Source: Escherichia coli (GTDB lineage: Bacteria; Pseudomonadota; Gammaproteobacteria; Enterobacterales; Enterobacteriaceae). From it: a stretch of 64,000 bases of DNA. The stretch lies in assembly GCF_002854065.1 (NCBI RefSeq), contig NZ_CP024147.1; one strand, given 5' to 3'. This document shows, piece by piece, positions 1-64,000 of this stretch. How positions within the stretch are numbered: the first letter of the stretch is position 1; the number at the start of each line of letters is the position of its first letter. The translations under genes were made by a program, and so were the position numbers. The notes beneath the pieces are model-generated. The model searched no databases, was not told the origin of the DNA, and saw only the letters and a program-made list of their open reading frames with translations.

Positions 1-1525
1 TTTCACGCCCAGAGAAAGCAGCGTCAGCAGAATGACAATCGCTTTCTGTTCAAACCAGGAGAGCACCAGCGACAGCGGCAGATCGTTCACACCACAGCCC
101 AGTTTTTCTGCCAGCGTTACCGCCAGAATAATCGCTGAGTAAGCATCGTTACATTGACCTGCATCTACCAGACGCGGCAGACCTTCGATATCGCCAAACT
201 CAAGTTTGTTAAAGCGATATTTACCACAGGCGAGGGTCAGGATCAGGCAGTCATCCGGCACGCTGGTGGCGAAATCGGTGAAGTAGTGGCGCTCGCCGCG
301 TGCGCCGTCACAGCCACCAAGCAGGAAGATATGACGCAGTTTTTCACGGCTCACCAGATCAATCAGCGTATCCGCTGCGCCAAGCAGCGTCTGGCGGCCA
401 AAGCCCACGGTGATCAGGTGCGGAATTTCGCTGTACGGGAAGCCTGCCATTTGTTGCGCCTGGGCAATGACCGCAGAGAAATCTTCGCCATCCAGATGAC
501 GCACACCCGGCCAGCCAACGATGCTGCGGGTCCAGATACGATCGTCATAAGCGCCTACGGTTGGGTCGATGATGCAGTTCGAGGTCATCACGATGGGGCC
601 AGGGAAACGAGCGAATTCCACTTGCTGATTCTGCCAGCCGCTGCCGTAGTTACCGACCAGATGCTTGAATTTACGCAGCTCCGGGTAGCCATGCGCAGGC
701 AGCATTTCGCCGTGGGTGTAGACATTAACGCCCGTGCCTTCGGTCTGTTCCAGCAGGTTGTAGAGATCTTTGAGATCGTGACCGGAAATCAGGATGCATT
801 TACCCGCCGTCGCTTTGACGTTGACCTGGGTTGGCGTCGGGTGACCGTATTTACTGGTTTCGCCTGCATCCAGAATGCTCATCACTTTGAAGTTCATCTG
901 GCCGATTTCCATTGAACACTCAAGAAGCGCGTTCATATCGGCAGGCCAGGTCCCCAGCCACGCCATGATTTTATGGTACTGGGCATAAATATCATTGTCG
1001 TATTGACCGAGAACGTGTGCGTGTTCCATATAGGCCGCCGCACCTTTCAGACCATACAGGCACAGCAGACGCAGGCCGAGAATGTTTTCGCCAATCGCCG
1101 CTTTATCTTTGTTAGGGGTAAATTCTGCTGCCTGACGTTGCAGTTCGCCGAGATCGTCGCTCACCAGTTGCAGGTCAGCCATCGGGTTATCGACGCGGGC
1201 GTTGGCATCTACAGTCAGGCATTGTGCTTTCAGCGCCTCGCGCAAGGCAATCGCTTCACGAGCGTAGCCGACAATACGCGGAGAATCGAAGTTAACGTTG
1301 GTCAGGGTTGAGAAAAAGGCACGTGGCGCGAAGCTGTCGACATCGTGGTTGATGATGCCGTATTCACGCGCTTTTACCGCCCAGGCAGAAAGCCCTTGCA
1401 GCGCCGCGATGAGTAAATCCTGAAGGTCAGAGGTTTCCGCCGTTTTACCACACATCCCCTGCGCGTATGAGCAGCCGTTTCCTGCCGGAGTACGGATAGT
1501 TTGTTCACATTGCACACAAAACATG
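1..1525 (-). CDS. hcp: hybrid-cluster protein (hydroxylamine reductase), 3' end truncated by window edge
   Basis: Minus-strand translation from the ATG at 1525 reads [27 protein letters not shown]..., matching Hcp as I recall it; the plus-strand ORFs 154..915 and 973..1311 are antisense artefacts. Confidence 0.9.
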
Positions 1526-1620
1526 ATCACACCTTTTAAAGTTATATTTAATATACATGTTTAAGGTTAAGACGCTTAACGCGGGGATAAAAGGGATTTT
1601 TCATGCAACTTTAAGGGAGA

Positions 1621-1634
1621 TTGATTTAGCGCAA
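1621..1634 (-). promoter_or_regulatory. putative FNR-type site upstream of hcp
   Basis: TTGATTTAGCGCAA, a partial match to the TTGAT-N4-ATCAA FNR consensus about 100 bp upstream of the hcp start; hcp is known to be anaerobically induced. Confidence 0.4.
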
Positions 1635-1667
1635 TTTTGGCGGCAGGGATCTACCGCCAGAGAGGTA

Positions 1668-2567
1668 TTACGCAGAGAAAAAGGCGATGAGGATCGGCAC
1701 TAACAGGCTAAGAATAAAACCGTGAACAATTGCCGCCGGGACCATATCCAGCCCGCCAGTACGTTGAAGAACGGGCAGGGTGAAATCCATCGACGTCGCA
1801 CCGCATAAGCCCAGTGCGGTAGAGCGGCTGCGGCGAATCAGCCCAGGGATCAACATAATTGCAATCAGCTCACGGGCCAGATCATTAAAAAACGCCGCGC
1901 TCCCGATTACCGGACCAAAAGATTCGGTCAATAAAATACCGGAAAGAGAATACCAGCCGAAACCAGAGGCCATTGCCAGCGCGGTATTGATGGGTAGATC
2001 AAGAATAAAGGCGTTAATTAAACCACCAATTAATGAACTGGCAACCACCACCACGGCGACAATCATTCCCCGGCGATTAAGGACAATCTGCTTTAAGGTC
2101 ATGCCATTATTGCGCAACTGAATACCGACGAGGAAAAGTAGCAGAATTAACGTGTATTCACTGGCTTCGGTCGCGTGTTGTAAGAAAGCCAGTCCACTCA
2201 GGCCAATGGCAAAACCAATCACTACTACGCCGCACAGTTTTAGCGACTCAAGCGCCATCGCAATACGCGACGGGAGTTTTTCTTGCTGATGGTGGTTGCG
2301 CCACGGCAGACCGCGCTCCAGCCATATAAGGGCGGCAATATTACACAGTAAAATAACGGTAATACTGACGGCAGAATAATGCAGAATCGCCAACAGGTTA
2401 CTGGCGAGGTTATCGAGAAACGCCAGACTGATACCCATAAAAAAGAGAATAAGGTAAACCATCCAGCTTAATAGCTGATTAATAACTTTTAACGCAGCTT
2501 GTTGGCGAAGCGGAATGAGGTAACCCACAATCAGGGGAACCAGAATGATTAACAGCCCAGAAAACAT
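1668..2567 (-). CDS. lysO: lysine exporter LysO (YbjE), inner-membrane protein
   Basis: 299-aa ORF, strongly hydrophobic, starting MFSGLLIILVPLIVGYLIPL; matches YbjE/LysO by recall and position. Confidence 0.85.
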   Translation of the reverse strand: MFSGLLIILVPLIVGYLIPLRQQAALKVINQLLSWMVYLILFFMGISLAFLDNLASNLLAILHYSAVSITVILLCNIAALIWLERGLPWRNHHQQEKLPSRIAMALESLKLCGVVVIGFAIGLSGLAFLQHATEASEYTLILLLFLVGIQLRNNGMTLKQIVLNRRGMIVAVVVVASSLIGGLINAFILDLPINTALAMASGFGWYSLSGILLTESFGPVIGSAAFFNDLARELIAIMLIPGLIRRSRSTALGLCGATSMDFTLPVLQRTGGLDMVPAAIVHGFILSLLVPILIAFFSA

Positions 2568-2761
2568 GAAAACCCAGCCCTTGCAAAGAAAGAAGTCGAA
2601 ATGCGCGATGACACACTACTGAAAGCGGAAGGACGAGTAAAGTTGCAATTAAAAGGAAATGTTATGCATCAGAGGGGGATTTTTAATTCTATATGAGTGT
2701 TTAGCATTGTTGCGCTCCTTTCATGTGCAATGCCATATAAAGCCACTGGCGCAGGGAGCGC

Positions 2762-2919
2762 GCAGGGGGCGGCCAGTCGCCGCCGCCCCCTGCACCCCCG
2801 GGCTCTGGCGAACAAAATCGCCGCTGCGCGGTACCTTCAGCTTATCCCCTTCGGCTACCGGGTCGGGCGCGAGGTAACGTCCTGTAAGACGCGCCCTCAG
2901 CCCACATCCATGTGGGCTG
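2762..2919. repeat. GC-rich palindromic intergenic element (two perfect inverted repeats)
   Basis: GCAGGGGGCGGC-N8-GCCGCCCCCTGC at 2762..2793 and CAGCCCACAT-CC-ATGTGGGCTG at 2898..2919, in a stretch far more GC-rich than the flanking DNA; possibly a dispersed REP/boxC-like repeat. Confidence 0.3.
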
Positions 2920-3359
2920 CCCCGGCCTTCAGGGAACGCCTCGGCGATTTTGACGCCACCAACATCCGTGCGGTTTGTAACGTCGAAGATAAAACAACCA
3001 GGGCAGATAAAATGCCAATGCTAATTAATTACGTTTTTCCAGCAGGGTCCGGTAAATCAGACCACCGATAATGCCGCCGACAATTGGCACCACCCAGAAG
3101 AACCACAGTTGTTCTAATGCCCAGCCGCCCTGGAAGATGGCAACCGCGGTGCTGCGCGCCGGGTTAACAGAAGTGTTAGTCACCGGAATACTGATTAAGT
3201 GAATCAGGGTTAAGGCCAGACCAATAGCGATCGGCGCAAAACCTGCCGGAGCGAATTTGTCGGTTGCGCCGTGGATCACCAACAGGAAACCTGCACTCAA
3301 TACCAGTTCAACTACCAGCGCGGAAAGCATGGAATAACCGCCTGGTGAATGCTCGCCAT

Positions 3360-3368
3360 AACCGTTAG
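3360..3368. repeat. IS1 target-site duplication (left copy, AACCGTTAG)
   Basis: A 9-bp direct repeat AACCGTTAG immediately flanks both IS1 ends (3360..3368 and 4137..4145). Confidence 0.85.
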
Positions 3369-3423
3369 GGTGATGCTGCCAACTTACTGATTTAGTGTAT
3401 GATGGTGTTTTTGAGGTGCTCCA

Positions 3424-3699
3424 GTGGCTTCTGTTTCTATCAGCTGTCCCTCCTGTTCAGCTACTGACGGGGTGGTGCGTAACGGCAAAAGCACTGCCGG
3501 ACATCAGCGCTATCTCTGCTCTCACTGCCGTAAAACATGGCAACTGCAGTTCACTTACACCGCTTCTCAACCCGGTACGCACCAGAAAATCATTGATATG
3601 GCCATGAATGGCGTTGGATGCCGGGCAACCGCCCGCATTATGGGCGTTGGCCTCAACACGATTTTCCGCCATTTAAAAAACTCAGGCCGCAGTCGGTAA
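3424..3699 (+). CDS. insA: IS1 InsA (transposition inhibitor / N-terminal part of InsAB')
   Basis: 91-aa [46 protein letters not shown]... matches canonical IS1 InsA. Confidence 0.95.
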
Positions 3700-4121
3700 C
3701 CTCGCGCATACAGCCGGGCAGTGACGTCATCGTCTGCGCGGAAATGGACGAACAGTGGGGATACGTCGGGGCTAAATCGAGCCAGCGCTGGCTGTTTTAC
3801 GCGTATGACAGGCTCCGGAAGACGGTTGTTGCGCACGTATTCGGTGAACGCACTATGGCGACGCTGGGGCGTCTTATGAGCCTGCTGTCACCCTTTGACG
3901 TGGTGATATGGATGACGGATGGCTGGCCGCTGTATGAATCCCGCCTGAAGGGAAAGCTGCACGTAATCAGCAAGCGATATACGCAGCGAATTGAGCGGCA
4001 TAACCTGAATCTGAGGCAGCACCTGGCACGGCTGGGACGGAAGTCGCTGTCGTTCTCAAAATCGGTGGAGCTGCATGACAAAGTCATCGGGCATTATCTG
4101 AACATAAAACACTATCAATAA
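3618..4121 (+). CDS. insB: IS1 InsB reading frame (expressed as InsAB' transposase by -1 frameshift)
   Basis: 167-aa frame ...[64 protein letters not shown]... matches IS1 InsB; it overlaps the insA 3' end in the -1 frame. Confidence 0.9.
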
Positions 4122-4136
4122 GTTGGAGTCATTACC

Positions 4137-4145
4137 AACCGTTAG
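4137..4145. repeat. IS1 target-site duplication (right copy, AACCGTTAG)
   Basis: Identical 9 bp to 3360..3368. Confidence 0.85.
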
Positions 4146-4922
4146 AAGCAAAACCGCTGGCTGCCGCGTCAAAACCCGTTTTACCACTGGCAATTAAATA
4201 CAGCAGCGCCGCTGCAACAATACCGCCGACAACCTGGGCAATTACGTAGCCAACGACTTCTTTTGCCGGAAAACGTCCGCCAGCCCATAAACCAATAGTG
4301 ACCGCCGGGTTAAAATGACCACCAGAAATATGACCAACAGCGAAGGCCATCGTCAGAACGGTCAAACCGAATGCCAGCGCCACGCCGGCAAAACCAATGC
4401 CTAATTCCGGGAAGCCTGCGGCCAGTACAGCACTACCACAGCCACCAAAAACAAGCCAGAAAGTACCAAAACATTCAGCTGCTAATTTTCTGAACATATC
4501 CACCTCAATTAAAAATTGACCCTGTGAAAAATATGGTCGTTTTATAGGGTCGTCGTAAAAAAGTGACGACGGAAATAATGCGCGGCTATTTTAAAAACGA
4601 AGGCGAGTCATTCACCAGATAAATAAATCCAGTAAATTTGATTTAGGGCAACAGCGGGTTGCCCCATATAGTCATTTGTCTGATTGACAGTGTAGTGCAA
4701 GCAAAAGATTTAATCCTTTAGGCGTAATAAAAAATAATTTATCATGCTAATTATTTGATTTTGTTGTTTTTGCAGACTTATCAGCAAGAGGGAGTATAAC
4801 GCGATTATTCGCTCATTTTTCAGACATTTGCCATGCTTAAATGTGATGTCATCACGTATTAGCAAGGCCTTTCCCGTTATACTGCCAGCGTAAAGGATAA
4901 GTCACATATTTCTGGAGGGGAT

Positions 4923-6581
4923 ATGATTCTTGAGCGCGTTGAAATTGTGGGTTTTCGCGGTATCAACCGTTTGTCGTTGATGCTGGAACAAAACAACGTC
5001 CTGATTGGGGAGAACGCGTGGGGTAAATCCAGCTTGCTGGACGCCTTAACCCTGCTGCTATCGCCAGAATCAGATCTCTACCATTTTGAGCGCGACGATT
5101 TCTGGTTCCCGCCGGGAGATATCAACGGGCGAGAACATCATCTGCATATTATTTTGACCTTCCGCGAATCGCTGCCAGGCCGACATCGGGTACGCCGTTA
5201 TCGGCCGCTGGAAGCGTGCTGGACGCCATGCACCGATGGCTATCACCGTATTTTTTATCGTCTGGAAGGGGAGAGTGCGGAAGACGGCAGCGTGATGACA
5301 CTGCGCAGTTTTCTCGATAAAGACGGACATCCGATTGATGTTGAGGATATTAACGATCAGGCACGCCATCTGGTGCGTTTAATGCCGGTGCTGCGCTTGC
5401 GTGATGCCCGTTTTATGCGCCGTATTCGTAACGGCACGGTGCCAAATGTCCCCAATGTGGAAGTCACCGCGCGCCAGCTCGATTTCCTCGCCCGTGAGTT
5501 GTCCTCACATCCGCAAAATCTCTCTGATGGACAGATTCGTCAGGGACTTTCCGCAATGGTACAGCTGCTTGAGCATTATTTCTCTGAGCAGGGGGCCGGA
5601 CAGGCGCGATATCGTTTAATGCGGCGGCGAGCCAGCAATGAGCAACGAAGCTGGCGCTATCTGGATATCATCAACCGGATGATTGACCGACCTGGAGGGC
5701 GCTCGTATCGGGTTATTTTGCTCGGCCTGTTTGCTACTTTATTGCAGGCAAAAGGCACATTGCGACTGGATAAAGACGCCCGTCCATTGTTGCTGATCGA
5801 AGATCCAGAAACCCGTTTACACCCCATTATGCTTTCAGTTGCCTGGCATCTGTTGAATCTTTTGCCTTTACAACGTATTGCTACCACCAACTCTGGCGAG
5901 CTGCTTTCGTTAACTCCAGTGGAACATGTTTGCCGCCTGGTGCGTGAATCTTCTCGTGTTGCCGCCTGGCGTCTGGGGCCAAGTGGCTTGAGCACCGAAG
6001 ACAGCCGCCGCATCTCTTTTCACATTCGTTTTAATCGTCCGTCATCGCTGTTTGCTCGCTGCTGGTTGCTGGTGGAAGGGGAAACGGAAACCTGGGTTAT
6101 CAATGAACTGGCGCGTCAGTGCGGACATCATTTTGATGCCGAAGGGATCAAGGTCATTGAGTTTGCCCAGTCCGGGCTAAAGCCACTGGTTAAATTTGCC
6201 CGGCGAATGGGGATTGAATGGCATGTACTGGTCGATGGCGATGAAGCAGGGAAGAAATATGCCGCTACGGTACGCAGCCTGTTGAATAATGATCGGGAAG
6301 CCGAACGAGAACATTTAACGGCGTTACCGGCGCTGGATATGGAACATTTTATGTATCGCCAGGGATTTTCCGATGTGTTCCACCGCGTGGCGCAAATCCC
6401 GGAAAATGTACCGATGAATCTGCGCAAAATTATCTCGAAAGCGATCCATCGCTCTTCCAAACCCGATCTTGCCATTGAAGTGGCAATGGAGGCCGGACGT
6501 CGTGGTGTGGACTCCGTACCGACGCTGCTGAAAAAAATGTTCTCACGCGTGCTGTGGCTGGCGCGCGGTCGCGCGGATTAA
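4923..6581 (+). CDS. ybjD: OLD-family ATP-dependent endonuclease homolog (ABC-type ATPase N-domain plus TOPRIM C-domain)
   Basis: 552-aa ORF; Walker A GENAWGKSS, Walker B-like LLLIEDPE, C-terminal TOPRIM motifs LLVEGETE and HVLVDGDEAG; matches YbjD by recall. Confidence 0.85.
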   Translation: MILERVEIVGFRGINRLSLMLEQNNVLIGENAWGKSSLLDALTLLLSPESDLYHFERDDFWFPPGDINGREHHLHIILTFRESLPGRHRVRRYRPLEACWTPCTDGYHRIFYRLEGESAEDGSVMTLRSFLDKDGHPIDVEDINDQARHLVRLMPVLRLRDARFMRRIRNGTVPNVPNVEVTARQLDFLARELSSHPQNLSDGQIRQGLSAMVQLLEHYFSEQGAGQARYRLMRRRASNEQRSWRYLDIINRMIDRPGGRSYRVILLGLFATLLQAKGTLRLDKDARPLLLIEDPETRLHPIMLSVAWHLLNLLPLQRIATTNSGELLSLTPVEHVCRLVRESSRVAAWRLGPSGLSTEDSRRISFHIRFNRPSSLFARCWLLVEGETETWVINELARQCGHHFDAEGIKVIEFAQSGLKPLVKFARRMGIEWHVLVDGDEAGKKYAATVRSLLNNDREAEREHLTALPALDMEHFMYRQGFSDVFHRVAQIPENVPMNLRKIISKAIHRSSKPDLAIEVAMEAGRRGVDSVPTLLKKMFSRVLWLARGRAD

Positions 6582-7570
6582 CCGCGAAACATCGTGGCCA
6601 TTTGTGGCTGAATAGCGTCGAGCATCTCATAGCGCCGACGGTATTCAGCCCGTTTTTTACTGGCGATTTCGGCAATCTCTTTTCGTGCTATCTGTGCTGG
6701 AAGGCGGTAATGGCGTTCAGCATCACATACGCCGCCAACCGATTCCCAGAAAGCGTTGTAATCGGCATGGATCTTGCCTTCTTTATCGCGATAACGCAGG
6801 CTGCGGTAAATATGCGTTTCATTGCTGACGGCAATAATCTGCTCTACCTGCAAACGTTGGGCAAACAGACAGGCCGCTTCCATCACGAGGCGTTTGGGAA
6901 ATAGCCCGTGGCAGGCTTTCGTCGCATTCTGGATTTCCTGATGTGGAATTTCCCATTTTGCGCCTTGCAGTCCACCAATAAACATCGTTCTTTTCCCCTG
7001 ATATTCACACAGGGTAAACGTGATTTCTGCCAGAGGAATACCTTCGCTGTTGCGGAACAGGATTGTGCTGTCACCTTCTTTATCCATTGAGATCATCATG
7101 GTCAGCTCAAGCGTGAACTGCTCGCCGTTTTTGCCTTCCAACTTCGCCAGTTGCAGCCCGGGGGTATTCAAATATAAGCTGAATTCTTCCGCCGACATAC
7201 ACCCGCGGAGTAACGCATAATGGTAACGTAACGCCTCCAGCAATTGCTTACGGCTAAGATTCGCCGCAAGGTAAGGGCGATGCAGACGTACAGGCAGTCG
7301 CGGCTGGCGCGTTAACAATACATTGAGATTAGGCCAGTGGGAAAGTTCGTTCATCCACTCAACGCTTAAACGCGGCATAATCAACGAGCGCAGCAAAAAT
7401 TTCTGGCGAAAACTACGGCGATGCCAGAATTTACCCGGCCGACACTGTCCACGTGCCAGACTAAGAAAAAGTGACAGGCTGCTGAGAGATTCAGATGGCG
7501 TAAAGGTCCGTTCAGTTAGCTGCGACATATTCATGAAATCAATGGTTATACATGACGTCGATTTCACCAT
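6578..7570 (-). CDS. ybjX: VirK/DUF535-family protein YbjX
   Basis: 330-aa minus-strand ORF, convergent with ybjD and overlapping its stop by 4 bp; the sequence matches YbjX by recall. Confidence 0.8.
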   Translation of the reverse strand: MVKSTSCITIDFMNMSQLTERTFTPSESLSSLSLFLSLARGQCRPGKFWHRRSFRQKFLLRSLIMPRLSVEWMNELSHWPNLNVLLTRQPRLPVRLHRPYLAANLSRKQLLEALRYHYALLRGCMSAEEFSLYLNTPGLQLAKLEGKNGEQFTLELTMMISMDKEGDSTILFRNSEGIPLAEITFTLCEYQGKRTMFIGGLQGAKWEIPHQEIQNATKACHGLFPKRLVMEAACLFAQRLQVEQIIAVSNETHIYRSLRYRDKEGKIHADYNAFWESVGGVCDAERHYRLPAQIARKEIAEIASKKRAEYRRRYEMLDAIQPQMATMFRG

Positions 7571-7684
7571 TGCGTATCTTAACCAAACATCAATAGTGTG
7601 ATTACTAACGTAAATTTTAGGGTTTTGTTGATATTTCGTTGAAGTTAATGACCCGGATTGGCATATGGAGTATTCAGAATATTT

Positions 7685-8800
7685 ATGAAAAAGCGGAAAA
7701 CCGTGAAGAAGCGTTACGTTATTGCGCTGGTGATAGTCATCGCCGGACTGATTACGTTATGGAGAATTCTTAACGCACCCGTGCCGACTTATCAGACACT
7801 GATTGTGCGCCCCGGTGATTTACAGCAAAGCGTGCTGGCGACCGGAAAGCTGGACGCGCTGCGTAAGGTTGATGTGGGCGCGCAGGTCAGCGGTCAGTTG
7901 AAAACACTGTCGGTGGCGATTGGCGATAAAGTAAAAAAAGACCAGCTTTTAGGGGTCATTGATCCTGAACAGGCTGAAAACCAGATCAAGGAGGTCGAAG
8001 CAACGCTGATGGAGCTACGCGCGCAGCGGCAGCAGGCGGAAGCGGAGCTGAAACTGGCGCGGGTGACGTATTCCCGTCAGCAACGTCTGGCACAAACGCA
8101 GGCGGTTTCACAGCAGGATCTCGACACCGCCGCGACGGAGATGGCTGTGAAACAGGCGCAAATTGGCACCATTGACGCGCAAATCAAGCGCAATCAGGCT
8201 TCTCTCGATACGGCTAAAACCAATCTCGATTACACTCGCATCGTTGCCCCGATGGCCGGGGAAGTCACGCAAATCACCACTCTGCAAGGCCAGACGGTGA
8301 TTGCCGCACAACAAGCACCGAACATTCTGACGCTGGCAGATATGAGCACCATGCTGGTAAAAGCGCAGGTTTCTGAAGCGGATGTAATCCACCTGAAGCC
8401 GGGGCAAAAAGCCTGGTTTACGGTACTTGGCGATCCACTGACGCGCTACGAGGGGCAAATCAAGGATGTACTACCGACGCCGGAAAAGGTTAACGACGCT
8501 ATTTTCTATTACGCCCGTTTTGAAGTCCCCAACCCCAATGGTTTGCTGCGGCTGGATATGACTGCGCAAGTGCATATTCAGCTCACCGATGTGAAAAATG
8601 TGCTGACGATCCCTCTGTCGGCGTTAGGCGATCCGGTTGGCGATAATCGTTATAAAGTCAAATTGTTGCGTAATGGTGAAACACGCGAGCGTGAAGTGAC
8701 GATTGGCGCACGTAACGATACCGATGTTGAGATTGTCAAAGGGCTGGAAGCGGGCGATGAAGTGGTGATTGGTGAGGCCAAACCAGGAGCTGCACAATGA
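7685..8800 (+). CDS. macA: macrolide export membrane-fusion protein MacA
   Basis: Start chosen at [16 protein letters not shown] (371 aa), with a membrane anchor and coiled-coil/HlyD-like sequence; its stop overlaps the macB start. Confidence 0.9.
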
Positions 8801-10743
8801 CACCCTTGCTCGAATTAAAGGATATTCGTCGCAGCTATCCTGCCGGTGATGAGCAGGTTGAGGTGCTGAAGGGCATCACCCTCGATATTTATGCCGGTGA
8901 GATGGTAGCGATTGTTGGCGCTTCGGGTTCCGGTAAATCAACCCTGATGAATATTCTCGGCTGTCTGGATAAGGCCACCAGCGGCACCTATCGCGTCGCC
9001 GGTCAGGATGTTGCCACACTGGACGCCGATGCGCTGGCGCAACTACGCCGCGAGCATTTCGGCTTTATTTTCCAGCGTTACCATTTGCTTTCGCATTTAA
9101 CCGCCGAGCAGAACGTTGAAGTACCCGCCGTCTATGCTGGTCTTGAGCGGAAACAGCGGCTGCTTCGCGCCCAGGAGTTGCTGCAACGACTGGGGCTGGA
9201 AGACCGTACAGAGTATTATCCGGCACAGCTTTCGGGTGGTCAGCAACAGCGCGTTAGCATCGCGCGGGCATTGATGAACGGCGGTCAGGTAATTCTTGCC
9301 GATGAACCAACCGGCGCACTGGACAGCCATTCTGGCGAAGAGGTGATGGCGATCCTGCATCAGCTGCGCGATCGCGGACATACGGTGATTATCGTCACCC
9401 ACGATCCGCAGGTCGCTGCTCAGGCCGAGCGGGTGATCGAAATTCGCGACGGCGAAATTGTGCGCAATCCTCCCGCCATTGAAAAAGTGAATGTTGCTGG
9501 CGGGACGGAACCTGTTGTCAACACGGTGTCTGGCTGGCGGCAGTTTGTCAGCGGTTTTAACGAGGCGCTGACGATGGCATGGCGGGCGCTGGCAGCGAAT
9601 AAAATGCGTACTTTACTGACCATGCTGGGGATTATAATCGGTATTGCGTCGGTGGTTTCCATTGTCGTGGTGGGCGACGCCGCCAAACAAATGGTGTTGG
9701 CGGATATTCGTTCTATTGGTACGAATACTATTGACGTCTACCCCGGGAAAGATTTTGGCGATGGCGATCCGCAATATCAGCAGGCGCTGAAGTACGACGA
9801 CTTAATCGCCATCCAAAAACAACCGTGGGTCGCCTCAGCCACACCTGCCGTCTCGCAAAACCTGCGCCTGCGTTATAACAATATTGATGTTGCTGCCAGT
9901 GCCAATGGCGTGAGCGGCGATTATTTTAATGTCTATGGCATGACCTTCAGTGAAGGAAACACCTTTAATCAGGAACAGCTGAACGGTCGTGCGCAGGTCG
10001 TGGTTCTCGACAGTAATACTCGCCGCCAGCTTTTCCCCCATAAAGCAGATGTGGTTGGCGAGGTGATTCTGGTCGGCAATATGCCCGCCAGAGTCATTGG
10101 TGTGGCGGAAGAAAAACAGTCGATGTTTGGTAGCAGTAAAGTGCTGCGTGTCTGGCTACCTTACAGCACGATGTCCGGGCGAGTTATGGGCCAGTCGTGG
10201 CTGAACTCCATTACTGTCAGGGTGAAAGAAGGATTTGACAGCGCCGAGGCGGAACAGCAACTCACGCGTTTACTTTCACTGCGCCACGGTAAGAAGGATT
10301 TCTTTACCTGGAACATGGACGGCGTCTTGAAAACCGTTGAAAAGACCACACGTACTTTACAACTGTTTCTGACGCTGGTGGCGGTGATTTCGCTGGTAGT
10401 GGGCGGTATTGGTGTAATGAATATTATGCTGGTGTCAGTGACCGAGCGGACGCGGGAAATTGGCATTCGCATGGCTGTAGGTGCGCGAGCAAGCGATGTT
10501 TTGCAACAGTTCCTGATCGAAGCCGTACTGGTTTGCCTGGTTGGTGGCGCGTTGGGAATAACACTGTCACTGTTAATTGCTTTCACCTTGCAGCTTTTCT
10601 TACCCGGCTGGGAGATTGGTTTTTCACCGTTGGCACTGCTGCTGGCGTTTCTCTGCTCGACGGCCACCGGGATTTTATTTGGCTGGTTACCCGCACGAAA
10701 TGCGGCACGACTGGATCCAGTAGATGCTCTGGCACGAGAGTAA
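8797..10743 (+). CDS. macB: macrolide export ABC transporter ATPase/permease MacB
   Basis: 648 aa; N-terminal ABC ATPase ([35 protein letters not shown]) followed by an FtsX-like permease domain. Confidence 0.92.
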
Positions 10744-10754
10744 TTTTTGAGATA

Positions 10755-10785
10755 AAAATGCCAGCCGATCGGGCTGGCATTTTGC
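10755..10785. terminator. bidirectional rho-independent terminator between macB and cspD
   Basis: ATGCCAGCC-GATCG-GGCTGGCAT hairpin flanked by A-run and T-run on both sides. Confidence 0.6.
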
Positions 10786-10815
10786 CTTTAGGATGTACAC
10801 AATGAGACAGAAGAG

Positions 10816-11040
10816 CTATGCGACTGCCGCTTCTACTTCGACGGGCACAATAACACTGGCGTGATTGCCTTTTGGCCCCTGGTGGACATCAAACTGAACG
10901 GATTGTCCAGCTTTTAGCGTTCTGTAACCATCCATCTGAATGGTGGAATAATGAGCGAAAATATCTTCGCCGCCGCCTTCAGGGCAGATGAAACCAAACC
11001 CTTTGGCATTGTTGAACCACTTAACAGTACCCTTTTCCAT
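10816..11040 (-). CDS. cspD: cold-shock-domain protein CspD (stationary-phase replication inhibitor)
   Basis: MEKGTVKWFNNAKGFGFICPEGGGEDIFAHYSTIQMDGYRTLKAGQSVQFDVHQGPKGNHASVIVPVE (74 aa from the ATG at 11040). Confidence 0.92.
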   Translation of the reverse strand: MEKGTVKWFNNAKGFGFICPEGGGEDIFAHYSTIQMDGYRTLKAGQSVQFDVHQGPKGNHASVIVPVEVEAAVA

Positions 11041-11362
11041 GCTTCGACATCCTTCGCAAATCTTATACAAGTAAGATGGAATAAACCGGGGTCAGAGAGG
11101 GGGCTGTTCAAAACCTCGCCAACTCTAGAAATACAATTTAGAGAATTAGGGCGAGCCGTCAAGCATTTGACAGGGGACAAGGGGCAGGTATGAATCAAAA
11201 ATTTGAAGCAGTTAACGCTATTGACAGGAATGTGACAGATGTCGCTGATGCCAACGATAGATGATAGTTATCTATCATGTGGAGTAGATTGGTCAGGCAA
11301 ATAAGCTCTTGTCAGCGGCAGGGCGTTCTGCCGATAACCGTAACCGAAGATGATAACTGACA

Positions 11363-11683
11363 ATGGGTAAAACGAACGACTGGCTGGACTTTGATCAACT
11401 GGCGGAAGAAAAAGTTCGCGACGCGCTAAAACCGCCATCTATGTATAAAGTGATATTAGTCAATGATGATTACACTCCGATGGAGTTTGTTATTGACGTG
11501 TTACAAAAATTCTTTTCTTATGATGTAGAACGTGCAACGCAATTGATGCTCGCTGTTCACTACCAGGGGAAGGCCATTTGCGGAGTCTTTACCGCCGAGG
11601 TTGCAGAAACCAAAGTGGCGATGGTGAACAAGTACGCGAGGGAGAATGAGCATCCATTGCTGTGTACGCTAGAAAAAGCCTGA
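11363..11683 (+). CDS. clpS: ClpA adaptor ClpS
   Basis: 106 aa, [47 protein letters not shown]... Confidence 0.95.
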
Positions 11684-11713
11684 ATGCAGGCATAAAAATT
11701 GGGGGAGGTGCCT

Positions 11714-13990
11714 ATGCTCAATCAAGAACTGGAACTCAGTTTAAATATGGCTTTCGCCAGAGCGCGCGAGCACCGTCATGAGTTTATGACCGTCGAGCAC
11801 TTGTTACTGGCGCTGCTCAGTAACCCATCTGCCCGGGAGGCGCTGGAAGCGTGTTCTGTGGATTTGGTTGCGCTCCGTCAGGAACTGGAAGCCTTTATTG
11901 AACAAACCACACCCGTTCTGCCTGCCAGTGAAGAGGAGCGCGACACACAGCCGACGCTGAGTTTTCAGCGTGTACTGCAACGTGCGGTCTTCCATGTCCA
12001 GTCCTCCGGTCGCAATGAGGTTACCGGTGCAAACGTTCTGGTCGCTATCTTTAGCGAACAGGAGTCGCAGGCGGCATATCTGTTGCGTAAACATGAAGTC
12101 AGCCGTCTCGATGTGGTGAACTTTATCTCTCATGGCACGCGTAAAGACGAGCCGACACAGTCTTCTGATCCTGGCAGCCAGCCAAACAGCGAAGAACAAG
12201 CTGGTGGGGAGGAACGTATGGAGAATTTCACGACGAACCTGAATCAGCTTGCGCGCGTGGGCGGAATCGACCCACTGATTGGTCGTGAGAAGGAGCTTGA
12301 GCGTGCTATTCAGGTTCTCTGCCGTCGCCGTAAAAACAACCCGCTGCTGGTGGGGGAATCTGGTGTTGGTAAAACTGCGATTGCGGAAGGTCTTGCCTGG
12401 CGAATTGTTCAGGGCGATGTGCCGGAAGTGATGGCTGACTGTACAATTTACTCACTCGATATCGGTTCTCTGTTAGCGGGCACAAAATATCGCGGCGACT
12501 TTGAAAAACGTTTTAAAGCGTTGCTCAAGCAGCTGGAGCAGGACACTAACAGCATCCTGTTTATTGATGAGATCCACACCATTATCGGTGCGGGGGCAGC
12601 GTCTGGTGGTCAGGTCGATGCGGCTAACCTAATCAAACCGTTGCTCTCCAGCGGTAAAATTCGTGTAATTGGTTCGACAACCTATCAGGAGTTCAGCAAC
12701 ATTTTCGAGAAAGACCGTGCTCTGGCGCGTCGCTTCCAGAAAATTGATATTACTGAACCGTCGATCGAAGAAACTGTTCAAATCATCAATGGCCTGAAAC
12801 CGAAGTATGAAGCACACCACGACGTGCGTTATACCGCAAAAGCGGTGCGTGCGGCGGTAGAGCTGGCGGTGAAATACATTAACGATCGTCATCTGCCGGA
12901 TAAAGCCATTGATGTTATCGACGAAGCGGGCGCTCGCGCACGCCTGATGCCGGTAAGCAAACGCAAGAAAACCGTTAATGTGGCGGATATTGAGTCCGTG
13001 GTGGCCCGTATTGCACGCATTCCAGAGAAGAGTGTTTCTCAGAGTGATCGTGATACCCTGAAAAACCTCGGCGATCGCCTGAAAATGCTGGTCTTCGGTC
13101 AGGATAAAGCCATTGAGGCGCTGACTGAAGCCATTAAGATGGCGCGTGCAGGTTTAGGTCACGAACATAAACCGGTCGGTTCGTTCCTGTTTGCCGGTCC
13201 TACCGGGGTCGGGAAAACAGAGGTGACGGTACAGCTTTCGAAAGCTTTGGGCATTGAGCTTCTGCGCTTTGATATGTCCGAGTATATGGAACGCCATACC
13301 GTCAGCCGTCTGATTGGTGCGCCTCCGGGATACGTTGGTTTTGATCAGGGCGGTTTGCTGACTGATGCGGTCATCAAGCATCCACATGCGGTGCTGCTGC
13401 TGGACGAAATCGAGAAAGCGCATCCGGACGTGTTCAATATTCTGTTGCAGGTGATGGACAACGGTACGCTGACCGATAACAACGGACGCAAAGCGGACTT
13501 CCGTAACGTGGTGCTGGTGATGACCACTAACGCCGGGGTACGGGAAACTGAGCGCAAATCCATTGGTCTTATCCACCAGGATAACAGCACCGATGCGATG
13601 GAAGAGATCAAGAAGATCTTTACACCGGAATTCCGTAACCGTCTCGACAACATTATCTGGTTCGATCATCTGTCAACTGACGTGATCCATCAGGTGGTGG
13701 ATAAATTCATCGTCGAGTTGCAGGTTCAGCTGGATCAGAAAGGTGTTTCTCTGGAAGTGAGCCAGGAAGCGCGTAACTGGCTGGCCGAGAAAGGTTACGA
13801 CCGGGCAATGGGCGCACGTCCGATGGCGCGTGTCATCCAGGACAACCTGAAAAAACCGCTTGCCAACGAACTGCTGTTTGGTTCGCTGGTGGACGGCGGT
13901 CAGGTCACCGTCGCGCTGGATAAAGAGAAAAATGAGCTGACTTACGGATTCCAGAGTGCACAAAAGCACAAGGCGGAAGCAGCGCATTAA
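11714..13990 (+). CDS. clpA: ATP-dependent Clp protease ATPase subunit ClpA
   Basis: 758 aa from [19 protein letters not shown]; two AAA+ modules (GESGVGKT and GPTGVGKT Walker A motifs). Confidence 0.95.
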
Positions 13991-14013
13991 TCTGATTGTC
14001 AGGTAGGTTGGTG

Positions 14014-14052
14014 AAGTCCGTAATCTCGAAAGAGGTTACGGACTTTTTATTT
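14014..14052 (+). terminator. clpA rho-independent terminator
   Basis: AGTCCGTAATCTC-GAAA-GAGGTTACGGACT hairpin followed by TTTTTATTTAT. Confidence 0.7.
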
Positions 14053-14202
14053 ATGGGGTGGAGGAGGTTCAGACCCTTTTTTTGATGATGATGGTAACTT
14101 GTTGATAATTAGTGCTGCTGGAAGGTAAGGATAAAAAAGGGTGCTGCGGGAGAATGGGATGGTTTTGCTTTATTAACAACGGGCTAAACGTGTAGTATTT
14201 GA

Positions 14203-14290
14203 ATTCACTGCCGTACAGGCAGCTTAGAAAGTCAACCGAAAGAAAAACTCGATTTTTATACCGTTCACTGCTGTACAGGTAGATAAAATG
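14203..14290 (+). CRISPR. orphan type I-F CRISPR remnant (2 repeats, 1 spacer), no adjacent cas genes
   Basis: Repeat 1 ATTCACTGCCGTACAGGCAGCTTAGAAA (14203..14230), 32-bp spacer GTCAACCGAAAGAAAAACTCGATTTTTATACC (14231..14262), degenerate repeat 2 GTTCACTGCTGTACAGGTAGATAAAATG (14263..14290); repeat 1 matches the E. coli I-F repeat consensus as recalled. Confidence 0.8.
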
Positions 14291-14333
14291 CGAAAAAAAA
14301 GCTCGCACTTTCGTACGAGCTCTTCTTTAAATA

Positions 14334-14421
14334 TGGCGGTGAGGGGGGGATTCGAACCCCCGATACGTTGCCGTATACACACTTTCCAGGCGTGCTCCTT
14401 CAGCCACTCGGACACCTCACC
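14334..14421 (-). tRNA. serW: tRNA-Ser (GGA anticodon)
   Basis: Minus-strand sequence GGTGAGGTGTCCGAGTGGCTGAAGGAGCACGCCTGGAAAGTGTGTATACGGCAACGTATCGGGGGTTCGAATCCCCCCCTCACCGCCA: 88 nt, long variable arm, encoded CCA. Confidence 0.92.
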
Positions 14422-14603
14422 AAATTGTTTTGCTGCCAAACCTCATGGGTGGCAACGGGGCGCTACTATAGGGAGTTGGAGTAAAACGGTCAAGAAGAAT
14501 TTTAATGATAATTATTGTTTGCTCATACTGTAAACAACTTGTGCAGTATATCTACATCGAGACAAGTTATGGACTTATACTTCCAAAGTACTTCATACAT
14601 ATC

Positions 14604-14634
14604 ACAAAATAAAAAGGCCGGTTAAACCGACCTT
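14604..14634 (-). terminator. infA rho-independent terminator
   Basis: Minus-strand hairpin AGGTCGGTTTAACCGGCCT followed by TTTTTATTTTGT. Confidence 0.6.
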
Positions 14635-14674
14635 TTACTCGTTCTTTCTCTTCGCCCATCAGGCGGTAAAACAA

Positions 14675-14896
<222 letters not shown>

Positions 14897-15177
14897 ATCC
14901 TCTGGGGTATCACTACCGTAATTTGAACCGGCAAGATAATGCCGAAGTTCTGTAAATAAGTAAAGATTTGCGCGCTAAATCGCAACAAACAGGTTCGGCA
15001 CATTACTCCGAAAACACACGGCTAAGCCGCACCAAAAGCGCAACGTATAAGGGAGCGGTGAGATAAACGATGGGCGTTACCTGACGCGAAAAATTCCTTA
15101 TCGGCAGCGGGGTAATGAGCGTAACCAACTCTGCGACCGCAATTATAACACTCTGGGGAGAAATGTGCCGAAAACAT

Positions 15178-15882
15178 TCATTCTTGTGGTGAAAACAAGC
15201 ATCGTGGTACCCAGAAATTATTCGGCAATCGTCCGAGGCGCATTTGATTGAGATAATTAAGGTAATCCCGGCGGGGAATTTCGCAGGCACCAAGCGATGC
15301 TGTGTGATCGTTAAGGACCTGGCAGTCGATAAGCTTACCGCCATGACCGATAAATTCCTCACAGAATACCAGAAGCGCCGTTTTAGACGCATTTTCCATC
15401 CGGCTGAACATGGACTCGCCACAAAATAGCGTTCCCTGGGCCACGCCGTACATACCGCCGACAAGCTCATCTTCACGCCAGACTTCAATGGAGTGGGCAT
15501 GACCGAGTTCGTGAATGCGATGGTAGGCTTCGACCACGCCACGCGTGATCCAGGTTCCTTCTTCGCGATCGCTGGCACAGCCTTCAATGACCTGACCAAA
15601 AGCGTAATTCATCGTGACACGATAGGGCGAGCGTTTATGAAATCGCTTCATACTACGGCTGATATGCAGTGATTCTGGCCATAGCACCGCGCGAGGATCG
15701 GGCGACCACCAGAGGATGGGGTCGCCTGGAGAAAACCACGGAAAAATACCACGCTGGTAAGCCATTAACAGGCGCGCAGGGCTAAGATCGCCCCCAAGTG
15801 CCAGCAGGCCGTTAGGCTCACGTAATGCGCCTTCCGGGGAAGGGAAGGCTATTGAATGGCGAGAAAGCTGAACCAGGCGCAT
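15178..15882 (-). CDS. aat: leucyl/phenylalanyl-tRNA--protein transferase
   Basis: 234 aa, [50 protein letters not shown]... Confidence 0.92.
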
Positions 15883-15923
15883 GACCGCAAAACTCCACGC
15901 AAGTCGGATCGTTCAATAATAGC

Positions 15924-17645
15924 TTACAAACCCTGCTTGAACTGGTAATAACGCCCCTGTCTGGCAAGCAGTTCTGCGTGAGTACCTTGCTCAATAATTT
16001 GCCCGTTGTCCATCACTATTATTTGCTGGAAACGAGAGAGTCCGCGAAGTCGATGGGTGACCATTAACACCGTTTTCTCATGCATCATTTCTGCAAGCAA
16101 TTCAAGGATCTGACTTTCGGTTGTGGCATCTAAGCCTTCTGTAGGTTCATCCAGCAACACCAGTGGCGCATCATGTAACAGCGCACGGGCGATAGCCAGG
16201 CGGCGCAGTTCACCACCGGAGAGCTGGCGTCCGCCTTCACCTAACCAACTGTTGAGACCTGCATCCTCGAGCAGCTTCTCCAGACCAACGCGACGCAAGA
16301 TCTCCGACAGAGTCTCATCACTACTGCCAGGCGAGGCGAGTAACAGATTATCACGCAGCGTGGCGCTAAACAGATGCACTCGCTGAGGAACAACGCTGAT
16401 GGTCTGTCGTAGAGCCGCTTCATTCAGGCTTGCTATGGGGCTATCGTTAAGCAAAATCTCGCCCTGTTGCGGGTCCCATGCGCGGGTCAGCAGTTGTAAC
16501 AGTGTTGATTTGCCGCATCCGGTTCGCCCGAGAATCGCTATATGTTCCCCGGCGTTTACCTGAAGAGAAATCCCTTTAAGTGCCTGTTGAGATTGCTCCG
16601 GATAAGTGAACTGAACATCCCGTAACGTCAGCGAAACGCGATCGGCAACACGAGTTTGGGTATCAGGGAAGGTGACCTCCGGTTTTTGATCCGTTAAATC
16701 AGTGATCCGAACGGCAGAGGCAATGACTTGCCCCAGATGCTGAAATGCACCCGTTACTGGTGCCAGTGCTTCAAACGCGGCTAACGCGCAAAAGACAAAC
16801 AGGGCAATTAACGCGCCGGGTTGAGCATTGCCGCCAACGCCGCCAGACGCCATCCACAGCATCAGGATCACCGCTAACGCGCCAATGAGCAGCATTATCG
16901 CTTGCGACAATGCGGTCAGTTCAGATTGACGGCGTTGCGCTTCCAGCCATTGAATTTCTGTATTCTCTAGTTGCGTGCGATAACGATCGCTGGCACCAAA
17001 AATGGTCAGCTCAGCTTGCCCTTGCAGCCAGGCCGTCAGTTGTTGGCGATACTGTCCGCGAAGATGAGTCAGATTTTGCCCGGTGCTTTTTCCCGCACGA
17101 TAAAACAGCGGTGGCATCAGGAAAAGCGTCAGTAACATAATGCCGCCCAGCGTAAAGGCGAGGGTGAAATCAAGGAAACTTAACCCGATTGTCACCACCA
17201 TAATCACCACAAAAGCGCCCACCAGCGGCGAGATAACGCGCAGGTAAAGATGATCGAGCGTATCAACATCCGCCACCACGCGGTTGAGCAATTCGCCCTG
17301 ACGATAGCGCGCCAGTCCGGCAGGGGAGAGGGGCAACAATTTGCTGAAGGTGTAAATGCGCAGATGCTGCAACACGCGGAAAGTCGCGTCGTGACTTACC
17401 AGACGTTCAAAATAACGCCCGGCAGTACGGGTGATTGCGGCACCACGCACGCCCGCAGCGGGTAGCATATAGTTGAAGCTGTACAGTCCGGCAACCCCCG
17501 CAACCGCTGAGGCCGAGAGGAACCAGCCGGAAAGTGTCAACAGACCGATACTGGCGAGCAGCGTCGCAATTGCCAGCACAATACCAAGACTTAACATCCA
17601 TTTATGACGTTTATACAGTGCCAGATAGGGTAGCAAAGCGCGCAT
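15924..17645 (-). CDS. cydC: cysteine/glutathione ABC exporter subunit CydC
   Basis: 573 aa; N-terminal six-TM domain and C-terminal ABC ATPase (GRTGCGKST, LSGGELRRLAIARALL, LLDEPTEGLD). Confidence 0.92.
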   Translation of the reverse strand: MRALLPYLALYKRHKWMLSLGIVLAIATLLASIGLLTLSGWFLSASAVAGVAGLYSFNYMLPAAGVRGAAITRTAGRYFERLVSHDATFRVLQHLRIYTFSKLLPLSPAGLARYRQGELLNRVVADVDTLDHLYLRVISPLVGAFVVIMVVTIGLSFLDFTLAFTLGGIMLLTLFLMPPLFYRAGKSTGQNLTHLRGQYRQQLTAWLQGQAELTIFGASDRYRTQLENTEIQWLEAQRRQSELTALSQAIMLLIGALAVILMLWMASGGVGGNAQPGALIALFVFCALAAFEALAPVTGAFQHLGQVIASAVRITDLTDQKPEVTFPDTQTRVADRVSLTLRDVQFTYPEQSQQALKGISLQVNAGEHIAILGRTGCGKSTLLQLLTRAWDPQQGEILLNDSPIASLNEAALRQTISVVPQRVHLFSATLRDNLLLASPGSSDETLSEILRRVGLEKLLEDAGLNSWLGEGGRQLSGGELRRLAIARALLHDAPLVLLDEPTEGLDATTESQILELLAEMMHEKTVLMVTHRLRGLSRFQQIIVMDNGQIIEQGTHAELLARQGRYYQFKQGL

Positions 17646-19412
17646 TTAAATCTCCTCCTGACGATGGGCCAGTAATGTGGCGAATGGGCCACCAGCCACA
17701 CTTAATTCCGCGTAACGTCCTTGCTCAATAATCCGGCCATCCTGCATAACCCAAATGACATCCCAGTCAGCAAGATCTTCTAACTGGTGGGTGACCATTA
17801 ACGTTGTCTGGCGCAGAGAGGCGGCATTCAGCGCCTCCATTACGCGCTGTTCACTGTGAGCATCAAGGCTGGCAGCGGGTTCATCCAACAGTAATAGCGA
17901 ACAGGGATTTAGTAACGCACGGGCCACCGCCACGCGCTGCGCCTGCCCCACGGAAAGGCGGGCAGCCTGGTCGCCAACAGGCGTATCAACGCCTTGTGGC
18001 AGGAGCGGTAGAAACTCGCTGACCCAGGCGTTATCCAGCGCTGCTTGTAATTCTTGTTCGCTGGCATCAGGTCGCGCCAGTAGTACGTTATCCCGTAATG
18101 CTGCTGCCGGTAATTGTGGGTTTTGCCCAACCCAGGAGAGATGTTTACGCCATGATTCTGGTGATAAATCGCGTAATTCTATCCCGTTGATTCGTAATGA
18201 TCCCTGATATGAGAGAAAACCAGAAAGCGCGTTCAGCAGTGAGCTTTTACCTGAACCGCTGCGACCAACCAACACTGCACGTTGGCCTGCTGGCAAAGTA
18301 AAGTTCAGCGGTCCGGCCAGCGTTTTACCTTCCGGCGACGTGATAAACAGATCCTCGGCCTCAATGGTCACCGGATCGGTCGATGCTAATTCCGCCTCAC
18401 CGCGCTGCGGATGGGCGAGCGGGGTTTCCATAAACGTTTTCAGACTGTCAGCTGCACCAACAGCCTGGGCTTTAGCATGATAAAACGTACCGAGATCGCG
18501 CAATGGCTGGAAAAACTCTGGCGCAAGGATCAGGGCCAGAAAACCCGCAGCCAGCGTCACACCGGTATCGTAGTGACCAAAATCCAGCTCGCCGAGATAG
18601 GAAAAACCAAAGTAGACCGCCACCAGAGCAATTGACAGCGAGGTAAAAAATTCGAGAATGCCGGAGGATAAAAACGCCAGCCGTAGCACTTCCATTGTCC
18701 GTTGGCGGAAATCTTCCGAAGCAGAACGAATACTTTCAATTTCAGCTTCACCACGACCAAAAATACGCAATGTTTCCATGCCGCGCAGGCGATCGAGGAA
18801 ATGCCCACTTAAGCGAGCAAGAGCGAGAAAGTTACGTCGGTTAGCATCGGCAGCCCCCATCCCAACCAGCGCCATAAACAACGGAATTAACGGTGCAGTG
18901 CCCAGCAGAATGAGCGCCGCAGCCCAGTTAGAGGGGAAGATCGCCACCACAATCAGCAACGGCACCGACACTGCCAGCGCCATTTGCGGCAGGTAGCGTG
19001 CATAGTAATCATGCATATCGTCAATTTGCTCGAGTACCAGCGTCGCCCAGCTCCCCGCAGGTTTACCCTGAATCCACGCTGGCCCTGCTTGTTGCAGACG
19101 GTCGAGAACCTGACGGCGGATGGCAAAGCGGATATGCTGCCCGGCGTGATAACCCACCCGTTCGCGTAACCAGACCACCCATGCGCGCAGTACAAAGGTC
19201 AGAACCAGTAACGTAAAGGGAAGCAGCAGGGCTTCACGGGGAATATTCTCCATAATCATATGTTGCAGAATTCGCGCCATGAACCATGCCTGGGCAATGA
19301 TCAATATGCCGCTCACAAAGCCCAGCAGACGAGAAATATTCAGCCAACGTTGGGAGATGACGCTTTGCTGTTTTAACCAGCGGGTTAACTCTTTTTGACG
19401 AGATTTATTCAT
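17646..19412 (-). CDS. cydD: cysteine/glutathione ABC exporter subunit CydD
   Basis: 588 aa; ABC exporter ([35 protein letters not shown]); lies directly upstream of cydC with no gap. Confidence 0.92.
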   Translation of the reverse strand: MNKSRQKELTRWLKQQSVISQRWLNISRLLGFVSGILIIAQAWFMARILQHMIMENIPREALLLPFTLLVLTFVLRAWVVWLRERVGYHAGQHIRFAIRRQVLDRLQQAGPAWIQGKPAGSWATLVLEQIDDMHDYYARYLPQMALAVSVPLLIVVAIFPSNWAAALILLGTAPLIPLFMALVGMGAADANRRNFLALARLSGHFLDRLRGMETLRIFGRGEAEIESIRSASEDFRQRTMEVLRLAFLSSGILEFFTSLSIALVAVYFGFSYLGELDFGHYDTGVTLAAGFLALILAPEFFQPLRDLGTFYHAKAQAVGAADSLKTFMETPLAHPQRGEAELASTDPVTIEAEDLFITSPEGKTLAGPLNFTLPAGQRAVLVGRSGSGKSSLLNALSGFLSYQGSLRINGIELRDLSPESWRKHLSWVGQNPQLPAAALRDNVLLARPDASEQELQAALDNAWVSEFLPLLPQGVDTPVGDQAARLSVGQAQRVAVARALLNPCSLLLLDEPAASLDAHSEQRVMEALNAASLRQTTLMVTHQLEDLADWDVIWVMQDGRIIEQGRYAELSVAGGPFATLLAHRQEEI

Positions 19413-19468
19413 TGCACGCTTAGCAGGTGAGTTATCAGAATTATTTGCAGAGCAATGTTACAACGGGG

Positions 19469-19507
19469 AAAAAATAAAGGCGACCCATAGTCGCATGGTG
19501 TCGCCTT
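19469..19507 (-). terminator. trxB rho-independent terminator
   Basis: Inverted repeat AAGGCGACCCAT...ATGGTGTCGCCTT, followed on the minus strand by TTTATTTTTTCCCC. Confidence 0.6.
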
Positions 19508-19534
19508 CTTTACTTTTGTTACTGATTTGTAAAA

Positions 19535-20617
<1,083 letters not shown>

Positions 20618-21044
20618 TCAAATTCTCCCGTCATTATCACCTCTGCTACTTAAATTTCCCGCTTTATAAGCCGATTAAATGATGAATAAACGCCCCTGGT
20701 AATGAATATCTGGCATGTTGTACTAAAAATCGATGTTTTGCTTTGACAATCCCCTGGTGTTTTGCGAAAACATTCGAGGAAGAAAAAAAACAGTATTCTT
20801 ATATGCGCATAACCATGCATGTAAATACCATGTTTACCGTGCTAGTGAAATCTACGTATGGCGTGGACAGACGCCATTCGTGATGTCGATAGCTGCCACA
20901 AGGCAACGGTCTTCTCACCGTAGACCCAGGCATTGCGCGCCGTGAATCTTCATGATTTCGGTCTATCGTGACGGGTAGCGACTCTGAACAGTGATGTTTC
21001 AGGGTCAGACAGGAGTAGGGAAGGAATACAGAGAGACAATAATA

Positions 21045-21539
21045 ATGGTAGATAGCAAGAAGCGCCCTGGCAAAGATCTCGACCGTATCGATCGTAACAT
21101 TCTTAATGAGTTGCAAAAGGATGGGCGTATTTCTAACGTCGAGCTTTCTAAACGTGTGGGACTTTCCCCAACGCCGTGCCTTGAGCGTGTGCGTCGGCTG
21201 GAAAGACAAGGGTTTATTCAGGGCTATACGGCGCTGCTGAACCCCCATTATCTGGATGCATCACTTCTGGTATTCGTTGAGATTACTCTGAATCGTGGCG
21301 CACCGGATGTGTTTGAACAATTCAATACCGCTGTACAAAAACTTGAAGAAATTCAGGAGTGTCATTTAGTATCCGGTGATTTCGACTACCTGTTGAAAAC
21401 ACGCGTGCCGGATATGTCAGCTTACCGTAAGTTGCTGGGGGAAACCCTGCTGCGTCTGCCTGGCGTCAATGACACACGGACATACGTTGTTATGGAAGAA
21501 GTCAAGCAGAGTAATCGTCTGGTTATTAAGACGCGCTAA
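21045..21539 (+). CDS. lrp: leucine-responsive regulatory protein (Lrp/AsnC family)
   Basis: 164 aa from MVDSKKRPGKDLDRIDRNILNELQKDGRISNVELSKRVGLSPTPCLERVRRLERQGFIQGY...; preceded by a long leader. Confidence 0.95.
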   Translation: MVDSKKRPGKDLDRIDRNILNELQKDGRISNVELSKRVGLSPTPCLERVRRLERQGFIQGYTALLNPHYLDASLLVFVEITLNRGAPDVFEQFNTAVQKLEEIQECHLVSGDFDYLLKTRVPDMSAYRKLLGETLLRLPGVNDTRTYVVMEEVKQSNRLVIKTR

Positions 21540-21673
21540 CACGGAACAGGTGCAAAATCGGCGTATTTTGATTACACTCCTGTTAATCCATACAGCAACA
21601 GTACTGGGGTAACCTGGTACTGTTGTCCGTTTTAGCATCGGGCAGGAAAAGCCTGTAACCTGGAGAGCCTTTC

Positions 21674-24600
21674 TTGAGCCAGGAATACACTGAAGACAAA
21701 GAAGTCACATTGACAAAGTTAAGTAGCGGCCGCCGCCTTCTGGAGGCGTTGCTGATCCTTATTGTCCTGTTTGCCGTCTGGTTGATGGCTGCCTTACTAA
21801 GCTTTAACCCTTCGGACCCCAGCTGGTCGCAAACGGCCTGGCATGAACCTATCCATAATTTAGGTGGGATGCCCGGTGCGTGGTTGGCAGATACGCTGTT
21901 CTTTATTTTTGGCGTGATGGCTTACACCATTCCCGTCATTATTGTCGGCGGTTGTTGGTTTGCCTGGCGTCATCAGTCCAGCGACGAATACATTGATTAT
22001 TTTGCCGTTTCGCTACGCATCATTGGCGTTTTGGCGCTCATCCTTACCTCCTGTGGTCTGGCGGCAATCAACGCTGACGATATCTGGTATTTTGCCTCCG
22101 GTGGCGTCATTGGCAGCTTACTAAGCACTACGCTACAACCACTGCTACACAGTAGCGGGGGAACTATTGCGCTGCTCTGCGTTTGGGCAGCGGGCCTGAC
22201 GTTGTTCACCGGTTGGTCATGGGTGACCATTGCTGAAAAACTCGGCGGCTGGATTTTAAACATTCTCACCTTCGCCAGTAATCGTACCCGTCGCGATGAT
22301 ACCTGGGTCGATGAAGATGAGTATGAAGACGACGAAGAGTATGAAGATGAAAATCACGGCAAACAGCATGAATCACGCCGTGCCCGTATTCTTCGCGGCG
22401 CGCTAGCGCGTCGTAAACGGTTGGCGGAAAAATTCATTAATCCGATGGGGCGGCAAACAGACGCTGCGTTGTTCTCCGGTAAGCGGATGGATGATGACGA
22501 AGAGATTACCTACACTGCACGCGGTGTGGCTGCCGACCCGGACGACGTCCTATTTTCGGGCAATCGTGCAACGCAGCCAGAATATGACGAATACGATCCA
22601 TTATTAAACGGTGCGCCAATTACCGAACCTGTCGCTGTAGCAGCTGCTGCTACCACGGCGACGCAAAGCTGGGCTGCACCGGTTGAACCTGTGACTCAGA
22701 CGCCACCTGTTGCCTCTGTTGATGTTCCACCTGCGCAACCTACAGTAGCCTGGCAGCCTGTACCGGGTCCACAAACGGGAGAGCCGGTTATTGCTCCTGC
22801 ACCGGAAGGTTACCCACAGCAGTCACAATATGCGCAGCCTGCAGTGCAATATAATGAGCCGCTGCAACAACCAGTACAGCCGCAGCAGCCGTATTATGCA
22901 CCTGCAGCTGAACAACCTGCGCAACAACCTTACTACGCTCCTGCGGCGGAACAACCTGTTCAGCAACCGTATTACGCAACTGCGCCGGAACAGCCTGCGC
23001 AACAGCCGTATTATGCCCCTGCGCCAGAACAACCGGTGGCAGGTAACGCCTGGCAAGCCGAAGAGCAGCAATCCACTTTTGCTCCACAGTCTACATACCA
23101 GACTGAGCAAACTTATCAGCAGCCAGCCGCTCAGGAGCCGTTGTACCAACAGCCGCAACCTGTTGAACAGCAGCCTGTTGTGGAGCCTGAACCCGTTGTA
23201 GAAGAGACAAAACCCGCGCGTCCGCCGCTTTACTACTTTGAAGAAGTGGAAGAGAAGCGAGCCCGTGAACGTGAACAACTTGCGGCCTGGTATCAACCGA
23301 TTCCAGAACCGGTTAAAGAACCAGAACCGATCAAATCTTCGCTGAAAGCACCTTCTGTTGCAGCAGTACCTCCAGTAGAAGCCGCTGCCGCTGTTTCTCC
23401 GCTGGCATCTGGCGTGAAAAAAGCGACACTGGCGACGGGGGCTGCCGCAACCGTTGCCGCGCCAGTCTTCAGTCTGGCAAATAGCGGTGGACCGCGTCCG
23501 CAGGTCAAAGAGGGGATTGGCCCGCAGTTGCCACGACCGAAACGTATCCGCGTGCCAACTCGTCGTGAATTGGCGTCTTACGGTATTAAACTGCCCTCAC
23601 AGCGTGCGGCGGAAGAAAAAGCCCGTGAAGCCCAGCGCAATCAGTACGATTCTGGCGATCAGTACAACGATGATGAAATCGATGCGATGCAGCAGGATGA
23701 ACTGGCACGTCAGTTCGCCCAGACACAGCAGCAACGCTATGGCGAACAGTATCAACATGATGTGCCCGTAAACGCAGAAGATGCAGATGCTGCGGCAGAG
23801 GCTGAACTGGCTCGTCAGTTTGCGCAAACTCAACAACAACGTTATTCCGGCGAACAACCGGCTGGGGCGAATCCGTTCTCGCTGGATGATTTTGAATTTT
23901 CGCCAATGAAAGCGTTGCTGGATGATGGTCCACACGAACCGTTGTTTACGCCAATTGTTGAACCTGTACAGCAGCCGCAACAACCGGTTGCACCGCAGCA
24001 GCAGTATCAGCAGCCACAACAGCCGGTTGCGCCACAGCAGCAATATCAGCAGCCGCAACAACCGGTTGCACCGCAGCAGCAATATCAGCAGCCGCAACAA
24101 CCGGTTGCACCGCAGCCGCAATATCAGCAGCCGCAACAGCCAGTTGCGCCGCAGCCGCAGTATCAGCAGCCACAACAATCGGCTGCACCACAGCAGCAAT
24201 ATCAGCAGCCGCAACAGCCAGTTGCGCCACAGCCGCAGGATACTCTGCTTCATCCGCTGTTGATGCGTAATGGCGACAGCCGTCCGTTGCATAAACCGAC
24301 GACGCCGCTGCCTTCTCTGGATTTGCTGACACCGCCGCCGAGCGAAGTGGAGCCGGTAGATACCTTTGCGCTTGAACAAATGGCTCGCCTGGTGGAAGCG
24401 CGTCTGGCTGATTTCCGTATTAAAGCCGATGTCGTCAATTACTCTCCGGGGCCGGTTATCACTCGCTTTGAACTTAACCTGGCACCGGGCGTAAAAGCGG
24501 CGCGCATTTCTAACTTGTCACGGGACCTTGCCCGTTCACTTTCGACGGTGGCGGTGCGTGTCGTTGAAGTTATTCCTGGCAAACCCTATGTAGGTCTGGA

Positions 24601-25780
24601 GTTACCGAATAAAAAACGACAAACCGTTTATCTGCGCGAAGTATTGGATAACGCCAAATTCCGCGATAATCCATCGCCATTAACCGTGGTGCTGGGTAAA
24701 GATATCGCCGGTGAGCCGGTGGTTGCCGATCTGGCGAAAATGCCGCACTTGTTGGTTGCGGGGACTACCGGTTCCGGTAAATCTGTCGGTGTGAACGCGA
24801 TGATCCTGAGCATGCTTTATAAAGCACAGCCAGAAGATGTGCGTTTCATCATGATCGACCCGAAAATGCTGGAGCTTTCGGTGTATGAAGGCATTCCGCA
24901 CCTGTTAACGGAAGTCGTTACTGATATGAAAGATGCCGCCAACGCGCTGCGCTGGTGTGTTAACGAGATGGAGCGTCGGTATAAACTGATGTCTGCGCTG
25001 GGTGTGCGTAATCTGGCGGGTTATAACGAAAAAATTGCTGAAGCCGATCGCATGATGCGTCCGATTCCAGACCCGTACTGGAAGCCGGGTGACAGTATGG
25101 ATGCCCAGCATCCGGTGCTGAAAAAAGAACCATACATTGTGGTGTTGGTTGACGAATTTGCCGACCTGATGATGACGGTAGGTAAAAAAGTGGAAGAGCT
25201 GATAGCACGTCTGGCGCAAAAAGCCCGTGCCGCGGGTATCCACCTCGTACTGGCAACTCAGCGTCCATCGGTTGATGTTATTACTGGTCTGATTAAAGCG
25301 AATATTCCGACCCGTATCGCCTTTACCGTATCCAGTAAGATTGACTCACGTACCATTCTTGATCAGGCTGGCGCGGAATCACTGCTGGGTATGGGGGATA
25401 TGCTCTACTCTGGGCCGAACTCCACGTTGCCGGTACGTGTCCATGGTGCTTTTGTTCGCGATCAGGAAGTTCATGCCGTGGTGCAGGACTGGAAAGCGCG
25501 TGGTCGCCCACAGTATGTTGATGGCATCACCTCCGACAGCGAAAGCGAAGGTGGTGCGGGTGGTTTCGATGGCGCTGAAGAACTGGATCCGTTGTTCGAT
25601 CAGGCGGTGCAGTTTGTCACTGAAAAACGCAAAGCGTCAATTTCTGGCGTACAGCGTCAGTTCCGCATTGGTTATAACCGTGCAGCGCGTATTATCGAAC
25701 AGATGGAAGCGCAGGGAATTGTCAGCGAACAGGGGCACAACGGTAATCGTGAAGTGCTGGCCCCACCGCCGTTTGACTAA
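21674..25780 (+). CDS. ftsK: DNA translocase FtsK (apparent TTG start; 1368 aa)
   Basis: N-terminal membrane domain ([11 protein letters not shown]..., first codon TTG), long Pro/Gln-rich linker with tandem repeats, C-terminal motor (GTTGSGKS Walker A, gamma domain). Confidence 0.93.
22889..23040 (+). repeat. in-frame 39-bp tandem repeats in ftsK linker ([13 protein letters not shown] x4)
   Basis: Four successive near-identical 13-aa units ([13 protein letters not shown] / [13 protein letters not shown] variants) readable in the ORF translation. Confidence 0.8.
23969..24238 (+). repeat. in-frame 39-bp tandem repeats in ftsK linker ([13 protein letters not shown] x7)
   Basis: Seven near-identical units of CAGCAGCCGCAACAACCGGTTGCACCGCAGCAGCAATAT and variants; protein [13 protein letters not shown] repeated. 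Confidence 0.85.
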
Positions 25781-25789
25781 TTAATGCAT

Positions 25790-25832
25790 TGCCGGATAAG
25801 GCGCGGTAGCGTCGCATCCGGCACTCTATCAA
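25790..25832. repeat. REP (repetitive extragenic palindromic) element downstream of ftsK
   Basis: TGCCGGATAAGGCGC...GCGTCGCATCCGGCA, the classic REP palindrome. Confidence 0.7.
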
Positions 25833-25934
25833 CTGAAAATTCAGTATTTTCTTCTTTCCTCAAGCTGATTATTAGCCTGGAATAGAGAGTAGAGGGAACT
25901 CCCGATCGGGAGTGACGTAATTTGAGGAATAATG

Positions 25935-26546
25935 ATGAAAAAAATTGCCATCACCTGTGCATTACTCTCAAGCTTAGTAGCAAGCAGCGTTTGGGCTGAT
26001 GCCGCAAGCGATCTGAAAAGCCGCCTGGATAAAGTCAGCAGCTTCCACGCCAGCTTCACACAAAAAGTGACTGACGGTAGCGGCGCGGCGGTGCAGGAAG
26101 GTCAGGGCGATCTGTGGGTGAAACGTCCAAACTTATTCAACTGGCATATGACACAACCTGATGAAAGCATTCTGGTTTCTGACGGTAAAACACTGTGGTT
26201 CTATAACCCGTTCGTTGAGCAAGCTACGGCAACCTGGCTGAAAGATGCCACCGGTAATACGCCGTTTATGCTGATTGCCCGCAACCAGTCCAGCGACTGG
26301 CAGCAGTACAATATCAAACAGAATGGCGATGACTTTGTCCTGACGCCGAAAGCCAGCAATGGCAATCTGAAGCAGTTCACCATTAACGTGGGACGTGATG
26401 GCACAATCCATCAGTTTAGCGCGGTGGAGCAGGACGATCAGCGCAGCAGTTATCAACTGAAATCCCAGCAAAATGGGGCTGTGGATGCAGCGAAATTTAC
26501 CTTCACCCCGCCGCAAGGCGTCACGGTAGATGATCAACGTAAGTAG
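25935..26546 (+). CDS. lolA: periplasmic lipoprotein chaperone LolA
   Basis: 203 aa from [45 protein letters not shown]; has a signal peptide. Confidence 0.93.
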
Positions 26547-26556
26547 AGGCACCTGA

Positions 26557-27900
26557 GTGAGCAATCTGTCGCTCGATTTTTCGGATAATACTTTTCAACC
26601 TCTGGCCGCGCGTATGCGGCCAGAAAATTTAGCACAGTATATCGGTCAGCAACATTTGCTGGCTGCGGGGAAGCCGTTGCCGCGCGCTATCGAAGCCGGG
26701 CATTTACATTCTATGATCCTCTGGGGGCCACCGGGTACCGGCAAAACAACCCTCGCTGAAGTGATTGCCCGCTATGCGAACGCTGATGTGGAACGTATTT
26801 CTGCCGTCACCTCTGGCGTGAAAGAGATTCGCGAGGCGATCGAGCGCGCCCGGCAAAACCGCAATGCAGGTCGCCGCACTATTCTTTTTGTTGACGAAGT
26901 TCACCGTTTCAACAAAAGCCAGCAGGATGCATTTCTGCCACATATTGAAGACGGCACCATCACTTTTATTGGCGCAACCACTGAAAACCCGTCGTTTGAG
27001 CTTAATTCGGCACTGCTTTCCCGTGCCCGTGTTTATCTGTTGAAATCCCTGAGTACAGAGGATATTGAGCAAGTACTAACTCAGGCGATGGAAGACAAAA
27101 CCCGTGGCTATGGTGGTCAGGATATTGTTCTGCCAGATGAAACACGACGTGCCATTGCAGAACTGGTGAATGGCGACGCGCGCCGGGCGTTAAATACGCT
27201 GGAAATGATGGCGGATATGGCCGAAGTCGATGATAGCGGTAAGCGGGTCCTGAAGCCTGAATTACTGACCGAAATCGCCGGTGAACGTAGCGCCCGCTTT
27301 GATAACAAAGGCGATCGCTTTTACGATCTGATTTCCGCACTGCATAAGTCGGTACGTGGTAGCGCACCCGATGCGGCGCTGTACTGGTATGCGCGAATTA
27401 TTACCGCTGGTGGCGATCCGTTATATGTCGCGCGTCGCTGTCTGGCGATTGCGTCTGAAGACGTCGGTAATGCCGATCCACGGGCGATGCAGGTGGCAAT
27501 TGCGGCCTGGGATTGCTTTACTCGCGTTGGCCCGGCGGAAGGTGAACGCGCCATTGCTCAGGCGATTGTTTACCTGGCCTGCGCGCCAAAAAGCAACGCT
27601 GTCTACACTGCGTTTAAAGCCGCGCTGGCCGATGCTCGCGAACGCCCGGATTATGACGTGCCGGTTCATTTGCGTAATGCGCCGACGAAATTAATGAAGG
27701 AAATGGGCTACGGGCAGGAATATCGTTACGCTCATGATGAAGCAAACGCTTATGCTGCCGGTGAGGTTTACTTCCCGCCGGAAATAGCACAAACACGCTA
27801 TTATTTCCCGACAAACAGGGGCCTTGAAGGCAAGATTGGCGAAAAGCTCGCCTGGCTGGCTGAACAGGATCAAAATAGCCCCATAAAACGCTACCGTTAA
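26557..27900 (+). CDS. rarA: replication-associated recombination protein A (AAA+ ATPase, MgsA/RarA)
   Basis: 447 aa; Walker [10 protein letters not shown], Walker B FVDEVHRF. Confidence 0.92.
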
Positions 27901-27969
27901 TGTTATCGTTGCGGTAATGTTGTTACTGTATCCCTGTGGTCGCAGGCTGTGGCCACATCTCCCATTTAA

Positions 27970-29283
<1,314 letters not shown>

Positions 29284-29303
29284 TACCCAATTTTTCTGAA
29301 TCT

Positions 29304-29329
29304 AAAAAGCGCCTGCGGGCGCTTTTTTT
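29304..29329 (+). terminator. serS rho-independent terminator
   Basis: AAAAAGCGCC-TGCG-GGCGCTTTTTTT. Confidence 0.75.
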
Positions 29330-29521
29330 GTCTCCCTTTGATACCGAACAATAATTACTCCTCACTTACACGTAATACTACTTTCGAGTGAAAATCTACC
29401 TATCTCTTTGATTTTCAAATTATTCGATGTATACAAGCCTATATAGCGAACTGCTATAGAAATAATTACACAATACGGTTTGTTACTGGAATCAATCGTG
29501 AGCAAGCTTGAGTGAGCCATT

Positions 29522-31966
29522 ATGAAAACGAAAATCCCTGATGCGGTATTGGCTGCTGAGGTGAGTCGCCGTGGTTTGGTAAAAACGACAGCGATCGGCG
29601 GCCTGGCAATGGCCAGCAGCGCATTAACATTACCTTTTAGTCGGATTGCGCACGCTGTCGATAGCGCCATTCCAACAAAATCAGACGAAAAGGTTATCTG
29701 GAGCGCCTGTACAGTTAACTGTGGTAGTCGCTGCCCGCTACGTATGCACGTCGTGGACGGTGAAATCAAATATGTCGAAACGGACAATACCGGCGATGAC
29801 AATTACGACGGCCTGCACCAGGTTCGCGCCTGCCTGCGTGGGCGTTCCATGCGTCGCCGTGTCTACAATCCGGACCGCCTGAAATATCCGATGAAACGAG
29901 TCGGGGCGCGCGGTGAAGGCAAATTCGAGCGCATTAGCTGGGAAGAAGCCTACGACATCATCGCGACCAATATGCAGCGCCTGATCAAAGAGTACGGCAA
30001 CGAATCCATCTATCTGAACTATGGCACCGGTACGCTGGGTGGCACCATGACCCGCTCCTGGCCGCCGGGAAATACCCTGGTCGCGCGGCTGATGAACTGC
30101 TGCGGCGGCTATCTGAACCATTACGGCGACTACTCCTCCGCGCAAATTGCGGAAGGTCTGAACTATACCTACGGCGGCTGGGCAGATGGCAACAGCCCGT
30201 CGGATATCGAAAACAGTAAGCTGGTAGTGCTGTTTGGTAATAACCCTGGCGAAACGCGAATGAGTGGCGGTGGGGTGACTTACTATCTTGAACAGGCACG
30301 CCAGAAATCTAATGCCCGCATGATCATCATCGATCCGCGCTATACCGACACCGGTGCCGGGCGCGAAGATGAGTGGATCCCTATTCGTCCGGGAACAGAT
30401 GCCGCACTGGTTAACGGTCTGGCGTACGTCATGATCACTGAAAACCTGGTGGATCAGGCATTCCTCGATAAATATTGCGTTGGCTACGATGAGAAAACCC
30501 TGCCAGCCAGTGCGCCGAAAAATGGCCACTATAAAGCTTATATTCTGGGTGAAGGGCCAGATGGCGTGGCTAAAACACCGGAATGGGCCTCGCAAATCAC
30601 CGGTGTTCCGGCAGACAAAATCATCAAACTGGCTCGTGAAATCGGCAGTACCAAACCGGCGTTTATCAGCCAGGGATGGGGCCCGCAGCGTCACGCTAAC
30701 GGTGAAATCGCAACCCGTGCTATCTCGATGCTGGCGATTCTGACCGGTAACGTTGGTATTAATGGAGGGAACAGCGGCGCGCGTGAAGGTTCATACAGTT
30801 TACCGTTTGTCCGTATGCCGACCTTGGAAAACCCGATCCAGACCAGCATTTCGATGTTTATGTGGACCGATGCCATTGAACGTGGCCCGGAAATGACGGC
30901 GCTACGTGATGGTGTGCGCGGGAAAGATAAGCTGGATGTGCCGATCAAAATGATCTGGAACTATGCCGGTAACTGCCTGATTAACCAGCATTCTGAAATC
31001 AACCGTACCCATGAAATCCTCCAGGATGATAAGAAGTGCGAGCTGATTGTGGTTATCGACTGCCACATGACTTCATCGGCGAAATATGCTGACATCCTGC
31101 TGCCTGACTGCACCGCTTCCGAACAGATGGACTTTGCGCTGGATGCATCCTGCGGGAATATGTCTTACGTGATTTTCAACGATCAGGTGATTAAACCGCG
31201 CTTTGAATGTAAGACCATCTATGAGATGACCAGCGAACTGGCAAAACGTCTTGGCGTTGAGCAACAGTTTACTGAAGGTCGTACACAGGAAGAGTGGATG
31301 CGGCATCTGTATGCCCAGTCGCGGGAAGCGATTCCTGAACTGCCAACGTTTGAAGAGTTCCGCAAGCAGGGGATCTTTAAAAAGCGCGACCCACAAGGGC
31401 ATCACGTTGCTTATAAAGCCTTCCGTGAAGATCCGCAGGCAAATCCACTGACCACGCCATCGGGTAAAATTGAGATTTATTCGCAGGCGCTGGCTGACAT
31501 TGCCGCTACTTGGGAATTGCCAGAAGGCGATGTGATCGATCCACTGCCGATCTACACGCCGGGCTTTGAAAGTTATCAGGATCCGCTGAACAAACAGTAT
31601 CCGCTGCAGCTTACAGGTTTCCACTATAAATCTCGCGTTCACTCAACTTACGGCAACGTTGATGTGCTGAAAGCGGCTTGCCGTCAGGAAATGTGGATCA
31701 ACCCGCTTGATGCCCAAAAACGCGGTATCCACAACGGCGATAAAGTCAGGATCTTTAACGATCGTGGTGAGGTTCATATTGAGGCGAAAGTGACGCCACG
31801 AATGATGCCGGGTGTGGTCGCACTGGGTGAAGGTGCCTGGTATGACCCGGATGCAAAACGTGTCGATAAGGGTGGTTGTATTAACGTACTGACCACTCAA
31901 CGTCCGTCTCCTCTCGCTAAGGGGAATCCGTCACATACAAACCTTGTTCAGGTTGAAAAGGTGTAA
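29522..31966 (+). CDS. dmsA: anaerobic DMSO reductase catalytic subunit A (molybdopterin, Tat-exported)
   Basis: 814 aa; twin-arginine signal (SRRGLVKTTAIGG), N-terminal Cys cluster (CTVNCGSRCPLR). Confidence 0.95.
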   Translation: MKTKIPDAVLAAEVSRRGLVKTTAIGGLAMASSALTLPFSRIAHAVDSAIPTKSDEKVIWSACTVNCGSRCPLRMHVVDGEIKYVETDNTGDDNYDGLHQVRACLRGRSMRRRVYNPDRLKYPMKRVGARGEGKFERISWEEAYDIIATNMQRLIKEYGNESIYLNYGTGTLGGTMTRSWPPGNTLVARLMNCCGGYLNHYGDYSSAQIAEGLNYTYGGWADGNSPSDIENSKLVVLFGNNPGETRMSGGGVTYYLEQARQKSNARMIIIDPRYTDTGAGREDEWIPIRPGTDAALVNGLAYVMITENLVDQAFLDKYCVGYDEKTLPASAPKNGHYKAYILGEGPDGVAKTPEWASQITGVPADKIIKLAREIGSTKPAFISQGWGPQRHANGEIATRAISMLAILTGNVGINGGNSGAREGSYSLPFVRMPTLENPIQTSISMFMWTDAIERGPEMTALRDGVRGKDKLDVPIKMIWNYAGNCLINQHSEINRTHEILQDDKKCELIVVIDCHMTSSAKYADILLPDCTASEQMDFALDASCGNMSYVIFNDQVIKPRFECKTIYEMTSELAKRLGVEQQFTEGRTQEEWMRHLYAQSREAIPELPTFEEFRKQGIFKKRDPQGHHVAYKAFREDPQANPLTTPSGKIEIYSQALADIAATWELPEGDVIDPLPIYTPGFESYQDPLNKQYPLQLTGFHYKSRVHSTYGNVDVLKAACRQEMWINPLDAQKRGIHNGDKVRIFNDRGEVHIEAKVTPRMMPGVVALGEGAWYDPDAKRVDKGGCINVLTTQRPSPLAKGNPSHTNLVQVEKV

Positions 31967-31976
31967 GGAGTAACCG

Positions 31977-32594
31977 ATGACAACCCAGTATGGATTTTTT
32001 ATTGATTCCAGCCGTTGCACCGGTTGCAAAACCTGCGAGCTGGCTTGTAAAGACTACAAAGATTTGACGCCAGAAGTCAGCTTCCGCCGCATTTATGAAT
32101 ATGCTGGTGGCGACTGGCAGGAAGATAACGGTGTCTGGCACCAGAACGTGTTTGCCTACTATCTGTCGATTTCGTGCAACCACTGCGAAGATCCGGCTTG
32201 TACTAAAGTCTGCCCGAGCGGTGCGATGCATAAACGTGAAGATGGTTTTGTTGTGGTCGATGAAGATGTGTGCATTGGCTGCCGCTACTGCCATATGGCT
32301 TGCCCGTATGGCGCACCGCAATATAACGAAACGAAAAGCCATATGACCAAATGCGATGGTTGTTATGACCGTGTTGCGGAGGGTAAAAAGCCGATCTGTG
32401 TTGAATCTTGTCCGCTGCGGGCGCTGGATTTCGGCCCTATCGACGAGCTGCGTAAAAAACATGGCGATCTGGCGGCCGTTGCGCCGTTGCCGCGAGCTCA
32501 CTTTACCAAACCGAATATTGTGATCAAACCCAATGCCAATAGCCGCCCGACCGGGGATACCACTGGCTATCTGGCAAACCCGAAGGAGGTGTGA
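31977..32594 (+). CDS. dmsB: DMSO reductase iron-sulfur subunit B
   Basis: 205 aa; four ferredoxin-like Cys motifs (CTGCKTCELAC, CNHCEDPAC, CIGCRYCHMAC, CDGCYDR...C). Confidence 0.95.
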   Translation: MTTQYGFFIDSSRCTGCKTCELACKDYKDLTPEVSFRRIYEYAGGDWQEDNGVWHQNVFAYYLSISCNHCEDPACTKVCPSGAMHKREDGFVVVDEDVCIGCRYCHMACPYGAPQYNETKSHMTKCDGCYDRVAEGKKPICVESCPLRALDFGPIDELRKKHGDLAAVAPLPRAHFTKPNIVIKPNANSRPTGDTTGYLANPKEV

Positions 32595-32595
32595 G

Positions 32596-33459
32596 ATGGG
32601 AAGTGGATGGCATGAATGGCCGCTGATGATCTTCACGGTCTTCGGGCAATGTGTGGCGGGTGGTTTTATCGTTCTGGCTTTGGCGCTGCTCAAAGGCGAC
32701 CTGCGAGCAGAAACCCAGCAGCGTGTTATCGCCTGCATGTTTGGCTTATGGGTGCTGATGGGCATTGGCTTTATCGCCTCTATGCTCCATCTTGGTTCAC
32801 CGATGCGCGCCTTTAACTCGCTCAACCGGGTAGGGGCTTCAGCACTCAGTAACGAAATCGCCAGCGGTTCGATCTTTTTTGCTGTAGGCGGCATCGGCTG
32901 GTTGCTGGCAATGCTGAAAAAGCTGTCACCGGCATTGCGTACGCTGTGGCTGGTAGTGACGATGGTTCTTGGCGTAGTCTTTGTCTGGATGATGGTGCGT
33001 GTCTATAACAGCATTGATACCGTTCCGACCTGGTACAGCATCTGGACGCCGATGGGCTTCTTCCTGACAATGTTTATGGGCGGCCCGTTACTGGGTTACC
33101 TGTTGCTGAGTCTGGCTGGCGTCGATGGCTGGGCGATGCGTCTGCTGCCAGCCATTTCTGTACTTGCACTGGTAGTGAGTGGCGTGATGTCAGTGATGCA
33201 GGGCGCAGAGCTGGCGACTATTCATAGTTCTGTGCAGCAGGCTGCAGCGCTGGTGCCGGACTATGGTGCGCTGATGTCCTGGCGGATCGTGCTTTTGGCC
33301 GTTGCCCTGTGCTTGTGGATTGCACCACAGCTAAAAGGTTATCAGCCTGCGGTTCCGCTACTATCCGTCTCATTCATTCTGCTTCTGGCAGGGGAATTAA
33401 TCGGTCGCGGCGTATTCTATGGTTTGCATATGACCGTGGGGATGGCCGTCGCAAGCTAA
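32596..33459 (+). CDS. dmsC: DMSO reductase membrane anchor subunit C
   Basis: 287 aa from MGSGWHEWPLMIFTVFGQCVAGGF; polytopic, hydrophobic. Confidence 0.92.
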   Translation: MGSGWHEWPLMIFTVFGQCVAGGFIVLALALLKGDLRAETQQRVIACMFGLWVLMGIGFIASMLHLGSPMRAFNSLNRVGASALSNEIASGSIFFAVGGIGWLLAMLKKLSPALRTLWLVVTMVLGVVFVWMMVRVYNSIDTVPTWYSIWTPMGFFLTMFMGGPLLGYLLLSLAGVDGWAMRLLPAISVLALVVSGVMSVMQGAELATIHSSVQQAAALVPDYGALMSWRIVLLAVALCLWIAPQLKGYQPAVPLLSVSFILLLAGELIGRGVFYGLHMTVGMAVAS

Positions 33460-33467
33460 TCAGTAAC

Positions 33468-33500
33468 AACCGGGGTTTCGGCCCCGGTTCTCTTTTATTT
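33468..33500. terminator. dmsC terminator (bidirectional with convergent ycaC)
   Basis: AACCGGGG-TTTCG-GCCCCGGTT hairpin followed by CTCTTTTATTT. Confidence 0.65.
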
Positions 33501-34121
33501 CTGCTTCGTTAACGTGTCATAACTGGTCATCAAATTACGATAATCAGGAATGTGGTTAGAGAACAACGTCGCCAGTCCTTCAATATCATTACGCCAGTCA
33601 CGGTGCAGCTCGCAAGCCACGCCGAACCATGTCATCAATTGCGCACCTGCTTGCGACATGCGATCCCATGCCGAATGCCGGGTAATTTCATTAAAGGTCC
33701 CTGACGCGTCAGTCACAACAAAGACATCAAACCCTTCTTCAATGGCTGAAAGCGCCGGGAATGCCACGCAAACTTCGGTTACCACACCGGCAATAATTAA
33801 CTGTTTTTTACCTGTCGCTTTGACTGCTTTTACAAAATCTTCGTTATCCCAGGCGTTAATATTGCCCGGGCGAGCAATGTAAGGTGCATCGGGGAATTGT
33901 GCTTTCAGTTCTGGAACTAATGGGCCGTTAGGACCGGTTTCAAAACTGGTGGTAAGAATAGTTGGTAAGTTGAAATACTTAGCCAGGTCACCCAGCGCCA
34001 GCACGTTATTTTTAAACTTATCGGGTTCGATATCCCGTACAAGGGAAAGTAAACCAGCCTGGTGATCAACAAGCAAAACGGCAGCATCATTTTTATCAAG
34101 ACGAACATACGGTTTGGTCAT
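33495..34121 (-). CDS. ycaC: isochorismatase-family hydrolase YcaC
   Basis: 208 aa, MTKPYVRLDKNDAAVLLVDHQAGLL...; cysteine-hydrolase fold motif. Confidence 0.88.
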   Translation of the reverse strand: MTKPYVRLDKNDAAVLLVDHQAGLLSLVRDIEPDKFKNNVLALGDLAKYFNLPTILTTSFETGPNGPLVPELKAQFPDAPYIARPGNINAWDNEDFVKAVKATGKKQLIIAGVVTEVCVAFPALSAIEEGFDVFVVTDASGTFNEITRHSAWDRMSQAGAQLMTWFGVACELHRDWRNDIEGLATLFSNHIPDYRNLMTSYDTLTKQK

Positions 34122-34435
34122 CCTCTTCTCCTTTCGAGAGTCAGTGGTACGTCTGAAATCGGTCAGACGCGATGCATTGCTCTGAAAGCTTAGACGGGAA
34201 ATATGAGTTTGCTGTGACCATGAAATTTTTCGACTGAACGAAGCGTATGAAATTTGTGTTAGATCAATAAAAACAATCAGATGAGATTAATCATCTCTTC
34301 AGTATTAGCGTTATGAATGAGTAATATAAATCGATAATACCGCCGTTGCGATATGCGCGTATTTTCACCCATTGACAATGTTTTTGGCGGTGGCATGATG
34401 CGCATGAAATTTGAACTTCCTCACGGTTTTAATTC

Positions 34436-47357: not shown

Positions 47358-48122
47358 ATGAAGAATACTAAATTACTGCTGGCGATTGCGACCTCTGCAG
47401 CATTACTGACAGGGTGTCAAAATACCCACGGTATTGATACCAATATGGCTATCAGCTCCGGTTTAAATGCCTATAAAGCAGCAACGTTAAGCGATGCCGA
47501 TGCAAAAGCGATTGCCAATCAGGGCTGTGCCGAAATGGACAGTGGCAATCAAGTCGCAAGTAAATCCAGCAAGTACGGTAAACGTCTGGCAAAAATCGCC
47601 AAAGCATTGGGTAACAATATTAATGGCACGCCGGTCAACTATAAGGTTTATATAACCAGCGACGTCAACGCATGGGCGATGGCGAACGGCTGTGTTCGTG
47701 TCTACAGTGGCCTGATGGACATGATGAATGACAACGAAATTGAAGGTGTTCTGGGCCATGAACTGGGCCACGTCGCGTTGGGTCACTCGCTGGCTGAAAT
47801 GAAAGCTTCTTATGCGATCGTTGCCGCACGCGATGCCATTTCAGCTACCAGCGGTGTGGCTTCCCAGCTTTCCCGCTCACAATTAGGTGATATCGCAGAA
47901 GGCGCTATCAATGCGAAATACTCCCGTGATAAAGAGTCCGAAGCAGATGATTTCTCCTTTGATCTGTTGAAGAAACGTGGCATCAGCACCCAGGGGCTGG
48001 TTGGCAGCTTTGAAAAACTGGCTAGCCTGGATGGCGGTCGCACCCAGTCCATGTTTGACTCTCACCCACCATCAACAGAGCGTGCGCAACACATCCGTGA
48101 TCGTATCGCCTCTGGTAAGTAA
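47358..48122 (+). CDS. ycaL: M48-family metalloprotease lipoprotein YcaL
   Basis: 254 aa from MKNTKLLLAIATSAALLTGC (lipobox); HELGH zinc motif. Confidence 0.85.
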   Translation: MKNTKLLLAIATSAALLTGCQNTHGIDTNMAISSGLNAYKAATLSDADAKAIANQGCAEMDSGNQVASKSSKYGKRLAKIAKALGNNINGTPVNYKVYITSDVNAWAMANGCVRVYSGLMDMMNDNEIEGVLGHELGHVALGHSLAEMKASYAIVAARDAISATSGVASQLSRSQLGDIAEGAINAKYSRDKESEADDFSFDLLKKRGISTQGLVGSFEKLASLDGGRTQSMFDSHPPSTERAQHIRDRIASGK

Positions 48123-48294
48123 ATCATTGTCATCTTTCGGGCTGGTCTTCTGCCAGCCCGCTATAATTGCGCAATAAATCCCCATCTGAATACAGACAAA
48201 ACTGGTTTTTGCACACAACGTTAACGATTTGTGGCGTCGGCGCGTATAATGCGCGCGGTTATGTTAACGGTACGCCTGTTTTAAGGAGATAAAG

Positions 48295-48978
48295 ATGACG
48301 GCAATTGCCCCGGTTATTACCATTGATGGCCCAAGCGGTGCAGGGAAAGGCACCTTGTGTAAGGCTATGGCGGAAGCGTTGCAATGGCATCTGCTGGACT
48401 CGGGTGCAATTTATCGCGTACTGGCACTAGCGGCATTACATCACCATGTTGATGTTGCTTCGGAAGATGCGCTGGTGCCGCTGGCATCCCATCTGGATGT
48501 ACGTTTTGTGTCGACCAATGGCAATCTGGAAGTGATCCTCGAAGGGGAAGATGTCAGCGGCGAAATTCGTACTCAGGAAGTGGCGAATGCTGCTTCACAA
48601 GTCGCGGCATTCCCACGCGTTCGTGAAGCATTATTGCGTCGCCAACGCGCGTTTCGCGAATTACCAGGCCTGATTGCCGATGGCCGCGACATGGGAACGG
48701 TGGTATTCCCTGATGCGCCAGTGAAAATTTTCCTTGACGCCTCCTCGGAAGAACGTGCGCATCGCCGCATGCTACAGTTGCAGGAGAAGGGCTTTAGTGT
48801 TAACTTTGAGCGCCTTTTGGCCGAGATCAAAGAACGCGACGACCGCGATCGTAACCGAGCGGTAGCGCCACTGGTTCCGGCAGCCGATGCTTTAGTGTTG
48901 GATTCCACCACCTTAAGCATTGAGCAAGTGATTGAAAAAGCGCTACAATACGCGCGCCAGAAATTGGCTCTCGCATAA
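48295..48978 (+). CDS. cmk: cytidylate kinase
   Basis: 227 aa, [41 protein letters not shown]... Confidence 0.95.
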
Positions 48979-49088
48979 GCGACCGAATTTGCAGTACCCC
49001 CGTTGCAATGGAATGACAGCGGGTATGTTAAACAACCCCATCCGGCATGGAGCCAGGTGGACGTTAAATATAAACCTGAAGATTAAAC

Positions 49089-50762
49089 ATGACTGAATCT
49101 TTTGCTCAACTCTTTGAAGAGTCCTTAAAAGAAATCGAAACCCGCCCGGGTTCTATCGTTCGTGGCGTTGTTGTTGCTATCGACAAAGATGTAGTACTGG
49201 TTGACGCTGGTCTGAAATCTGAGTCCGCCATCCCGGCTGAGCAGTTCAAAAACGCCCAGGGCGAGCTGGAAATCCAGGTAGGTGACGAAGTTGACGTTGC
49301 TCTGGACGCAGTAGAAGACGGCTTCGGTGAAACTCTGCTGTCCCGTGAGAAAGCTAAACGTCACGAAGCCTGGATCACGCTGGAAAAAGCTTACGAAGAT
49401 GCTGAAACTGTTACCGGTGTTATCAACGGCAAAGTTAAGGGCGGCTTCACTGTTGAGCTGAACGGTATTCGTGCGTTCCTGCCAGGTTCTCTGGTAGACG
49501 TTCGTCCGGTGCGTGACACTCTGCACCTGGAAGGCAAAGAGCTTGAATTTAAAGTAATCAAGCTGGATCAGAAGCGCAACAACGTTGTTGTTTCTCGTCG
49601 TGCCGTTATCGAATCCGAAAACAGCGCAGAGCGCGATCAGCTGCTGGAAAACCTGCAGGAAGGCATGGAAGTTAAAGGTATCGTTAAGAACCTCACTGAC
49701 TACGGTGCATTCGTTGATCTGGGCGGCGTTGACGGCCTGCTGCACATCACTGACATGGCCTGGAAACGCGTTAAGCATCCGAGCGAAATCGTCAACGTGG
49801 GCGACGAAATCACTGTTAAAGTGCTGAAGTTCGACCGCGAACGTACCCGTGTATCCCTGGGCCTGAAACAGCTGGGCGAAGATCCGTGGGTAGCTATCGC
49901 TAAACGTTATCCGGAAGGTACCAAACTGACTGGTCGCGTGACCAACCTGACCGACTACGGCTGCTTCGTTGAAATCGAAGAAGGCGTTGAAGGCCTGGTA
50001 CACGTTTCCGAAATGGATTGGACCAACAAAAACATCCACCCGTCCAAAGTTGTTAACGTTGGCGATGTAGTGGAAGTTATGGTTCTGGATATCGACGAAG
50101 AACGTCGTCGTATCTCCCTGGGTCTGAAACAGTGCAAAGCTAACCCGTGGCAGCAGTTCGCGGAAACCCACAACAAGGGCGACCGTGTTGAAGGTAAAAT
50201 CAAGTCTATCACTGACTTCGGTATCTTCATCGGCCTGGACGGTGGCATCGACGGCCTGGTTCACCTGTCTGACATCTCCTGGAACGTTGCAGGCGAAGAA
50301 GCAGTTCGTGAATACAAAAAAGGTGACGAAATCGCTGCAGTTGTTCTGCAGGTTGACGCAGAACGTGAACGTATCTCCCTGGGCGTTAAACAGCTCGCAG
50401 AAGATCCGTTCAACAACTGGGTTGCTCTGAACAAGAAAGGCGCTATCGTAACCGGTAAAGTAACTGCAGTTGACGCTAAAGGCGCAACCGTAGAACTGGC
50501 TGACGGCGTTGAAGGTTACCTGCGTGCTTCTGAAGCATCCCGTGACCGCGTTGAAGACGCTACCCTGGTTCTGAGCGTTGGCGACGAAGTTGAAGCTAAA
50601 TTCACCGGCGTTGATCGTAAAAATCGCGCAATCAGCCTGTCTGTTCGTGCGAAAGACGAAGCTGACGAGAAAGATGCAATCGCAACTGTTAACAAACAGG
50701 AAGATGCAAACTTCTCCAACAACGCAATGGCTGAAGCTTTCAAAGCAGCTAAAGGCGAGTAA
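49089..50762 (+). CDS. rpsA: 30S ribosomal protein S1
   Basis: 557 aa, [45 protein letters not shown]...; repeated S1 domains. The 379-aa minus-strand ORF 49125..50264 is an antisense artefact. Confidence 0.97.
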
Positions 50763-50921
50763 TTCTCTGACTCTTCGGGATTTTTATTCCGAAGTTTGTT
50801 GAGTTTACTTGACAGATTGCAGGTTTCGTCCTGTAATCAAGCACTAAGGGCGGCTACGGCCGCCCTTAATCAATGCAGCAACAGCAGCCGCTTAATTTGC
50901 CCTTAAGGAACCGGAGGAATC

Positions 50922-51206
50922 ATGACCAAGTCAGAATTGATAGAAAGACTTGCCACCCAGCAATCGCACATTCCCGCCAAGACGGTTGAAGATGCAGTAA
51001 AAGAGATGCTGGAGCATATGGCCTCGACTCTTGCGCAGGGCGAGCGTATTGAAATCCGCGGTTTCGGCAGTTTCTCTTTGCACTACCGCGCACCACGTAC
51101 CGGACGTAATCCGAAGACTGGCGATAAAGTAGAACTGGAAGGAAAATACGTTCCTCACTTTAAACCTGGTAAAGAACTGCGCGATCGCGCCAATATTTAC
51201 GGTTAA
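50922..51206 (+). CDS. ihfB: integration host factor beta subunit
   Basis: 94 aa, [94 protein letters not shown]. Confidence 0.97.
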
Positions 51207-51232
51207 GTTTTTACTCAAACTTGAACGCGAGA

Positions 51233-51258
51233 AAAGCACCTGTCGGGTGCTTTTTTCA
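51233..51258 (+). terminator. ihfB rho-independent terminator
   Basis: AAGCACC-TGTC-GGGTGCTT followed by TTTTTCATTT. Confidence 0.75.
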
Positions 51259-51412
51259 TTTCTCTAATCTGGAACTGGAAGCTGCCTCGCAGAGTTTTGA
51301 GCAGTTTTCACCCTCTCGTTAAATTCTTCTGAATGTGCCTCGGGGAACGCAAAATTCCCACCAGACAACCGCTCAACAAAGTTGCACACTTTCCATAAAC
51401 AGGGAGGGGTGC

Positions 51413-53663
51413 ATGAAAATAACGACAGTCGGCGTATGCATAATTTGCGGAATTTTTCCGTTGCTGATTTTGCCCCAATTGCCTGGGACATTAACCCTTG
51501 CGTCTCTGACCGTCTTCGCCTGCGTACTGGTATTTATCCCTTTTAAAACCGTCCGTTATATCGCGCTGACGTTGCTGTTTTTCGTTTGGGGCATATTAGC
51601 AGCAAAGCAAATTTTGTGGGCAGGAGAAACCTTAACTGGCGCGACGCAGGATGCAATTGTTGAGATCACTGCTACTGACGGTATGACCACTCATTACGGT
51701 CAAATTACTCATCTACAAGGTCGACGTATATTCCCTGCGCCAGGCCTCGTGCTGTATGGCGAATATCTTCCGCAAGCGGTTTGTGCTGGACAACAATGGT
51801 CAATGAAACTCAAAGTTCGTGCCGTTCATGGTCAACTTAATGATGGCGGCTTTGATAGCCAGCGTTATGCCATTGCCCAGCATCAGCCGCTCACCGGCCG
51901 TTTTCTGCGGGCAAGTGTCATTGAACCGAATTGTAGCCTGCGTGCACAGTATCTGGCGTCACTACAAACAACGCTGCAACCCTATATGTCTTGGTTTAGG
52001 TATGGGGGAACGGTTATCCGTCCCTAAAGAAATCAAAAATATCATGCGTGATACTGGAACGGCGCATTTAATGGCGATATCGGGATTGCACATCGCTTTT
52101 GCGGCGTTGCTGGCTGCCGGACTCATTCGCAGTGGACAAATTTTTCTGCCTGGGCGCTGGATCCACTGGCAAATGCCATTAATTGGCGGAATCTGCTGTG
52201 CTGCTTTTTATGCCTGGCTGACGGGAATGCAACCTCCTGCATTGCGTACCGTTGTGGCGCTTGCTACGTGGGGAATGCTTAAGTTAAGTGGGCGACAGTG
52301 GAGTGGCTGGGATGTATGGATATGTTGTCTGGCGGCAATTTTGCTGATGGATCCTGTTGCCATTCTCTCGCAAAGTTTATGGCTCTCTGCCGCTGCGGTC
52401 GCGGCATTGATATTTTGGTATCAGTGGTTTCCCTGTCCTGAGTGGCAACTGCCGCCGGTATTGCGTGCAGTTGTTTCCCTCATTCATTTGCAACTGGGAA
52501 TCACACTTCTGCTTATGCCCGTGCAAATCGTCATATTTCATGGCATTAGTCTGACCTCGTTTATTGCAAATCTATTAGCAATTCCCTTGGTGACATTTAT
52601 CACGGTTCCGTTGATCCTCGCCGCGATGGTTGTGCATTTAAGCGGGCCGTTAATCCTGGAGCAAGGGTTATGGTTTCTTGCCGACCGGTCTTTGGCTTTA
52701 CTTTTCTGGGGGTTAAAGAGTTTGCCAGAAGGGTGGATCAACATTGCTGAACGTTGGCAATGGCTATTATTTTCCCCATGGTTCTTACTGGTGGTATGGC
52801 GATTAAACGCCTGGCGAACGTTGCCAGCAATGTGTGTGGCTGTAGGCTTGCTGATGTGCTGGCCGCTGTGGCAAAAACCTCGACCTGACGAGTGGCAAGT
52901 GTACATGCTTGATGTCGGGCAAGGGCTGGCAATGGTGATAGCCAGAAACGGCAAAGCGATTCTCTATGACACGGGACTGGCCTGGCCCGAAGGGGATAGT
53001 GGGCAACAACTGATTATCCCCTGGCTCCACTGGCATAATCTTGAACCGGAAGGCGTTATTCTGAGCCATGAACATCTGGATCACCGGGGAGGGCTGGATT
53101 CAATATTGCACACATGGCCGATGTTATGGATCAGAAGTCCGTTAAACTGGGAACATCATCAGCCCTGTGTGCGTGGCGAAGCGTGGCAATGGCAAGGATT
53201 GCGTTTCAGTGCGCACTGGCCTTTACAAGGTAGCAACGATAAAGGAAATAACCATTCCTGTGTGGTTAAGGTTGATGACGGGACGAATAGCATTCTTCTA
53301 ACCGGTGATATTGAAGCCCCAGCTGAACAAAAGATGCTAAGCCGTTACTGGCAGCAAGTGCAGGCAACATTGCTTCAGGTACCTCACCATGGCAGTAATA
53401 CCTCATCATCGTTGCCATTAATTCAGCGAGTGAATGGAAAAGTGGCATTCGCATCGGCATCGCGCTATAACGCATGGCGACTGCCCTCTAACAAAGTTAA
53501 GCATCGCTATCAACAGCAAGGTTATACGTGGCTTGATACTCCTCATCAGGGGCAAGTAACGGTCGATTTTTCAGCGCAAGGCTGGCGGATTAGCAGCCTC
53601 AGGGAGCAAATTTTACCTCGTTGGTATCATCAGTGGTTTGGCGTGCCAGTGGATAACAGGTAG
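51413..53663 (+). pseudogene. ycaI: ComEC/Rec2-family competence protein homolog, apparently frameshifted near 51985
   Basis: Two overlapping frames: 51413..52027 (MKITTVGVCIICGIF..., RBS AGGGAGGGG) and 51819..53663 (...LGLGMGERLSVPKEIKNIMRDTGTAHLMAISGLHIAF... with C-terminal metallo-beta-lactamase HEHLDHRGG). Total span is 2251 nt, not a multiple of 3. Confidence 0.6.
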
Positions 53664-53699
53664 AATATGCGGCTATTTCAACAAATGCTGGTTTTTTGA

Positions 53700-55448
53700 A
53701 TGCATAACGACAAAGATCTCTCTACGTGGCAGACATTCCGCCGACTGTGGCCAACCATTGCGCCTTTTAAAGCGGGTCTGATCGTGGCGGGCGTAGCGTT
53801 AATCCTCAACGCAGCCAGCGATACCTTCATGTTATCGCTCCTTAAGCCACTTCTTGATGATGGCTTTGGTAAAACAGATCGCTCCGTGCTGGTGTGGATG
53901 CCGCTGGTGGTGATCGGGCTGATGATTTTGCGTGGTATCACCAGCTATGTCTCCAGCTACTGTATCTCCTGGGTATCAGGAAAGGTGGTAATGACCATGC
54001 GTCGCCGCCTGTTTGGTCACATGATGGGAATGCCGGTTTCATTCTTTGACAAACAGTCAACGGGTACGCTGTTGTCACGTATCACCTACGATTCCGAACA
54101 GGTTGCTTCTTCCTCTTCTGGCGCACTGATTACTGTTGTGCGTGAAGGTGCGTCGATCATCGGCCTGTTCATCATGATGTTCTATTACAGTTGGCAATTG
54201 TCGATCATTTTGATTGTGCTGGCACCGATTGTTTCGATTGCGATTCGCGTAGTATCGAAGCGTTTTCGCAACATCAGTAAAAACATGCAGAACACCATGG
54301 GGCAGGTGACCACCAGCGCTGAACAAATGCTGAAAGGCCATAAAGAAGTATTGATTTTCGGTGGTCAGGAAGTGGAAACGAAACGCTTCGATAAAGTCAG
54401 CAACCGAATGCGTCTTCAGGGGATGAAAATGGTTTCAGCCTCTTCCATCTCTGATCCGATCATTCAGCTGATCGCCTCTTTGGCGCTGGCGTTTGTTCTG
54501 TATGCGGCGAGCTTCCCAAGTGTCATGGATAGCCTGACTGCCGGTACGATTACCGTTGTTTTCTCTTCAATGATTGCACTGATGCGTCCGCTGAAATCGC
54601 TGACTAACGTTAACGCCCAGTTCCAGCGCGGTATGGCGGCTTGTCAGACGCTGTTTACCATTCTGGACAGTGAGCAGGAGAAAGACGAAGGTAAGCGCGT
54701 GATCGAGCGTGCGACTGGCGACGTGGAATTCCGCAATGTCACCTTTACTTATCCGGGACGTGACGTACCCGCCTTGCGTAACATCAACCTGAAAATTCCG
54801 GCAGGGAAGACGGTTGCTCTGGTTGGACGCTCTGGTTCAGGTAAATCAACCATCGCCAGCCTGATCACGCGTTTTTACGATATTGATGAAGGCGAAATCC
54901 TGATGGATGGTCACGATCTGCGCGAGTATACCTTGGCGTCGTTACGTAACCAGGTTGCTCTGGTGTCGCAGAATGTCCATCTGTTTAACGATACGGTTGC
55001 TAACAACATTGCTTACGCACGGACTGAACAGTACAGCCGTGAGCAAATTGAAGAAGCGGCGCGTATGGCCTACGCCATGGACTTCATCAATAAGATGGAT
55101 AACGGTCTCGATACAGTGATTGGTGAAAACGGCGTGCTGCTCTCTGGCGGTCAGCGTCAGCGTATTGCTATCGCTCGAGCCTTGCTGCGTGATAGCCCGA
55201 TTCTGATTCTGGATGAAGCTACCTCGGCTCTGGATACCGAATCCGAACGTGCGATTCAGGCGGCACTGGATGAGTTGCAGAAAAACCGTACCTCTCTGGT
55301 GATTGCCCACCGCTTGTCTACCATTGAAAAGGCAGACGAAATCGTGGTCGTCGAGGATGGTGTCATTGTGGAACGCGGTACGCATAACGATTTGCTTGAG
55401 CACCGCGGCGTTTACGCGCAACTTCACAAAATGCAGTTTGGCCAATGA
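53700..55448 (+). CDS. msbA: lipid A flippase MsbA (ABC exporter)
   Basis: 582 aa, [31 protein letters not shown]...; [25 protein letters not shown]. Confidence 0.96.
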
Positions 55449-56431
55449 TCGAAAAAATCTGGTCTGGTGAATCCCCTTTGTGGCGGCTATTGCTGCCACT
55501 CTCCTGGTTGTATGGCCTGGTGAGTGGCGCGATCCGTCTTTGCTATAAACTAAAACTGAAGCGCGCCTGGCGTGCCCCCGTACCGGTTGTCGTGGTTGGT
55601 AATCTCACCGCAGGCGGCAACGGAAAAACCCCGGTCGTTGTCTGGCTGGTGGAACAGTTGCAACAGCGCGGTATTCGCGTGGGGGTCGTATCGCGGGGAT
55701 ATGGTGGTAAGGCTGAATCTTATCCGCTGTTATTGTCGGCAGATACCACCACAGCACAGGCGGGTGATGAACCTGTGTTGATTTATCAACGCACTGATGC
55801 GCCTGTTGCGGTTTCTCCCGTTCGTTCTGATGCGGTAAAAGCCATTCTGGCGCAACACCCTGATGTGCAGATCATCGTAACCGACGACGGTTTACAGCAT
55901 TACCGTCTGGCGCGTGATGTGGAAATTGTCGTTATTGATGGTGTGCGTCGCTTTGGCAATGGCTGGTGGTTGCCGGCGGGGCCAATGCGTGAGCGAGCGG
56001 GGCGCTTAAAGTCAGTTGATGCGGTAATCGTCAACGGCGGTGTCCCCCGCAGCGGTGAAATCCCCATGCATCTGCTGCCGGGTCAGGCGGTGAATTTACG
56101 TACCGGTACGCGTTGTGACGTTGCTCAGCTTGAACATGTGGTGGCGATGGCAGGGATTGGGCATCCGCCGCGCTTTTTTGCCACGCTGAAGATGTGCGGC
56201 GTACAACCGGAAAAATGTGTACCGCTGGCCGATCATCAGTCTTTGAACCATGCGGATGTCAGCGCGTTGGTAAGCACCGGGCAAACGCTGGTAATGACTG
56301 AAAAAGATGCGGTGAAATGCCGGGCCTTTGCAGAAGAAAATTGGTGGTATTTGCCCGTTGACGCACAGCTTTCAGGTGATGAACCAGCGAAACTGCTTGC
56401 GCAACTAACCTCGCTGGCTTCTGGCAACTAG
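55445..56431 (+). CDS. lpxK: tetraacyldisaccharide 4'-kinase
   Basis: 328 aa, [28 protein letters not shown]...[12 protein letters not shown]; start overlaps the msbA stop (ATGA). Confidence 0.95.
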
Positions 56432-56467
56432 TTACGCCGCGGCAGCGTTCGATTGATGGAGTCATGA

Positions 56468-57700
56468 ATGTCGCTGCCGCACCTCTCCCTTGCTGATGCG
56501 CGTAATCTTCACCTTGCCGCACAAGGCCTGTTAAACAAACCCCGCCGTCGAGCGTCGTTGGAGGATATTCCGGCAACGATCTCCCGCATGTCCTTGCTGC
56601 AAATCGATACCATCAATATTGTTGCCCGTAGCCCATATCTGGTGCTTTTCAGTCGTCTGGGAAATTATCCTGCCCAGTGGCTGGATGAGTCTCTGGCGCG
56701 TGGCGAATTAATGGAATACTGGGCGCATGAAGCCTGCTTTATGCCACGCAGCGACTTTCGTCTTATTCGCCACCGCATGCTGGCACCTGAAAAAATGGGC
56801 TGGAAATACAAAGACGCCTGGATGCAGGAACATGAGGCGGAAATTGCACAGTTAATTCAGCATATTCATGATAAGGGGCCGGTACGTTCAGCCGATTTTG
56901 AGCATCCTCGTAAAGGTGCAAGCGGCTGGTGGGAATGGAAGCCGCATAAACGGCATCTGGAAGGTTTATTTACTGCCGGAAAGGTGATGGTGATTGAACG
57001 GCGCAACTTCCAGCGCGTTTATGATTTAACCCACCGTGTCATGCCTGACTGGGATGATGAGCGCGATCTCGTTTCGCAAACAGAAGCAGAAATCATCATG
57101 CTGGATAACAGTGCGCGTAGCCTGGGAATATTCCGCGAACAGTGGCTGGCAGATTACTATCGGCTGAAACGTCCGGCACTGGCGGCGTGGCGTGAAGCGA
57201 GGGCTGAACAGCAGCAAATCATTGCTGTGCATGTTGAAAAATTGGGCAATCTTTGGCTGCATGCTGATTTGCTGCCGCTACTCGAGCGAGCGCTGGCCGG
57301 AAAGCTCACTGCAACGCACAGCGCGGTACTTTCGCCTTTTGATCCTGTTGTCTGGGATCGCAAACGCGCAGAGCAGCTTTTTGATTTTAGCTACCGGCTG
57401 GAGTGCTATACCCCAGCGCCGAAACGCCAGTATGGCTATTTTGTTCTGCCGTTATTACATCGTGGGCAATTAGTTGGGCGAATGGATGCCAAAATGCATC
57501 GCCAGACAGGCATCCTTGAAGTTATCTCTCTGTGGTTACAGGAAGGTATTAAACCAACGACAACGCTGCAAAAAGGGTTACGTCAGGCGATTACTGATTT
57601 CGCTAACTGGCAGCAGGCAACGCGGGTGACATTAGGACACTGCCCGCAAGGTCTCTTTACGGATTGCCGCACCGGCTGGGAAATAGACCCCGTCGCATAA
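56468..57700 (+). CDS. ycaQ: winged-helix DNA glycosylase-like protein YcaQ (DUF1006)
   Basis: 410 aa, MSLPHLSLADARNLHLAAQGLLNKPRRRASLEDIPATISRM... Confidence 0.8.
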   Translation: MSLPHLSLADARNLHLAAQGLLNKPRRRASLEDIPATISRMSLLQIDTINIVARSPYLVLFSRLGNYPAQWLDESLARGELMEYWAHEACFMPRSDFRLIRHRMLAPEKMGWKYKDAWMQEHEAEIAQLIQHIHDKGPVRSADFEHPRKGASGWWEWKPHKRHLEGLFTAGKVMVIERRNFQRVYDLTHRVMPDWDDERDLVSQTEAEIIMLDNSARSLGIFREQWLADYYRLKRPALAAWREARAEQQQIIAVHVEKLGNLWLHADLLPLLERALAGKLTATHSAVLSPFDPVVWDRKRAEQLFDFSYRLECYTPAPKRQYGYFVLPLLHRGQLVGRMDAKMHRQTGILEVISLWLQEGIKPTTTLQKGLRQAITDFANWQQATRVTLGHCPQGLFTDCRTGWEIDPVA

Positions 57701-57751
57701 ATGATTATGATAAGATTTATGCATTCATAACCCGATCCATCTGGAGGAACT

Positions 57752-58677
<926 letters not shown>

Positions 58678-58830
58678 TTTCACTTCACGACACTCCAGCC
58701 AATTTTGGGAGGAGTGTCGTACCGTTACGATTTTCCTCAATTTTTCTTTTCAACAATTGATCTCATTCAGGTGACATCTTTTATATTGGCGCTCATTATG
58801 AAAGCAGTAGCTTTTATGAGGGTAATCTGA

Positions 58831-59724
58831 ATGGAACAGCTGCGTGCCGAATTAAGCCATTTACTGGGCGAAAAACTCAGTCGTATTGAGTGCGTCAATG
58901 AAAAAGCGGATACGGCGTTGTGGGCTTTGTATGACAGCCAGGGAAACCCAATGCCGTTAATGGCAAGAAGCTTTAGTACGCCCGGAAAAGCCCGACAACT
59001 GGCATGGAAAACCACCATGCTGGCAAGAAGTGGGACTGTCCGTATGCCGACTATTTATGGTGTGATGACGTATGAAGAACACCCCGGCCCTGATGTCCTG
59101 CTACTGGAGCGGATGCGTGGTGTTTCGGTGGAGGCACCAGCCCGAACACCAGAACGCTGGGAACAGCTCAAAGACCAAATCGTTGAAGCCTTACTGGCCT
59201 GGCACCGTCAGGACAGTCGCGGTTGCGTCGGCGCGGTCGACAATACTCAGGAAAATTTCTGGCCCTCATGGTACCGGCAACATGTTGAAGTGCTATGGAC
59301 CACGCTCAATCAGTTCAATAACACCGGTCTGACGATGCAGGATAAGCGGATCCTGTTTCGCACTCGCGAATGTCTCCCGGCATTATTTGAAGGTTTTAAC
59401 GACAATTGTGTGCTGATTCACGGTAACTTCTGTTTACGCAGCATGCTGAAAGATTCGCGCAGCGATCAGTTACTGGCGATGGTCGGGCCGGGACTAATGC
59501 TTTGGGCACCGCGAGAATACGAACTGTTCCGACTAATGGATAATTCTCTGGCGGAAGATTTGCTCTGGAGTTACCTGCAACGCGCGCCAGTGGCGGAGTC
59601 GTTCATCTGGCGGCGTTGGTTGTATGTGTTATGGGATGAAGTCGCGCAACTGGTTAATACCGGACGATTTAGTCGGCGCAACTTCGATCTGGCATCAAAA
59701 TCACTCTTGCCGTGGCTCGCCTGA
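58831..59724 (+). CDS. ycbJ: kinase-like (APH/ChoK fold) protein YcbJ
   Basis: 297 aa, MEQLRAELSHLLGEKLSRIECVNEKADTALWALYDSQGNPMPLMARSF... Confidence 0.8.
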   Translation: MEQLRAELSHLLGEKLSRIECVNEKADTALWALYDSQGNPMPLMARSFSTPGKARQLAWKTTMLARSGTVRMPTIYGVMTYEEHPGPDVLLLERMRGVSVEAPARTPERWEQLKDQIVEALLAWHRQDSRGCVGAVDNTQENFWPSWYRQHVEVLWTTLNQFNNTGLTMQDKRILFRTRECLPALFEGFNDNCVLIHGNFCLRSMLKDSRSDQLLAMVGPGLMLWAPREYELFRLMDNSLAEDLLWSYLQRAPVAESFIWRRWLYVLWDEVAQLVNTGRFSRRNFDLASKSLLPWLA

Positions 59725-60480
59725 CGGACCTTTCAGCCACTGCCAGATGCGGCCAAGCGTTTCATAGCCAACACGATCGCTATGCATCAGCCAGACCGGA
59801 GAAGGGATTGCCCGTTCCCACGGATTAAGCGGCGAGTCGATGGCCAACTGATTCGCCGGGGCTGGTAGCGGATTTAACCCTTCCTGCTGAAAAAAGATCA
59901 TCGCCCGCGGCAGATGTGATGCGGAGGTCACCAGCAGGAAAGGGGCGTCACCAATCGCCTGTTTCACTGCCGCAGCTTCTTCTTCGGTATCTTTTGGCAA
60001 ATCCAGGGTGATAATTTGCTCGCGCGGTACGCCCAGCGATTGCGCAACTCTGGCACCTACTTCCGCTGTACTCACCGTATTGGTTTTTGCTACGCCTCCC
60101 GTGAAGATCAGTTTTGAACCCGGATTTTCGCGCCATAAACGGATACCCTCATTCAGGCGTGGCAGACTGTTATTGATTAAATTAGAGCTCGGTGCCCACT
60201 GCGGGTTCCAGGTATAACCACCTCCGAGCACCACGATATAGTCCACTTTTTGCGAATTATTCCATGTCGGATAGGTGCTTTCGATGGGACGCAGCAGGCG
60301 GTCGGCTACCGGTTGCAAACTCAATAACAAGAGTGCCAGCCACCCAATGCTAATAAAAATCTTCCCGGTTTTTTGAAAACGGCTAAACCACAGCAGCGCC
60401 AGGCCAGCGCCAATAATTAACAACATCAGCGGAAGTGGCAGCAACATATTGCCAATCACTTTTTTCAGTGTAAAAAGCAT
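59701..60480 (-). CDS. elyC: envelope biogenesis factor ElyC (DUF218)
   Basis: 259 aa, MLFTLKKVIGNMLLPLPLMLLIIGAGLALLWFSRFQKTGK...; convergent with ycbJ and overlapping it by 24 bp. Confidence 0.82.
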   Translation of the reverse strand: MLFTLKKVIGNMLLPLPLMLLIIGAGLALLWFSRFQKTGKIFISIGWLALLLLSLQPVADRLLRPIESTYPTWNNSQKVDYIVVLGGGYTWNPQWAPSSNLINNSLPRLNEGIRLWRENPGSKLIFTGGVAKTNTVSTAEVGARVAQSLGVPREQIITLDLPKDTEEEAAAVKQAIGDAPFLLVTSASHLPRAMIFFQQEGLNPLPAPANQLAIDSPLNPWERAIPSPVWLMHSDRVGYETLGRIWQWLKGPSGEPRQE

Positions 60481-60615
60481 CCTTTCTGGTTCCTTTTTTA
60501 ACCATATAGCAAGGGATCGCCAGCGATATTACACCAGACGGGTTCATTCTCGCCGTGGCTGTGACAAAATAGCGTCTTTATCAGAAAACGTCTTAGCCAA
60601 CCGGTGGAGAAAGCA

Positions 60616-61401
60616 ATGCAGGATCGCAATTTTGATGATATTGCGGAAAAGTTTTCCCGTAACATTTACGGCACCACCAAAGGGCAGCTTCGACAGGCTA
60701 TTCTGTGGCAGGATCTCGATCGCGTGCTGGCGGAAATGGGTCCGCAAAAACTGCGTGTGCTGGATGCGGGCGGTGGAGAAGGGCAGACCGCAATCAAAAT
60801 GGCCGAGCGCGGGCATCAGGTCATTTTATGCGATCTTTCTGCGCAGATGATCGACCGCGCAAAACAGGCGGCAGAAGCAAAAGGTGTGAGCGACAACATG
60901 CAATTTATACATTGCGCCGCTCAGGATGTTGCTTCGCATTTGGAAACGCCCGTTGATCTGATATTGTTCCATGCGGTGCTCGAGTGGGTGGCTGATCCCC
61001 GCAGCGTATTGCAGACCCTGTGGTCAGTGTTGCGTCCAGGCGGCGTGTTGTCGTTAATGTTCTACAATGCGCATGGTTTGTTGATGCATAACATGGTCGC
61101 CGGGAATTTTGATTACGTGCAGGCGGGAATGCCGAAAAAGAAAAAACGGACGCTTTCGCCAGATTATCCACGCGACCCGGCGCAGGTTTATCTGTGGCTG
61201 GAAGAAGCTGGTTGGCAAATTATGGGTAAGACAGGCGTTCGCGTGTTTCATGATTATCTGCGCGAGAAGCACCAGCAGCGCGACTGCTATGAAGCATTAC
61301 TTGAATTAGAAACGCGTTATTGCCGTCAGGAACCGTATATTACCCTGGGGCGTTATATTCATGTCACCGCGCGCAAACGGCAGAGCAAGGATAAAGTATG
61401 A
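60616..61401 (+). CDS. smtA: SAM-dependent methyltransferase SmtA/CmoM
   Basis: 261 aa from [57 protein letters not shown] (SAM-binding DxGxGxG). Confidence 0.9.
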
Positions 61402-62720
61402 GTGAATTTTCCCAGACAGTCCCCGAACTGGTTGCCTGGGCCAGAAAAAATGACTTCTCCATCTCGCTGCCGGTAGACCGACTCTCTTTTCTGCTGGCGG
61501 TTGCCACGCTGAACGGCGAGCGTCTGGATGGTGAGATGAGTGAAGGCGAGCTGGTGGATGCATTCCGCCATGTGAGTGATGCGTTTGAGCAAACCAGCGA
61601 AACCATCGGCGTGCGCGCCAATAACGCGATCAACGACATGGTGCGTCAACGTCTGCTGAACCGCTTTACCAGCGAGCAGGCAGAAGGGAACGCAATTTAC
61701 CGTCTGACGCCGCTCGGCATCGGCATTACTGACTATTACATCCGTCAGCGCGAGTTTTCTACGCTGCGCCTTTCTATGCAGTTGTCGATTGTGGCGGGTG
61801 AGCTCAAACGCGCAGCAGATGCCGCCGAAGAGGGCGGTGATGAATTTCACTGGCACCGTAATGTCTATGCGCCACTGAAATATTCGGTAGCAGAAATTTT
61901 CGACAGTATCGACCTGACGCAACGTCTGATGGACGAACAGCAGCAGCAGGTGAAGGACGATATCGCCCAGTTGCTGAACAAAGACTGGCGGGCGGCGATT
62001 TCCAGCTGTGAATTGTTGCTTTCGGAAACTTCCGGAACGCTGCGTGAATTGCAGGATACACTGGAAGCGGCAGGCGACAAATTGCAGGCTAATCTGTTGC
62101 GCATTCAGGATGCGACGATGACTCATGACGATCTGCATTTTGTCGATCGTCTGGTGTTCGATCTGCAGAGCAAACTCGACCGTATTATCAGTTGGGGCCA
62201 GCAATCCATCGACTTGTGGATTGGCTACGACCGCCACGTACACAAATTTATTCGTACCGCGATCGATATGGATAAAAACCGCGTCTTTGCTCAGCGGTTA
62301 CGTCAGTCGGTACAAACCTATTTTGATGAGCCGTGGGCGCTAACTTATGCCAATGCCGATCGTCTGCTGGATATGCGTGACGAAGAGATGGCACTGCGCG
62401 ATGAAGAAGTGACTGGGGAACTTCCGCCAGATTTGGAATACGAAGAGTTTAACGAGATCCGCGAACAGCTGGCGGCGATCATCGAAGAACAACTTGCTGT
62501 GTACAAAACCAGACAAGTGCCGCTGGATCTTGGTCTGGTGGTACGCGAATATCTGTCACAGTATCCGCGTGCACGTCACTTTGACGTTGCGCGCATTGTT
62601 ATTGATCAGGCGGTACGTCTTGGCGTAGCGCAAGCAGATTTCACCGGACTGCCAGCGAAATGGCAGCCGATTAATGATTACGGAGCCAAGGTACAGGCGC
62701 ATGTCATCGACAAATATTGA
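61398..62720 (+). CDS. mukF: condensin kleisin subunit MukF
   Basis: 440 aa, [59 protein letters not shown]...; start overlaps the smtA stop. Confidence 0.96.
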
Positions 62721-63405
62721 ACAAGTGATGCCGGTTAAGCTGGCGCAGGCGCTGGCGAATCCGTTATTTCCGGCGCTGGACAGCGCCTTACGTTCAGGCC
62801 GCCATATTGGCCTCGACGAACTGGATAATCATGCATTCCTGATGGATTTTCAGGAATATCTGGAAGAGTTTTACGCGCGTTATAACGTTGAGCTTATTCG
62901 TGCACCGGAAGGGTTCTTCTATTTACGTCCACGTTCCACCACGCTGATCCCTCGTTCCGTCTTGTCGGAACTGGATATGATGGTCGGGAAAATCCTCTGT
63001 TATCTCTATCTCAGCCCGGAACGGCTGGCGAATGAGGGGATTTTTACTCAACAGGAACTGTACGACGAACTGCTCACCCTGGCCGATGAAGCGAAACTGC
63101 TGAAACTGGTGAACAACCGTTCAACCGGTTCAGACGTTGACCGTCAGAAGTTGCAGGAAAAAGTACGTTCTTCGCTCAACCGTCTGCGTCGTTTAGGCAT
63201 GGTGTGGTTTATGGGCCACGACAGCAGCAAGTTTCGCATTACCGAATCGGTGTTCCGCTTCGGAGCCGATGTGCGTGCTGGCGACGATCCCCGTGAAGCA
63301 CAGCGTCGCCTGATTCGTGATGGCGAAGCAATGCCGATTGAAAATCATCTGCAACTCAACGATGAAACCGAAGAGAATCAGCCAGATAGCGGAGAGGAAG
63401 AATAA
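62701..63405 (+). CDS. mukE: condensin subunit MukE
   Basis: 234 aa from [51 protein letters not shown]...; acidic C-terminus. Confidence 0.93.
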
Positions 63406-64000
63406 TGATTGAACGCGGTAAATTTCGCTCACTGACGCTGATTAACTGGAACGGCTTTTTTGCCCGAACTTTTGACCTTGACGAGCTGGTCACGACGCTT
63501 TCTGGCGGTAACGGGGCGGGTAAATCCACCACCATGGCGGCGTTCGTTACGGCGCTGATCCCCGACCTGACCCTGCTGCATTTCCGTAACACTACGGAAG
63601 CCGGGGCCACCAGCGGTTCGCGCGATAAAGGTCTGCACGGTAAGCTGAAAGCGGGTGTCTGTTATTCGATGCTCGACACCATTAACTCGCGCCACCAGCG
63701 CGTGGTGGTCGGTGTGCGTCTGCAACAGGTTGCCGGACGCGATCGTAAAGTGGATATCAAACCATTTGCCATTCAGGGACTGCCGATGTCGGTGCAGCCG
63801 ACACAGCTGGTGACCGAAACTCTGAACGAACGCCAGGCGCGCGTGCTGCCGCTTAACGAGCTGAAAGACAAGCTCGAGGCAATGGAAGGCGTGCAGTTTA
63901 AACAGTTCAACTCCATTACCGATTACCACTCGCTGATGTTCGATCTGGGCATCATCGCGCGTCGTCTGCGCTCCGCATCTGACCGTAGCAAATTCTATCG
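63405..64000 (+). CDS. mukB: condensin SMC-like ATPase MukB, N-terminal part (truncated by window edge)
   Basis: [67 protein letters not shown] (Walker A); start overlaps the mukE stop. Confidence 0.95.

Follow-up and report, generated by a model that had tools for sequence, protein, structure and literature searches.

Repeats designated TRIP1a-e have been described in E. coli (Rudd 1999, Res Microbiol 150:653; Li et al. 2024, Genes 15:236). They are 266-273 bp long with 62-65% GC, are predicted to adopt a very stable fold, and number 1-5 in an E. coli genome (Li et al. 2024). Under the name 'replication risk sequence' (RRS), the elements RRS-lysO and RRS-dusC have been reported as well (Pham et al. 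NAR 2023, 2024; Kusi-Appauh et al. 2026 preprint). RRS-lysO is a G-quadruplex (G4)-containing repeat of 222 bp, at which polymerase stalling and lagging-strand gaps of up to 2 kb were found in K-12 (Pham et al.). One 222-bp sequence lies 168-389 bp ahead of lysO, the other 58-281 bp beyond dusC (RRS papers). In K-12, the unwound G-rich strand folds into a G-quadruplex plus hairpins that block DNA polymerases I-IV, and when this strand is the lagging-strand template, the resulting gap is loaded with SSB and RecA. The evidence comprises polymerase block in vitro, orientation bias in M13 and single-molecule gap formation. When the RRS was moved to new sites, the RecA/SSB ssGap-seq peaks moved along; when it was inverted, the in vivo RecA/SSB peak was lost and a reduced gap formation remained in vitro. 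At least one of the two copies is conditionally essential in K-12, and their removal or inversion alters supercoiling genome-wide. The published gap, RecA and SSB results all refer to the K-12 copy. The sole earlier bacterial analogue named by the RRS authors is the pilE G4 of Neisseria gonorrhoeae.

The window analysed here (the whole stretch of E. coli DNA, 64 kb) carries a GC-rich palindromic block between lysO and aqpZ. By sequence homology this block is TRIP1a, which is RRS-lysO; it is thus an already known element and not a new one. We consider it probable that the full account holds, namely that the window contains a TRIP1a/RRS-lysO copy, a known stalling repeat, which is flipped relative to lysO and aqpZ and whose fold is conserved. 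The features of the locus are as follows.

1668-2567, minus strand: lysO, with its start codon 140 bp from the element.
2707-2976, minus strand: TRIP1a/RRS-lysO core, 270 bp, 65% GC, with the G-rich 'sense' sequence on the minus strand.
2712-2718, minus strand: 3' arm of helix P5, GGAGCGC, Shine-Dalgarno-like, yet one strand of a helix.
2755-2761, minus strand: 5' arm of the 3'-terminal helix P5, GCGCUCC, partner of GGAGCGC at 2712-2718.
2762-2793, no strand assigned: hairpin P4, 12 bp with an 8-nt loop; the G4 motif overlaps its 5' arm as read on the minus strand.
2780-2799, minus strand, read from 2799 to 2780: RRS G4 motif 5'-GGGGGTGCAGGGGGCGGCGG-3', an exact match and the sole one in 64 kb.
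2796-2813, no strand assigned: direct repeat copy 1, CCCCGGGCTCTGGCGAAC, with a spacing of 124 to copy 2.
2813-2828, minus strand: 3' arm of the outer stem P1, CGCAGCGGCGAUUUUG, including a small hairpin CCGC-GCA-GCGG at 2821-2831.
2865-2896, minus strand: hairpin P3, GGGCGCG...UUAC-AGGA-CGUUA...CGCGCCC, with GGA in the loop.
2898-2919, minus strand: hairpin P2, reading CAGCCCAC-AUGGAU-GUGGGCUG on this strand.
2920-2937, no strand assigned: direct repeat copy 2, CCCCGGCCTTCAGGGAAC, which together with copy 1 flanks a deletion of about 124 bp that recurs.
2937-2952, minus strand: 5' arm of the outer stem P1, CAAAAUCGCCGAGGCG; P1 encloses P2 and P3.
3025-3368, minus strand: aqpZ 3' fragment, with its stop 48 bp from the 5' end of the element on the minus strand.

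Following Li et al. (2024), from whom the K-12 TRIP1 coordinates were taken, a TRIP1 copy shows BLAST similarity to K-12 TRIP1a/b/c over >80% of its length. The window element aligned to K-12 TRIP1a with 92.7% identity over 275 bp, on the opposite strand of the same intergenic spacer, and to K-12 TRIP1c with 92.6% identity over 270 bp, each time over more than that share of the length. The allele is about 7% diverged from K-12 TRIP1a. Its position between ybjE/lysO and aqpZ is the type-a locus, and its GC content (65.2%) and very stable predicted fold (minimum free energy -145.4 kcal/mol) agree with the TRIP1 description. A profile built from 34 family members matched the window at 2969-2710 on the minus strand (E = 9e-82), and no second TRIP1 copy was found in the 64-kb window, this profile search included. 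The G4-forming sequence GGGGGTGCAGGGGGCGGCGG published by Pham et al. (2024), by which an RRS is recognised, is present in the element. A lysO-locus allele on NZ_CP148327.1 is without exactly the interval bracketed by 2796-2813/2920-2937, and K-12 TRIP1b has an internal deletion of 125 bp.

The first-pass annotation had pointed to a GC-rich stretch of about 200 bp at 2740-2935 between these same two genes, and the stretch is real, with 70% GC. The discrete element is larger (2707-2976) and has 65.2% GC against 40.1% in the remaining lysO-aqpZ spacer, its boundaries 2707 and 2976 being set by homology in the K-12 alignment. In 100-bp windows the GC fraction was 0.64-0.74 across 2700-2949, compared with 0.38-0.47 on either side. 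Both perfect stems noticed at first sight were also recovered with 100% complementarity, the 12-bp stem with its 8-nt loop at 2762-2773/2782-2793 and the 10-bp stem with its 2-nt spacer at 2898-2907/2910-2919. An additional long-range pairing, 16 nt and 88% complementary, joins 2813-2828 to 2937-2952. The minus strand folded at -145.4 kcal/mol (z = -4.7) and the plus strand at -131.2 kcal/mol (z = -3.5), and for either strand none of 200 dinucleotide shuffles was as stable.

A multi-helix fold of about 270 nt, and not the G4 alone, is conserved through compensatory substitutions across six genera. The consensus fold of 34 copies contains 66 pairs, with 98.7% of the cells paired. Double-sided changes were observed at 19 of the 66 pairs, a number matched by none of 500 shuffles, while slid controls gave at most 5. 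In P1, 7 of the 12 pairs changed on both sides. In P2, 17 copies have A-U at pair 64:73 and the other 17 have G-C, and one copy (L045) adds several compensatory changes; at the P3 pair 93:102, 18 copies have A-U and 16 have G-C. The basal pair of P4 covaries as well, with 20 G-C and 10 A-U copies, and the copy at the dusC locus of O157:H7 independently carries two double compensatory changes in P4 (GGAGGA...TCCTCC). P5 covaries to GCGCUCU/AGAGCGC in four Enterobacter copies. The check by covariance that the first-pass annotation had proposed strongly supports a single-strand structure in these 34 copies.

The loops behave differently from the stems. All 34 copies have CAUGGAUG or CAGGGAUG as the P2 loop, and the P3 loop reads AGGAC in the window, most copies having AGGGAU/C; GGA is unchanging in both loops in 34/34 copies while the stems covary. 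An unpaired G5 run is retained in every one of the 34, as are two G-runs of at least 3 plus two GG tracts in the aligned copies. Half of the G4 tracts are tied up in P4, and it is P4 that covaries; selection may act on the hairpins instead of the G4. A pure 'fold and block' model leaves the invariance of the GGA loops unexplained.

The window copy is inverted with respect to K-12 relative to lysO and aqpZ, and its G-rich strand is co-directional with both genes. The plus strand of the window has a GC skew of +0.043 (7 of 8 bins above zero) and bears more coding sequence; it is therefore the leading strand. As the minus strand is the G-rich one and carries the G4 motif, the G-rich strand here is the leading-strand template, and the K-12 arrangement with the G4 strand as lagging-strand template was not found in this copy. 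Lagging-strand placement is thus a feature of K-12 and of activity in vivo, not one that defines the sequence family. At a fork, unwinding of the duplex would allow the G-rich strand to fold into a G-quadruplex and hairpins, at which DNA polymerases would stall; for a copy in the orientation of the window, gaps would be weak or absent in vivo. Because the in vivo gap signal vanished in the inverted RRS, the headline gap activity may be weak or absent for the window copy too.

Such inverted alleles are widespread. Roughly 16% of complete E. coli genomes carry a match to the window allele at ≥95% identity, TRIP1a was in reverse orientation in 1255 of 4703 copies (Li et al. 2024), and the non-K-12 arrangement at dusC was found in 1998 of 5425 genomes. 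In an O157:H7 genome, the lysO and dusC loci both show the non-K-12 orientation. The six copies of K. pneumoniae ATCC 13883, located at 0.83-2.18 Mb, lie on strands -,+,+,-,+,-, so for at least two of them the G-rich strand cannot serve as the lagging-strand template. The frequency of inverted alleles in nature and the mixed Klebsiella strands speak against lagging-strand placement as the feature kept by selection. Where GC skew was used for replication orientation, only skews over 35-64 kb were taken. The skew of the 2-14-kb flanks was negative in 26 of 35 loci and was discarded as an indicator of replication orientation, for its sign flips between neighbouring Klebsiella loci and therefore reflects local gene orientation.

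Beyond K-12, the window inversion, the double inversion in O157:H7, the multi-copy genera with mixed orientations, the compensatory fold and the unchanging GGA are the points added here, and they bear on the open debate over the purpose of RRS elements. The K-12 picture does not hold generally. Selection visibly keeps the 66-pair fold and the GGA loops, which is more than a G-quadruplex alone. A strain with the window allele represents a natural 'inverted RRS' in which to ask whether gap formation is selected. One reading, to which we give a limited chance, would place TRIP1/RRS, its diverged paralogue 'U' and the Rfam motif TwoAYGGAY in a single wider structured family; selection would then preserve a sequence-specific contact of the folded G-rich single strand, made by its GGA loops, with a partner, and stalling at the G4 would be a consequence and not the purpose. 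The paralogue 'U', which stands head-to-head with TRIP1, scored 41.9 bits against TwoAYGGAY (E = 4e-5). Members of such a family would be dispersed, structured and rich in GC and would occur in Enterobacteriaceae and gut bacteria, and the partner could be an RNA-binding protein (e.g. CsrA, on a transcript) or an ssDNA-binding enzyme. If true, the wider family would account for natural copies in both orientations relative to replication.

Besides the lysO locus, the element is found at unrelated loci including dusC, putP, alx, copA, ybiT and rimO. BLAST gave a median of 3 places per E. coli genome with a maximum of 8-10, and the inspected places were TRIP1 loci; places other than lysO are attributed to TRIP1b/c/d/e, and for K-12 both TRIP1b and TRIP1c were verified. 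Self-matches of the palindromes do not produce the median of 3, as local BLAST against K-12 yielded one HSP at the locus. Hence, the earlier suggestion of a dispersed intergenic repeat family holds in that the element is multi-copy, and fails for boxC/REP, since the element has its own sequence of about 270 bp. Other genera are multi-copy too: K. pneumoniae carries 6 to 13 copies, two Kluyvera species have 6-7 apiece and Enterobacter sp. ENT03 has 4. Orientations are mixed in Klebsiella, Kluyvera and Enterobacter.

Such a distribution could be read as that of a primarily selfish, non-autonomous mobile repeat (MITE-like), whose fold and loops would be recognised by a recombinase or transposase acting in trans, with stalling and rearrangements as side effects. 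There are several copies per genome with subfamilies specific to species, many copies lie at contig ends, i.e. at assembly breaks, and one locus shows both orientations with differing immediate flanks. Other repeats fill the same site elsewhere, as do the boxC-like repeats of K-12 at the TRIP1d site. Spacers at gene 3' ends are favoured (the downstream gene is convergent at 30 of 42 loci), and allelic copies differ by 8-10%, far beyond the general background figure for divergence of the E. coli core genome. However, neither terminal inverted repeats nor a target-site duplication nor a clean empty site was found, a transposase gene was not seen at the examined loci, and the longer repeat unit of 650 bp carries a second non-coding element instead of a gene. 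The 5'-junction TTAC is common to two E. coli lysO alleles but absent from the Klebsiella copies. Phage matches were zero, the inspected 'plasmid' matches bear chromosomal genes and were all typed non-mobilizable, and each E. coli locus keeps its copy stably over thousands of genomes. We therefore regard a mobile repeat as unlikely. An IS200/IS605-type insertion 3' of TTAC was rejected: both E. coli lysO alleles show the TTAC|AAAC junction, the Klebsiella, Kluyvera and Enterobacter copies are without it, and their homology continues further upstream. The K-12 alx-sstT spacer, considered as the empty site from which a target-site duplication could be read, is filled with boxC-like repeats. Carriage by plasmid or phage was discarded on the phage and plasmid-collection matches given above.

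The element might alternatively act as a structured minus-strand RNA resembling TwoAYGGAY, expressed from its own promoter or as aqpZ 3' UTR/lysO leader, with GGA loops that bind a protein recognising GGA, for example CsrA, so that it serves as a sponge or cis-regulator. The central domain does weakly resemble TwoAYGGAY: this Rfam model (RF01731, CsrB/RsmB clan) aligned over its full length to the minus strand at 2813-2958 (28 bits, E = 0.02-0.06), and K-12 TRIP1a scored 30.6 bits. The P2 loop AUGGAU fits the AYGGAY pattern, and the P3 loop contains GGA without AYGGAY; P1 is 16 nt long with 88% complementarity. The segment ACAUGGAUGU and its K-12 counterpart ACAGGGAUGU appear to resemble the CsrA SELEX consensus, which is reportedly RUACARGGAUGU. 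The GGA stays constant in all 34 copies amid covarying stems, the minus strand is more stable than the plus strand by 14 kcal/mol, and the sense strand is co-directional with aqpZ and lysO in the window. Against this reading, the scores of 28.0 bits (window) and 30.6 bits (K-12) stay below the RF01731 gathering threshold of 43 bits, and the Klebsiella copies gave no RF01731 match at E < 1. Neither a promoter-like site for the minus strand nor a terminator-like site was found. The direction of the element relative to its neighbours varies, K-12 TRIP1a and TRIP1b being antisense to both neighbours, and the upstream gene is co-directional in only 20 of 33 loci. The fold itself gave 20 G-U against 11 A-C cells, an asymmetry too weak to decide the strand. 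In the gene-based, K-12-only table of CsrA CLIP and integrated data (Potts et al. 2017), dusC, whose stop codon is followed 44 nt on by TRIP1c in sense, and ybjE (lysO) are unflagged, both being entered as No/No/No/No, NS. In addition, 3' ends at dusC, lysO and aqpZ are absent from the Term-seq supplements examined. We judge such an RNA to be improbable. Of the first-pass proposal of a structured RNA, the conserved single-strand structure is borne out by covariation; the known activity is at the DNA level, and the look-ups for transcripts and CsrA were negative or uninformative. The remaining Rfam matches (MIR1437, mir-3622 and PyrR208; E = 0.7-6) are generic hits to GC-rich hairpins.

That the palindromes are an operator or an unusual terminator controlling lysO or ending the aqpZ transcript, as their location after the aqpZ stop and ahead of the lysO start and the perfect dyad symmetry of both hairpins would allow, is very improbable, for neither hairpin is followed by a T-run on either strand, the element recurs at the unrelated loci listed above, K-12 aqpZ has a separate canonical terminator besides the element, and the sequence next to lysO is unchanged when the element is flipped or internally deleted. 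The early remark that the hairpins are not canonical terminators proved correct, as a search of 2400-3300 on both strands for a GC stem-loop followed by a U-run (T-run in DNA) returned 0 sites. The proposed protein-binding palindrome regulating lysO is unsupported, since about 100 bp beside the lysO start are identical in alleles carrying the element either way round or with its centre deleted. We infer that the element is neither a terminator nor a lysO operator. A leader peptide was rejected as well. The Shine-Dalgarno-like AAGGAGCGCAAC followed by ATG would open ORFs of 12 aa and 9 aa in two alleles; these are not conserved, the Klebsiella copies have no ATG there, and GGAGCGC pairs and covaries with GCGCUCC. 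The ORFs of 124, 72 and 48 aa across the element lie within a non-coding repeat that is found in both orientations.

Among known systems, REP/BIME and boxC are like the window element in being GC-rich, palindromic, intergenic and biased to gene 3' ends, and they can occupy the same spacers, K-12 having boxC-like repeats between alx and sstT where other strains have TRIP1d. REP is about 35 bp long with hundreds of copies and boxC about 56 bp, both being short single palindromes, whereas the window element is a multi-helix unit of 270 bp present in 1-5 copies per E. coli genome; the short unit with tens to hundreds of copies that marks REP/BIME/boxC was not observed (270 bp, median of 3 places). 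The pilE G4 is alike as a G-quadruplex that triggers gap formation or recombination; it differs in its unrelated sequence, in being a single G4 without a surrounding conserved fold, and in serving antigenic variation. TwoAYGGAY (RF01731; Weinberg et al. 2010) shares the plan of a long closing stem with two adjacent hairpins and AUGGAU in the first loop. In contrast, the second loop of the window element is AGGAC, its sequence is much GC-richer than the model consensus, and it adds the G-run, the P4 hairpin and the P5 helix outside the motif. The TRIP1 family agrees with the window copy in locus, length, GC content and fold, and the copy differs only as a 'reverse' allele with 7% divergence. 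Likewise, the RRS of MG1655 has the identical G4 motif and locus; its G4 strand is the lagging-strand template, whereas that of the window is the leading-strand template. The 'inverted RRS' engineered by the RRS authors is thus the counterpart of the orientation that the window carries.

The GC fraction of the lysO-aqpZ spacer is 0.64-0.74 over 2700-2949 as against 0.38-0.47 on both sides (100-bp windows). The span marked by the first-pass annotation (2740-2935) is 70% GC, while the element as delimited by alignment with E. coli K-12 MG1655, with homology boundaries at 2707 and 2976, is 65.2% GC compared with 40.1% for the remaining spacer. The GC-rich block of that annotation was therefore confirmed, as were its two perfect inverted repeats, and a third, long-range repeat was detected.

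Inverted repeats of the element (the G-rich strand is the minus strand)
2762-2773/2782-2793: perfect, 12 nt, loop of 8 nt (hairpin P4)
2898-2907/2910-2919: perfect, 10 nt, arms 2 nt apart (hairpin P2)
2813-2828 with 2937-2952: long-range, 16 nt, 88% (outer stem P1)

As no stem followed by a T-run was found on either strand of 2400-3300, the earlier statement that the palindromes are not canonical terminators holds, and a terminator reading of the element is unsupported. The minus strand folds at -145.4 kcal/mol (z = -4.7) and the plus strand at -131.2 kcal/mol (z = -3.5); none of 200 dinucleotide shuffles was as stable as either strand, and DNA parameters gave the same fold (z = -4.75). The folding of the element is well beyond chance. 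A 9-bp perfect inverted repeat (TTAGCATTG / CAATGCTAA, at 2701-2709 and 3016-3024) flanks the whole element and adjoins the aqpZ stop codon; its counterpart is absent from K-12, and it may be the relic of a local inversion or a chance match. It should also be pointed out that aqpZ is interrupted by a 768-bp IS1 at 3369-4136; comparison with E. coli strain 100416 shows a target duplication of 9 bp. ORFs 3424-3699 and 3618-4121 gave Pfam matches to InsA domains and the IS1 DDE transposase domain, and the broken aqpZ reading frame leaves a 101-aa 3' ORF alone.

A 301-bp stretch was matched in 5,425 of 5,426 complete E. coli genomes at a median of three places per genome; hence the element is a repeat. 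The dispersed repeat family suggested in the first pass was thus right in kind; its boxC/REP label is unsupported, the family being TRIP1/RRS. K-12 MG1655 carries the same ~275 bp between lysO and aqpZ with 92.7% identity, although it lies on the opposite strand and the immediately flanking sequences differ. The element is TRIP1a and belongs to the TRIP1 repeats (first list: Rudd 1999), which are 146-273 bp long with 62-65% GC, number 1-5 per genome and occupy five locus types, namely lysO-aqpZ, putP-efeU, dusC-mdtQ, alx-sstT and copA-ybaP (Li et al. 2024, Genes 15:236). The same study counted 3,448 forward and 1,255 reverse copies of TRIP1a, and attributed inversion of the 1.3-Mb terminus region to recombination between TRIP1a and TRIP1c, the dusC copy. 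The lysO and dusC copies were independently named RRS, 'replication risk sequences', 222-bp repeats each ~650 kb away from dif (Pham et al. NAR 2023, 2024; 2026 preprint). According to the RRS papers, a G-quadruplex (G4) arises from GGGGGTGCAGGGGGCGGCGG, located on the lagging-strand template, and RRS block Pol I, II and IV in vitro (Pol I-IV are impeded in the summary of the 2026 preprint), roughly halve M13 (Pol III) replication in vivo, leave RecA- and SSB-loaded gaps up to 2 kb long, and affect supercoiling genome-wide, at least one copy being conditionally essential. Because the exact 20-mer GGGGGTGCAGGGGGCGGCGG occurs on the minus strand of the window (2799->2780), the identity of the element as the known TRIP1a/RRS-lysO is settled; the finding is real but not new. 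In the alx-sstT spacer, K-12 has boxC-like repeats (GGGAGAGGGTCGGGGTGAGGG...; locus L054, 2047-2444) where other strains have the copy TRIP1d (L053, 753-1369), so this spacer is occupied by different repeat families depending on the strain.

The structure is conserved among copies, a check that the first-pass annotation had proposed. An alignment of 34 distinct full-length copies from six genera (273 columns) gave an RNAalifold consensus of 66 pairs in 11 helices, with double-sided, pair-keeping changes in 19 of the 66. Paired cells amounted to 98.7% against 93.1% in shuffles, and compensatory cells to 156 against 50, values reached by 0 of 500 shuffles, although the relatedness of the copies makes the cells non-independent and the structure derives from the same alignment. 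Sliding the partners by 1-3 columns left at most five covarying pairs and ~40% pairing. One P2 pair is A-U in 17 copies and G-C in 17, one pair of P3 (hairpin 2865-2896) is A-U in 18 and G-C in 16, and pair 34:143 is C-G in 16 and U-A in 16. The outer stem changes from AAAAU/AUUUU to AACAU/AUGUU and to CUGAAU/AUUCUG, and the 3' helix from GCGCUCC/GGAGCGC to GCGCUCU/AGAGCGC. Most pairs of P4, the 12-bp hairpin of the first pass, are uninformative since the search pattern fixed them; its basal pair, outside the pattern, covaries (G-C in 20 copies, A-U in 10), and the O157:H7 dusC copy, missed by the pattern, has two double changes in P4 (GGAGGA...TCCTCC). G-U against A-C cells numbered 20 to 11, a ratio by which the fold is not assignable to RNA over single-stranded DNA. 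The loops of P2 (A[U/G]GGAU) and P3 contain GGA without exception. Upstream of P4, all aligned copies retain an unpaired G5 run, in keeping with the G4 proposal. As P4 sequesters half of the G-tracts, hairpin and quadruplex would compete. A lysO-locus allele on NZ_CP148327.1 (L004, 2836-3156), a 42-kb 'plasmid' bearing hcr-hcp-lysO-aqpZ-ybjD, lacks the central ~124 bp (window 2796-2937), the deletion falling between direct repeats 2796-2813 and 2920-2937. It parallels the loss of 125 bp from within K-12 TRIP1b at putP, and the two-hairpin domain enclosed by P1 seems to be lost recurrently.

The plus strand of the window shows a GC skew of +0.043, positive in seven of eight 8-kb bins, and holds most of the coding sequence; hence it is taken as the leading strand. 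The minus strand, which is the G-rich one in the element and is co-directional with aqpZ and lysO, is thus the leading-strand template here. The engineered 'inverted RRS', for which the RRS papers describe loss of the RecA/SSB peak in vivo and gaps persisting at lower frequency in vitro, has its natural counterpart in this copy. The window allele is not rare, as 891 of 5,432 records match it at 95% identity or more, O157:H7 strains among them. The dusC locus likewise has two orientation alleles, with 1,998 of 5,425 genomes matching the non-K-12 arrangement in one piece. The dusC copy of O157:H7 G5295 (L056, 20652-20913, dusC-yohP spacer) has its G-rich strand opposite to dusC, where the local plus strand is the dusC strand (skew +0.037 over 35 kb); G5295 is therefore of the non-K-12 orientation at dusC and, as O157:H7 records match the window allele at lysO, O157:H7 is non-K-12 at both loci. 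The two orientations of TRIP1c/RRS-dusC were noted at the loci of G5295 and E. coli E69 (L027). Copies of different allele classes diverge by 8-10%. Homologous exchange between the lysO and dusC loci swaps flanks and cannot flip the element in place.

Outside E. coli, Klebsiella matches of 82-86% identity were found in the plasmid collection, including 13 places in one mislabelled K. pneumoniae chromosome. The inspected 'plasmid' matches bear chromosomal genes (ybiT, rimO and others) and were all typed as non-mobilizable, and the phages searched gave no match. An exact-pattern scan with the 3' half of the GC hairpin detected 42 loci, many of them at contig ends.

Copies found by the exact-pattern scan (one genome per species)
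Kluyvera, two species: 7 and 6 copies
K. pneumoniae ATCC 13883: 6 copies
Klebsiella MAG: 4 copies
Enterobacter sp. ENT03: 4 copies
Pseudocitrobacter: 2 copies
Escherichia, several species: copies present

Copies lie mainly at gene 3' ends: 30 of 42 loci have a convergent downstream gene, and in 20 of 33 the upstream gene is co-directional with the copy. The six copies of ATCC 13883 lie within 0.83-2.18 Mb on strands -,+,+,-,+,-; as this interval holds at most one replication switch point, at least two have their G-rich strand on the leading-strand template. MAG contig JAFAEO010000008.1 (2.8 kb) has head-to-head copies at 1-133 (-) and 429-685 (+), ~300 bp apart, one of them with a 5' flank matching the dusC locus of E. 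coli. NZ_JABWSY010000051.1 (583 bp, coverage 0.7, labelled Bacillus sp.) joins a 5' flank identical to K-12 lysO (TRIP1a) to a 3' flank identical to putP (TRIP1b) around a full-length TRIP1 profile match without internal deletion, and almost certainly stems from E. coli DNA contaminating a Bacillus assembly. Three loci from an Enterobacterales MAG and Ewingella americana (L035 ~1687-1737, L036 ~11760-11814, L037 ~11121-11180) have only the G-run and GC hairpin (~50-60 nt) in common with TRIP1, next to GAATTT/GAAGTT tandem repeats, and may be a different element around the same hairpin.

The best-supported explanation is the published one, in which the element would act as a DNA-level structure that folds once unwound and then stalls polymerases; such activity would be expected to be attenuated in the orientation of this window. 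The natural orientation polymorphism, the multi-copy genomes of mixed orientation and the invariance of the loops suggest that more is involved than placement of a G4 on the lagging strand. The element may have a selfish-repeat origin, and its folded strand may have a putative partner. For action as RNA we found no support: neither a promoter-like site nor a terminator was found on the minus strand, orientation relative to neighbouring genes is not constant, the CsrA table of Potts et al. 2017 flags neither dusC nor ybjE as positive, and no 3' ends at dusC, lysO or aqpZ were found in the Term-seq supplements examined, each a weak negative. The protein-binding palindrome of the first pass, read as a lysO operator, is not supported.

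In a permissive Rfam scan, the whole TwoAYGGAY RNA motif (RF01731), in which a long closing stem is combined with two AYGGAY-looped hairpins, aligned to the minus strand at 2813-2958. With 28 bits, the window copy falls below the gathering score of 43, as does that of K-12 with 30.6 bits, and Klebsiella copies gave no match at E < 1; the window element is not a TwoAYGGAY member by Rfam's own criterion. The repeated unit of Enterobacter sp. ENT03 and Kluyvera is longer, at ~650 bp; its additional 330 bp are non-coding and are here called U, a diverged paralogue of TRIP1. On the opposite strand, U has the TRIP1 architecture: an outer stem GAAATCGGTG/CACCGATTTC, an AGGGAU-loop hairpin, a second hairpin, G-runs and a G-rich terminal hairpin. 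U always stands head-to-head with a TRIP1 copy, the G-rich strands of the pair being on opposite strands.

Copies of U in Kluyvera, Pseudocitrobacter and Enterobacter (coordinates of each retrieved locus)
L049 2433-2670, minus strand
L050 788-1026, minus strand
L019 2189-2428, plus strand
L034 5641-5880, plus strand
L023 ~8148-8209, minus strand

The TRIP1 sequence profile detects U over nearly its full length (Pseudocitrobacter, E = 5e-7), and U nearly reaches the TwoAYGGAY threshold of 43 in Kluyvera, with 41.9 bits (E = 4e-5), and scores 33 bits in Enterobacter. Thus, TRIP1/RRS, U and TwoAYGGAY may be related.

Follow-up and report, generated by a model that had tools for sequence, protein, structure and literature searches.

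The window (the whole 64,000-nucleotide stretch of Escherichia coli DNA analyzed here) carries the aquaporin gene aqpZ on its minus strand (3025..4497), interrupted past codon 120 by an IS1 element on the plus strand. Among the listed open reading frames, two minus-strand aquaporin halves (4132..4503 and 3025..3330) flanked an IS1-type unit. The features of the locus were as follows, in window coordinates:

1668..2567, minus strand: lysO, 457 bp beyond the aqpZ stop
3025..3368, minus strand: aqpZ 3' fragment, codons 121–231 plus stop, severed from promoter and start codon
3360..3368, no strand: left copy of the 9-bp target-site duplication, AACCGTTAG
3369..4136, plus strand: complete IS1, 768 bp (length and ends determined by script)
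3369..3391, plus strand: IS1 left inverted repeat (IRL), one end of the pair GGTGATGCTGCCAACTTACTGAT or GGTAATGACTCCAACTTATTGAT
3424..3699, plus strand: insA, 91 aa, zinc-finger/HTH portion of the transposase (from the open reading frame list and a profile match)
3618..4121, plus strand: insB' frame, catalytic portion (from the open reading frame list and NF033558), with a private Arg-to-Ser change (A at 3780)
3675..3681, plus strand: AAAAAAC (A6C), the −1 programmed frameshift motif joining insA to insB'
4114..4136, minus strand: IS1 right inverted repeat (IRR), 18/23 positions matching IRL
4132..4497, minus strand: aqpZ 5' fragment, residues 1–120 plus Trp, then TAA in IRR
4137..4145, no strand: right copy of the 9-bp target-site duplication, AACCGTTAG
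4923..6581, plus strand: ybjD, divergent from aqpZ

The element was assigned to the IS1 family by its structure and its proteins. It had the ~768-bp length and the imperfect ~23-bp terminal repeats starting GGT(G/A)ATG of the family, overlapping insA and insB' with a −1 frameshift at A6C linking them, and, where 8–9 bp (usually 9) of target are duplicated by IS1, a perfect 9-bp duplication. The terminal inverted repeats (GGTGATGCTGCCAACTTACTGAT vs GGTAATGACTCCAACTTATTGAT) matched at 18 of 23 positions; the left-end 23-mer occurred once in the window (0 expected by chance), and the AACCGTTAG 9-mer occurred twice on the two strands of the 64 kb, both times flanking IS1. Both ends of the element, its two reading frames (insA, insB') and A6C were intact. 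InsB' matched the IS1 transposase profile NF033558 at 143 bits (cutoff 100; profile positions 76–199), as a member of that family, while InsA matched the same profile at 90 bits (positions 1–81) and the IS1/IS1595 zinc domain NF050000 at 41 bits (cutoff 28). A promoter-like CTGCCA-16-TATGAT at 3376–3403 in IRL was directed into insA. IS1A of K-12 MG1655 (NC_000913.3, 19796–20563) was also 768 bp long, with the same insA/insB' organization and identical terminal 12-mers, and differed from the window element by nine substitutions (759/768 bases identical). The sequence-only reading had placed a complete 768-bp IS1 at 3369..4136 on the strand opposite to aqpZ, and its coordinates, ends and frames were all confirmed.

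The aqpZ 5' fragment retained the native promoter side, hydrophobic segments 1–3 and the first NPA motif, and its TAA stop (4132–4134) fell within IRR. The 3' fragment held hydrophobic segments 4–6 and the second NPA motif, with its earliest possible start at Met131 (3330). Excision of 3369..4145 yielded a 696-nt open reading frame (231 aa plus stop). The restored protein carried the two NPA motifs of an aquaporin, at residues 63–65 and 186–188, one per half; it was identical to K-12 AqpZ (PDB 1RC2/2ABM) over residues 1–230 and scored 433.9 bits against NF003838, the aquaporin Z equivalog model (cutoff 256; residues 1–230), an assignment that applies to the restored sequence only. As found in the window, the locus offers no single uninterrupted six-segment frame of the kind that defines an aquaporin: the open reading frame is split by 777 bp and the 5' fragment ends after 121 codons. 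Because of this split, the locus is a pseudogene and not a functional member of the family. Neither half contained a mutation. The hydropathy minimum of AqpZ (residues 121–126) fell at the break, between the third and fourth hydrophobic segments. The break was placed between the two AqpZ halves by hydropathy and by the known fold of aquaporins; aligning the halves to each other by BLASTP brought the NPA motifs into register but did not reach significance (E = 35).

The junctions were searched for in 5,426 complete E. coli genomes. A 300-bp left-junction probe gave an uninterrupted 100% match in one genome only, that of strain CUWW06 (wastewater, Thailand), in which the aqpZ::IS1 locus lies at NZ_CP182139.1, 1770835–1772307. 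The first 12 kb of the window matched CUWW06 end to end. The two genomes shared the site and orientation of the insertion, its 9-bp duplication and both halves of aqpZ, with 3 bases different over 7.5 kb of sequence and 10 SNPs in 64 kb. The PGAP annotation of CUWW06 gives an 'IS1-like element IS1B family transposase' flanked by two 'aquaporin' pseudogene pieces, one with its C-terminus missing (4135..4497) and one with its N-terminus missing (3025..3366), and a 'programmed frameshift' CDS over the equivalent of 3424..4121; the CUWW06 IS1 protein is thus named to the IS1B group and not to IS1A. A second, identical IS1 in CUWW06 (locus coordinates 36132–36899) splits the amino-acid permease gene ycaM, which in the window has an empty site at 36123–36131. 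As ycaM::IS1 is found in CUWW06 and not in the window, the aqpZ insertion is older than the ycaM insertion, and the 10 SNPs together with the empty ycaM site make the window a sister genome distinct from CUWW06. At least 40 IS1 pieces were counted on the CUWW06 chromosome, against a median of ~10 places per genome, which identifies the lineage as IS1-rich.

At position 3780, A was found in the window IS1 and C in all 12 other IS1 copies examined. Both CUWW06 copies (aqpZ and ycaM) differed from the window element at this base alone, with C at the equivalent position. The A changes Arg to Ser in InsB', 11 residues past the Asp of the EMDEQW stretch, an Asp that may be the first catalytic one. 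It could be a sequencing error, and the change is without bearing on the past aqpZ insertion.

In a lineage in which IS1 is so highly repeated (at least 40 pieces in CUWW06), the structure could in principle have arisen in assembly, by collapse or misplacement of a multicopy IS1 into aqpZ, since repeats are a classic cause of misassembly. Both junctions were clean, however, with an exact 9-bp duplication, and artefacts make no target-site duplications. The same junctions and duplication were present in the independent, complete CUWW06 genome, which stands 10 SNPs and one extra IS1 apart; an insertion common to two independent genomes predates their split, and an assembly artefact was ruled out on these grounds as extremely improbable. 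A scar of IS1-mediated rearrangement was also considered and was ruled out by the intact duplication and by the colinearity of both IS1 flanks with K-12 and with strain 100416 (human stool, Gambia).

Strain 100416 provided the empty site, with a single AACCGTTAG. When 3369..4145 was removed from the window, the 11,223 bp compared with 100416 held 4 SNPs, all outside aqpZ, and the two genomes encode identical AqpZ proteins. Several claims made from the letters of the window were borne out by this comparison: alignment with the intact aqpZ of 100416 gave a clean 768-bp insertion plus a 9-bp duplication; the flanking duplication was perfect (AACCGTTAG identical at 3360–3368 and 4137–4145, single at the empty site); and the two aqpZ halves rejoined into a continuous frame of 231 aa on removal of 3369..4145. 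The further proposal of a simple, probably recent insertion was upheld by the base-for-base empty site in 100416, the rarity of the junction (1/5,426 genomes) and the colinear flanks.

From the anatomy of the element, the exact restoration of aqpZ, the empty site and the rarity of the junction, we infer with high confidence a simple IS1 transposition into the chromosomal aqpZ gene of the IS1-rich lineage that contains CUWW06. The InsAB' transposase would have been produced via a −1 frameshift at AAAAAAC, bound the inverted repeats and cut the target with a 9-bp stagger at AACCGTTAG, and repair of the gaps would have doubled the AACCGTTAG 9-mer, leaving one copy on each side of the element. These steps are established IS1 biology. 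IS1 now lies behind codon 120, where AqpZ is at its most hydrophilic, between the NPA-bearing N- and C-terminal halves. The insertion is recent in a relative sense only, being older than the split of CUWW06 and the source of the window.

The native aqpZ transcript would now encode a 121-aa fragment stopping in the IS1 right end, and the 3' half would be deprived of promoter and start codon. Given this fragment and the promoterless 3' half, the allele is expected to yield no working water channel. The absence of mutations from both aqpZ halves supports a recent simple transposition and a probable null allele. The expected phenotype is mild, since rapid water efflux is described as proceeding without a need for AqpZ, whose physiological role is given as unclear, in PMC3325977; the published aqpZ-null phenotypes summarized there are weak or disputed.

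A not-null allele would require that the 5' half, expressed from the aqpZ promoter, reassemble with a 3' half expressed from a hybrid promoter and started at Met131; alternatively, the hybrid promoter might alter lysO. The break lies in a hydrophilic stretch with one NPA motif kept per half, and a formal route to 3'-half expression exists on the minus strand at 3330–3385, where TTGGCA in the IS1 end and TATGGC in the target, spaced by 16 nt, form a left hybrid candidate followed by AGG 8–10 nt before the ATG of Met131 at 3330. IS1-created fusion promoters are on record (Prentki 1986, as cited in the review PMC9330008). The hybrid site matched at 8 of 12 positions, lacked the final T of the −10 and fell under the scan threshold; no start codon was present in the IS1-derived frame; and the half-against-half BLASTP (E = 35) gave no sign that the halves can pair. 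As for an effect on lysO, that gene is 457 bp away, with a strongly folding element (described below) in between. Both versions were judged very unlikely, and a null allele is the preferred reading.

An outward-reading IS1 frame that could affect lysO or ybjD had been proposed from the sequence alone, and this proposal was not supported. The sole frame open across an IS1 end was the aqpZ frame itself, and its IS1-derived part had no ATG, GTG or TTG ahead of Met131 at 3330. A promoter scan of 2500–5000 returned no outward site and only the inward site of IS1 in its left end (3376–3403); in a targeted scan of the IS1 ends, the best site was TTGGCA-16-TATGGC (8/12) on the left and a 6/12 site on the right. 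These results lend no support to an outward frame or promoter. An effect of IS1 on neighboring genes is speculation, and a fusion promoter is not predicted from the sequence. The ybjD product is annotated by PGAP as an ATP-dependent endonuclease; the ~45 N-terminal residues of YbjD gave weak matches, far under cutoffs, to ATPase parts of anti-phage MADS3, PtuA and the retron Eco8 effector.

Between lysO and aqpZ, a GC-rich structured element of ~276 nt was observed on the minus strand (2707–2982). Its minus strand folded at −145.4 kcal/mol (z = −4.5). The K-12 copy (locus coordinates 2005–2290) lies in the opposite orientation and is 92.7% identical; just 7 of the 21 differences between the two fell at predicted paired positions, although these make up 65% of positions, and no compensatory changes were found between these copies. 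The spacer arrangement of the window was present in 894 genomes, and the element or parts of it matched a median of 3 places per genome. At gathering thresholds, Rfam returned nothing for 2500–5000. Below threshold, TwoAYGGAY (RF01731) aligned at 28 bits (gathering 43, E = 0.02), which leaves the element outside the family as defined by that threshold; in the alignment the outer stem was recovered along with two hairpins, whose loops read AUGGAU and A-GGAC. In the K-12 arrangement (locus coordinates 2285–2349), a hairpin and T-run, AAAAAAAGGCCTGACATTACGCCAGGCCTT, lies directly past the aqpZ stop and is missing from 2981–3024 of the window, so that the 3' end of aqpZ may be formed differently in the two types of spacer.

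Three further observations were made elsewhere in the window. An orphan CRISPR repeat (14203–14230, plus strand; Rfam CRISPR-DR4, 47 bits) stood alone, without a further copy close by, between clpA and tRNA-Ser/infA; the clpA–infA site is known in E. coli for degenerate type I-F arrays. The enterobacterial sRNA family STnc130 matched strongly (140 bits; 29297–29431, minus strand) between serS and dmsA. Within ftsK, off-diagonal BLAST hits at 23969–24238 indicated short tandem self-similarity, with 78-bp offset copies of 88–91% identity.

Damage to aqpZ and IS1 insertions near it were surveyed in the same complete genomes. Of the 5,426, 5,423 had aqpZ and 5,382 had it in an essentially contiguous form; the gene is damaged in ~1% of complete E. 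coli genomes. In 32 genomes an IS1 was located no more than ~650 bp from the aqpZ probe segment, with the window orientation in 20 and the opposite one in 12. Control probes built likewise for macA, the cspD–clpS spacer and the AT-rich divergent ybjX–macA spacer gave 0, 0 and 0 genomes. Thirteen loci were mapped and resolved into at least 11 distinct target sites with 8–9-bp duplications, at restored coordinates (the window without 3369..4145) 3292–3909. The recurrent target was observed to comprise the aqpZ 5' half and the aqpZ–ybjD spacer (window 3292–4727, restored 3292–3950), and the spacer is 37% GC.

In strains FXCREC145, 13C1065T, Z0117EC0013, Ec-2977 and PCP07083, an IS1 with an 8–9-bp duplication splits aqpZ and the pieces are annotated as pseudogenes. 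The sites in these strains (restored 3292–3300, 3472–3480 twice, 3610–3618 and 3680–3687) differ from that of the window (3360–3368), and the insertions include some in the opposite orientation and some of a 93%-identical IS1 variant. One 9-mer, GCCAACGAC, was hit twice, by the 93%-identical variant in FXCREC145 and by IS1A in opposite orientation in 13C1065T. Unlike the window, strain MB20 carries an IS1 (locus coordinates 3162–3929) without a duplication; on the right its junction coincides with the one in VTB97584v (restored 3901), and on the left its junction falls within aqpZ (restored 3379). Because of the missing duplication and the right junction common to VTB97584v, MB20 is an IS1-adjacent deletion of ~520 bp in which the aqpZ 5' half and promoter were lost.

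The region is a recurrent IS1 target, and target preference and selection are inseparable as its cause from these data. If the insertion was selected and not neutral, a benefit from loss or silencing of aqpZ, or from changed expression of the divergent ybjD nuclease, would explain the repeated IS1 hits: the 20 and 12 genomes with IS1 near aqpZ against 0, 0 and 0 at the control loci, and the at least 11 distinct target sites, with one 9-bp target reused by different IS1 variants in opposite orientations. We regard this as unlikely. Strong selection for loss is at odds with the survival of aqpZ in nearly every genome, 5,382 of the 5,426 keeping it essentially contiguous; disrupted alleles occur in single strains or small groups, as for neutral or mildly harmful recent events; and published aqpZ-null phenotypes are weak or disputed (PMC3325977). 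Regional preferences of IS1 are known (Zerbib 1985, as cited in PMC9330008), and target preference is a plausible cause of the clustering, given the 37% GC of the spacer. A true IS1 hotspot in which hits are also kept by selection, with some IS1-rich lineages (commensal, poultry or wastewater) profiting from aqpZ silencing or ybjD rewiring, is likewise a doubtful proposition.

The aqpZ::IS1 allele is an ordinary, textbook knockout of a non-essential core gene, already recorded in the public annotation of the sister genome; none of the papers retrieved on aqpZ together with IS1 described an insertion of this type. It is another case of IS1 expansion eroding core genes and raises no new question. 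The AqpZ water channel is almost certainly absent from the source strain, and the CUWW06 clade gains a useful lineage marker in this allele. The hits clustered within ~660 bp could serve as a natural test of IS1 target preference against selection.

Follow-up and report, generated by a model that had tools for sequence, protein, structure and literature searches.

The window, as we call the whole 64,000-nucleotide stretch of Escherichia coli DNA analyzed here, carries a type I-F repeat-spacer-repeat unit at positions 14203-14290, between clpA and the tRNA gene serW. The unit reads ATTCACTGCCGTACAGGCAGCTTAGAAA / GTCAACCGAAAGAAAAACTCGATTTTTATACC / GTTCACTGCTGTACAGGTAGATAAAATG, and an earlier observation of it, made in a first-pass annotation of the DNA, is confirmed. 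The features of the locus are as follows.

11714-13990, plus strand: clpA, the upstream landmark, outside the array (open reading frame 11699-13990; start taken from RefSeq for the identical region of strain CUWW06)
13991-14202, plus strand: CRISPR leader, 212 bp, assigned by homology to the clpA-proximal leader of I-F-positive strains
14013-14050, plus strand: predicted intrinsic terminator of clpA (inverted repeat, 15-bp stem plus T-run), which parts clpA transcription from the leader
14082-14109, plus strand: predicted sigma-70 promoter TTGATG-16-GATAAT within the leader, by consensus match only
14203-14230, plus strand: Repeat 1 (R1), ATTCACTGCCGTACAGGCAGCTTAGAAA, with a CRISPR-DR4 match
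14231-14262, plus strand: 32-nt anti-cas spacer, GTCAACCGAAAGAAAAACTCGATTTTTATACC, with a csy3 match
14263-14290, plus strand: Repeat 2 (R2), terminal, GTTCACTGCTGTACAGGTAGATAAAATG, at 60-nt spacing, CRISPR-DR4 18.5 bits
14293-14328, minus strand: intrinsic terminator hairpin of serW, right after the array (terminator-like site; inverted repeat)
14334-14421, minus strand: serW, tRNA-Ser(GGA) (ARAGORN; Rfam tRNA 53.8 bits)
14675-14893, minus strand: infA, downstream of serW

The gap between clpA and serW is 343 bp, and the serW terminator at its far end may also end the array transcript. R1 matched the Rfam family CRISPR-DR4 (RF01317) over its full length with 47 bits and an E value of 2e-9 (gathering score 35), and it is identical at 27 of 28 positions to the repeat of the active UTI89 I-F arrays, GTTCACTGCCGTACAGGCAGCTTAGAAA, the sole difference being A for G at base 1. 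The 5-bp stem and 5-nt loop of a type I-F repeat are present at positions 6-20. R2 scored 18.5 bits against CRISPR-DR4, which is below gathering; it nevertheless keeps 17 of the 19 core bases and starts exactly 60 nt after R1, which is the I-F period. The window has two matches to the core with at most three mismatches, where chance would give 0.02. The last 8 nt of R2 are divergent, as in the terminal repeats of both active UTI89 arrays, and the R2 tail, ATAAAATG, is common to the orphan arrays of K-12, ST2747, and NRZ14408. The unit has the makings of a CRISPR array in the general sense (at least two repeats, a constant spacer, and a leader) at the minimal size of two repeats. The first-pass annotation had described a 28-bp repeat equal to the E. 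coli I-F repeat except for its first base, a 32-nt spacer, a degenerate second repeat, and confinement of the whole to about 340 bp between clpA and serW; each of these points stood on re-examination, and its reservation that the 28-mer might match no repeat family was dispelled by the CRISPR-DR4 match.

No further I-F repeat was found in the 64-kb window, including the serW-infA interval, and no second copy of the spacer was found there. The Rfam scan covered positions 13500-15200. MicC, sraA, the Thr leader, and other Rfam families scored far below gathering, their hits being due to the terminators of serW and infA, which leaves tRNA and CRISPR-DR4 as the only credible families. Three overlapping open reading frames, at 14069-14308 (minus strand), 14224-14439 (minus strand), and 14288-14533 (plus strand), were also set aside; all are absent from the RefSeq annotation and extend across repeats, terminator, and tRNA gene.

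The leader of the window aligns base for base with that of UTI89 as far as the first repeat, and positions 1-705 of the UTI89 locus (L004) are 96.6% identical to window positions 13526-14230. Comparison of the clpA-infA interval across E. coli strains, which the first-pass annotation had recommended, revealed orphan arrays at the same locus. Homologous DNA is present there in 5410 of the 5426 complete E. coli genomes; in 4928 it covers at least 80% of the length. RefSeq leaves the array unannotated in the records of CUWW06, K-12 W3110, TR01, and ST2747.

The surroundings of the array vary between strains. Within positions 13991-14202, the window leader differs from that of K-12 at 7 of 212 positions and from that of ST2747 at 14 of 212; the spacer belongs to the same anti-csy3 lineage as in ST2747, and K-12 has an anti-cas1 spacer. 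This pairing of a K-12-like leader with an ST2747-type spacer suggests either that the locus has recombined internally or that an ancestor with several spacers lost different ones in different lineages. ST2747 (L006 701-837) and NRZ14408 (L007 ~700-980), both of which carry an anti-csy3 orphan array, have at least one repeat unit annotated 'RtT sRNA' between the array and serW, and alongside these units a duplicated serW 3' end with its terminator. Window positions 14291-14333 represent a short form, free of RtT sRNA units and of the serW-end duplication. E. coli 100416 (L002 2019-3236) shares the clpA-array interval with the window at 100% identity; a tyrosine integrase gene lies ~180 bp past the array, and tRNA-Ser is unannotated in that stretch, which suggests that an island was inserted at serW.

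The array stands apart from cas genes. A tblastn search with the six UTI89 I-F Cas proteins found no homologue in the 64-kb window; the best hit (E 0.045, csy3 query) was the spacer itself. None of the set cas1f, cas2-3f, csy1, csy2, csy3, and cas6f is thus present in the window, as the first-pass annotation had supposed for the immediate neighborhood. The best match of the window was strain CUWW06, isolated from wastewater in Thailand, with 100% identity over 20 kb, and we used it as a proxy for the genome when looking for I-F and I-E cas operons beyond the locus, a further check that the annotation had proposed. No csy3 was found in CUWW06, where the spacer query matched one place only. Its iap-cysH interval (L012 18910-21223) holds a hok/gef toxin gene where the I-E cas operon would be. 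CUWW06 is without cas genes at both canonical loci. In the 64-kb window and with CUWW06 as proxy genome, the array is an orphan (cas-less) one, and its location is the clpA-infA interval of an E. coli without cas-F genes.

The spacer matches a gene of the cognate I-F system. Against csy3 (cas7f) of UTI89 and ~200 other E. coli, GTCAACCGAAAGAAAAACTCGATTTTTATACC is identical at 31 of 32 positions, and CC lies immediately 5' of the protospacer. In UTI89 the protospacer is on the csy3 coding strand at L004 9001-9032, spanning the codons R-Q-P-K-E-K-L-D-F-Y-T, and the single mismatch falls on spacer position 23, outside the seed, in a third codon position where the change is synonymous. The csy3 of strain 504838 represents another E. 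coli allele, with three mismatches, at positions 2 (seed), 26, and 29, all synonymous, and with the CC kept. Beyond E. coli, we scanned for the protospacer with degenerate codons, taking one genome for each GTDB species. Both Escherichia whittamii and Escherichia sp. E1V33 have a csy3 that matches the spacer at 32 of 32 positions, again with CC on the 5' side, and tblastn placed both protospacers inside csy2-csy3-cas6f operons. No comparable match of the spacer appeared in any shuffle. When the literature was searched in full text for the spacer sequence, no paper came up. The first-pass suggestion that the spacer could have a protospacer match was borne out by these alignments.

The I-F PAM is CC on the leader-proximal side, written GG on the complementary strand (PMC3506596). 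In the convention of that paper the PAM region here is GGC, a combination that supports interference (PMC3506596). The spacer accordingly has a cas-F gene as its target, with the canonical I-F PAM (csy3, CC). It has the sense of the csy3 mRNA and would therefore pair with the DNA but not the transcript, and on this ground we rejected any antisense or regulatory action on csy3 mRNA. Two observations on the strains that supplied the targets may be added. E1V33, a non-coli Escherichia, has a 38-repeat I-F array (L018, minus strand, 8371-10623) on the same contig as csy2-csy3-cas6f and apparently an active I-F system. In the UTI89 record NZ_CP062985.1, csy2 (L004 7205-8128) is annotated as a pseudogene with an internal stop, and the I-F system of that record may not be intact.

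We asked of the two repeats whether they keep the parts that form a crRNA. The R1 hairpin has a predicted folding energy of -8.6 kcal/mol, equal to that of the consensus, so that the Cas6f hairpin appears intact by fold prediction. The last 8 nt of R1, CUUAGAAA, would be the 5' handle of the crRNA, and the first 20 nt of R2, GUUCACUGCUGUACAGGUAG, its 3' hairpin handle. R1 base 1 lies outside the mature crRNA; its change might make for poorer integration of new spacers. R2 carries two substitutions, C10->T (14272) and C18->T (14280), each of which replaces a G-C pair by G·U. R2 is still predicted to fold into the 5-bp hairpin, at -4.0 rather than -8.6 kcal/mol; we counted this drop against a functional reading, and the weaker predicted hairpin could reduce Cas6f binding. 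A literature search on the tolerance of Cas6f for G·U pairs returned nothing usable. Recognition of the hairpin and of G20 by Cas6f/Csy4 was reportedly described by Haurwitz et al. in 2010 and Sternberg et al. in 2012. G20 and A19, which we take to be the bases read by Csy4 from its structures, are unchanged in R2. The terminal repeat of K-12 has a G->A change that breaks a stem pair, in contrast to R2 of the window, where pairing is kept; with two changes only, the pairing-preserving pattern of R2 is not statistically meaningful. Divergence was 4.5-8% for the array unit, 5.7-6.6% for the leader, and 3.4-5.9% for third codon positions of clpA (4-5 sequences). The unit shows no greater conservation than neutral-like sites, and these 4-5 sequences therefore give no signal of purifying selection.

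Among the 5426 complete E. coli genomes, the 32-mer spacer had matches at 654 places in 652 genomes. The identical spacer occurs in 7 of the 5426, at the same unannotated clpA-serW position, including O157:H7 TR01, 100416, and CUWW06. A variant beginning GCCAACC, with a seed-position change and a leader type different from that of the window, occurs in ~370 genomes; its orphan-array position was checked in ST2747. The remaining matches lie inside annotated csy3 of I-F-positive strains. With csy3 present in 241 of the 5426 genomes, the anti-csy3 spacer lineage comes to ~411 genomes (the 652 matched genomes less the 241 with csy3). Since 652 genomes hold only 654 places, at most two genomes can have both the spacer and its target.

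Related orphan arrays at this locus are directed against the same system. The K-12 spacer matches cas1f with two mismatches and a CC PAM, and there are two spacers in AMSCJX03 and three in 98223, with targets in cas3f and cas1f. Taken together, the sister arrays of K-12, AMSCJX03, 98223, and ST2747 hold one to three spacers, every one of them against cas1f, cas3f, or csy3. The anti-cas1 spacer of AMSCJX03 and 98223 is 28 nt long, having lost 4 nt by deletion compared with the 32-nt spacer of K-12, and their leader-proximal anti-cas3 spacer is 33 nt long.

We consider it probable that the locus is an orphan type I-F array whose sole spacer, directed against csy3 of the cognate system, bars incoming I-F systems. 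The points counted in favor are the repeat family, the UTI89-like leader, the csy3 match with its CC, the sister anti-cas arrays, the near-exclusivity of spacer and csy3, and the crRNA handles; R1 base 1, the csy3 mismatches, the divergence values, and a promoter known by consensus only were counted against. In the proposed mechanism, the leader would drive a short pre-crRNA that is inert as long as I-F Cas proteins are missing. Should an I-F cas operon enter and be expressed, the incoming Cas6f would cut the resident transcript after G20 of both hairpins. The product would be a 60-nt crRNA consisting of CUUAGAAA, the 32-nt spacer, and GUUCACUGCUGUACAGGUAG, which would join the incoming Csy1-3. 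Once bound to the protospacer beside CC in the incoming csy3, this complex would bring in Cas2-3, whereupon the DNA bringing the cas genes would be degraded, or the integrating cell killed, and the I-F system could not establish itself.

According to PMC5972030 and PMC8616872, two reviews by the same group that relate the work of Almendros et al. (2016), native orphan arrays show constitutive expression, interference against plasmids that bear the complete cas-F set, and primed acquisition. For this allele, we infer that it would be transcribed, that Cas6f would process its wobble-paired R2, and that interference would follow. Orphan arrays that are expressed and interfere in the literature are, therefore, not simply decayed. 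The first-pass annotation had seen here the decayed clpA-infA locus of I-F-less strains; the identity of the locus holds, given the homologous DNA in nearly all of the genomes, whereas the word 'decayed' does not suit a locus in which the leader and the crRNA-forming parts are kept.

Three other explanations were weighed. The first-pass annotation read the single spacer as the record of one past encounter with a phage or plasmid, so that its protospacer would lie in a mobile element. Such an origin would not be out of character, as most spacers in the I-F arrays of cas-positive E. coli come from plasmids (PMC5972030, PMC2886076) and the I-F operon itself could arrive on a plasmid or island. 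A search of a phage collection, however, gave chance-level partial matches only (at most 78% spacer coverage, E values of 0.9 or more), and in a plasmid collection the sole full-length match was an E. coli chromosome of 4.9 Mb, wrongly listed among the plasmids, which has the same orphan spacer. Set against the match of 31-32 of 32 positions to csy3 with its PAM, a mobile element is refuted as the primary target by these sequence comparisons, and we give this reading very little credence. Still less, practically nothing, is left for the idea that the unit is not CRISPR at all and that a chance direct repeat or a pair of regulatory hairpins fills the clpA-serW interval. There are indeed two repeats only, R2 falls below the Rfam threshold, and RefSeq has no annotation; yet R1 matches CRISPR-DR4 at E 2e-9 and agrees at 27 of 28 positions with the repeats that active arrays carry at this locus downstream of the same leader, the 60-nt I-F period is kept, and the spacer matches a cas gene. 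On these alignments the non-CRISPR reading is refuted.

The remaining explanation concerns how the array came about. The cas genes may have been lost because spacers against them were acquired (PMC8616872), a proposal of Díez-Villaseñor et al. (2010) cited in PMC8616872 and PMC2886076. The array could then be an inert scar of autoimmunity: an ancestor whose I-F system still worked took the spacer from its own csy3, self-targeting favored deletion of the cas operon, and the remnant has drifted neutrally. The degenerate R2 and the mutated base 1 of R1 fit such drift, as do the spacer variants with one to three substitutions elsewhere, the 4-nt deletion in the anti-cas1 spacer, the broken stem of the K-12 terminal repeat, the resemblance in divergence of the unit to the leader and to clpA third codon positions (4-5 sequences), and a CUWW06 genome devoid of cas genes at either canonical locus. 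Neutral drift sits poorly, however, with a locus kept in 5410 of 5426 genomes (4928 at 80% of the length or more), the more so as recombination readily removes a unit of two repeats, an argument of Touchon and Rocha (PMC2886076). The leader and crRNA-forming parts are intact, both R2 changes keep pairing, and native orphan arrays have shown interference in experiments, as reported in PMC5972030 and PMC8616872. We regard the inert scar as unlikely. The scar and anti-cas readings are compatible, the former describing the origin and the latter the present role.

Within the anti-cas reading that we prefer, a further step can be imagined, to which we assign only a small chance: the window may carry the original, unmutated anti-csy3 spacer, and orphan arrays may still be selected and exchanged between lineages by recombination, tracking the cas-F alleles of the genus. 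This suggestion was based on the 32/32 match to non-coli csy3, the K-12-type leader, the altered seed position and different leader of the widespread GCCAACC variant, and the pairing-preserving changes of R2. If true, orphan arrays would be a barrier to CRISPR-Cas transfer between Escherichia species.

The feature is already known, being a published anti-cas orphan array, and current understanding is unchanged by the finding; what is added here is the description at the level of the allele and the exact-match csy3 alleles in other Escherichia species. For annotation, the spacer is best read as anti-csy3 and not as the record of a phage infection. The array illustrates the published, counter-intuitive idea that a CRISPR array can outlive its own cas genes and turn against them. 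Such an array keeps the cell free of that CRISPR-Cas type and so open to plasmids.

The orphan array on the clpA side is the CRISPR4.1-2 or orphan CRISPR4 of the Mojica group and the CRISPR3 of Touchon and Rocha (2010, PMC2886076); the names CRISPR4.1, CRISPR4.2, and CRISPR4.1-2 follow Almendros et al. (2014, PMC3903273). Touchon and Rocha (2010) described CRISPR3 in cas-less genomes with anti-Ypest-cas spacers only and proposed an 'anti-CRISPR' role (PMC2886076). The array of the window resembles the orphan CRISPR4 of Almendros, Guzmán, García-Martínez and Mojica (2016, Nat Microbiol 1:16081) and of Díez-Villaseñor et al. (2010) in its clpA-serW-infA locus, leader, and 28-nt repeat. The likeness extends to the tail ATAAAATG, the number of spacers (one to three), the lack of cas-F genes, and cas-F targets with CC. 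It differs from the orphan CRISPR4 described in 2010 (PMC2886076) in that its target is csy3 rather than the cas1, cas3, and csy2 listed there, and from other orphan CRISPR4 arrays in a spacer version found in 7 of 5426 genomes, an R1 that starts with A, and the two G·U-forming changes of R2. A csy3-matching spacer of an orphan array was reported by Slukin et al. (2025) in a survey of uropathogenic E. coli (PMC12736100). Their standalone region RR1 is also an orphan clpA-infA array with a csy3 target.

Compared with the active I-F locus of UTI89, LF82, and ED1a, which is arranged as CRISPR4.1 - cas1f-cas3f-csy1-csy2-csy3-cas6f - serW - CRISPR4.2, the window agrees in leader, repeat, 60-nt period, and clpA-adjacent position. 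It lacks the six cas genes and the serW-infA array and has one spacer as against eight in the clpA-proximal array of UTI89. With self-targeting systems, in which autoimmunity leads to cas loss or to loss of the target (e.g. Vercoe et al., 2013, PMC3630108), it shares a chromosomal target of the same species and the rarity of spacer and target occurring together (at most 2 of 652 genomes). It differs from them in that the target is absent from the carrier, and the array would act only on incoming DNA.

Follow-up and report, generated by a model that had tools for sequence, protein, structure and literature searches.

The window, which is the whole 64,000-nucleotide (64-kb) stretch of Escherichia coli DNA analysed here, almost certainly holds the serW locus in its empty (attB) state, in the compact arrangement that is common for this locus. 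The serW terminator directly adjoins the tRNA gene, and this organization equals the outer flanks of the occupied O157:H7 strain FRIK944 joined at the recombination core, so that the window corresponds to the exact empty attB. A sequence-only reading of the same DNA had also concluded that the site is unoccupied; it is partly supported, its conclusion being right and its interpretation being partly mis-argued.

The serW locus and its chromosomal setting

The window consists of core E. coli chromosome extending from hcp to mukE, with the gene order hcp, lysO, aqpZ::IS1, ybjD, ybjX, macAB, cspD, clpS, clpA, tRNA-Ser, infA, aat, cydCD, trxB, lrp and ftsK, continuing to mukF/mukE. At 99.98% identity, it is collinear over its full length with positions 1767811-1831810 of strain CUWW06. 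Exact identity with CUWW06 is rejected, as the two are distinguished by 10 SNPs and by one IS1 copy that is present in CUWW06 at the window-equivalent position ~36131 and missing from the window. A 3-kb query around serW finds a match in 5,425 of the 5,426 complete E. coli genomes, with CUWW06 100% identical, and in most of these genomes the region is contiguous at 97-100% identity.

That the gene is serW follows from the order clpA - tRNA-Ser - infA - aat - cydC; the twin gene, serX, is found in the different context ycdU - serX - ghrA. Over 136 nt, serW and its terminator are 100% identical to K-12, in which serX is trailed by the same terminator hairpin. The locus comprises the following features:

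11714-13990: clpA, with the stop codon ending at 13990 (annotation of the near-identical CUWW06 record)
14013-14046, plus strand: intrinsic terminator-like hairpin of clpA (terminator scan; inverted repeat)
14047-14202, plus strand: AT-rich leader of a type I-F CRISPR array (collinear with the leader of the clpA-proximal array in the I-F carrier O18)
14203-14290, plus strand: orphan I-F CRISPR mini-array (Rfam CRISPR-DR4, 47 bits)
14293-14328, minus strand: intrinsic terminator of serW with a 16-pair stem and then a T8 run, placed 5 nt beyond the 3' end of the tRNA (terminator scan)
14334-14421, minus strand: serW, an intact tRNA-Ser(GGA) (ARAGORN, one tRNA in the window; Rfam tRNA, 53.8 bits at 14337-14421)
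14334-14347, minus strand: 14-bp att core, TGGCGGTGAGGGGG in plus-strand letters, forming the 3'-terminal 14 nt of serW, encoded CCA included; single copy
14465-14493, minus strand: putative serW promoter, sigma-70-like, TTGACC, 17 nt, TATAGT (consensus scan, 10/12 matches)
14612-14636, minus strand: intrinsic terminator-like hairpin of infA (terminator scan)
14675-14893, minus strand: infA, translation initiation factor IF-1 (72-aa ORF; same coordinates in CUWW06, WP_001040187.1)

The tRNA is separated from clpA by 343 bp (13991-14333) and from infA by 253 bp (14422-14674). The terminators of clpA and serW, with the CRISPR leader and array between them, account for the whole 343-bp interval. 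The 253-bp spacer contains the infA terminator at 14612-14636 and the sigma-70-like site at 14465-14493, which precedes the 5' end of the mature tRNA by ~44 nt and is likely the serW promoter; this promoter and the terminators of the interval are consensus matches. From left to right, the locus is organized as clpA, its terminator, the I-F leader with a one-spacer orphan array, the serW terminator, serW on the minus strand, the likely serW promoter, the infA terminator and infA.

Orientation determines which side of the tRNA is informative. The encoded CCA of serW appears as TGG on the plus strand at 14334-14336. The minus-strand position of serW turns its 3' end (14334), the point of integration, toward clpA and the CRISPR remnant and away from infA. 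The sequence-only reading gave the distance from the tRNA to infA as about 250 bp, in agreement with the measured 253 bp, and took the shortness of this distance as evidence for an empty site. That argument addresses the wrong side, since the integration end of serW points to clpA; the 253 bp toward infA form the upstream side of the tRNA and are therefore uninformative on 3'-end integration. The proper evidence for emptiness is the terminator-tRNA junction, which is identical to what results when the two outer flanks of an occupied strain are brought together at the 14-bp core.

Several further observations concern the window at a distance from serW. The sole mobile gene across the window-equivalent CUWW06 annotation is the IS1 at 3368-4136. 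This element breaks aqpZ, and the CUWW06 record shows aquaporin fragments at 3025-3366 and 4135-4497. The second IS1 of CUWW06 sits in an amino-acid permease gene at the ycaM position, the window copy of which is intact (ORF 35602-37224). From the permease gene to pflA there are only ~210 bp (window ~37225-37433), in which CUWW06 annotates a 111-bp LysR-family fragment; ycaN and ycaK, which are placed between these two genes on the K-12 map, are apparently deleted in the window. The ComEC-family gene at the ycaI position (51335-53663) is present as two overlapping ORFs, 51335-52027 and 51819-53663, and also as two CDS in CUWW06, suggesting a frameshift. In O18 (L009 1-1729) and OZ040274 (L011 1-6137), terminase, portal and capsid genes lie directly upstream of clpS, at the place taken by cspD and macB in the window, so that some strains would seem to have a prophage insertion site near cspD/clpS.

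Empty and occupied states of serW

In the occupied state, represented by O157:H7 FRIK944, the match to the window stops just beyond the tRNA 3' end. An island of ~74 kb with a P4-family integrase is located between the serW terminator and the tRNA, resulting in the order clpA, CRISPR remnant, terminator, TGGCGGTGAGGGGG, integrase, ~74-kb island, DUF4942 gene and full serW. At the left junction, the CRISPR remnant and the serW terminator are followed by TGGCGGTGAGGGGG and the island; at the right junction, the island is followed by TGGCGGTGAGGGGGGGATTCGAACC... (full tRNA). The serW terminator remains joined to the 14-nt tRNA fragment at the island's far end. The tyrosine integrase, with Arm-DNA-bind_3, Phage_int_M and Phage_integrase domains, adjoins the clpA end, and the tRNA side of the island carries a CP4-like module (DUF932, antirestriction, YeeU/CbtA, DUF4942). 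The same kind of island end is found at serW in GON1437 and SW071611.

The 14-bp TGGCGGTGAGGGGG is the published direct repeat of OI-43/OI-48 and of the Shigella SRL-PAI (PMC3064760). These elements possess P4-family integrases, and their site-specific excision restores intact serW and serX (PMC3064760). Excision between the 14-bp repeats takes place at a detectable frequency in cultures and leaves serW/serX identical to the unoccupied state, and an 'intact serW' as the unoccupied state is described in the same literature (PMC3064760). The window shares the tRNA-Ser(GGA) and the core TGGCGGTGAGGGGG with the empty serW/serX attB of OI-43, OI-48 (the tellurite-resistance and adherence island, SpLE1) and SRL-PAI. 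Its outer flanks are those of the occupied FRIK944, whereas the island features, namely the integrase, the ter/ure/iha cargo and the CP4-like end with cbtA/yeeU, are missing. Comparison with occupied strains, which the sequence-only reading had proposed as a check, bears out its conclusion: the FRIK944 flanks joined at the core reproduce the arrangement of the window. The intact tRNA and core, the continuous flanks and the clpA-serW-infA context expected of an empty attB for SRL-PAI/OI-43-type islands are all present.

The islands that use this site are of the SRL-PAI / OI-43 / OI-48 family and encode a P4-family tyrosine integrase. Recombination takes place inside the 3'-terminal 14 nt of the tRNA (TGGCGGTGAGGGGG) and puts the island on the clpA side, where it separates the tRNA from its terminator. 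One end of the island bears the full tRNA, and the integrase end bears the 14-nt fragment together with the original terminator.

Traces of such an element are not found in the window. A 30-mer of the tRNA 3' end (≤3 mismatches) has no second copy in the 64 kb, and a 16-mer (≤2 mismatches) matches only the tRNA. Searching the window with the whole tRNA by blastn-short otherwise returns only chance matches of ≤15 nt, and the 14-mer att core (≤2 mismatches) has one other match in the window, at 63503, with 2 mismatches. With the FRIK944 island integrase as the tblastn query, the best match in the window has an E value of 0.055 and falls inside clpA, and CUWW06, at 99.98% identity, has no recombinase annotated over the whole 64 kb; the search for integrases covered this one query protein and this annotation. 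No block of foreign composition is found near the tRNA, where the two 400-bp bins that span the short intergenic regions have 44% GC against 46-54% in the coding flanks; the GC dips near serW are limited to short AT-richer intergenic regions. The distal repeat, integrase and atypical block of a tRNA-integrated island or prophage, occupied or degraded, are all lacking in the window, and no result speaks against an empty site. The sequence-only reading had also rested its claim of an unoccupied serW on the absence of a duplicated tRNA 3' end and of an integrase fragment. Both points hold: the 30-, 16- and 14-mer probes and blastn-short agree in finding no duplicate across the 64 kb, the tblastn search and the CUWW06 annotation are both negative, and the direct-repeat search that it called for returns the tRNA itself and chance matches only.

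The meaning of a duplicated 3' end at this locus is complicated by RtT-like units. Each unit is 179 bp long; it opens with 19 nt copied from the 3' end of the tRNA and closes with a terminator copy. Arrays of one to three units in tandem occur downstream of serW and serX in many E. coli, among them O145 RM11626 and E118 at serW and K-12, with three units, at serX. The unit loci seen in these other strains are L007 1172-1723, L002 11511-11645 and L008 4536-5076. They belong with the tyrT rtT type ('RtT sRNA' in PGAP), with the serW terminator and the tRNA 3' end as their building blocks. The window has zero units and no second terminator or 3'-end copy, and Rfam RtT at the gathering score has no match in window positions 10000-20000. 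Since RtT-like units copy the tRNA 3' end without an island, a duplicated 3' end at serW/serX is no proof of an island. The duplicated tRNA 3' segment that the sequence-only reading named as the sign of a degraded island is thus unsafe at serW.

Across 5,426 complete E. coli genomes, the compact state, with the clpA and infA flanks ≤1.4 kb apart, accounts for 4,857 (89.5%), as counted with a synthetic query of the unique clpA-side and infA-side flanks only. An OI-43-type left junction with the serW-specific CRISPR remnant is present in 254 (4.7%), I-F csy3 is present in 241 (4.4%), and separated flanks outside the named classes are left in ~73 (~1.3%); the three named classes may overlap, and the ~73 are a remainder. 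The compact layout is contiguous also in K-12-derived and many other strains. Two other ways of counting were set aside. A 136-nt probe of terminator and tRNA for unoccupied sites (5,320/5,426) was discarded, as serX shares both the terminator and the tRNA. The 3-kb query, which gives 4,423 genomes at ≥80% coverage, undercounts compact loci: in island-free strains such as E118, the match is broken up by RtT-like repeats. Among the genomes with separated flanks, OZ040274 (L011 10123-16755) has a ~6.4-kb insertion between serW and infA containing Mor-family, HicB and IS5 genes. The infA (upstream) side of serW is variable in the species, with a second array in I-F carriers and this insertion in OZ040274.

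The orphan type I-F array beside serW

The sequence-only reading also placed a CRISPR remnant on the far side of the tRNA, and this is confirmed by a CRISPR-DR4 repeat at 14203-14230 (1 mismatch to the consensus) and a degenerate terminal repeat at 14263-14290, which enclose a 32-nt spacer (14231-14262). The mini-array ends 43 nt short of the tRNA 3' end. The csy3 genes of O18 and UTI89 match its spacer at all but 1 position and that of MS1665 at all but 3, and each protospacer has 5'-CC beside it. FRIK944 and O145 have a different orphan spacer at the same place, matching cas1f, and the FRIK944 cas1f protospacer also adjoins CC. The window contains no cas genes according to the CUWW06 annotation, so that I-F repeats without cas genes, a csy3-matching spacer and a CC PAM, the hallmarks of an orphan anti-cas array, are found together.

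Orphan I-F arrays with anti-cas spacers are known (Almendros et al. 2016, as cited in PMC5972030), and the citing paper has them as allegedly left over from an ancient, complete I-F system. With the published orphan anti-cas array, the window shares the repeat, the 32-nt spacer, the degenerate repeat, the kept leader, the csy3 match and the CC PAM. By its sequence features, the mini-array is a predicted anti-cas orphan array of the published kind.

Among I-F carriers, O18, UTI89 and MS1665 have their cas operon on the 3' side of serW, with ~110 bp between its end and the tRNA 3' terminus, and another CRISPR array between serW and infA. In O18, this infA-side array (L009 14471-14859) has its own leader. 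Compared with the window (14334-14421), the serW allele in all three I-F carriers examined (L009 14041-14128, L013 4178-4265 and L014 4180-4267) exhibits a compensatory swap of a T-stem pair, from G...C to C...G. The swap alters position 12 of the 14-bp att core, giving TGGCGGTGAGGCGG (GGGGG versus GGCGG core). The three carriers represent two csy3 lineages.

An orphan anti-cas array 43 nt from the tRNA end means that the neighbourhood of serW has a history of accessory DNA, to which the I-F loci of the carriers also attest. The statement in the sequence-only reading that the site bounds where accessory DNA is not is therefore too strong. It holds insofar as serW is unoccupied now; it does not extend further, given the array 43 nt away, the I-F loci, the 6.4-kb insertion on the infA side in one genome and the reported precision of excision.

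Alternative histories of the site

An old integration at serW that has since decayed, leaving a scar of a partial tRNA repeat, an integrase pseudogene or cargo, is extremely improbable. The only non-core sequence at the tRNA 3' side that could be assigned to such a scar is the CRISPR mini-array, and support is otherwise absent: the 64 kb holds no second 3'-end copy, the best integrase match (E = 0.055) lies within clpA, the 343-bp clpA-serW interval is fully accounted for, and K-12-derived strains, like many others, have this layout uninterrupted. A site vacated by the precise excision of an ancestral OI-43/SRL-type island is a less remote prospect, though still an unlikely one. Excision between the 14-bp repeats restores the unoccupied sequence and is seen in cultures (PMC3064760), and ~4.7% of complete genomes have this type of island at serW; such an event is traceless by nature and without positive evidence here, and most E. 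coli lineages are empty. As published excision is precise, the empty state cannot separate a site that was never occupied from one that was occupied and then excised, and a site never occupied is the more economical reading.

The clpA-serW-infA interval could also be the scar of a complete type I-F locus, composed of an array, a cas operon, serW and a second array, that has been reduced to the orphan array. The evidence on this history is evenly poised. In its favour are the cas operon, ~110 bp away from serW, and the infA-side array of O18, UTI89 and MS1665, the leader and repeat that the window has in common with such loci, the csy3 match of the window spacer with its CC PAM, and the view of orphan arrays in PMC5972030 as alleged remnants of a complete I-F system. 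Against this, the 253-bp serW-infA spacer contains no I-F repeat even with 8 mismatches allowed and is no longer or shorter in those examined strains that lack I-F, and the I-F carriers bear a different serW allele. Owing to this allele difference, the two states look like alternative alleles swapped by recombination, not like the outcome of a recent deletion. A reduced I-F locus is compatible with the empty attB, which remains the preferred explanation of the window.

A further proposal, which we regard as a long shot, is that islands and I-F systems exclude each other through serW. The swapped core TGGCGGTGAGGCGG would be a poor target for the SRL/OI-43 integrase, and the cas-less strains would combine a perfect attB with an anti-cas spacer blocking re-entry of I-F. 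If true, a defence system and an island family would be incompatible in both directions, and the empty serW of the window would represent one side of this.

Everything found here is already described, and the result is of little importance, its lessons being mainly methodological. For a tRNA gene on the minus strand, it is the low-coordinate side that should be inspected for islands, and an empty attB does not rule out past occupancy. In conclusion, serW is marked as an intact, available integration site, and the window takes its place among the ~90% of E. coli genomes in which clpA, serW and infA are compactly arranged.

Follow-up and report, generated by a model that had tools for sequence, protein, structure and literature searches.

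The window, i.e., the complete 64,000-nucleotide stretch of Escherichia coli DNA analyzed here (contig NZ_CP024147.1 of assembly GCF_002854065.1), harbors the ftsK gene on the forward strand at positions 21674..25780, located between lrp and lolA. According to the list of open reading frames, the gene encodes 1368 amino acids plus a stop codon and begins with a TTG codon, representing the same start as in the K-12 annotation; its sequence is 100% identical to the annotated ftsK genes of strains 100416 and CUWW06. The gene order lrp-ftsK-lolA-rarA was found to be conserved in the annotations of K-12 and 19 other genomes, and the corresponding open reading frames of the window were recognized as Lrp, LolA, and RarA. 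Compared to strain 100416, the window is colinear only from position 14327 onward, and the genome of 100416 contains an additional island at a tRNA-Ser gene.

Within the deduced protein, Pfam searches identified the domains FtsK_4TM (PF13491, residues 20-191), FtsK_alpha (PF17854, residues 879-979), FtsK_SpoIIIE (PF01580, comprising the beta part and the P-loop, residues 987-1200), and FtsK_gamma (PF09397, residues 1303-1363), all of them far above the cut-off, and their occurrence in this order characterizes the gene product as a DNA translocase of the FtsK/SpoIIIE type. Residues 181-830 are rich in glutamine (15%), alanine (14%), and proline (14%). The FtsK linker has been described as unstructured and variable in length between species (PMC5357621; PMC3870252); moreover, FtsK depends on the linker for its normal activity, and contacts with FtsQ, L, I, and Z are made by portions of the linker, as reviewed in PMC5357621.

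Two separate in-frame arrays of 39-bp units, featuring four and seven copies, were detected in this linker, as had been noted in a preliminary description of the locus; both Tandem Repeats Finder and the codon register confirmed them, and the interval 22889..24238 given in that description corresponds exactly to the outer edges of the two arrays. Array 1 (22889..23041, forward strand; FtsK residues 406-456) consists of four 39-bp units encoding the 13-aa motif PYYAPAxEQPxQQ, the last unit being 36 bp long. Tandem Repeats Finder reported it at 22881-23034 with a period of 39 bp, 3.9 copies, 77% matches, and a score of 175, and its units share between 69% and 82% identity at the DNA level. Array 2 (23975..24238, forward strand; residues 768-855) is composed of six full 39-bp units encoding PQQPVAPQ(Q/P)QYQQ followed by a 30-bp partial unit (10 aa), and was reported at 23969-24237 (period of 39 bp, 6.9 copies, 86% matches, score of 398). 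Its units are between 73% and 97% identical in pairwise comparisons (88% on average), no two of them are the same, and the longest exact self-match at a period of 39 bp covers 43 bp. The former characterization of the seven-copy array as near-perfect at the DNA level was thus overstated.

In K-12 MG1655, ftsK is 3990 bp long and encodes 1329 aa. The excess of 39 aa in the window does correspond to exactly three repeat units, as previously suggested, and the alignment showed that 26 aa of it (two units) are missing from array 1 of K-12 and 13 aa (one unit) from array 2, the remainder of the two proteins being nearly identical. To place this difference in a broader context, units were counted in 20 E. 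coli alleles, which is the comparison that the preliminary description had proposed. Array 1 comprised 2, 3, 3.7, or 4 units and array 2 between 4 and 10 units, while the part outside of the arrays amounted to exactly 1229 aa in each of the 20 alleles, meaning that all length variation resides inside the arrays. All 20 alleles represent intact open reading frames, and the indels observed (39n, 12, 15, and 24 bp) are without exception multiples of three. The architecture of the window (4+7 units) is common and was encountered in approximately one quarter of the sampled complete genomes; population frequencies given here refer to rank-spaced samples of 40-60 entries drawn from a clinically biased genome collection rather than to a full census. 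In a sample of 60 genomes, array 1 variants with 2, 3, and 4 units accounted for about one third each. For array 2, 25 out of 60 complete genomes matched the window, 21 had one unit fewer, 3 had two fewer, and 1 had two more, the rest being other or unresolved forms. Since the same total FtsK length is produced by different array architectures, the length of the whole protein is of little use for assigning lineages; a check for a correlation between linker length and lineage had been suggested in the preliminary description.

Several observations bear on the direction of change in array 1. The first unit of the K-12 array is an exact hybrid of units w1 and w3 of the window, with the breakpoint falling within nucleotides 27-38, although this assignment depends on one base, the last of the unit, which, taken alone, could be explained by a point mutation. 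The units missing from K-12 (w2 and w3) have diverged too far to stem from a recent duplication. Synonymous divergence between array 1 units (pS of 0.69) far exceeds the value of about 0.08 found between phylogroups, indicating that the units are older than E. coli itself. Among the outgroups, 4 units each were counted in E. albertii and in a divergent Escherichia, and 5 in E. whittamii, outgroup counts being themselves variable (2-5 units). Hence, mainly due to the age of w2 and w3 and to the outgroup counts, array 1 of K-12 looks like a derivative of the four-unit form that arose by a 78-bp deletion. The longest exact run at a period of 78 bp in the window is the 11-bp sequence CCTGCGCAACA, present on the forward strand at 22916..22926 and again 78 bp downstream at 22994..23004; the junction of the K-12 hybrid unit falls inside this repeat, and the pair may have provided the breakpoint microhomology for the deletion leading to the two-unit array 1 of K-12 and O157. 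Array 1 variants with three units were found in three distinct forms, each of them originating from different junctions.

The unit map of array 2 in the window reads ABCDEF[30], and only one 39-mer type is shared with the map CPQMR of K-12, so that the difference of one unit between the two alleles does not represent a single step. On the backbone of the window, strain XJ34 retains ABCD and has lost EF, ETEC6335 carries ABCABCGEF with a duplicated block of 117 bp, and OkiPb01695 shows A-I-F, unit I being an exact hybrid of w2 and w5. A hybrid unit was likewise found in KV7, for which several parent pairs among the units of the window are possible, w5/w6 included. Gains or losses of pq or l units were moreover observed among UTI89, EC13, BEN2908, and N66, whose backbones are 0-1 SNP apart. 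Copy number was constant, with equal spans, among the laboratory derivatives of K-12 and among the isolates of O157:H7 that were sampled.

These results indicate that the term "expanded", as applied to the allele of the window in the preliminary description, resulted from the choice of K-12 as the reference: the 4+7 arrangement is among the commonest E. coli architectures, and for array 1 the polarity appears to be reversed, considering the hybrid unit of K-12, the old age of the missing units, and the four units of E. albertii. A single expansion by three units relative to K-12 was rejected in view of the 2+1 split, the putative K-12 deletion in array 1, and the single unit type shared between the array 2 maps. 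The proposal that copy number changes through slippage or unequal recombination was, by contrast, well supported by the hybrid units and block duplications in the unit maps.

Taken together, it is highly probable that the locus comprises two in-frame minisatellites in the linker, at which whole units or blocks are turned over by out-of-register pairing, and that the window carries a common allele. The arrays lie in the tether joining the N-terminal domain, which anchors the protein to the membrane and the divisome, to the C-terminal DNA-translocase motor. Units pairing out of register may give rise to replication slippage or to unequal exchange between sister strands or homologous copies, and each such event would delete or duplicate whole units or blocks, leaving hybrid units at the junction; the molecular pathway is expected to be either slippage or RecA-dependent exchange. 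Because the unit length is a multiple of three, gain or loss of units alters the length of the tether only, leaving the frame and the 1229 residues outside of the arrays as they are. The allele of the window is most probably longer than that of K-12 mainly through loss of two array 1 units in the K-12 lineage, with the rapid turnover of array 2 in all lineages as a presumed second cause. The length differences themselves are probably near-neutral. The allele swap that bears on this point was carried out in Salmonella: a two-unit ftsK indel exchanged between S. Enteritidis strains caused no change in the one phenotype tested (PMC6137255).

Adaptive tuning is considered unlikely. Under this hypothesis, the units would either serve as short linear motifs with a function of their own or determine a tether length that is critical, and copy number would be under selection and differ between lineages through its influence on contacts with the divisome or on how far the motor reaches. 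It would agree with the strong conservation of the unit peptides relative to synonymous change (pN/pS between units of 0.15 and 0.09), which indicates a constrained motif and leaves room for a copy-number effect, with the preservation of array 2 in one and the same position in Escherichia, Salmonella, and Citrobacter, as well as with the functional requirement for the linker and its contacts mentioned above. Copy number, however, ranges from 4.4 to 8.4 units among alleles with 0-1 backbone SNPs, different architectures yield equal total lengths, Klebsiella and Enterobacter manage without periodic units at the array 2 site, and the changes affect 13-78 aa within a linker of approximately 650 aa; the Salmonella swap points in the same direction. 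The narrower proposal that the 13-aa units are conserved short linear motifs whose number quantitatively adjusts the contacts of FtsK with the divisome or how far its motor reaches, lineage counts being adaptive, is suggested by the purifying selection on the peptide and the retention of array 2 in the three genera, and is likewise judged quite improbable. It is possible, if somewhat doubtful, that the difference between K-12 and the window mainly reflects allelic replacement by homologous recombination between lineages and not an in situ gain of three units. The nearly disjunct array 2 maps of the two alleles fit this explanation, as does strain Ecol_276, whose array 1 units A and B are identical to those of the window on a backbone 67 SNPs away. 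Clear unit events have nevertheless taken place in situ on the backbone of the window, and replacement is compatible with slippage, as imported alleles would themselves have arisen by gain and loss of units.

A technical origin of the unit count, caused by collapse or expansion of repeats during assembly, is very improbable. Arrays exceeding the read length can indeed be mis-assembled, and contigs ended inside the ftsK linker at 5 out of 62 orthologous loci in draft genomes. For the allele of the window, the risk of mis-assembly stressed in the preliminary description is nevertheless low, and an artefact was rejected: no two of the seven units in array 2 are alike, with 43 bp as the longest exact repeat, two independent complete genomes contain the identical 4107-bp gene and many more a colinear 4107-bp gene, and close relatives keep the unit order ABCD. 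The variation had also been called phase-like. Tandem repeats inside a coding region that vary in number among near-identical backbones are reminiscent of a contingency locus, at which units, switching in number rapidly and reversibly inside one clone, would alter the expression or the function of FtsK; this reading is almost certainly wrong. With a 39-bp unit and every indel in frame, an ON/OFF switch is impossible, the gene has been described as essential (PMC8627665), spans were equal in the sampled K-12 derivatives and O157:H7 isolates, and the Salmonella homologue exhibited three alleles and a Nei's D of 0.07 in 240 isolates (PMC2430564). Phase variation was therefore rejected on the basis of the frame (no frameshifting change in 20 alleles) and of the apparent stability of the sampled clones.

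The significance of the locus hardly extends beyond bookkeeping. Differences in ftsK length between E. coli genomes are to be expected and should be flagged neither as anomalies nor as pseudogenes. K-12 does not represent a neutral yardstick, its array 1 apparently carrying a derived 78-bp deletion, and total FtsK length is homoplasious, with phylogenetic signal residing in the unit maps only. If copy number did affect division or chromosome segregation, the locus would be of modest interest for the tuning of disordered tethers; nothing in the present data suggests so.

Variation of this kind in the length of the flexible linker is well known and ordinary among strains. The linker of the window resembles the proteobacterial FtsKL, a Pro/Gln-rich unstructured tether of about 650 aa connecting FtsKN to FtsKC. 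Compared to FtsKL in general, tandem 13-aa units have a narrow distribution: three genera, namely Escherichia, Salmonella, and Citrobacter, possess array 2, and array 1 was confined to Escherichia species among the orthologues examined, the linkers of Klebsiella and Enterobacter being PQ-rich and aperiodic at the array 2 site. PMC8627665 refers to a "variable PQ repeat region" of ftsK, which corresponds to the Salmonella VNTR treated below. Literature on the linker domain and its disorder yielded no account dealing specifically with the repeats of E. coli; the "39 bp" of PMC4853403 turned out to be a JUMPstart element and not a VNTR. According to the survey by Touzain et al. 2010 (PMC2884548), no other E. 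coli gene has as many small variable segments as ftsK, four of them being present in the species alignment and three within B2. These in-frame segments agree with the two arrays and the sub-unit indels seen here; unit maps and polarity, as provided by the present analysis, do not feature in the consulted passages of that survey.

Array 2 is the MLVA locus CVN001, a 39-bp VNTR of the generic E. coli scheme (Lindstedt et al. 2007, as used in PMC8143711, from which the primer sequences were taken). The forward primer AACCGGCTGGGGCGAATCC matched exactly at 23856..23874 on the forward strand (0 matches in 100 shuffles) and the reverse primer GGCGGCGGTGTCAGCAAATC exactly at 24320..24339 on the reverse strand. 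The primers bracket array 2 with a predicted amplicon of 484 bp, corresponding to allele 6 (6.00) when calculated as (product size - 250)/39. Computed in this way for 20 alleles, K-12 was assigned allele 5 (5.00) and the panel ranged from 3 to 9, with integers in 14 of the 20 and non-integer values due to 15- or 24-bp sub-unit indels in some B2-type and other alleles. In-silico CVN001 alleles can thus be read straight from assemblies. Primers, flanking position, 39-bp unit, and copy-number polymorphism of CVN001 are all found in array 2, and nothing substantive differs. The 39-bp VNTR in Salmonella ftsK, STTR7/SENTR2 (PMC2430564), is homologous to array 2 and agrees with it in its linker site just upstream of ..LIHPLLMR, its 39-bp/13-aa PQ unit, and its variable count; in S. 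enterica arizonae L063, for example, 13-aa PQ units are located between ..EPLFTP.. and ..LIHPLLMR. In contrast to the window, the Salmonella locus features a consensus and copy numbers specific to the species (S. Enteritidis having 9.3 units), and Salmonella ftsK lacks array 1, as no PYYAP units are present.

The ftsK gene of the window (21674–25780, plus strand, TTG start, 1368 codons) is flanked by lrp and lolA, and its product features the complete Pfam architecture (4TM, aa 20–191; alpha, 879–979; FtsK_SpoIIIE, 987–1200; gamma, 1303–1363). Within the linker, Tandem Repeats Finder located two arrays with a period of 39 bp, namely array 1 at 22881–23034 (3.9 copies, 77% matches, score 175) and array 2 at 23969–24237 (6.9 copies, 86% matches, score 398). 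In codon register, array 1 (PYYAP.. units) extends over 22889–23041 and array 2 over 23975–24238, the latter consisting of six full PQQPVAPQ(Q/P)QYQQ-type units and a 10-aa partial unit. The interval 22889–24238 named in the preliminary description equals the outer borders of both arrays; the observation is real and its location accurate. Array 2 units share a mean DNA identity of 88%, those of array 1 one of 76%. To call array 2 near-perfect at the DNA level was an overstatement, since all of its units are different and the longest exact period-39 match comprises 43 bp. The linker also contains a non-tandem 14-aa motif, present twice directly upstream of array 2 (23699–23740, aa 676–689, and 23804–23845, aa 711–724; 35 aa apart), and a 9-bp-period repeat, GAGTATGAA (3.2 copies, 22319–22347), coding for an acidic run near the linker start.

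The ftsK gene of K-12 MG1655, likewise starting with TTG, is 3990 bp long and encodes 1329 aa, in agreement with the length given in the preliminary description. Alignment of both proteins revealed a 26-aa gap in array 1 (four vs. two units) and a 13-aa gap in array 2 (seven vs. six units), the sequences being almost identical elsewhere. For array 1, the claim that the window is expanded was reversed by the analysis: the K-12 state is best read as a 78-bp deletion, as deduced from a hybrid unit, unit age, the 3-unit forms and the outgroups. In K-12 and O157, array 1 begins with an exact hybrid unit that joins the 5' part of the first to the 3' end of the third window unit (w1 and w3), with the breakpoint in nt 27–38, corresponding to the 11-bp exact repeat CCTGCGCAACA (22916–22926 and 22994–23004), the longest exact period-78 match of the array. 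Because the hybrid in K-12 rests on one diagnostic base, the polarity is argued mainly from unit age and outgroups. The two units absent from K-12 share 74–82% identity with neighbouring units, and between-unit synonymous divergence is 0.69, compared to approximately 0.08 between E. coli phylogroups; they therefore cannot be recent duplicates of K-12's own units. Moreover, three distinct 3-unit forms with different junctions (w3/w4, w2/w3 and w1/w2) were found, as expected from independent deletions of a 4-unit array. Among the outgroups, E. albertii and a divergent Escherichia possess four units and E. whittamii five; two cryptic-clade genomes carry two.

Dissection of 20 E. coli ftsK alleles revealed varying unit counts, with array 1 comprising 2, 3, 3.7 or 4 units and array 2 between 4 and 10. 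The non-array part encodes exactly 1229 aa in all 20 alleles, so that the whole length variation is confined to the two arrays. B2-type alleles, TOK-001 and KFu019 additionally show sub-unit indels of 15 or 24 bp in array 2. Total FtsK length is homoplasious, different architectures being equal in length: 1368 aa result from 4+7 units (arrays 1 and 2, respectively) in the window and Ecol_276 and from 3+8 in PEC395 and JNE12-007, 1342 aa from 4+5 in XJ34 and 2+7 in O157, and 1329 aa from 2+6 in K-12 and 4+4 in OkiPb01695. In a neighbour-joining tree built on the 3690-bp ftsK backbone, array 1 appeared mostly clade-specific, whereas array 2 varied across essentially identical backbones (UTI89, 6.4 units; BEN2908, 5.4; N66, 4.4; EC13, 8.4; likewise K-12, 6, and 23CRST009, 5; EC1908157, 9, and PEC395, 8), which is consistent with the respective unit identities. 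A correlation of linker length with lineage thus holds for array 1, but neither for array 2 nor for total length. In the complete genome of E. coli 2014C-4135, the lrp gene adjoining ftsK is annotated as frameshifted (pseudogene), which could be a genuine lesion or a sequencing error.

Unit maps, in which each distinct 39-mer received one letter and [30] denotes a 30-bp partial unit, indicate how array 2 may have changed. The window (ABCDEF[30]) and K-12 (CPQMR) have only one unit type in common; their one-unit difference is the net of several events and no single step. Among the nearest relatives of the window, XJ34 (ABCD[30]) lacks units E and F, and ETEC6335 (ABCABCGEF[30]) carries a duplication of the 117-bp block ABC. 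In the near relative KV7 (ABCDH[30]), unit H is a hybrid with several possible window-unit parent pairs, including w5/w6, and in OkiPb01695 (AIF[30]), unit I combines window units 2 and 5 as an exact hybrid (breakpoint nt 12–20). The B2 group maps differ likewise (UTI89, llOpqr; EC13, llOpqpqr; BEN2908, lOpqr; N66, llOs). In-register loss or duplication of units and blocks, together with hybrid junction units, represents the classical footprint of out-of-register pairing, which may have proceeded via replication slippage or via unequal sister-strand or homologous exchange; the sequence alone could be reconciled with either pathway.

To evaluate prevalence, 5,426 complete E. coli genomes were searched, of which all except one matched ftsK, with spans of 3951, 3966, 3990, 4005, 4029, 4044, 4068, 4095, 4107 and 4224 bp among the matches listed. 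Each array was queried with its unique flanks, and 60 genomes per array were listed; the proportions are approximate, because samples were rank-spaced rather than random and the genome collection is clinically biased. Array 1 contained four units in 20 genomes, three in 20 and two in 19. For array 2, 25 genomes had the window span and 21 the K-12 state with one unit fewer, followed by two fewer (three genomes), two more (one), sub-unit variants (four) and split alignments (six); in the three split-alignment genomes fetched, array 2 comprised at least eight units. A colinear, gap-free 4107-bp gene was present in 10 of 40 genomes sampled for the whole gene, so the window allele is common and nothing unusual.

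Starting at position 14327, the window shares 99.975% identity with strain 100416. The regions differing are window 1–14326 and 1–12652 of the 100416 locus; the window lacks that strain's island of approximately 12.6 kb upstream of the tRNA-Ser gene (about 14334–14421) and thus represents a close relative, another genome. The island comprises genes for a dynamin-family protein and a patatin-like phospholipase, the elements IS1 and ISSfl8, and a CbtA/YeeU toxin-antitoxin pair. Window 3365–4136 (772 bp, 98.6% identity to an IS1A-family element of 100416, 167-aa ORF at 3618–4121) is probably an IS1 copy.

Regarding the proposed proneness to mis-assembly, the risk is low for the window allele with k-mers above approximately 43, given the 43-bp longest match and the lack of identical units. 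Furthermore, the two complete and independent genomes of 100416 and CUWW06 carry an identical ftsK gene. General caution is nevertheless reasonable: 5 of 62 draft loci, all in other genera, end within the linker (Citrobacter youngae, Enterobacter asburiae, a Klebsiella MAG, Kluyvera georgiana and Raoultella ornithinolytica; loci L029, L059, L069, L070 and L071), suggesting that short-read assemblies break at linker repeats in some genera. The 206-bp scaffold109 of Limosilactobacillus vaginalis DSM 5837 codes for E. coli FtsK residues 291–358 with 100% identity and most likely reflects contamination of the assembly by E. coli. Phase-like variation found no support, as all indels are in-frame, array spans are constant across the sampled K-12 laboratory derivatives and O157:H7 isolates, and the Salmonella homologue is a VNTR of low diversity.

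A genome-collection scan detected units with a 13-aa periodicity at the site of array 2 in Escherichia species, Salmonella enterica arizonae and Citrobacter; in Klebsiella, Enterobacter, Kluyvera and others, the scanned site was PQ-rich but aperiodic, and array 1 was not found outside Escherichia. In E. albertii NBRC 107761, an 11-alanine run replaces the first part of array 2, and about two PQ units remain. The unit consensus is lineage-specific (e.g., ..YQP for two cryptic Escherichia clades and PAQPVAPQQHYQQ for the C. freundii group), which indicates concerted evolution of the array 2 site through repeated exchange. Low between-unit pN/pS values (0.15 for array 1, 0.09 for array 2) point to constraint on the peptide motif, and with low probability the units may act as functional motifs, their number being of importance; a strong copy-number effect is disfavoured, however, by the free variation seen on identical backbones and by Klebsiella and Enterobacter having no periodic units. 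Published work characterises the FtsK linker as an unstructured, Pro/Gln-rich region whose length differs between species and which FtsK requires for its normal activity; some of its parts contact FtsQ, L, I and Z (PMC5357621; PMC3870252). When an ftsK indel of two units was swapped between two S. Enteritidis strains, the single tested phenotype remained unchanged (PMC6137255).

The arrays are an ordinary polymorphism of a known kind that has already been described. Array 2 is the locus CVN001 of the generic E. coli MLVA scheme, whose published primers (PMC8143711) match the window at 23856–23874 (plus strand) and 24320–24339 (minus strand) with 0 mismatches each. The in-silico amplicon of 484 bp corresponds to allele (484−250)/39 = 6, compared to 5 for K-12 and 3–9 in the allele panel. 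Touzain et al. 2010 reported small variable segments to be most numerous in ftsK among E. coli genes (PMC2884548). The Salmonella VNTR STTR7/SENTR2, also 39 bp and located in ftsK, is homologous to array 2; it comprises 9.3 copies in S. Enteritidis, featured three alleles among 240 isolates (Nei's D 0.07; PMC2430564), and the Salmonella array has been termed the 'variable PQ repeat region' (PMC8627665).

Follow-up and report, generated by a model that had tools for sequence, protein, structure and literature searches.

A 14-bp deletion divides the ComEC-family gene ycaI in a small clade of Escherichia coli

We consider it highly probable that the split ycaI gene described here reflects a genuine 14-bp deletion, which had one origin within a small clade of E. 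coli, has been inherited by its members and most likely entails loss of function. The window, by which we mean the whole stretch of 64,000 nucleotides of contig NZ_CP024147.1 that was analysed, presents the standard synteny around this gene (cmk-rpsA-ihfB-ycaI-msbA-lpxK-ycaQ), with the arrangement ihfB - ycaI - msbA - lpxK conserved. At this position, where nearly all other complete E. coli genomes have an intact gene, the window carries a disrupted ortholog of the ComEC/Rec2 family rather than an intact member. The features of the locus and its surroundings are collected in Table 1.

Table 1. Features in and around the ycaI locus, in window coordinates
Feature	Position	Strand	Details
ihfB	50922..51206		ORF list; annotated in relatives
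Terminator-like hairpin and T-run 3' of ihfB	51229..51257	+	13-pair stem, then T-run
Shine-Dalgarno sequence of ycaI, GGGAGGGG	51402..51409	+	sequence; duplex with 16S rRNA 3' end, -11.6 kcal/mol
ycaI N-terminal fragment	51413..52027	+	ATG 51413, TAA 52025-52027, 204 aa
Second-frame ORF, mechanically called	51819..53663	+	ORF list
Out-of-frame leader of the second ORF, not native ycaI frame	51819..51989	+	
Deletion junction	51988..51989	+	14 bp missing, codons 193-197 (WNAVI) minus one base
ycaI remainder, native frame	51990..53663	+	557 codons and stop
HEHLDH (HxHxDH) metal-binding motif, beta-lactamase-like domain	53067..53084	+	
Sigma-70 promoter-like site at ycaI 3' end	53638..53666	+	TTGGCG, 17-nt spacer, TAGAAT; consensus match only

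The ycaI locus (51413..53663) measures 2251 nt, or 750 x 3 + 1, and intact ycaI measures 2265 nt. A preliminary description of this DNA had pointed to a length not divisible by three, to an ORF that opens behind a strong ribosome-binding site and ends at 52027, and to the continuation of the protein, including a C-terminal HxHxDH motif, in another frame; each of these observations holds, the motif being HEHLDH. The N-terminal fragment consists of 192 native codons followed by 12 out-of-frame codons (SWFRYGGTVIRP) and the TAA stop. Hence, the reading frame of about 754 aa, which is continuous in the intact gene, is divided in the window by the 14-bp deletion.

Alignment to the intact alleles of O157:H7 TR01, GDSC2227PM and K-12 MG1655 reveals that 14 bp, TGGAATGCGGTTAT, are absent between 51988 and 51989, and this one gap is the only lesion relative to all three. 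The junction in the window reads ...CCCTATATG/TCTTGG..., with the slash marking the missing bases. When TGGAATGCGGTTAT is put back, one ORF of 754 codons without an internal stop is obtained, and the split is therefore not a chance pattern of ORFs. The preliminary description had assigned the change of frame to the interval 51983..51992, had estimated the loss at about 14 bp and had put the intact product at about 754 aa. The junction lies within that interval, alignments to the intact alleles give exactly 14 bp, and the stated product length is borne out by these alleles as well as by the restored ORF. Pairwise alignment to K-12 ycaI (b0913), proposed at the time as a check, locates the 14-nt indel at this junction and shows 49 mismatches in 2251 aligned bases; the gap is drawn there as 7 + 7 because K-12 has CCG (Pro192) where the window has ATG (Met192). 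The deleted bases form neither a homopolymer nor a tandem repeat. We also considered slippage between direct repeats as the origin of the deletion, which is rejected because the flanking microhomology in the intact allele amounts to 1 nt (T), and no repeat-mediated mechanism is evident for the same reason.

The K-12 protein (WP_000705764.1) is encoded at the same locus between ihfB and msbA and has the same order of domains (DUF4131, Competence, Lactamase_B). The two genes are 97.8% identical in nucleotide sequence over aligned columns, and the restored protein of the window differs from that of K-12 at 24 of 754 residues. However, K-12 ycaI is a single ORF of 754 aa, whereas the window allele, lacking 14 nt at codons 193-197, occupies two frames. 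As a separate observation, the 5′ third of the window gene (51504-51909) holds, within about 400 nt, 14 of the 24 differences between the whole gene and that of GDSC2227PM and is closer to the O157 type, a pattern which suggests that ycaI is a recombination mosaic.

The distribution of the deletion was examined by a megablast search with 51413..53663 against 5,426 complete E. coli genomes, in 5,425 of which the gene was found. Intact ycaI of 2265 nt, annotated as 'ycaI: ComEC family protein', is present in essentially all of them. A 2251-nt match at 99% identity or more (99.9%) occurs in only two genomes, which come from independent projects: CUWW06 (NZ_CP182139.1), from wastewater in Thailand, and strain 100416 (NZ_CM128593.1), from human stool in the Gambia. 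A survey of other strains, likewise suggested beforehand, has thus recovered the same allele, since both genomes carry the same 14-bp deletion, encode the same 204-aa product (WP_375156536.1) and have flanks nearly identical to those of the window. CUWW06 differs from the window by 10 SNPs in 64 kb and strain 100416 by 15 in about 50 kb, the flanks being approximately 100% identical. Because so few SNPs separate them, the window, CUWW06 and strain 100416 can be regarded as one clade, and the simplest account of their shared deletion is common descent. GDSC2227PM, the genome next in similarity, matches both flanks at 99.9% identity, and its ycaI is intact, with exactly TGGAATGCGGTTAT in place, which positions the deletion event on a recent branch. 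As is expected of a lineage-specific pseudogene, the frame is disrupted in comparison with an intact close relative and the lesion is reproduced in independent assemblies.

The break falls where the N-terminal DUF4131 region gives way to the Competence channel domain. Residues 27-157 of the N-terminal fragment align to DUF4131 (PF13567; Pfam) with 26.6 bits against a gathering score of 31.6. With 20.5 bits, the intact protein of O157 likewise stays under this gathering score, and the sub-threshold value is therefore a property of the E. coli family and not of the window allele. Downstream of the junction, the integral-membrane channel region represented by Competence (PF03772) is recognized at residues 4-271 of the C-terminal part (E = 9.6e-54, 183 bits, cutoff 23), and Lactamase_B at residues 308-487 of the native-frame C-terminal part (E = 1.1e-23, 84.6 bits). 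The NCBIfam model PRK11539, which has 758 positions and a cutoff of 969 bits, is passed by 51990..53660 by itself (positions 204-757, 1013.9 bits), and the N-terminal fragment matches positions 3-198, such that only five deleted residues are lost from the coverage of the model between the two fragments; the intact sister allele of GDSC2227PM scores 1311.3 bits. Both fragments also match TIGR00361 (ComEC_Rec2), the equivalog model for the ComEC/Rec2 channel through which naturally competent bacteria internalize DNA; at a cutoff of 190 bits, the intact sister allele reaches 1103. The window gene differs from the ComEC/Rec2 genes of competent bacteria in that its ORF is interrupted and, moreover, in that a DNA-uptake phenotype is not firmly established for E. 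coli YcaI according to the pertinent passages of PMC6135910.

We propose that the 14-bp chromosomal deletion goes back to a single event in the ancestor of a small E. coli clade, whose members have inherited it. The deletion shifts the frame past codon 192, and translation from the native start therefore gives the 204-aa stub ending at 52027, leaving the Competence channel and the metallo-beta-lactamase nuclease-like domains without their native start. Loss of YcaI would presumably be tolerated at no cost to fitness, ycaI being dispensable in E. coli. YcaI function has most likely been lost in the carriers, and the allele would be a young pseudogene.

A different outcome is conceivable in which the gene is split and functional, the stub and a separately started C-terminal protein (for example, through reinitiation at ATG 52002 or 52044) together or singly retaining ComEC-like activity. 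In favor of this outcome, the break is positioned at the junction of DUF4131 and Competence, and the downstream 557 codons with their Competence and metallo-beta-lactamase domains, including HEHLDH, are undamaged in sequence. The 204-aa stub keeps the hydrophobic N-terminus and the DUF4131 region. In-frame ATG codons 3′ of the deletion occur at 52002 (intact residue 202, at the start of the Competence domain), at 52044 (residue 216), which is 17 nt past the stop of the first ORF, and at 52071, and there are candidates at most 25 nt from that stop. Furthermore, RefSeq/PGAP lists the broken gene as two coding sequences, 'hypothetical protein' and 'ComEC family protein', and not as a frameshifted pseudogene. 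However, the Shine-Dalgarno duplexes predicted for the three ATG codons (-2.2, -0.6 and -3.9 kcal/mol, respectively) are far weaker than that of the native start, and none of these in-frame candidates offers a convincing restart for the C-terminal part. The msbA start is likewise weak (-2.2 kcal/mol), and Shine-Dalgarno strength is by itself not decisive. PGAP starts the C-terminal coding sequence at GTG 51942 in CUWW06 and at GTG 51915 in strain 100416, giving products of 573 versus 582 aa from starts that both lie in out-of-frame sequence, and this disagreement between carriers indicates that the C-terminal part has no obvious start. Such a product would also be deprived of the hydrophobic segment found ahead of it at the N-terminus of intact YcaI, and the single-ORF form is kept by more than 5,400 genomes. 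Finally, carriers are separated by only 10-15 SNPs per 50-64 kb, and in so young an allele an intact downstream sequence does not count in favor of function. We therefore regard a functional split gene as unlikely, and it is quite unlikely, too, that a 204-aa piece and a reinitiated Competence/beta-lactamase piece assemble in trans as a naturally split ComEC. If this were true, the allele would offer a natural test of how far the domains of the DNA-uptake channel can work as separate modules.

The preliminary description had posed the alternatives of an inactivated homolog and a sequence error. A sequencing or assembly error, in which ycaI is in truth intact in the strain and the 14 bases disappeared only in silico, would gain some credit from the two private SNPs that the window carries in this gene, at 52768 and 53658. 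These correspond to two nonsynonymous C-terminal changes, S457L and G754R in restored numbering, that are found in neither CUWW06 nor strain 100416, and the private 573-aa C-terminal product of the window (WP_434057604.1) is recorded on one contig. Nevertheless, an artefact is very unlikely as the cause of the split, because the identical deletion is present in two more complete genomes from independent projects and because the lost bases, which comprise no homopolymer or tandem repeat, do not correspond to a typical platform error. In addition, public assemblies encode precisely this 204-aa truncated product on 162 contigs (258 index blocks; NCBI, ENA, Logan and IMG), under names such as 'MULTISPECIES: hypothetical protein [Escherichia]' and 'Competence-related protein ... 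E. coli 1-250-04_S3_C1'. Of the two alternatives, error can thus be set aside and the allele taken as real, and we infer its inactivation.

SNPs are weakly enriched in ycaI within the three-member clade, where 3 of 20 fall in the gene (binomial p = 0.03), all three being nonsynonymous, and among the SNPs private to the window, where 2 of 5 do so (p = 0.012) in comparison with the rest of the 64 kb; in so young a clade, a clear signal is not to be expected. Outside ycaI, however, the coding SNPs of the clade are also mostly nonsynonymous (10 nonsynonymous, 4 synonymous, with 3 further SNPs non-coding), and the enrichment is therefore uninformative on relaxed constraint. An excess of nonsynonymous SNPs of this kind outside ycaI is typical for very recent divergence, or might contain some residual assembly error.

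Programmed recoding, in which ribosomal frameshifting or bypassing would yield a full-length protein from two overlapping frames, has nothing beyond the existence of those frames to recommend it and is effectively refuted, since the deletion relative to a near-universal single-frame allele fully accounts for the change of frame, no slippery heptamer is seen in the junction sequence, and the sister strain GDSC2227PM lacks the deletion and has the 14 bases.

The sequences that flank ycaI bear on the expression of its neighbors. A strong terminator-like hairpin follows ihfB, and ycaI would consequently need a promoter of its own within 51258..51412. At the other end of the gene, the sigma-70 promoter-like site lies 34 nt upstream of the msbA ATG (53700) and is the single match in the region, where shuffled sequences contain a mean of 3.4. 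This site is a possible independent promoter of the essential msbA-lpxK genes, and such a promoter would be consistent with expression of msbA-lpxK that does not depend on translation through ycaI.

Other variation is evident in the window and its relatives. The aquaporin gene at the position of aqpZ is cut by an IS1B-family element (approximately 3025-4497, with the IS1 transposase at approximately 3424-4121); we assign this insertion to the window because its alignment to CUWW06, which is annotated in this way, is gapless. CUWW06 has an extra IS1 in ycaM, at window positions 36123-36131, that is absent from the window, and the 9-nt overlap of the two alignment pieces there would fit a target-site duplication. 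The alignment of strain 100416 to the window stops at about 14327, beside a tRNA-Ser gene (approximately 14327-14421), where this strain has an island. Its gene block includes a CbtA/YeeU toxin-antitoxin system, antirestriction, dynamin-family and patatin-like phospholipase genes, and IS elements. CUWW06 is contiguous with the window at tRNA-Ser, and both are without this block. Between ycaM and pflA (window approximately 37225-37335), close relatives annotate only a remnant of 111 nt, which in CUWW06 is labeled as a 'LysR family transcriptional regulator, missing N-terminus' pseudogene. K-12 has ycaN and ycaK in this interval, and it seems that a deletion between ycaM and pflA has occurred in the window lineage.

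Disruption of ycaI extends to other E. coli. Of 60 records taken at even intervals along the match ranking, 55 show the 2265-nt span. The five exceptions are one of the carriers itself, an IS1 insertion in ycaI (NZ_CP092452.1), two spans of 2264 nt (NZ_CP024228.1 and NZ_CP087287.1) that could be real frameshifts or assembly errors, and a split match (NZ_CP027459.1). The protein cluster to which the N-terminal stub belongs also contains frameshift products of other allelic backgrounds that diverge near codon 164, along with products ending at residues 149, 184 and 192, which may reflect premature stops or truncation by contig ends. These broken alleles affect the same gene with the same presumed outcome as in the window. 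Because the lesions, their positions and their allelic backgrounds are different, they represent independent events, and ycaI disruption therefore recurs in E. coli at low frequency. Among the truncated proteins, three unrelated ones (P0003, P0009 and P0013) diverge just past '...PLTG(R)' at a run of four T residues, CGTTTTCTG, near window positions 51900-51906. This T4 run, close to codon 164, may be a small hot spot for frameshifts or a site of recurrent sequencing error.

The available literature is in accord with a tolerated loss. Passages of PMC6135910 report that the role proposed for the uptake machinery in the use of DNA as a nutrient was not reproduced in three independent laboratories, and from the ycaI literature as it is represented there, with citation of Sun et al. 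2009, the loss of ycaI is expected to be tolerated. The text of Sinha & Redfield 2012 contains none of the terms 'rec2', 'comEC' and 'inner membrane'.

The split ycaI is most likely an ordinary strain-specific pseudogene of a known and dispensable gene, both product fragments of which are already present in public databases. One practical consequence concerns annotation, as PGAP records the halves as two proteins with inconsistent starts instead of as a pseudogene. In addition, the clade might be recognized simply by its 14-bp junction. The ComEC homolog has most likely been lost from a small clade of E. coli with Asian and African samples, a finding that carries little weight beyond the annotation of these strains, but that adds to the evidence that ycaI is dispensable and is repeatedly disrupted in E. 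coli.
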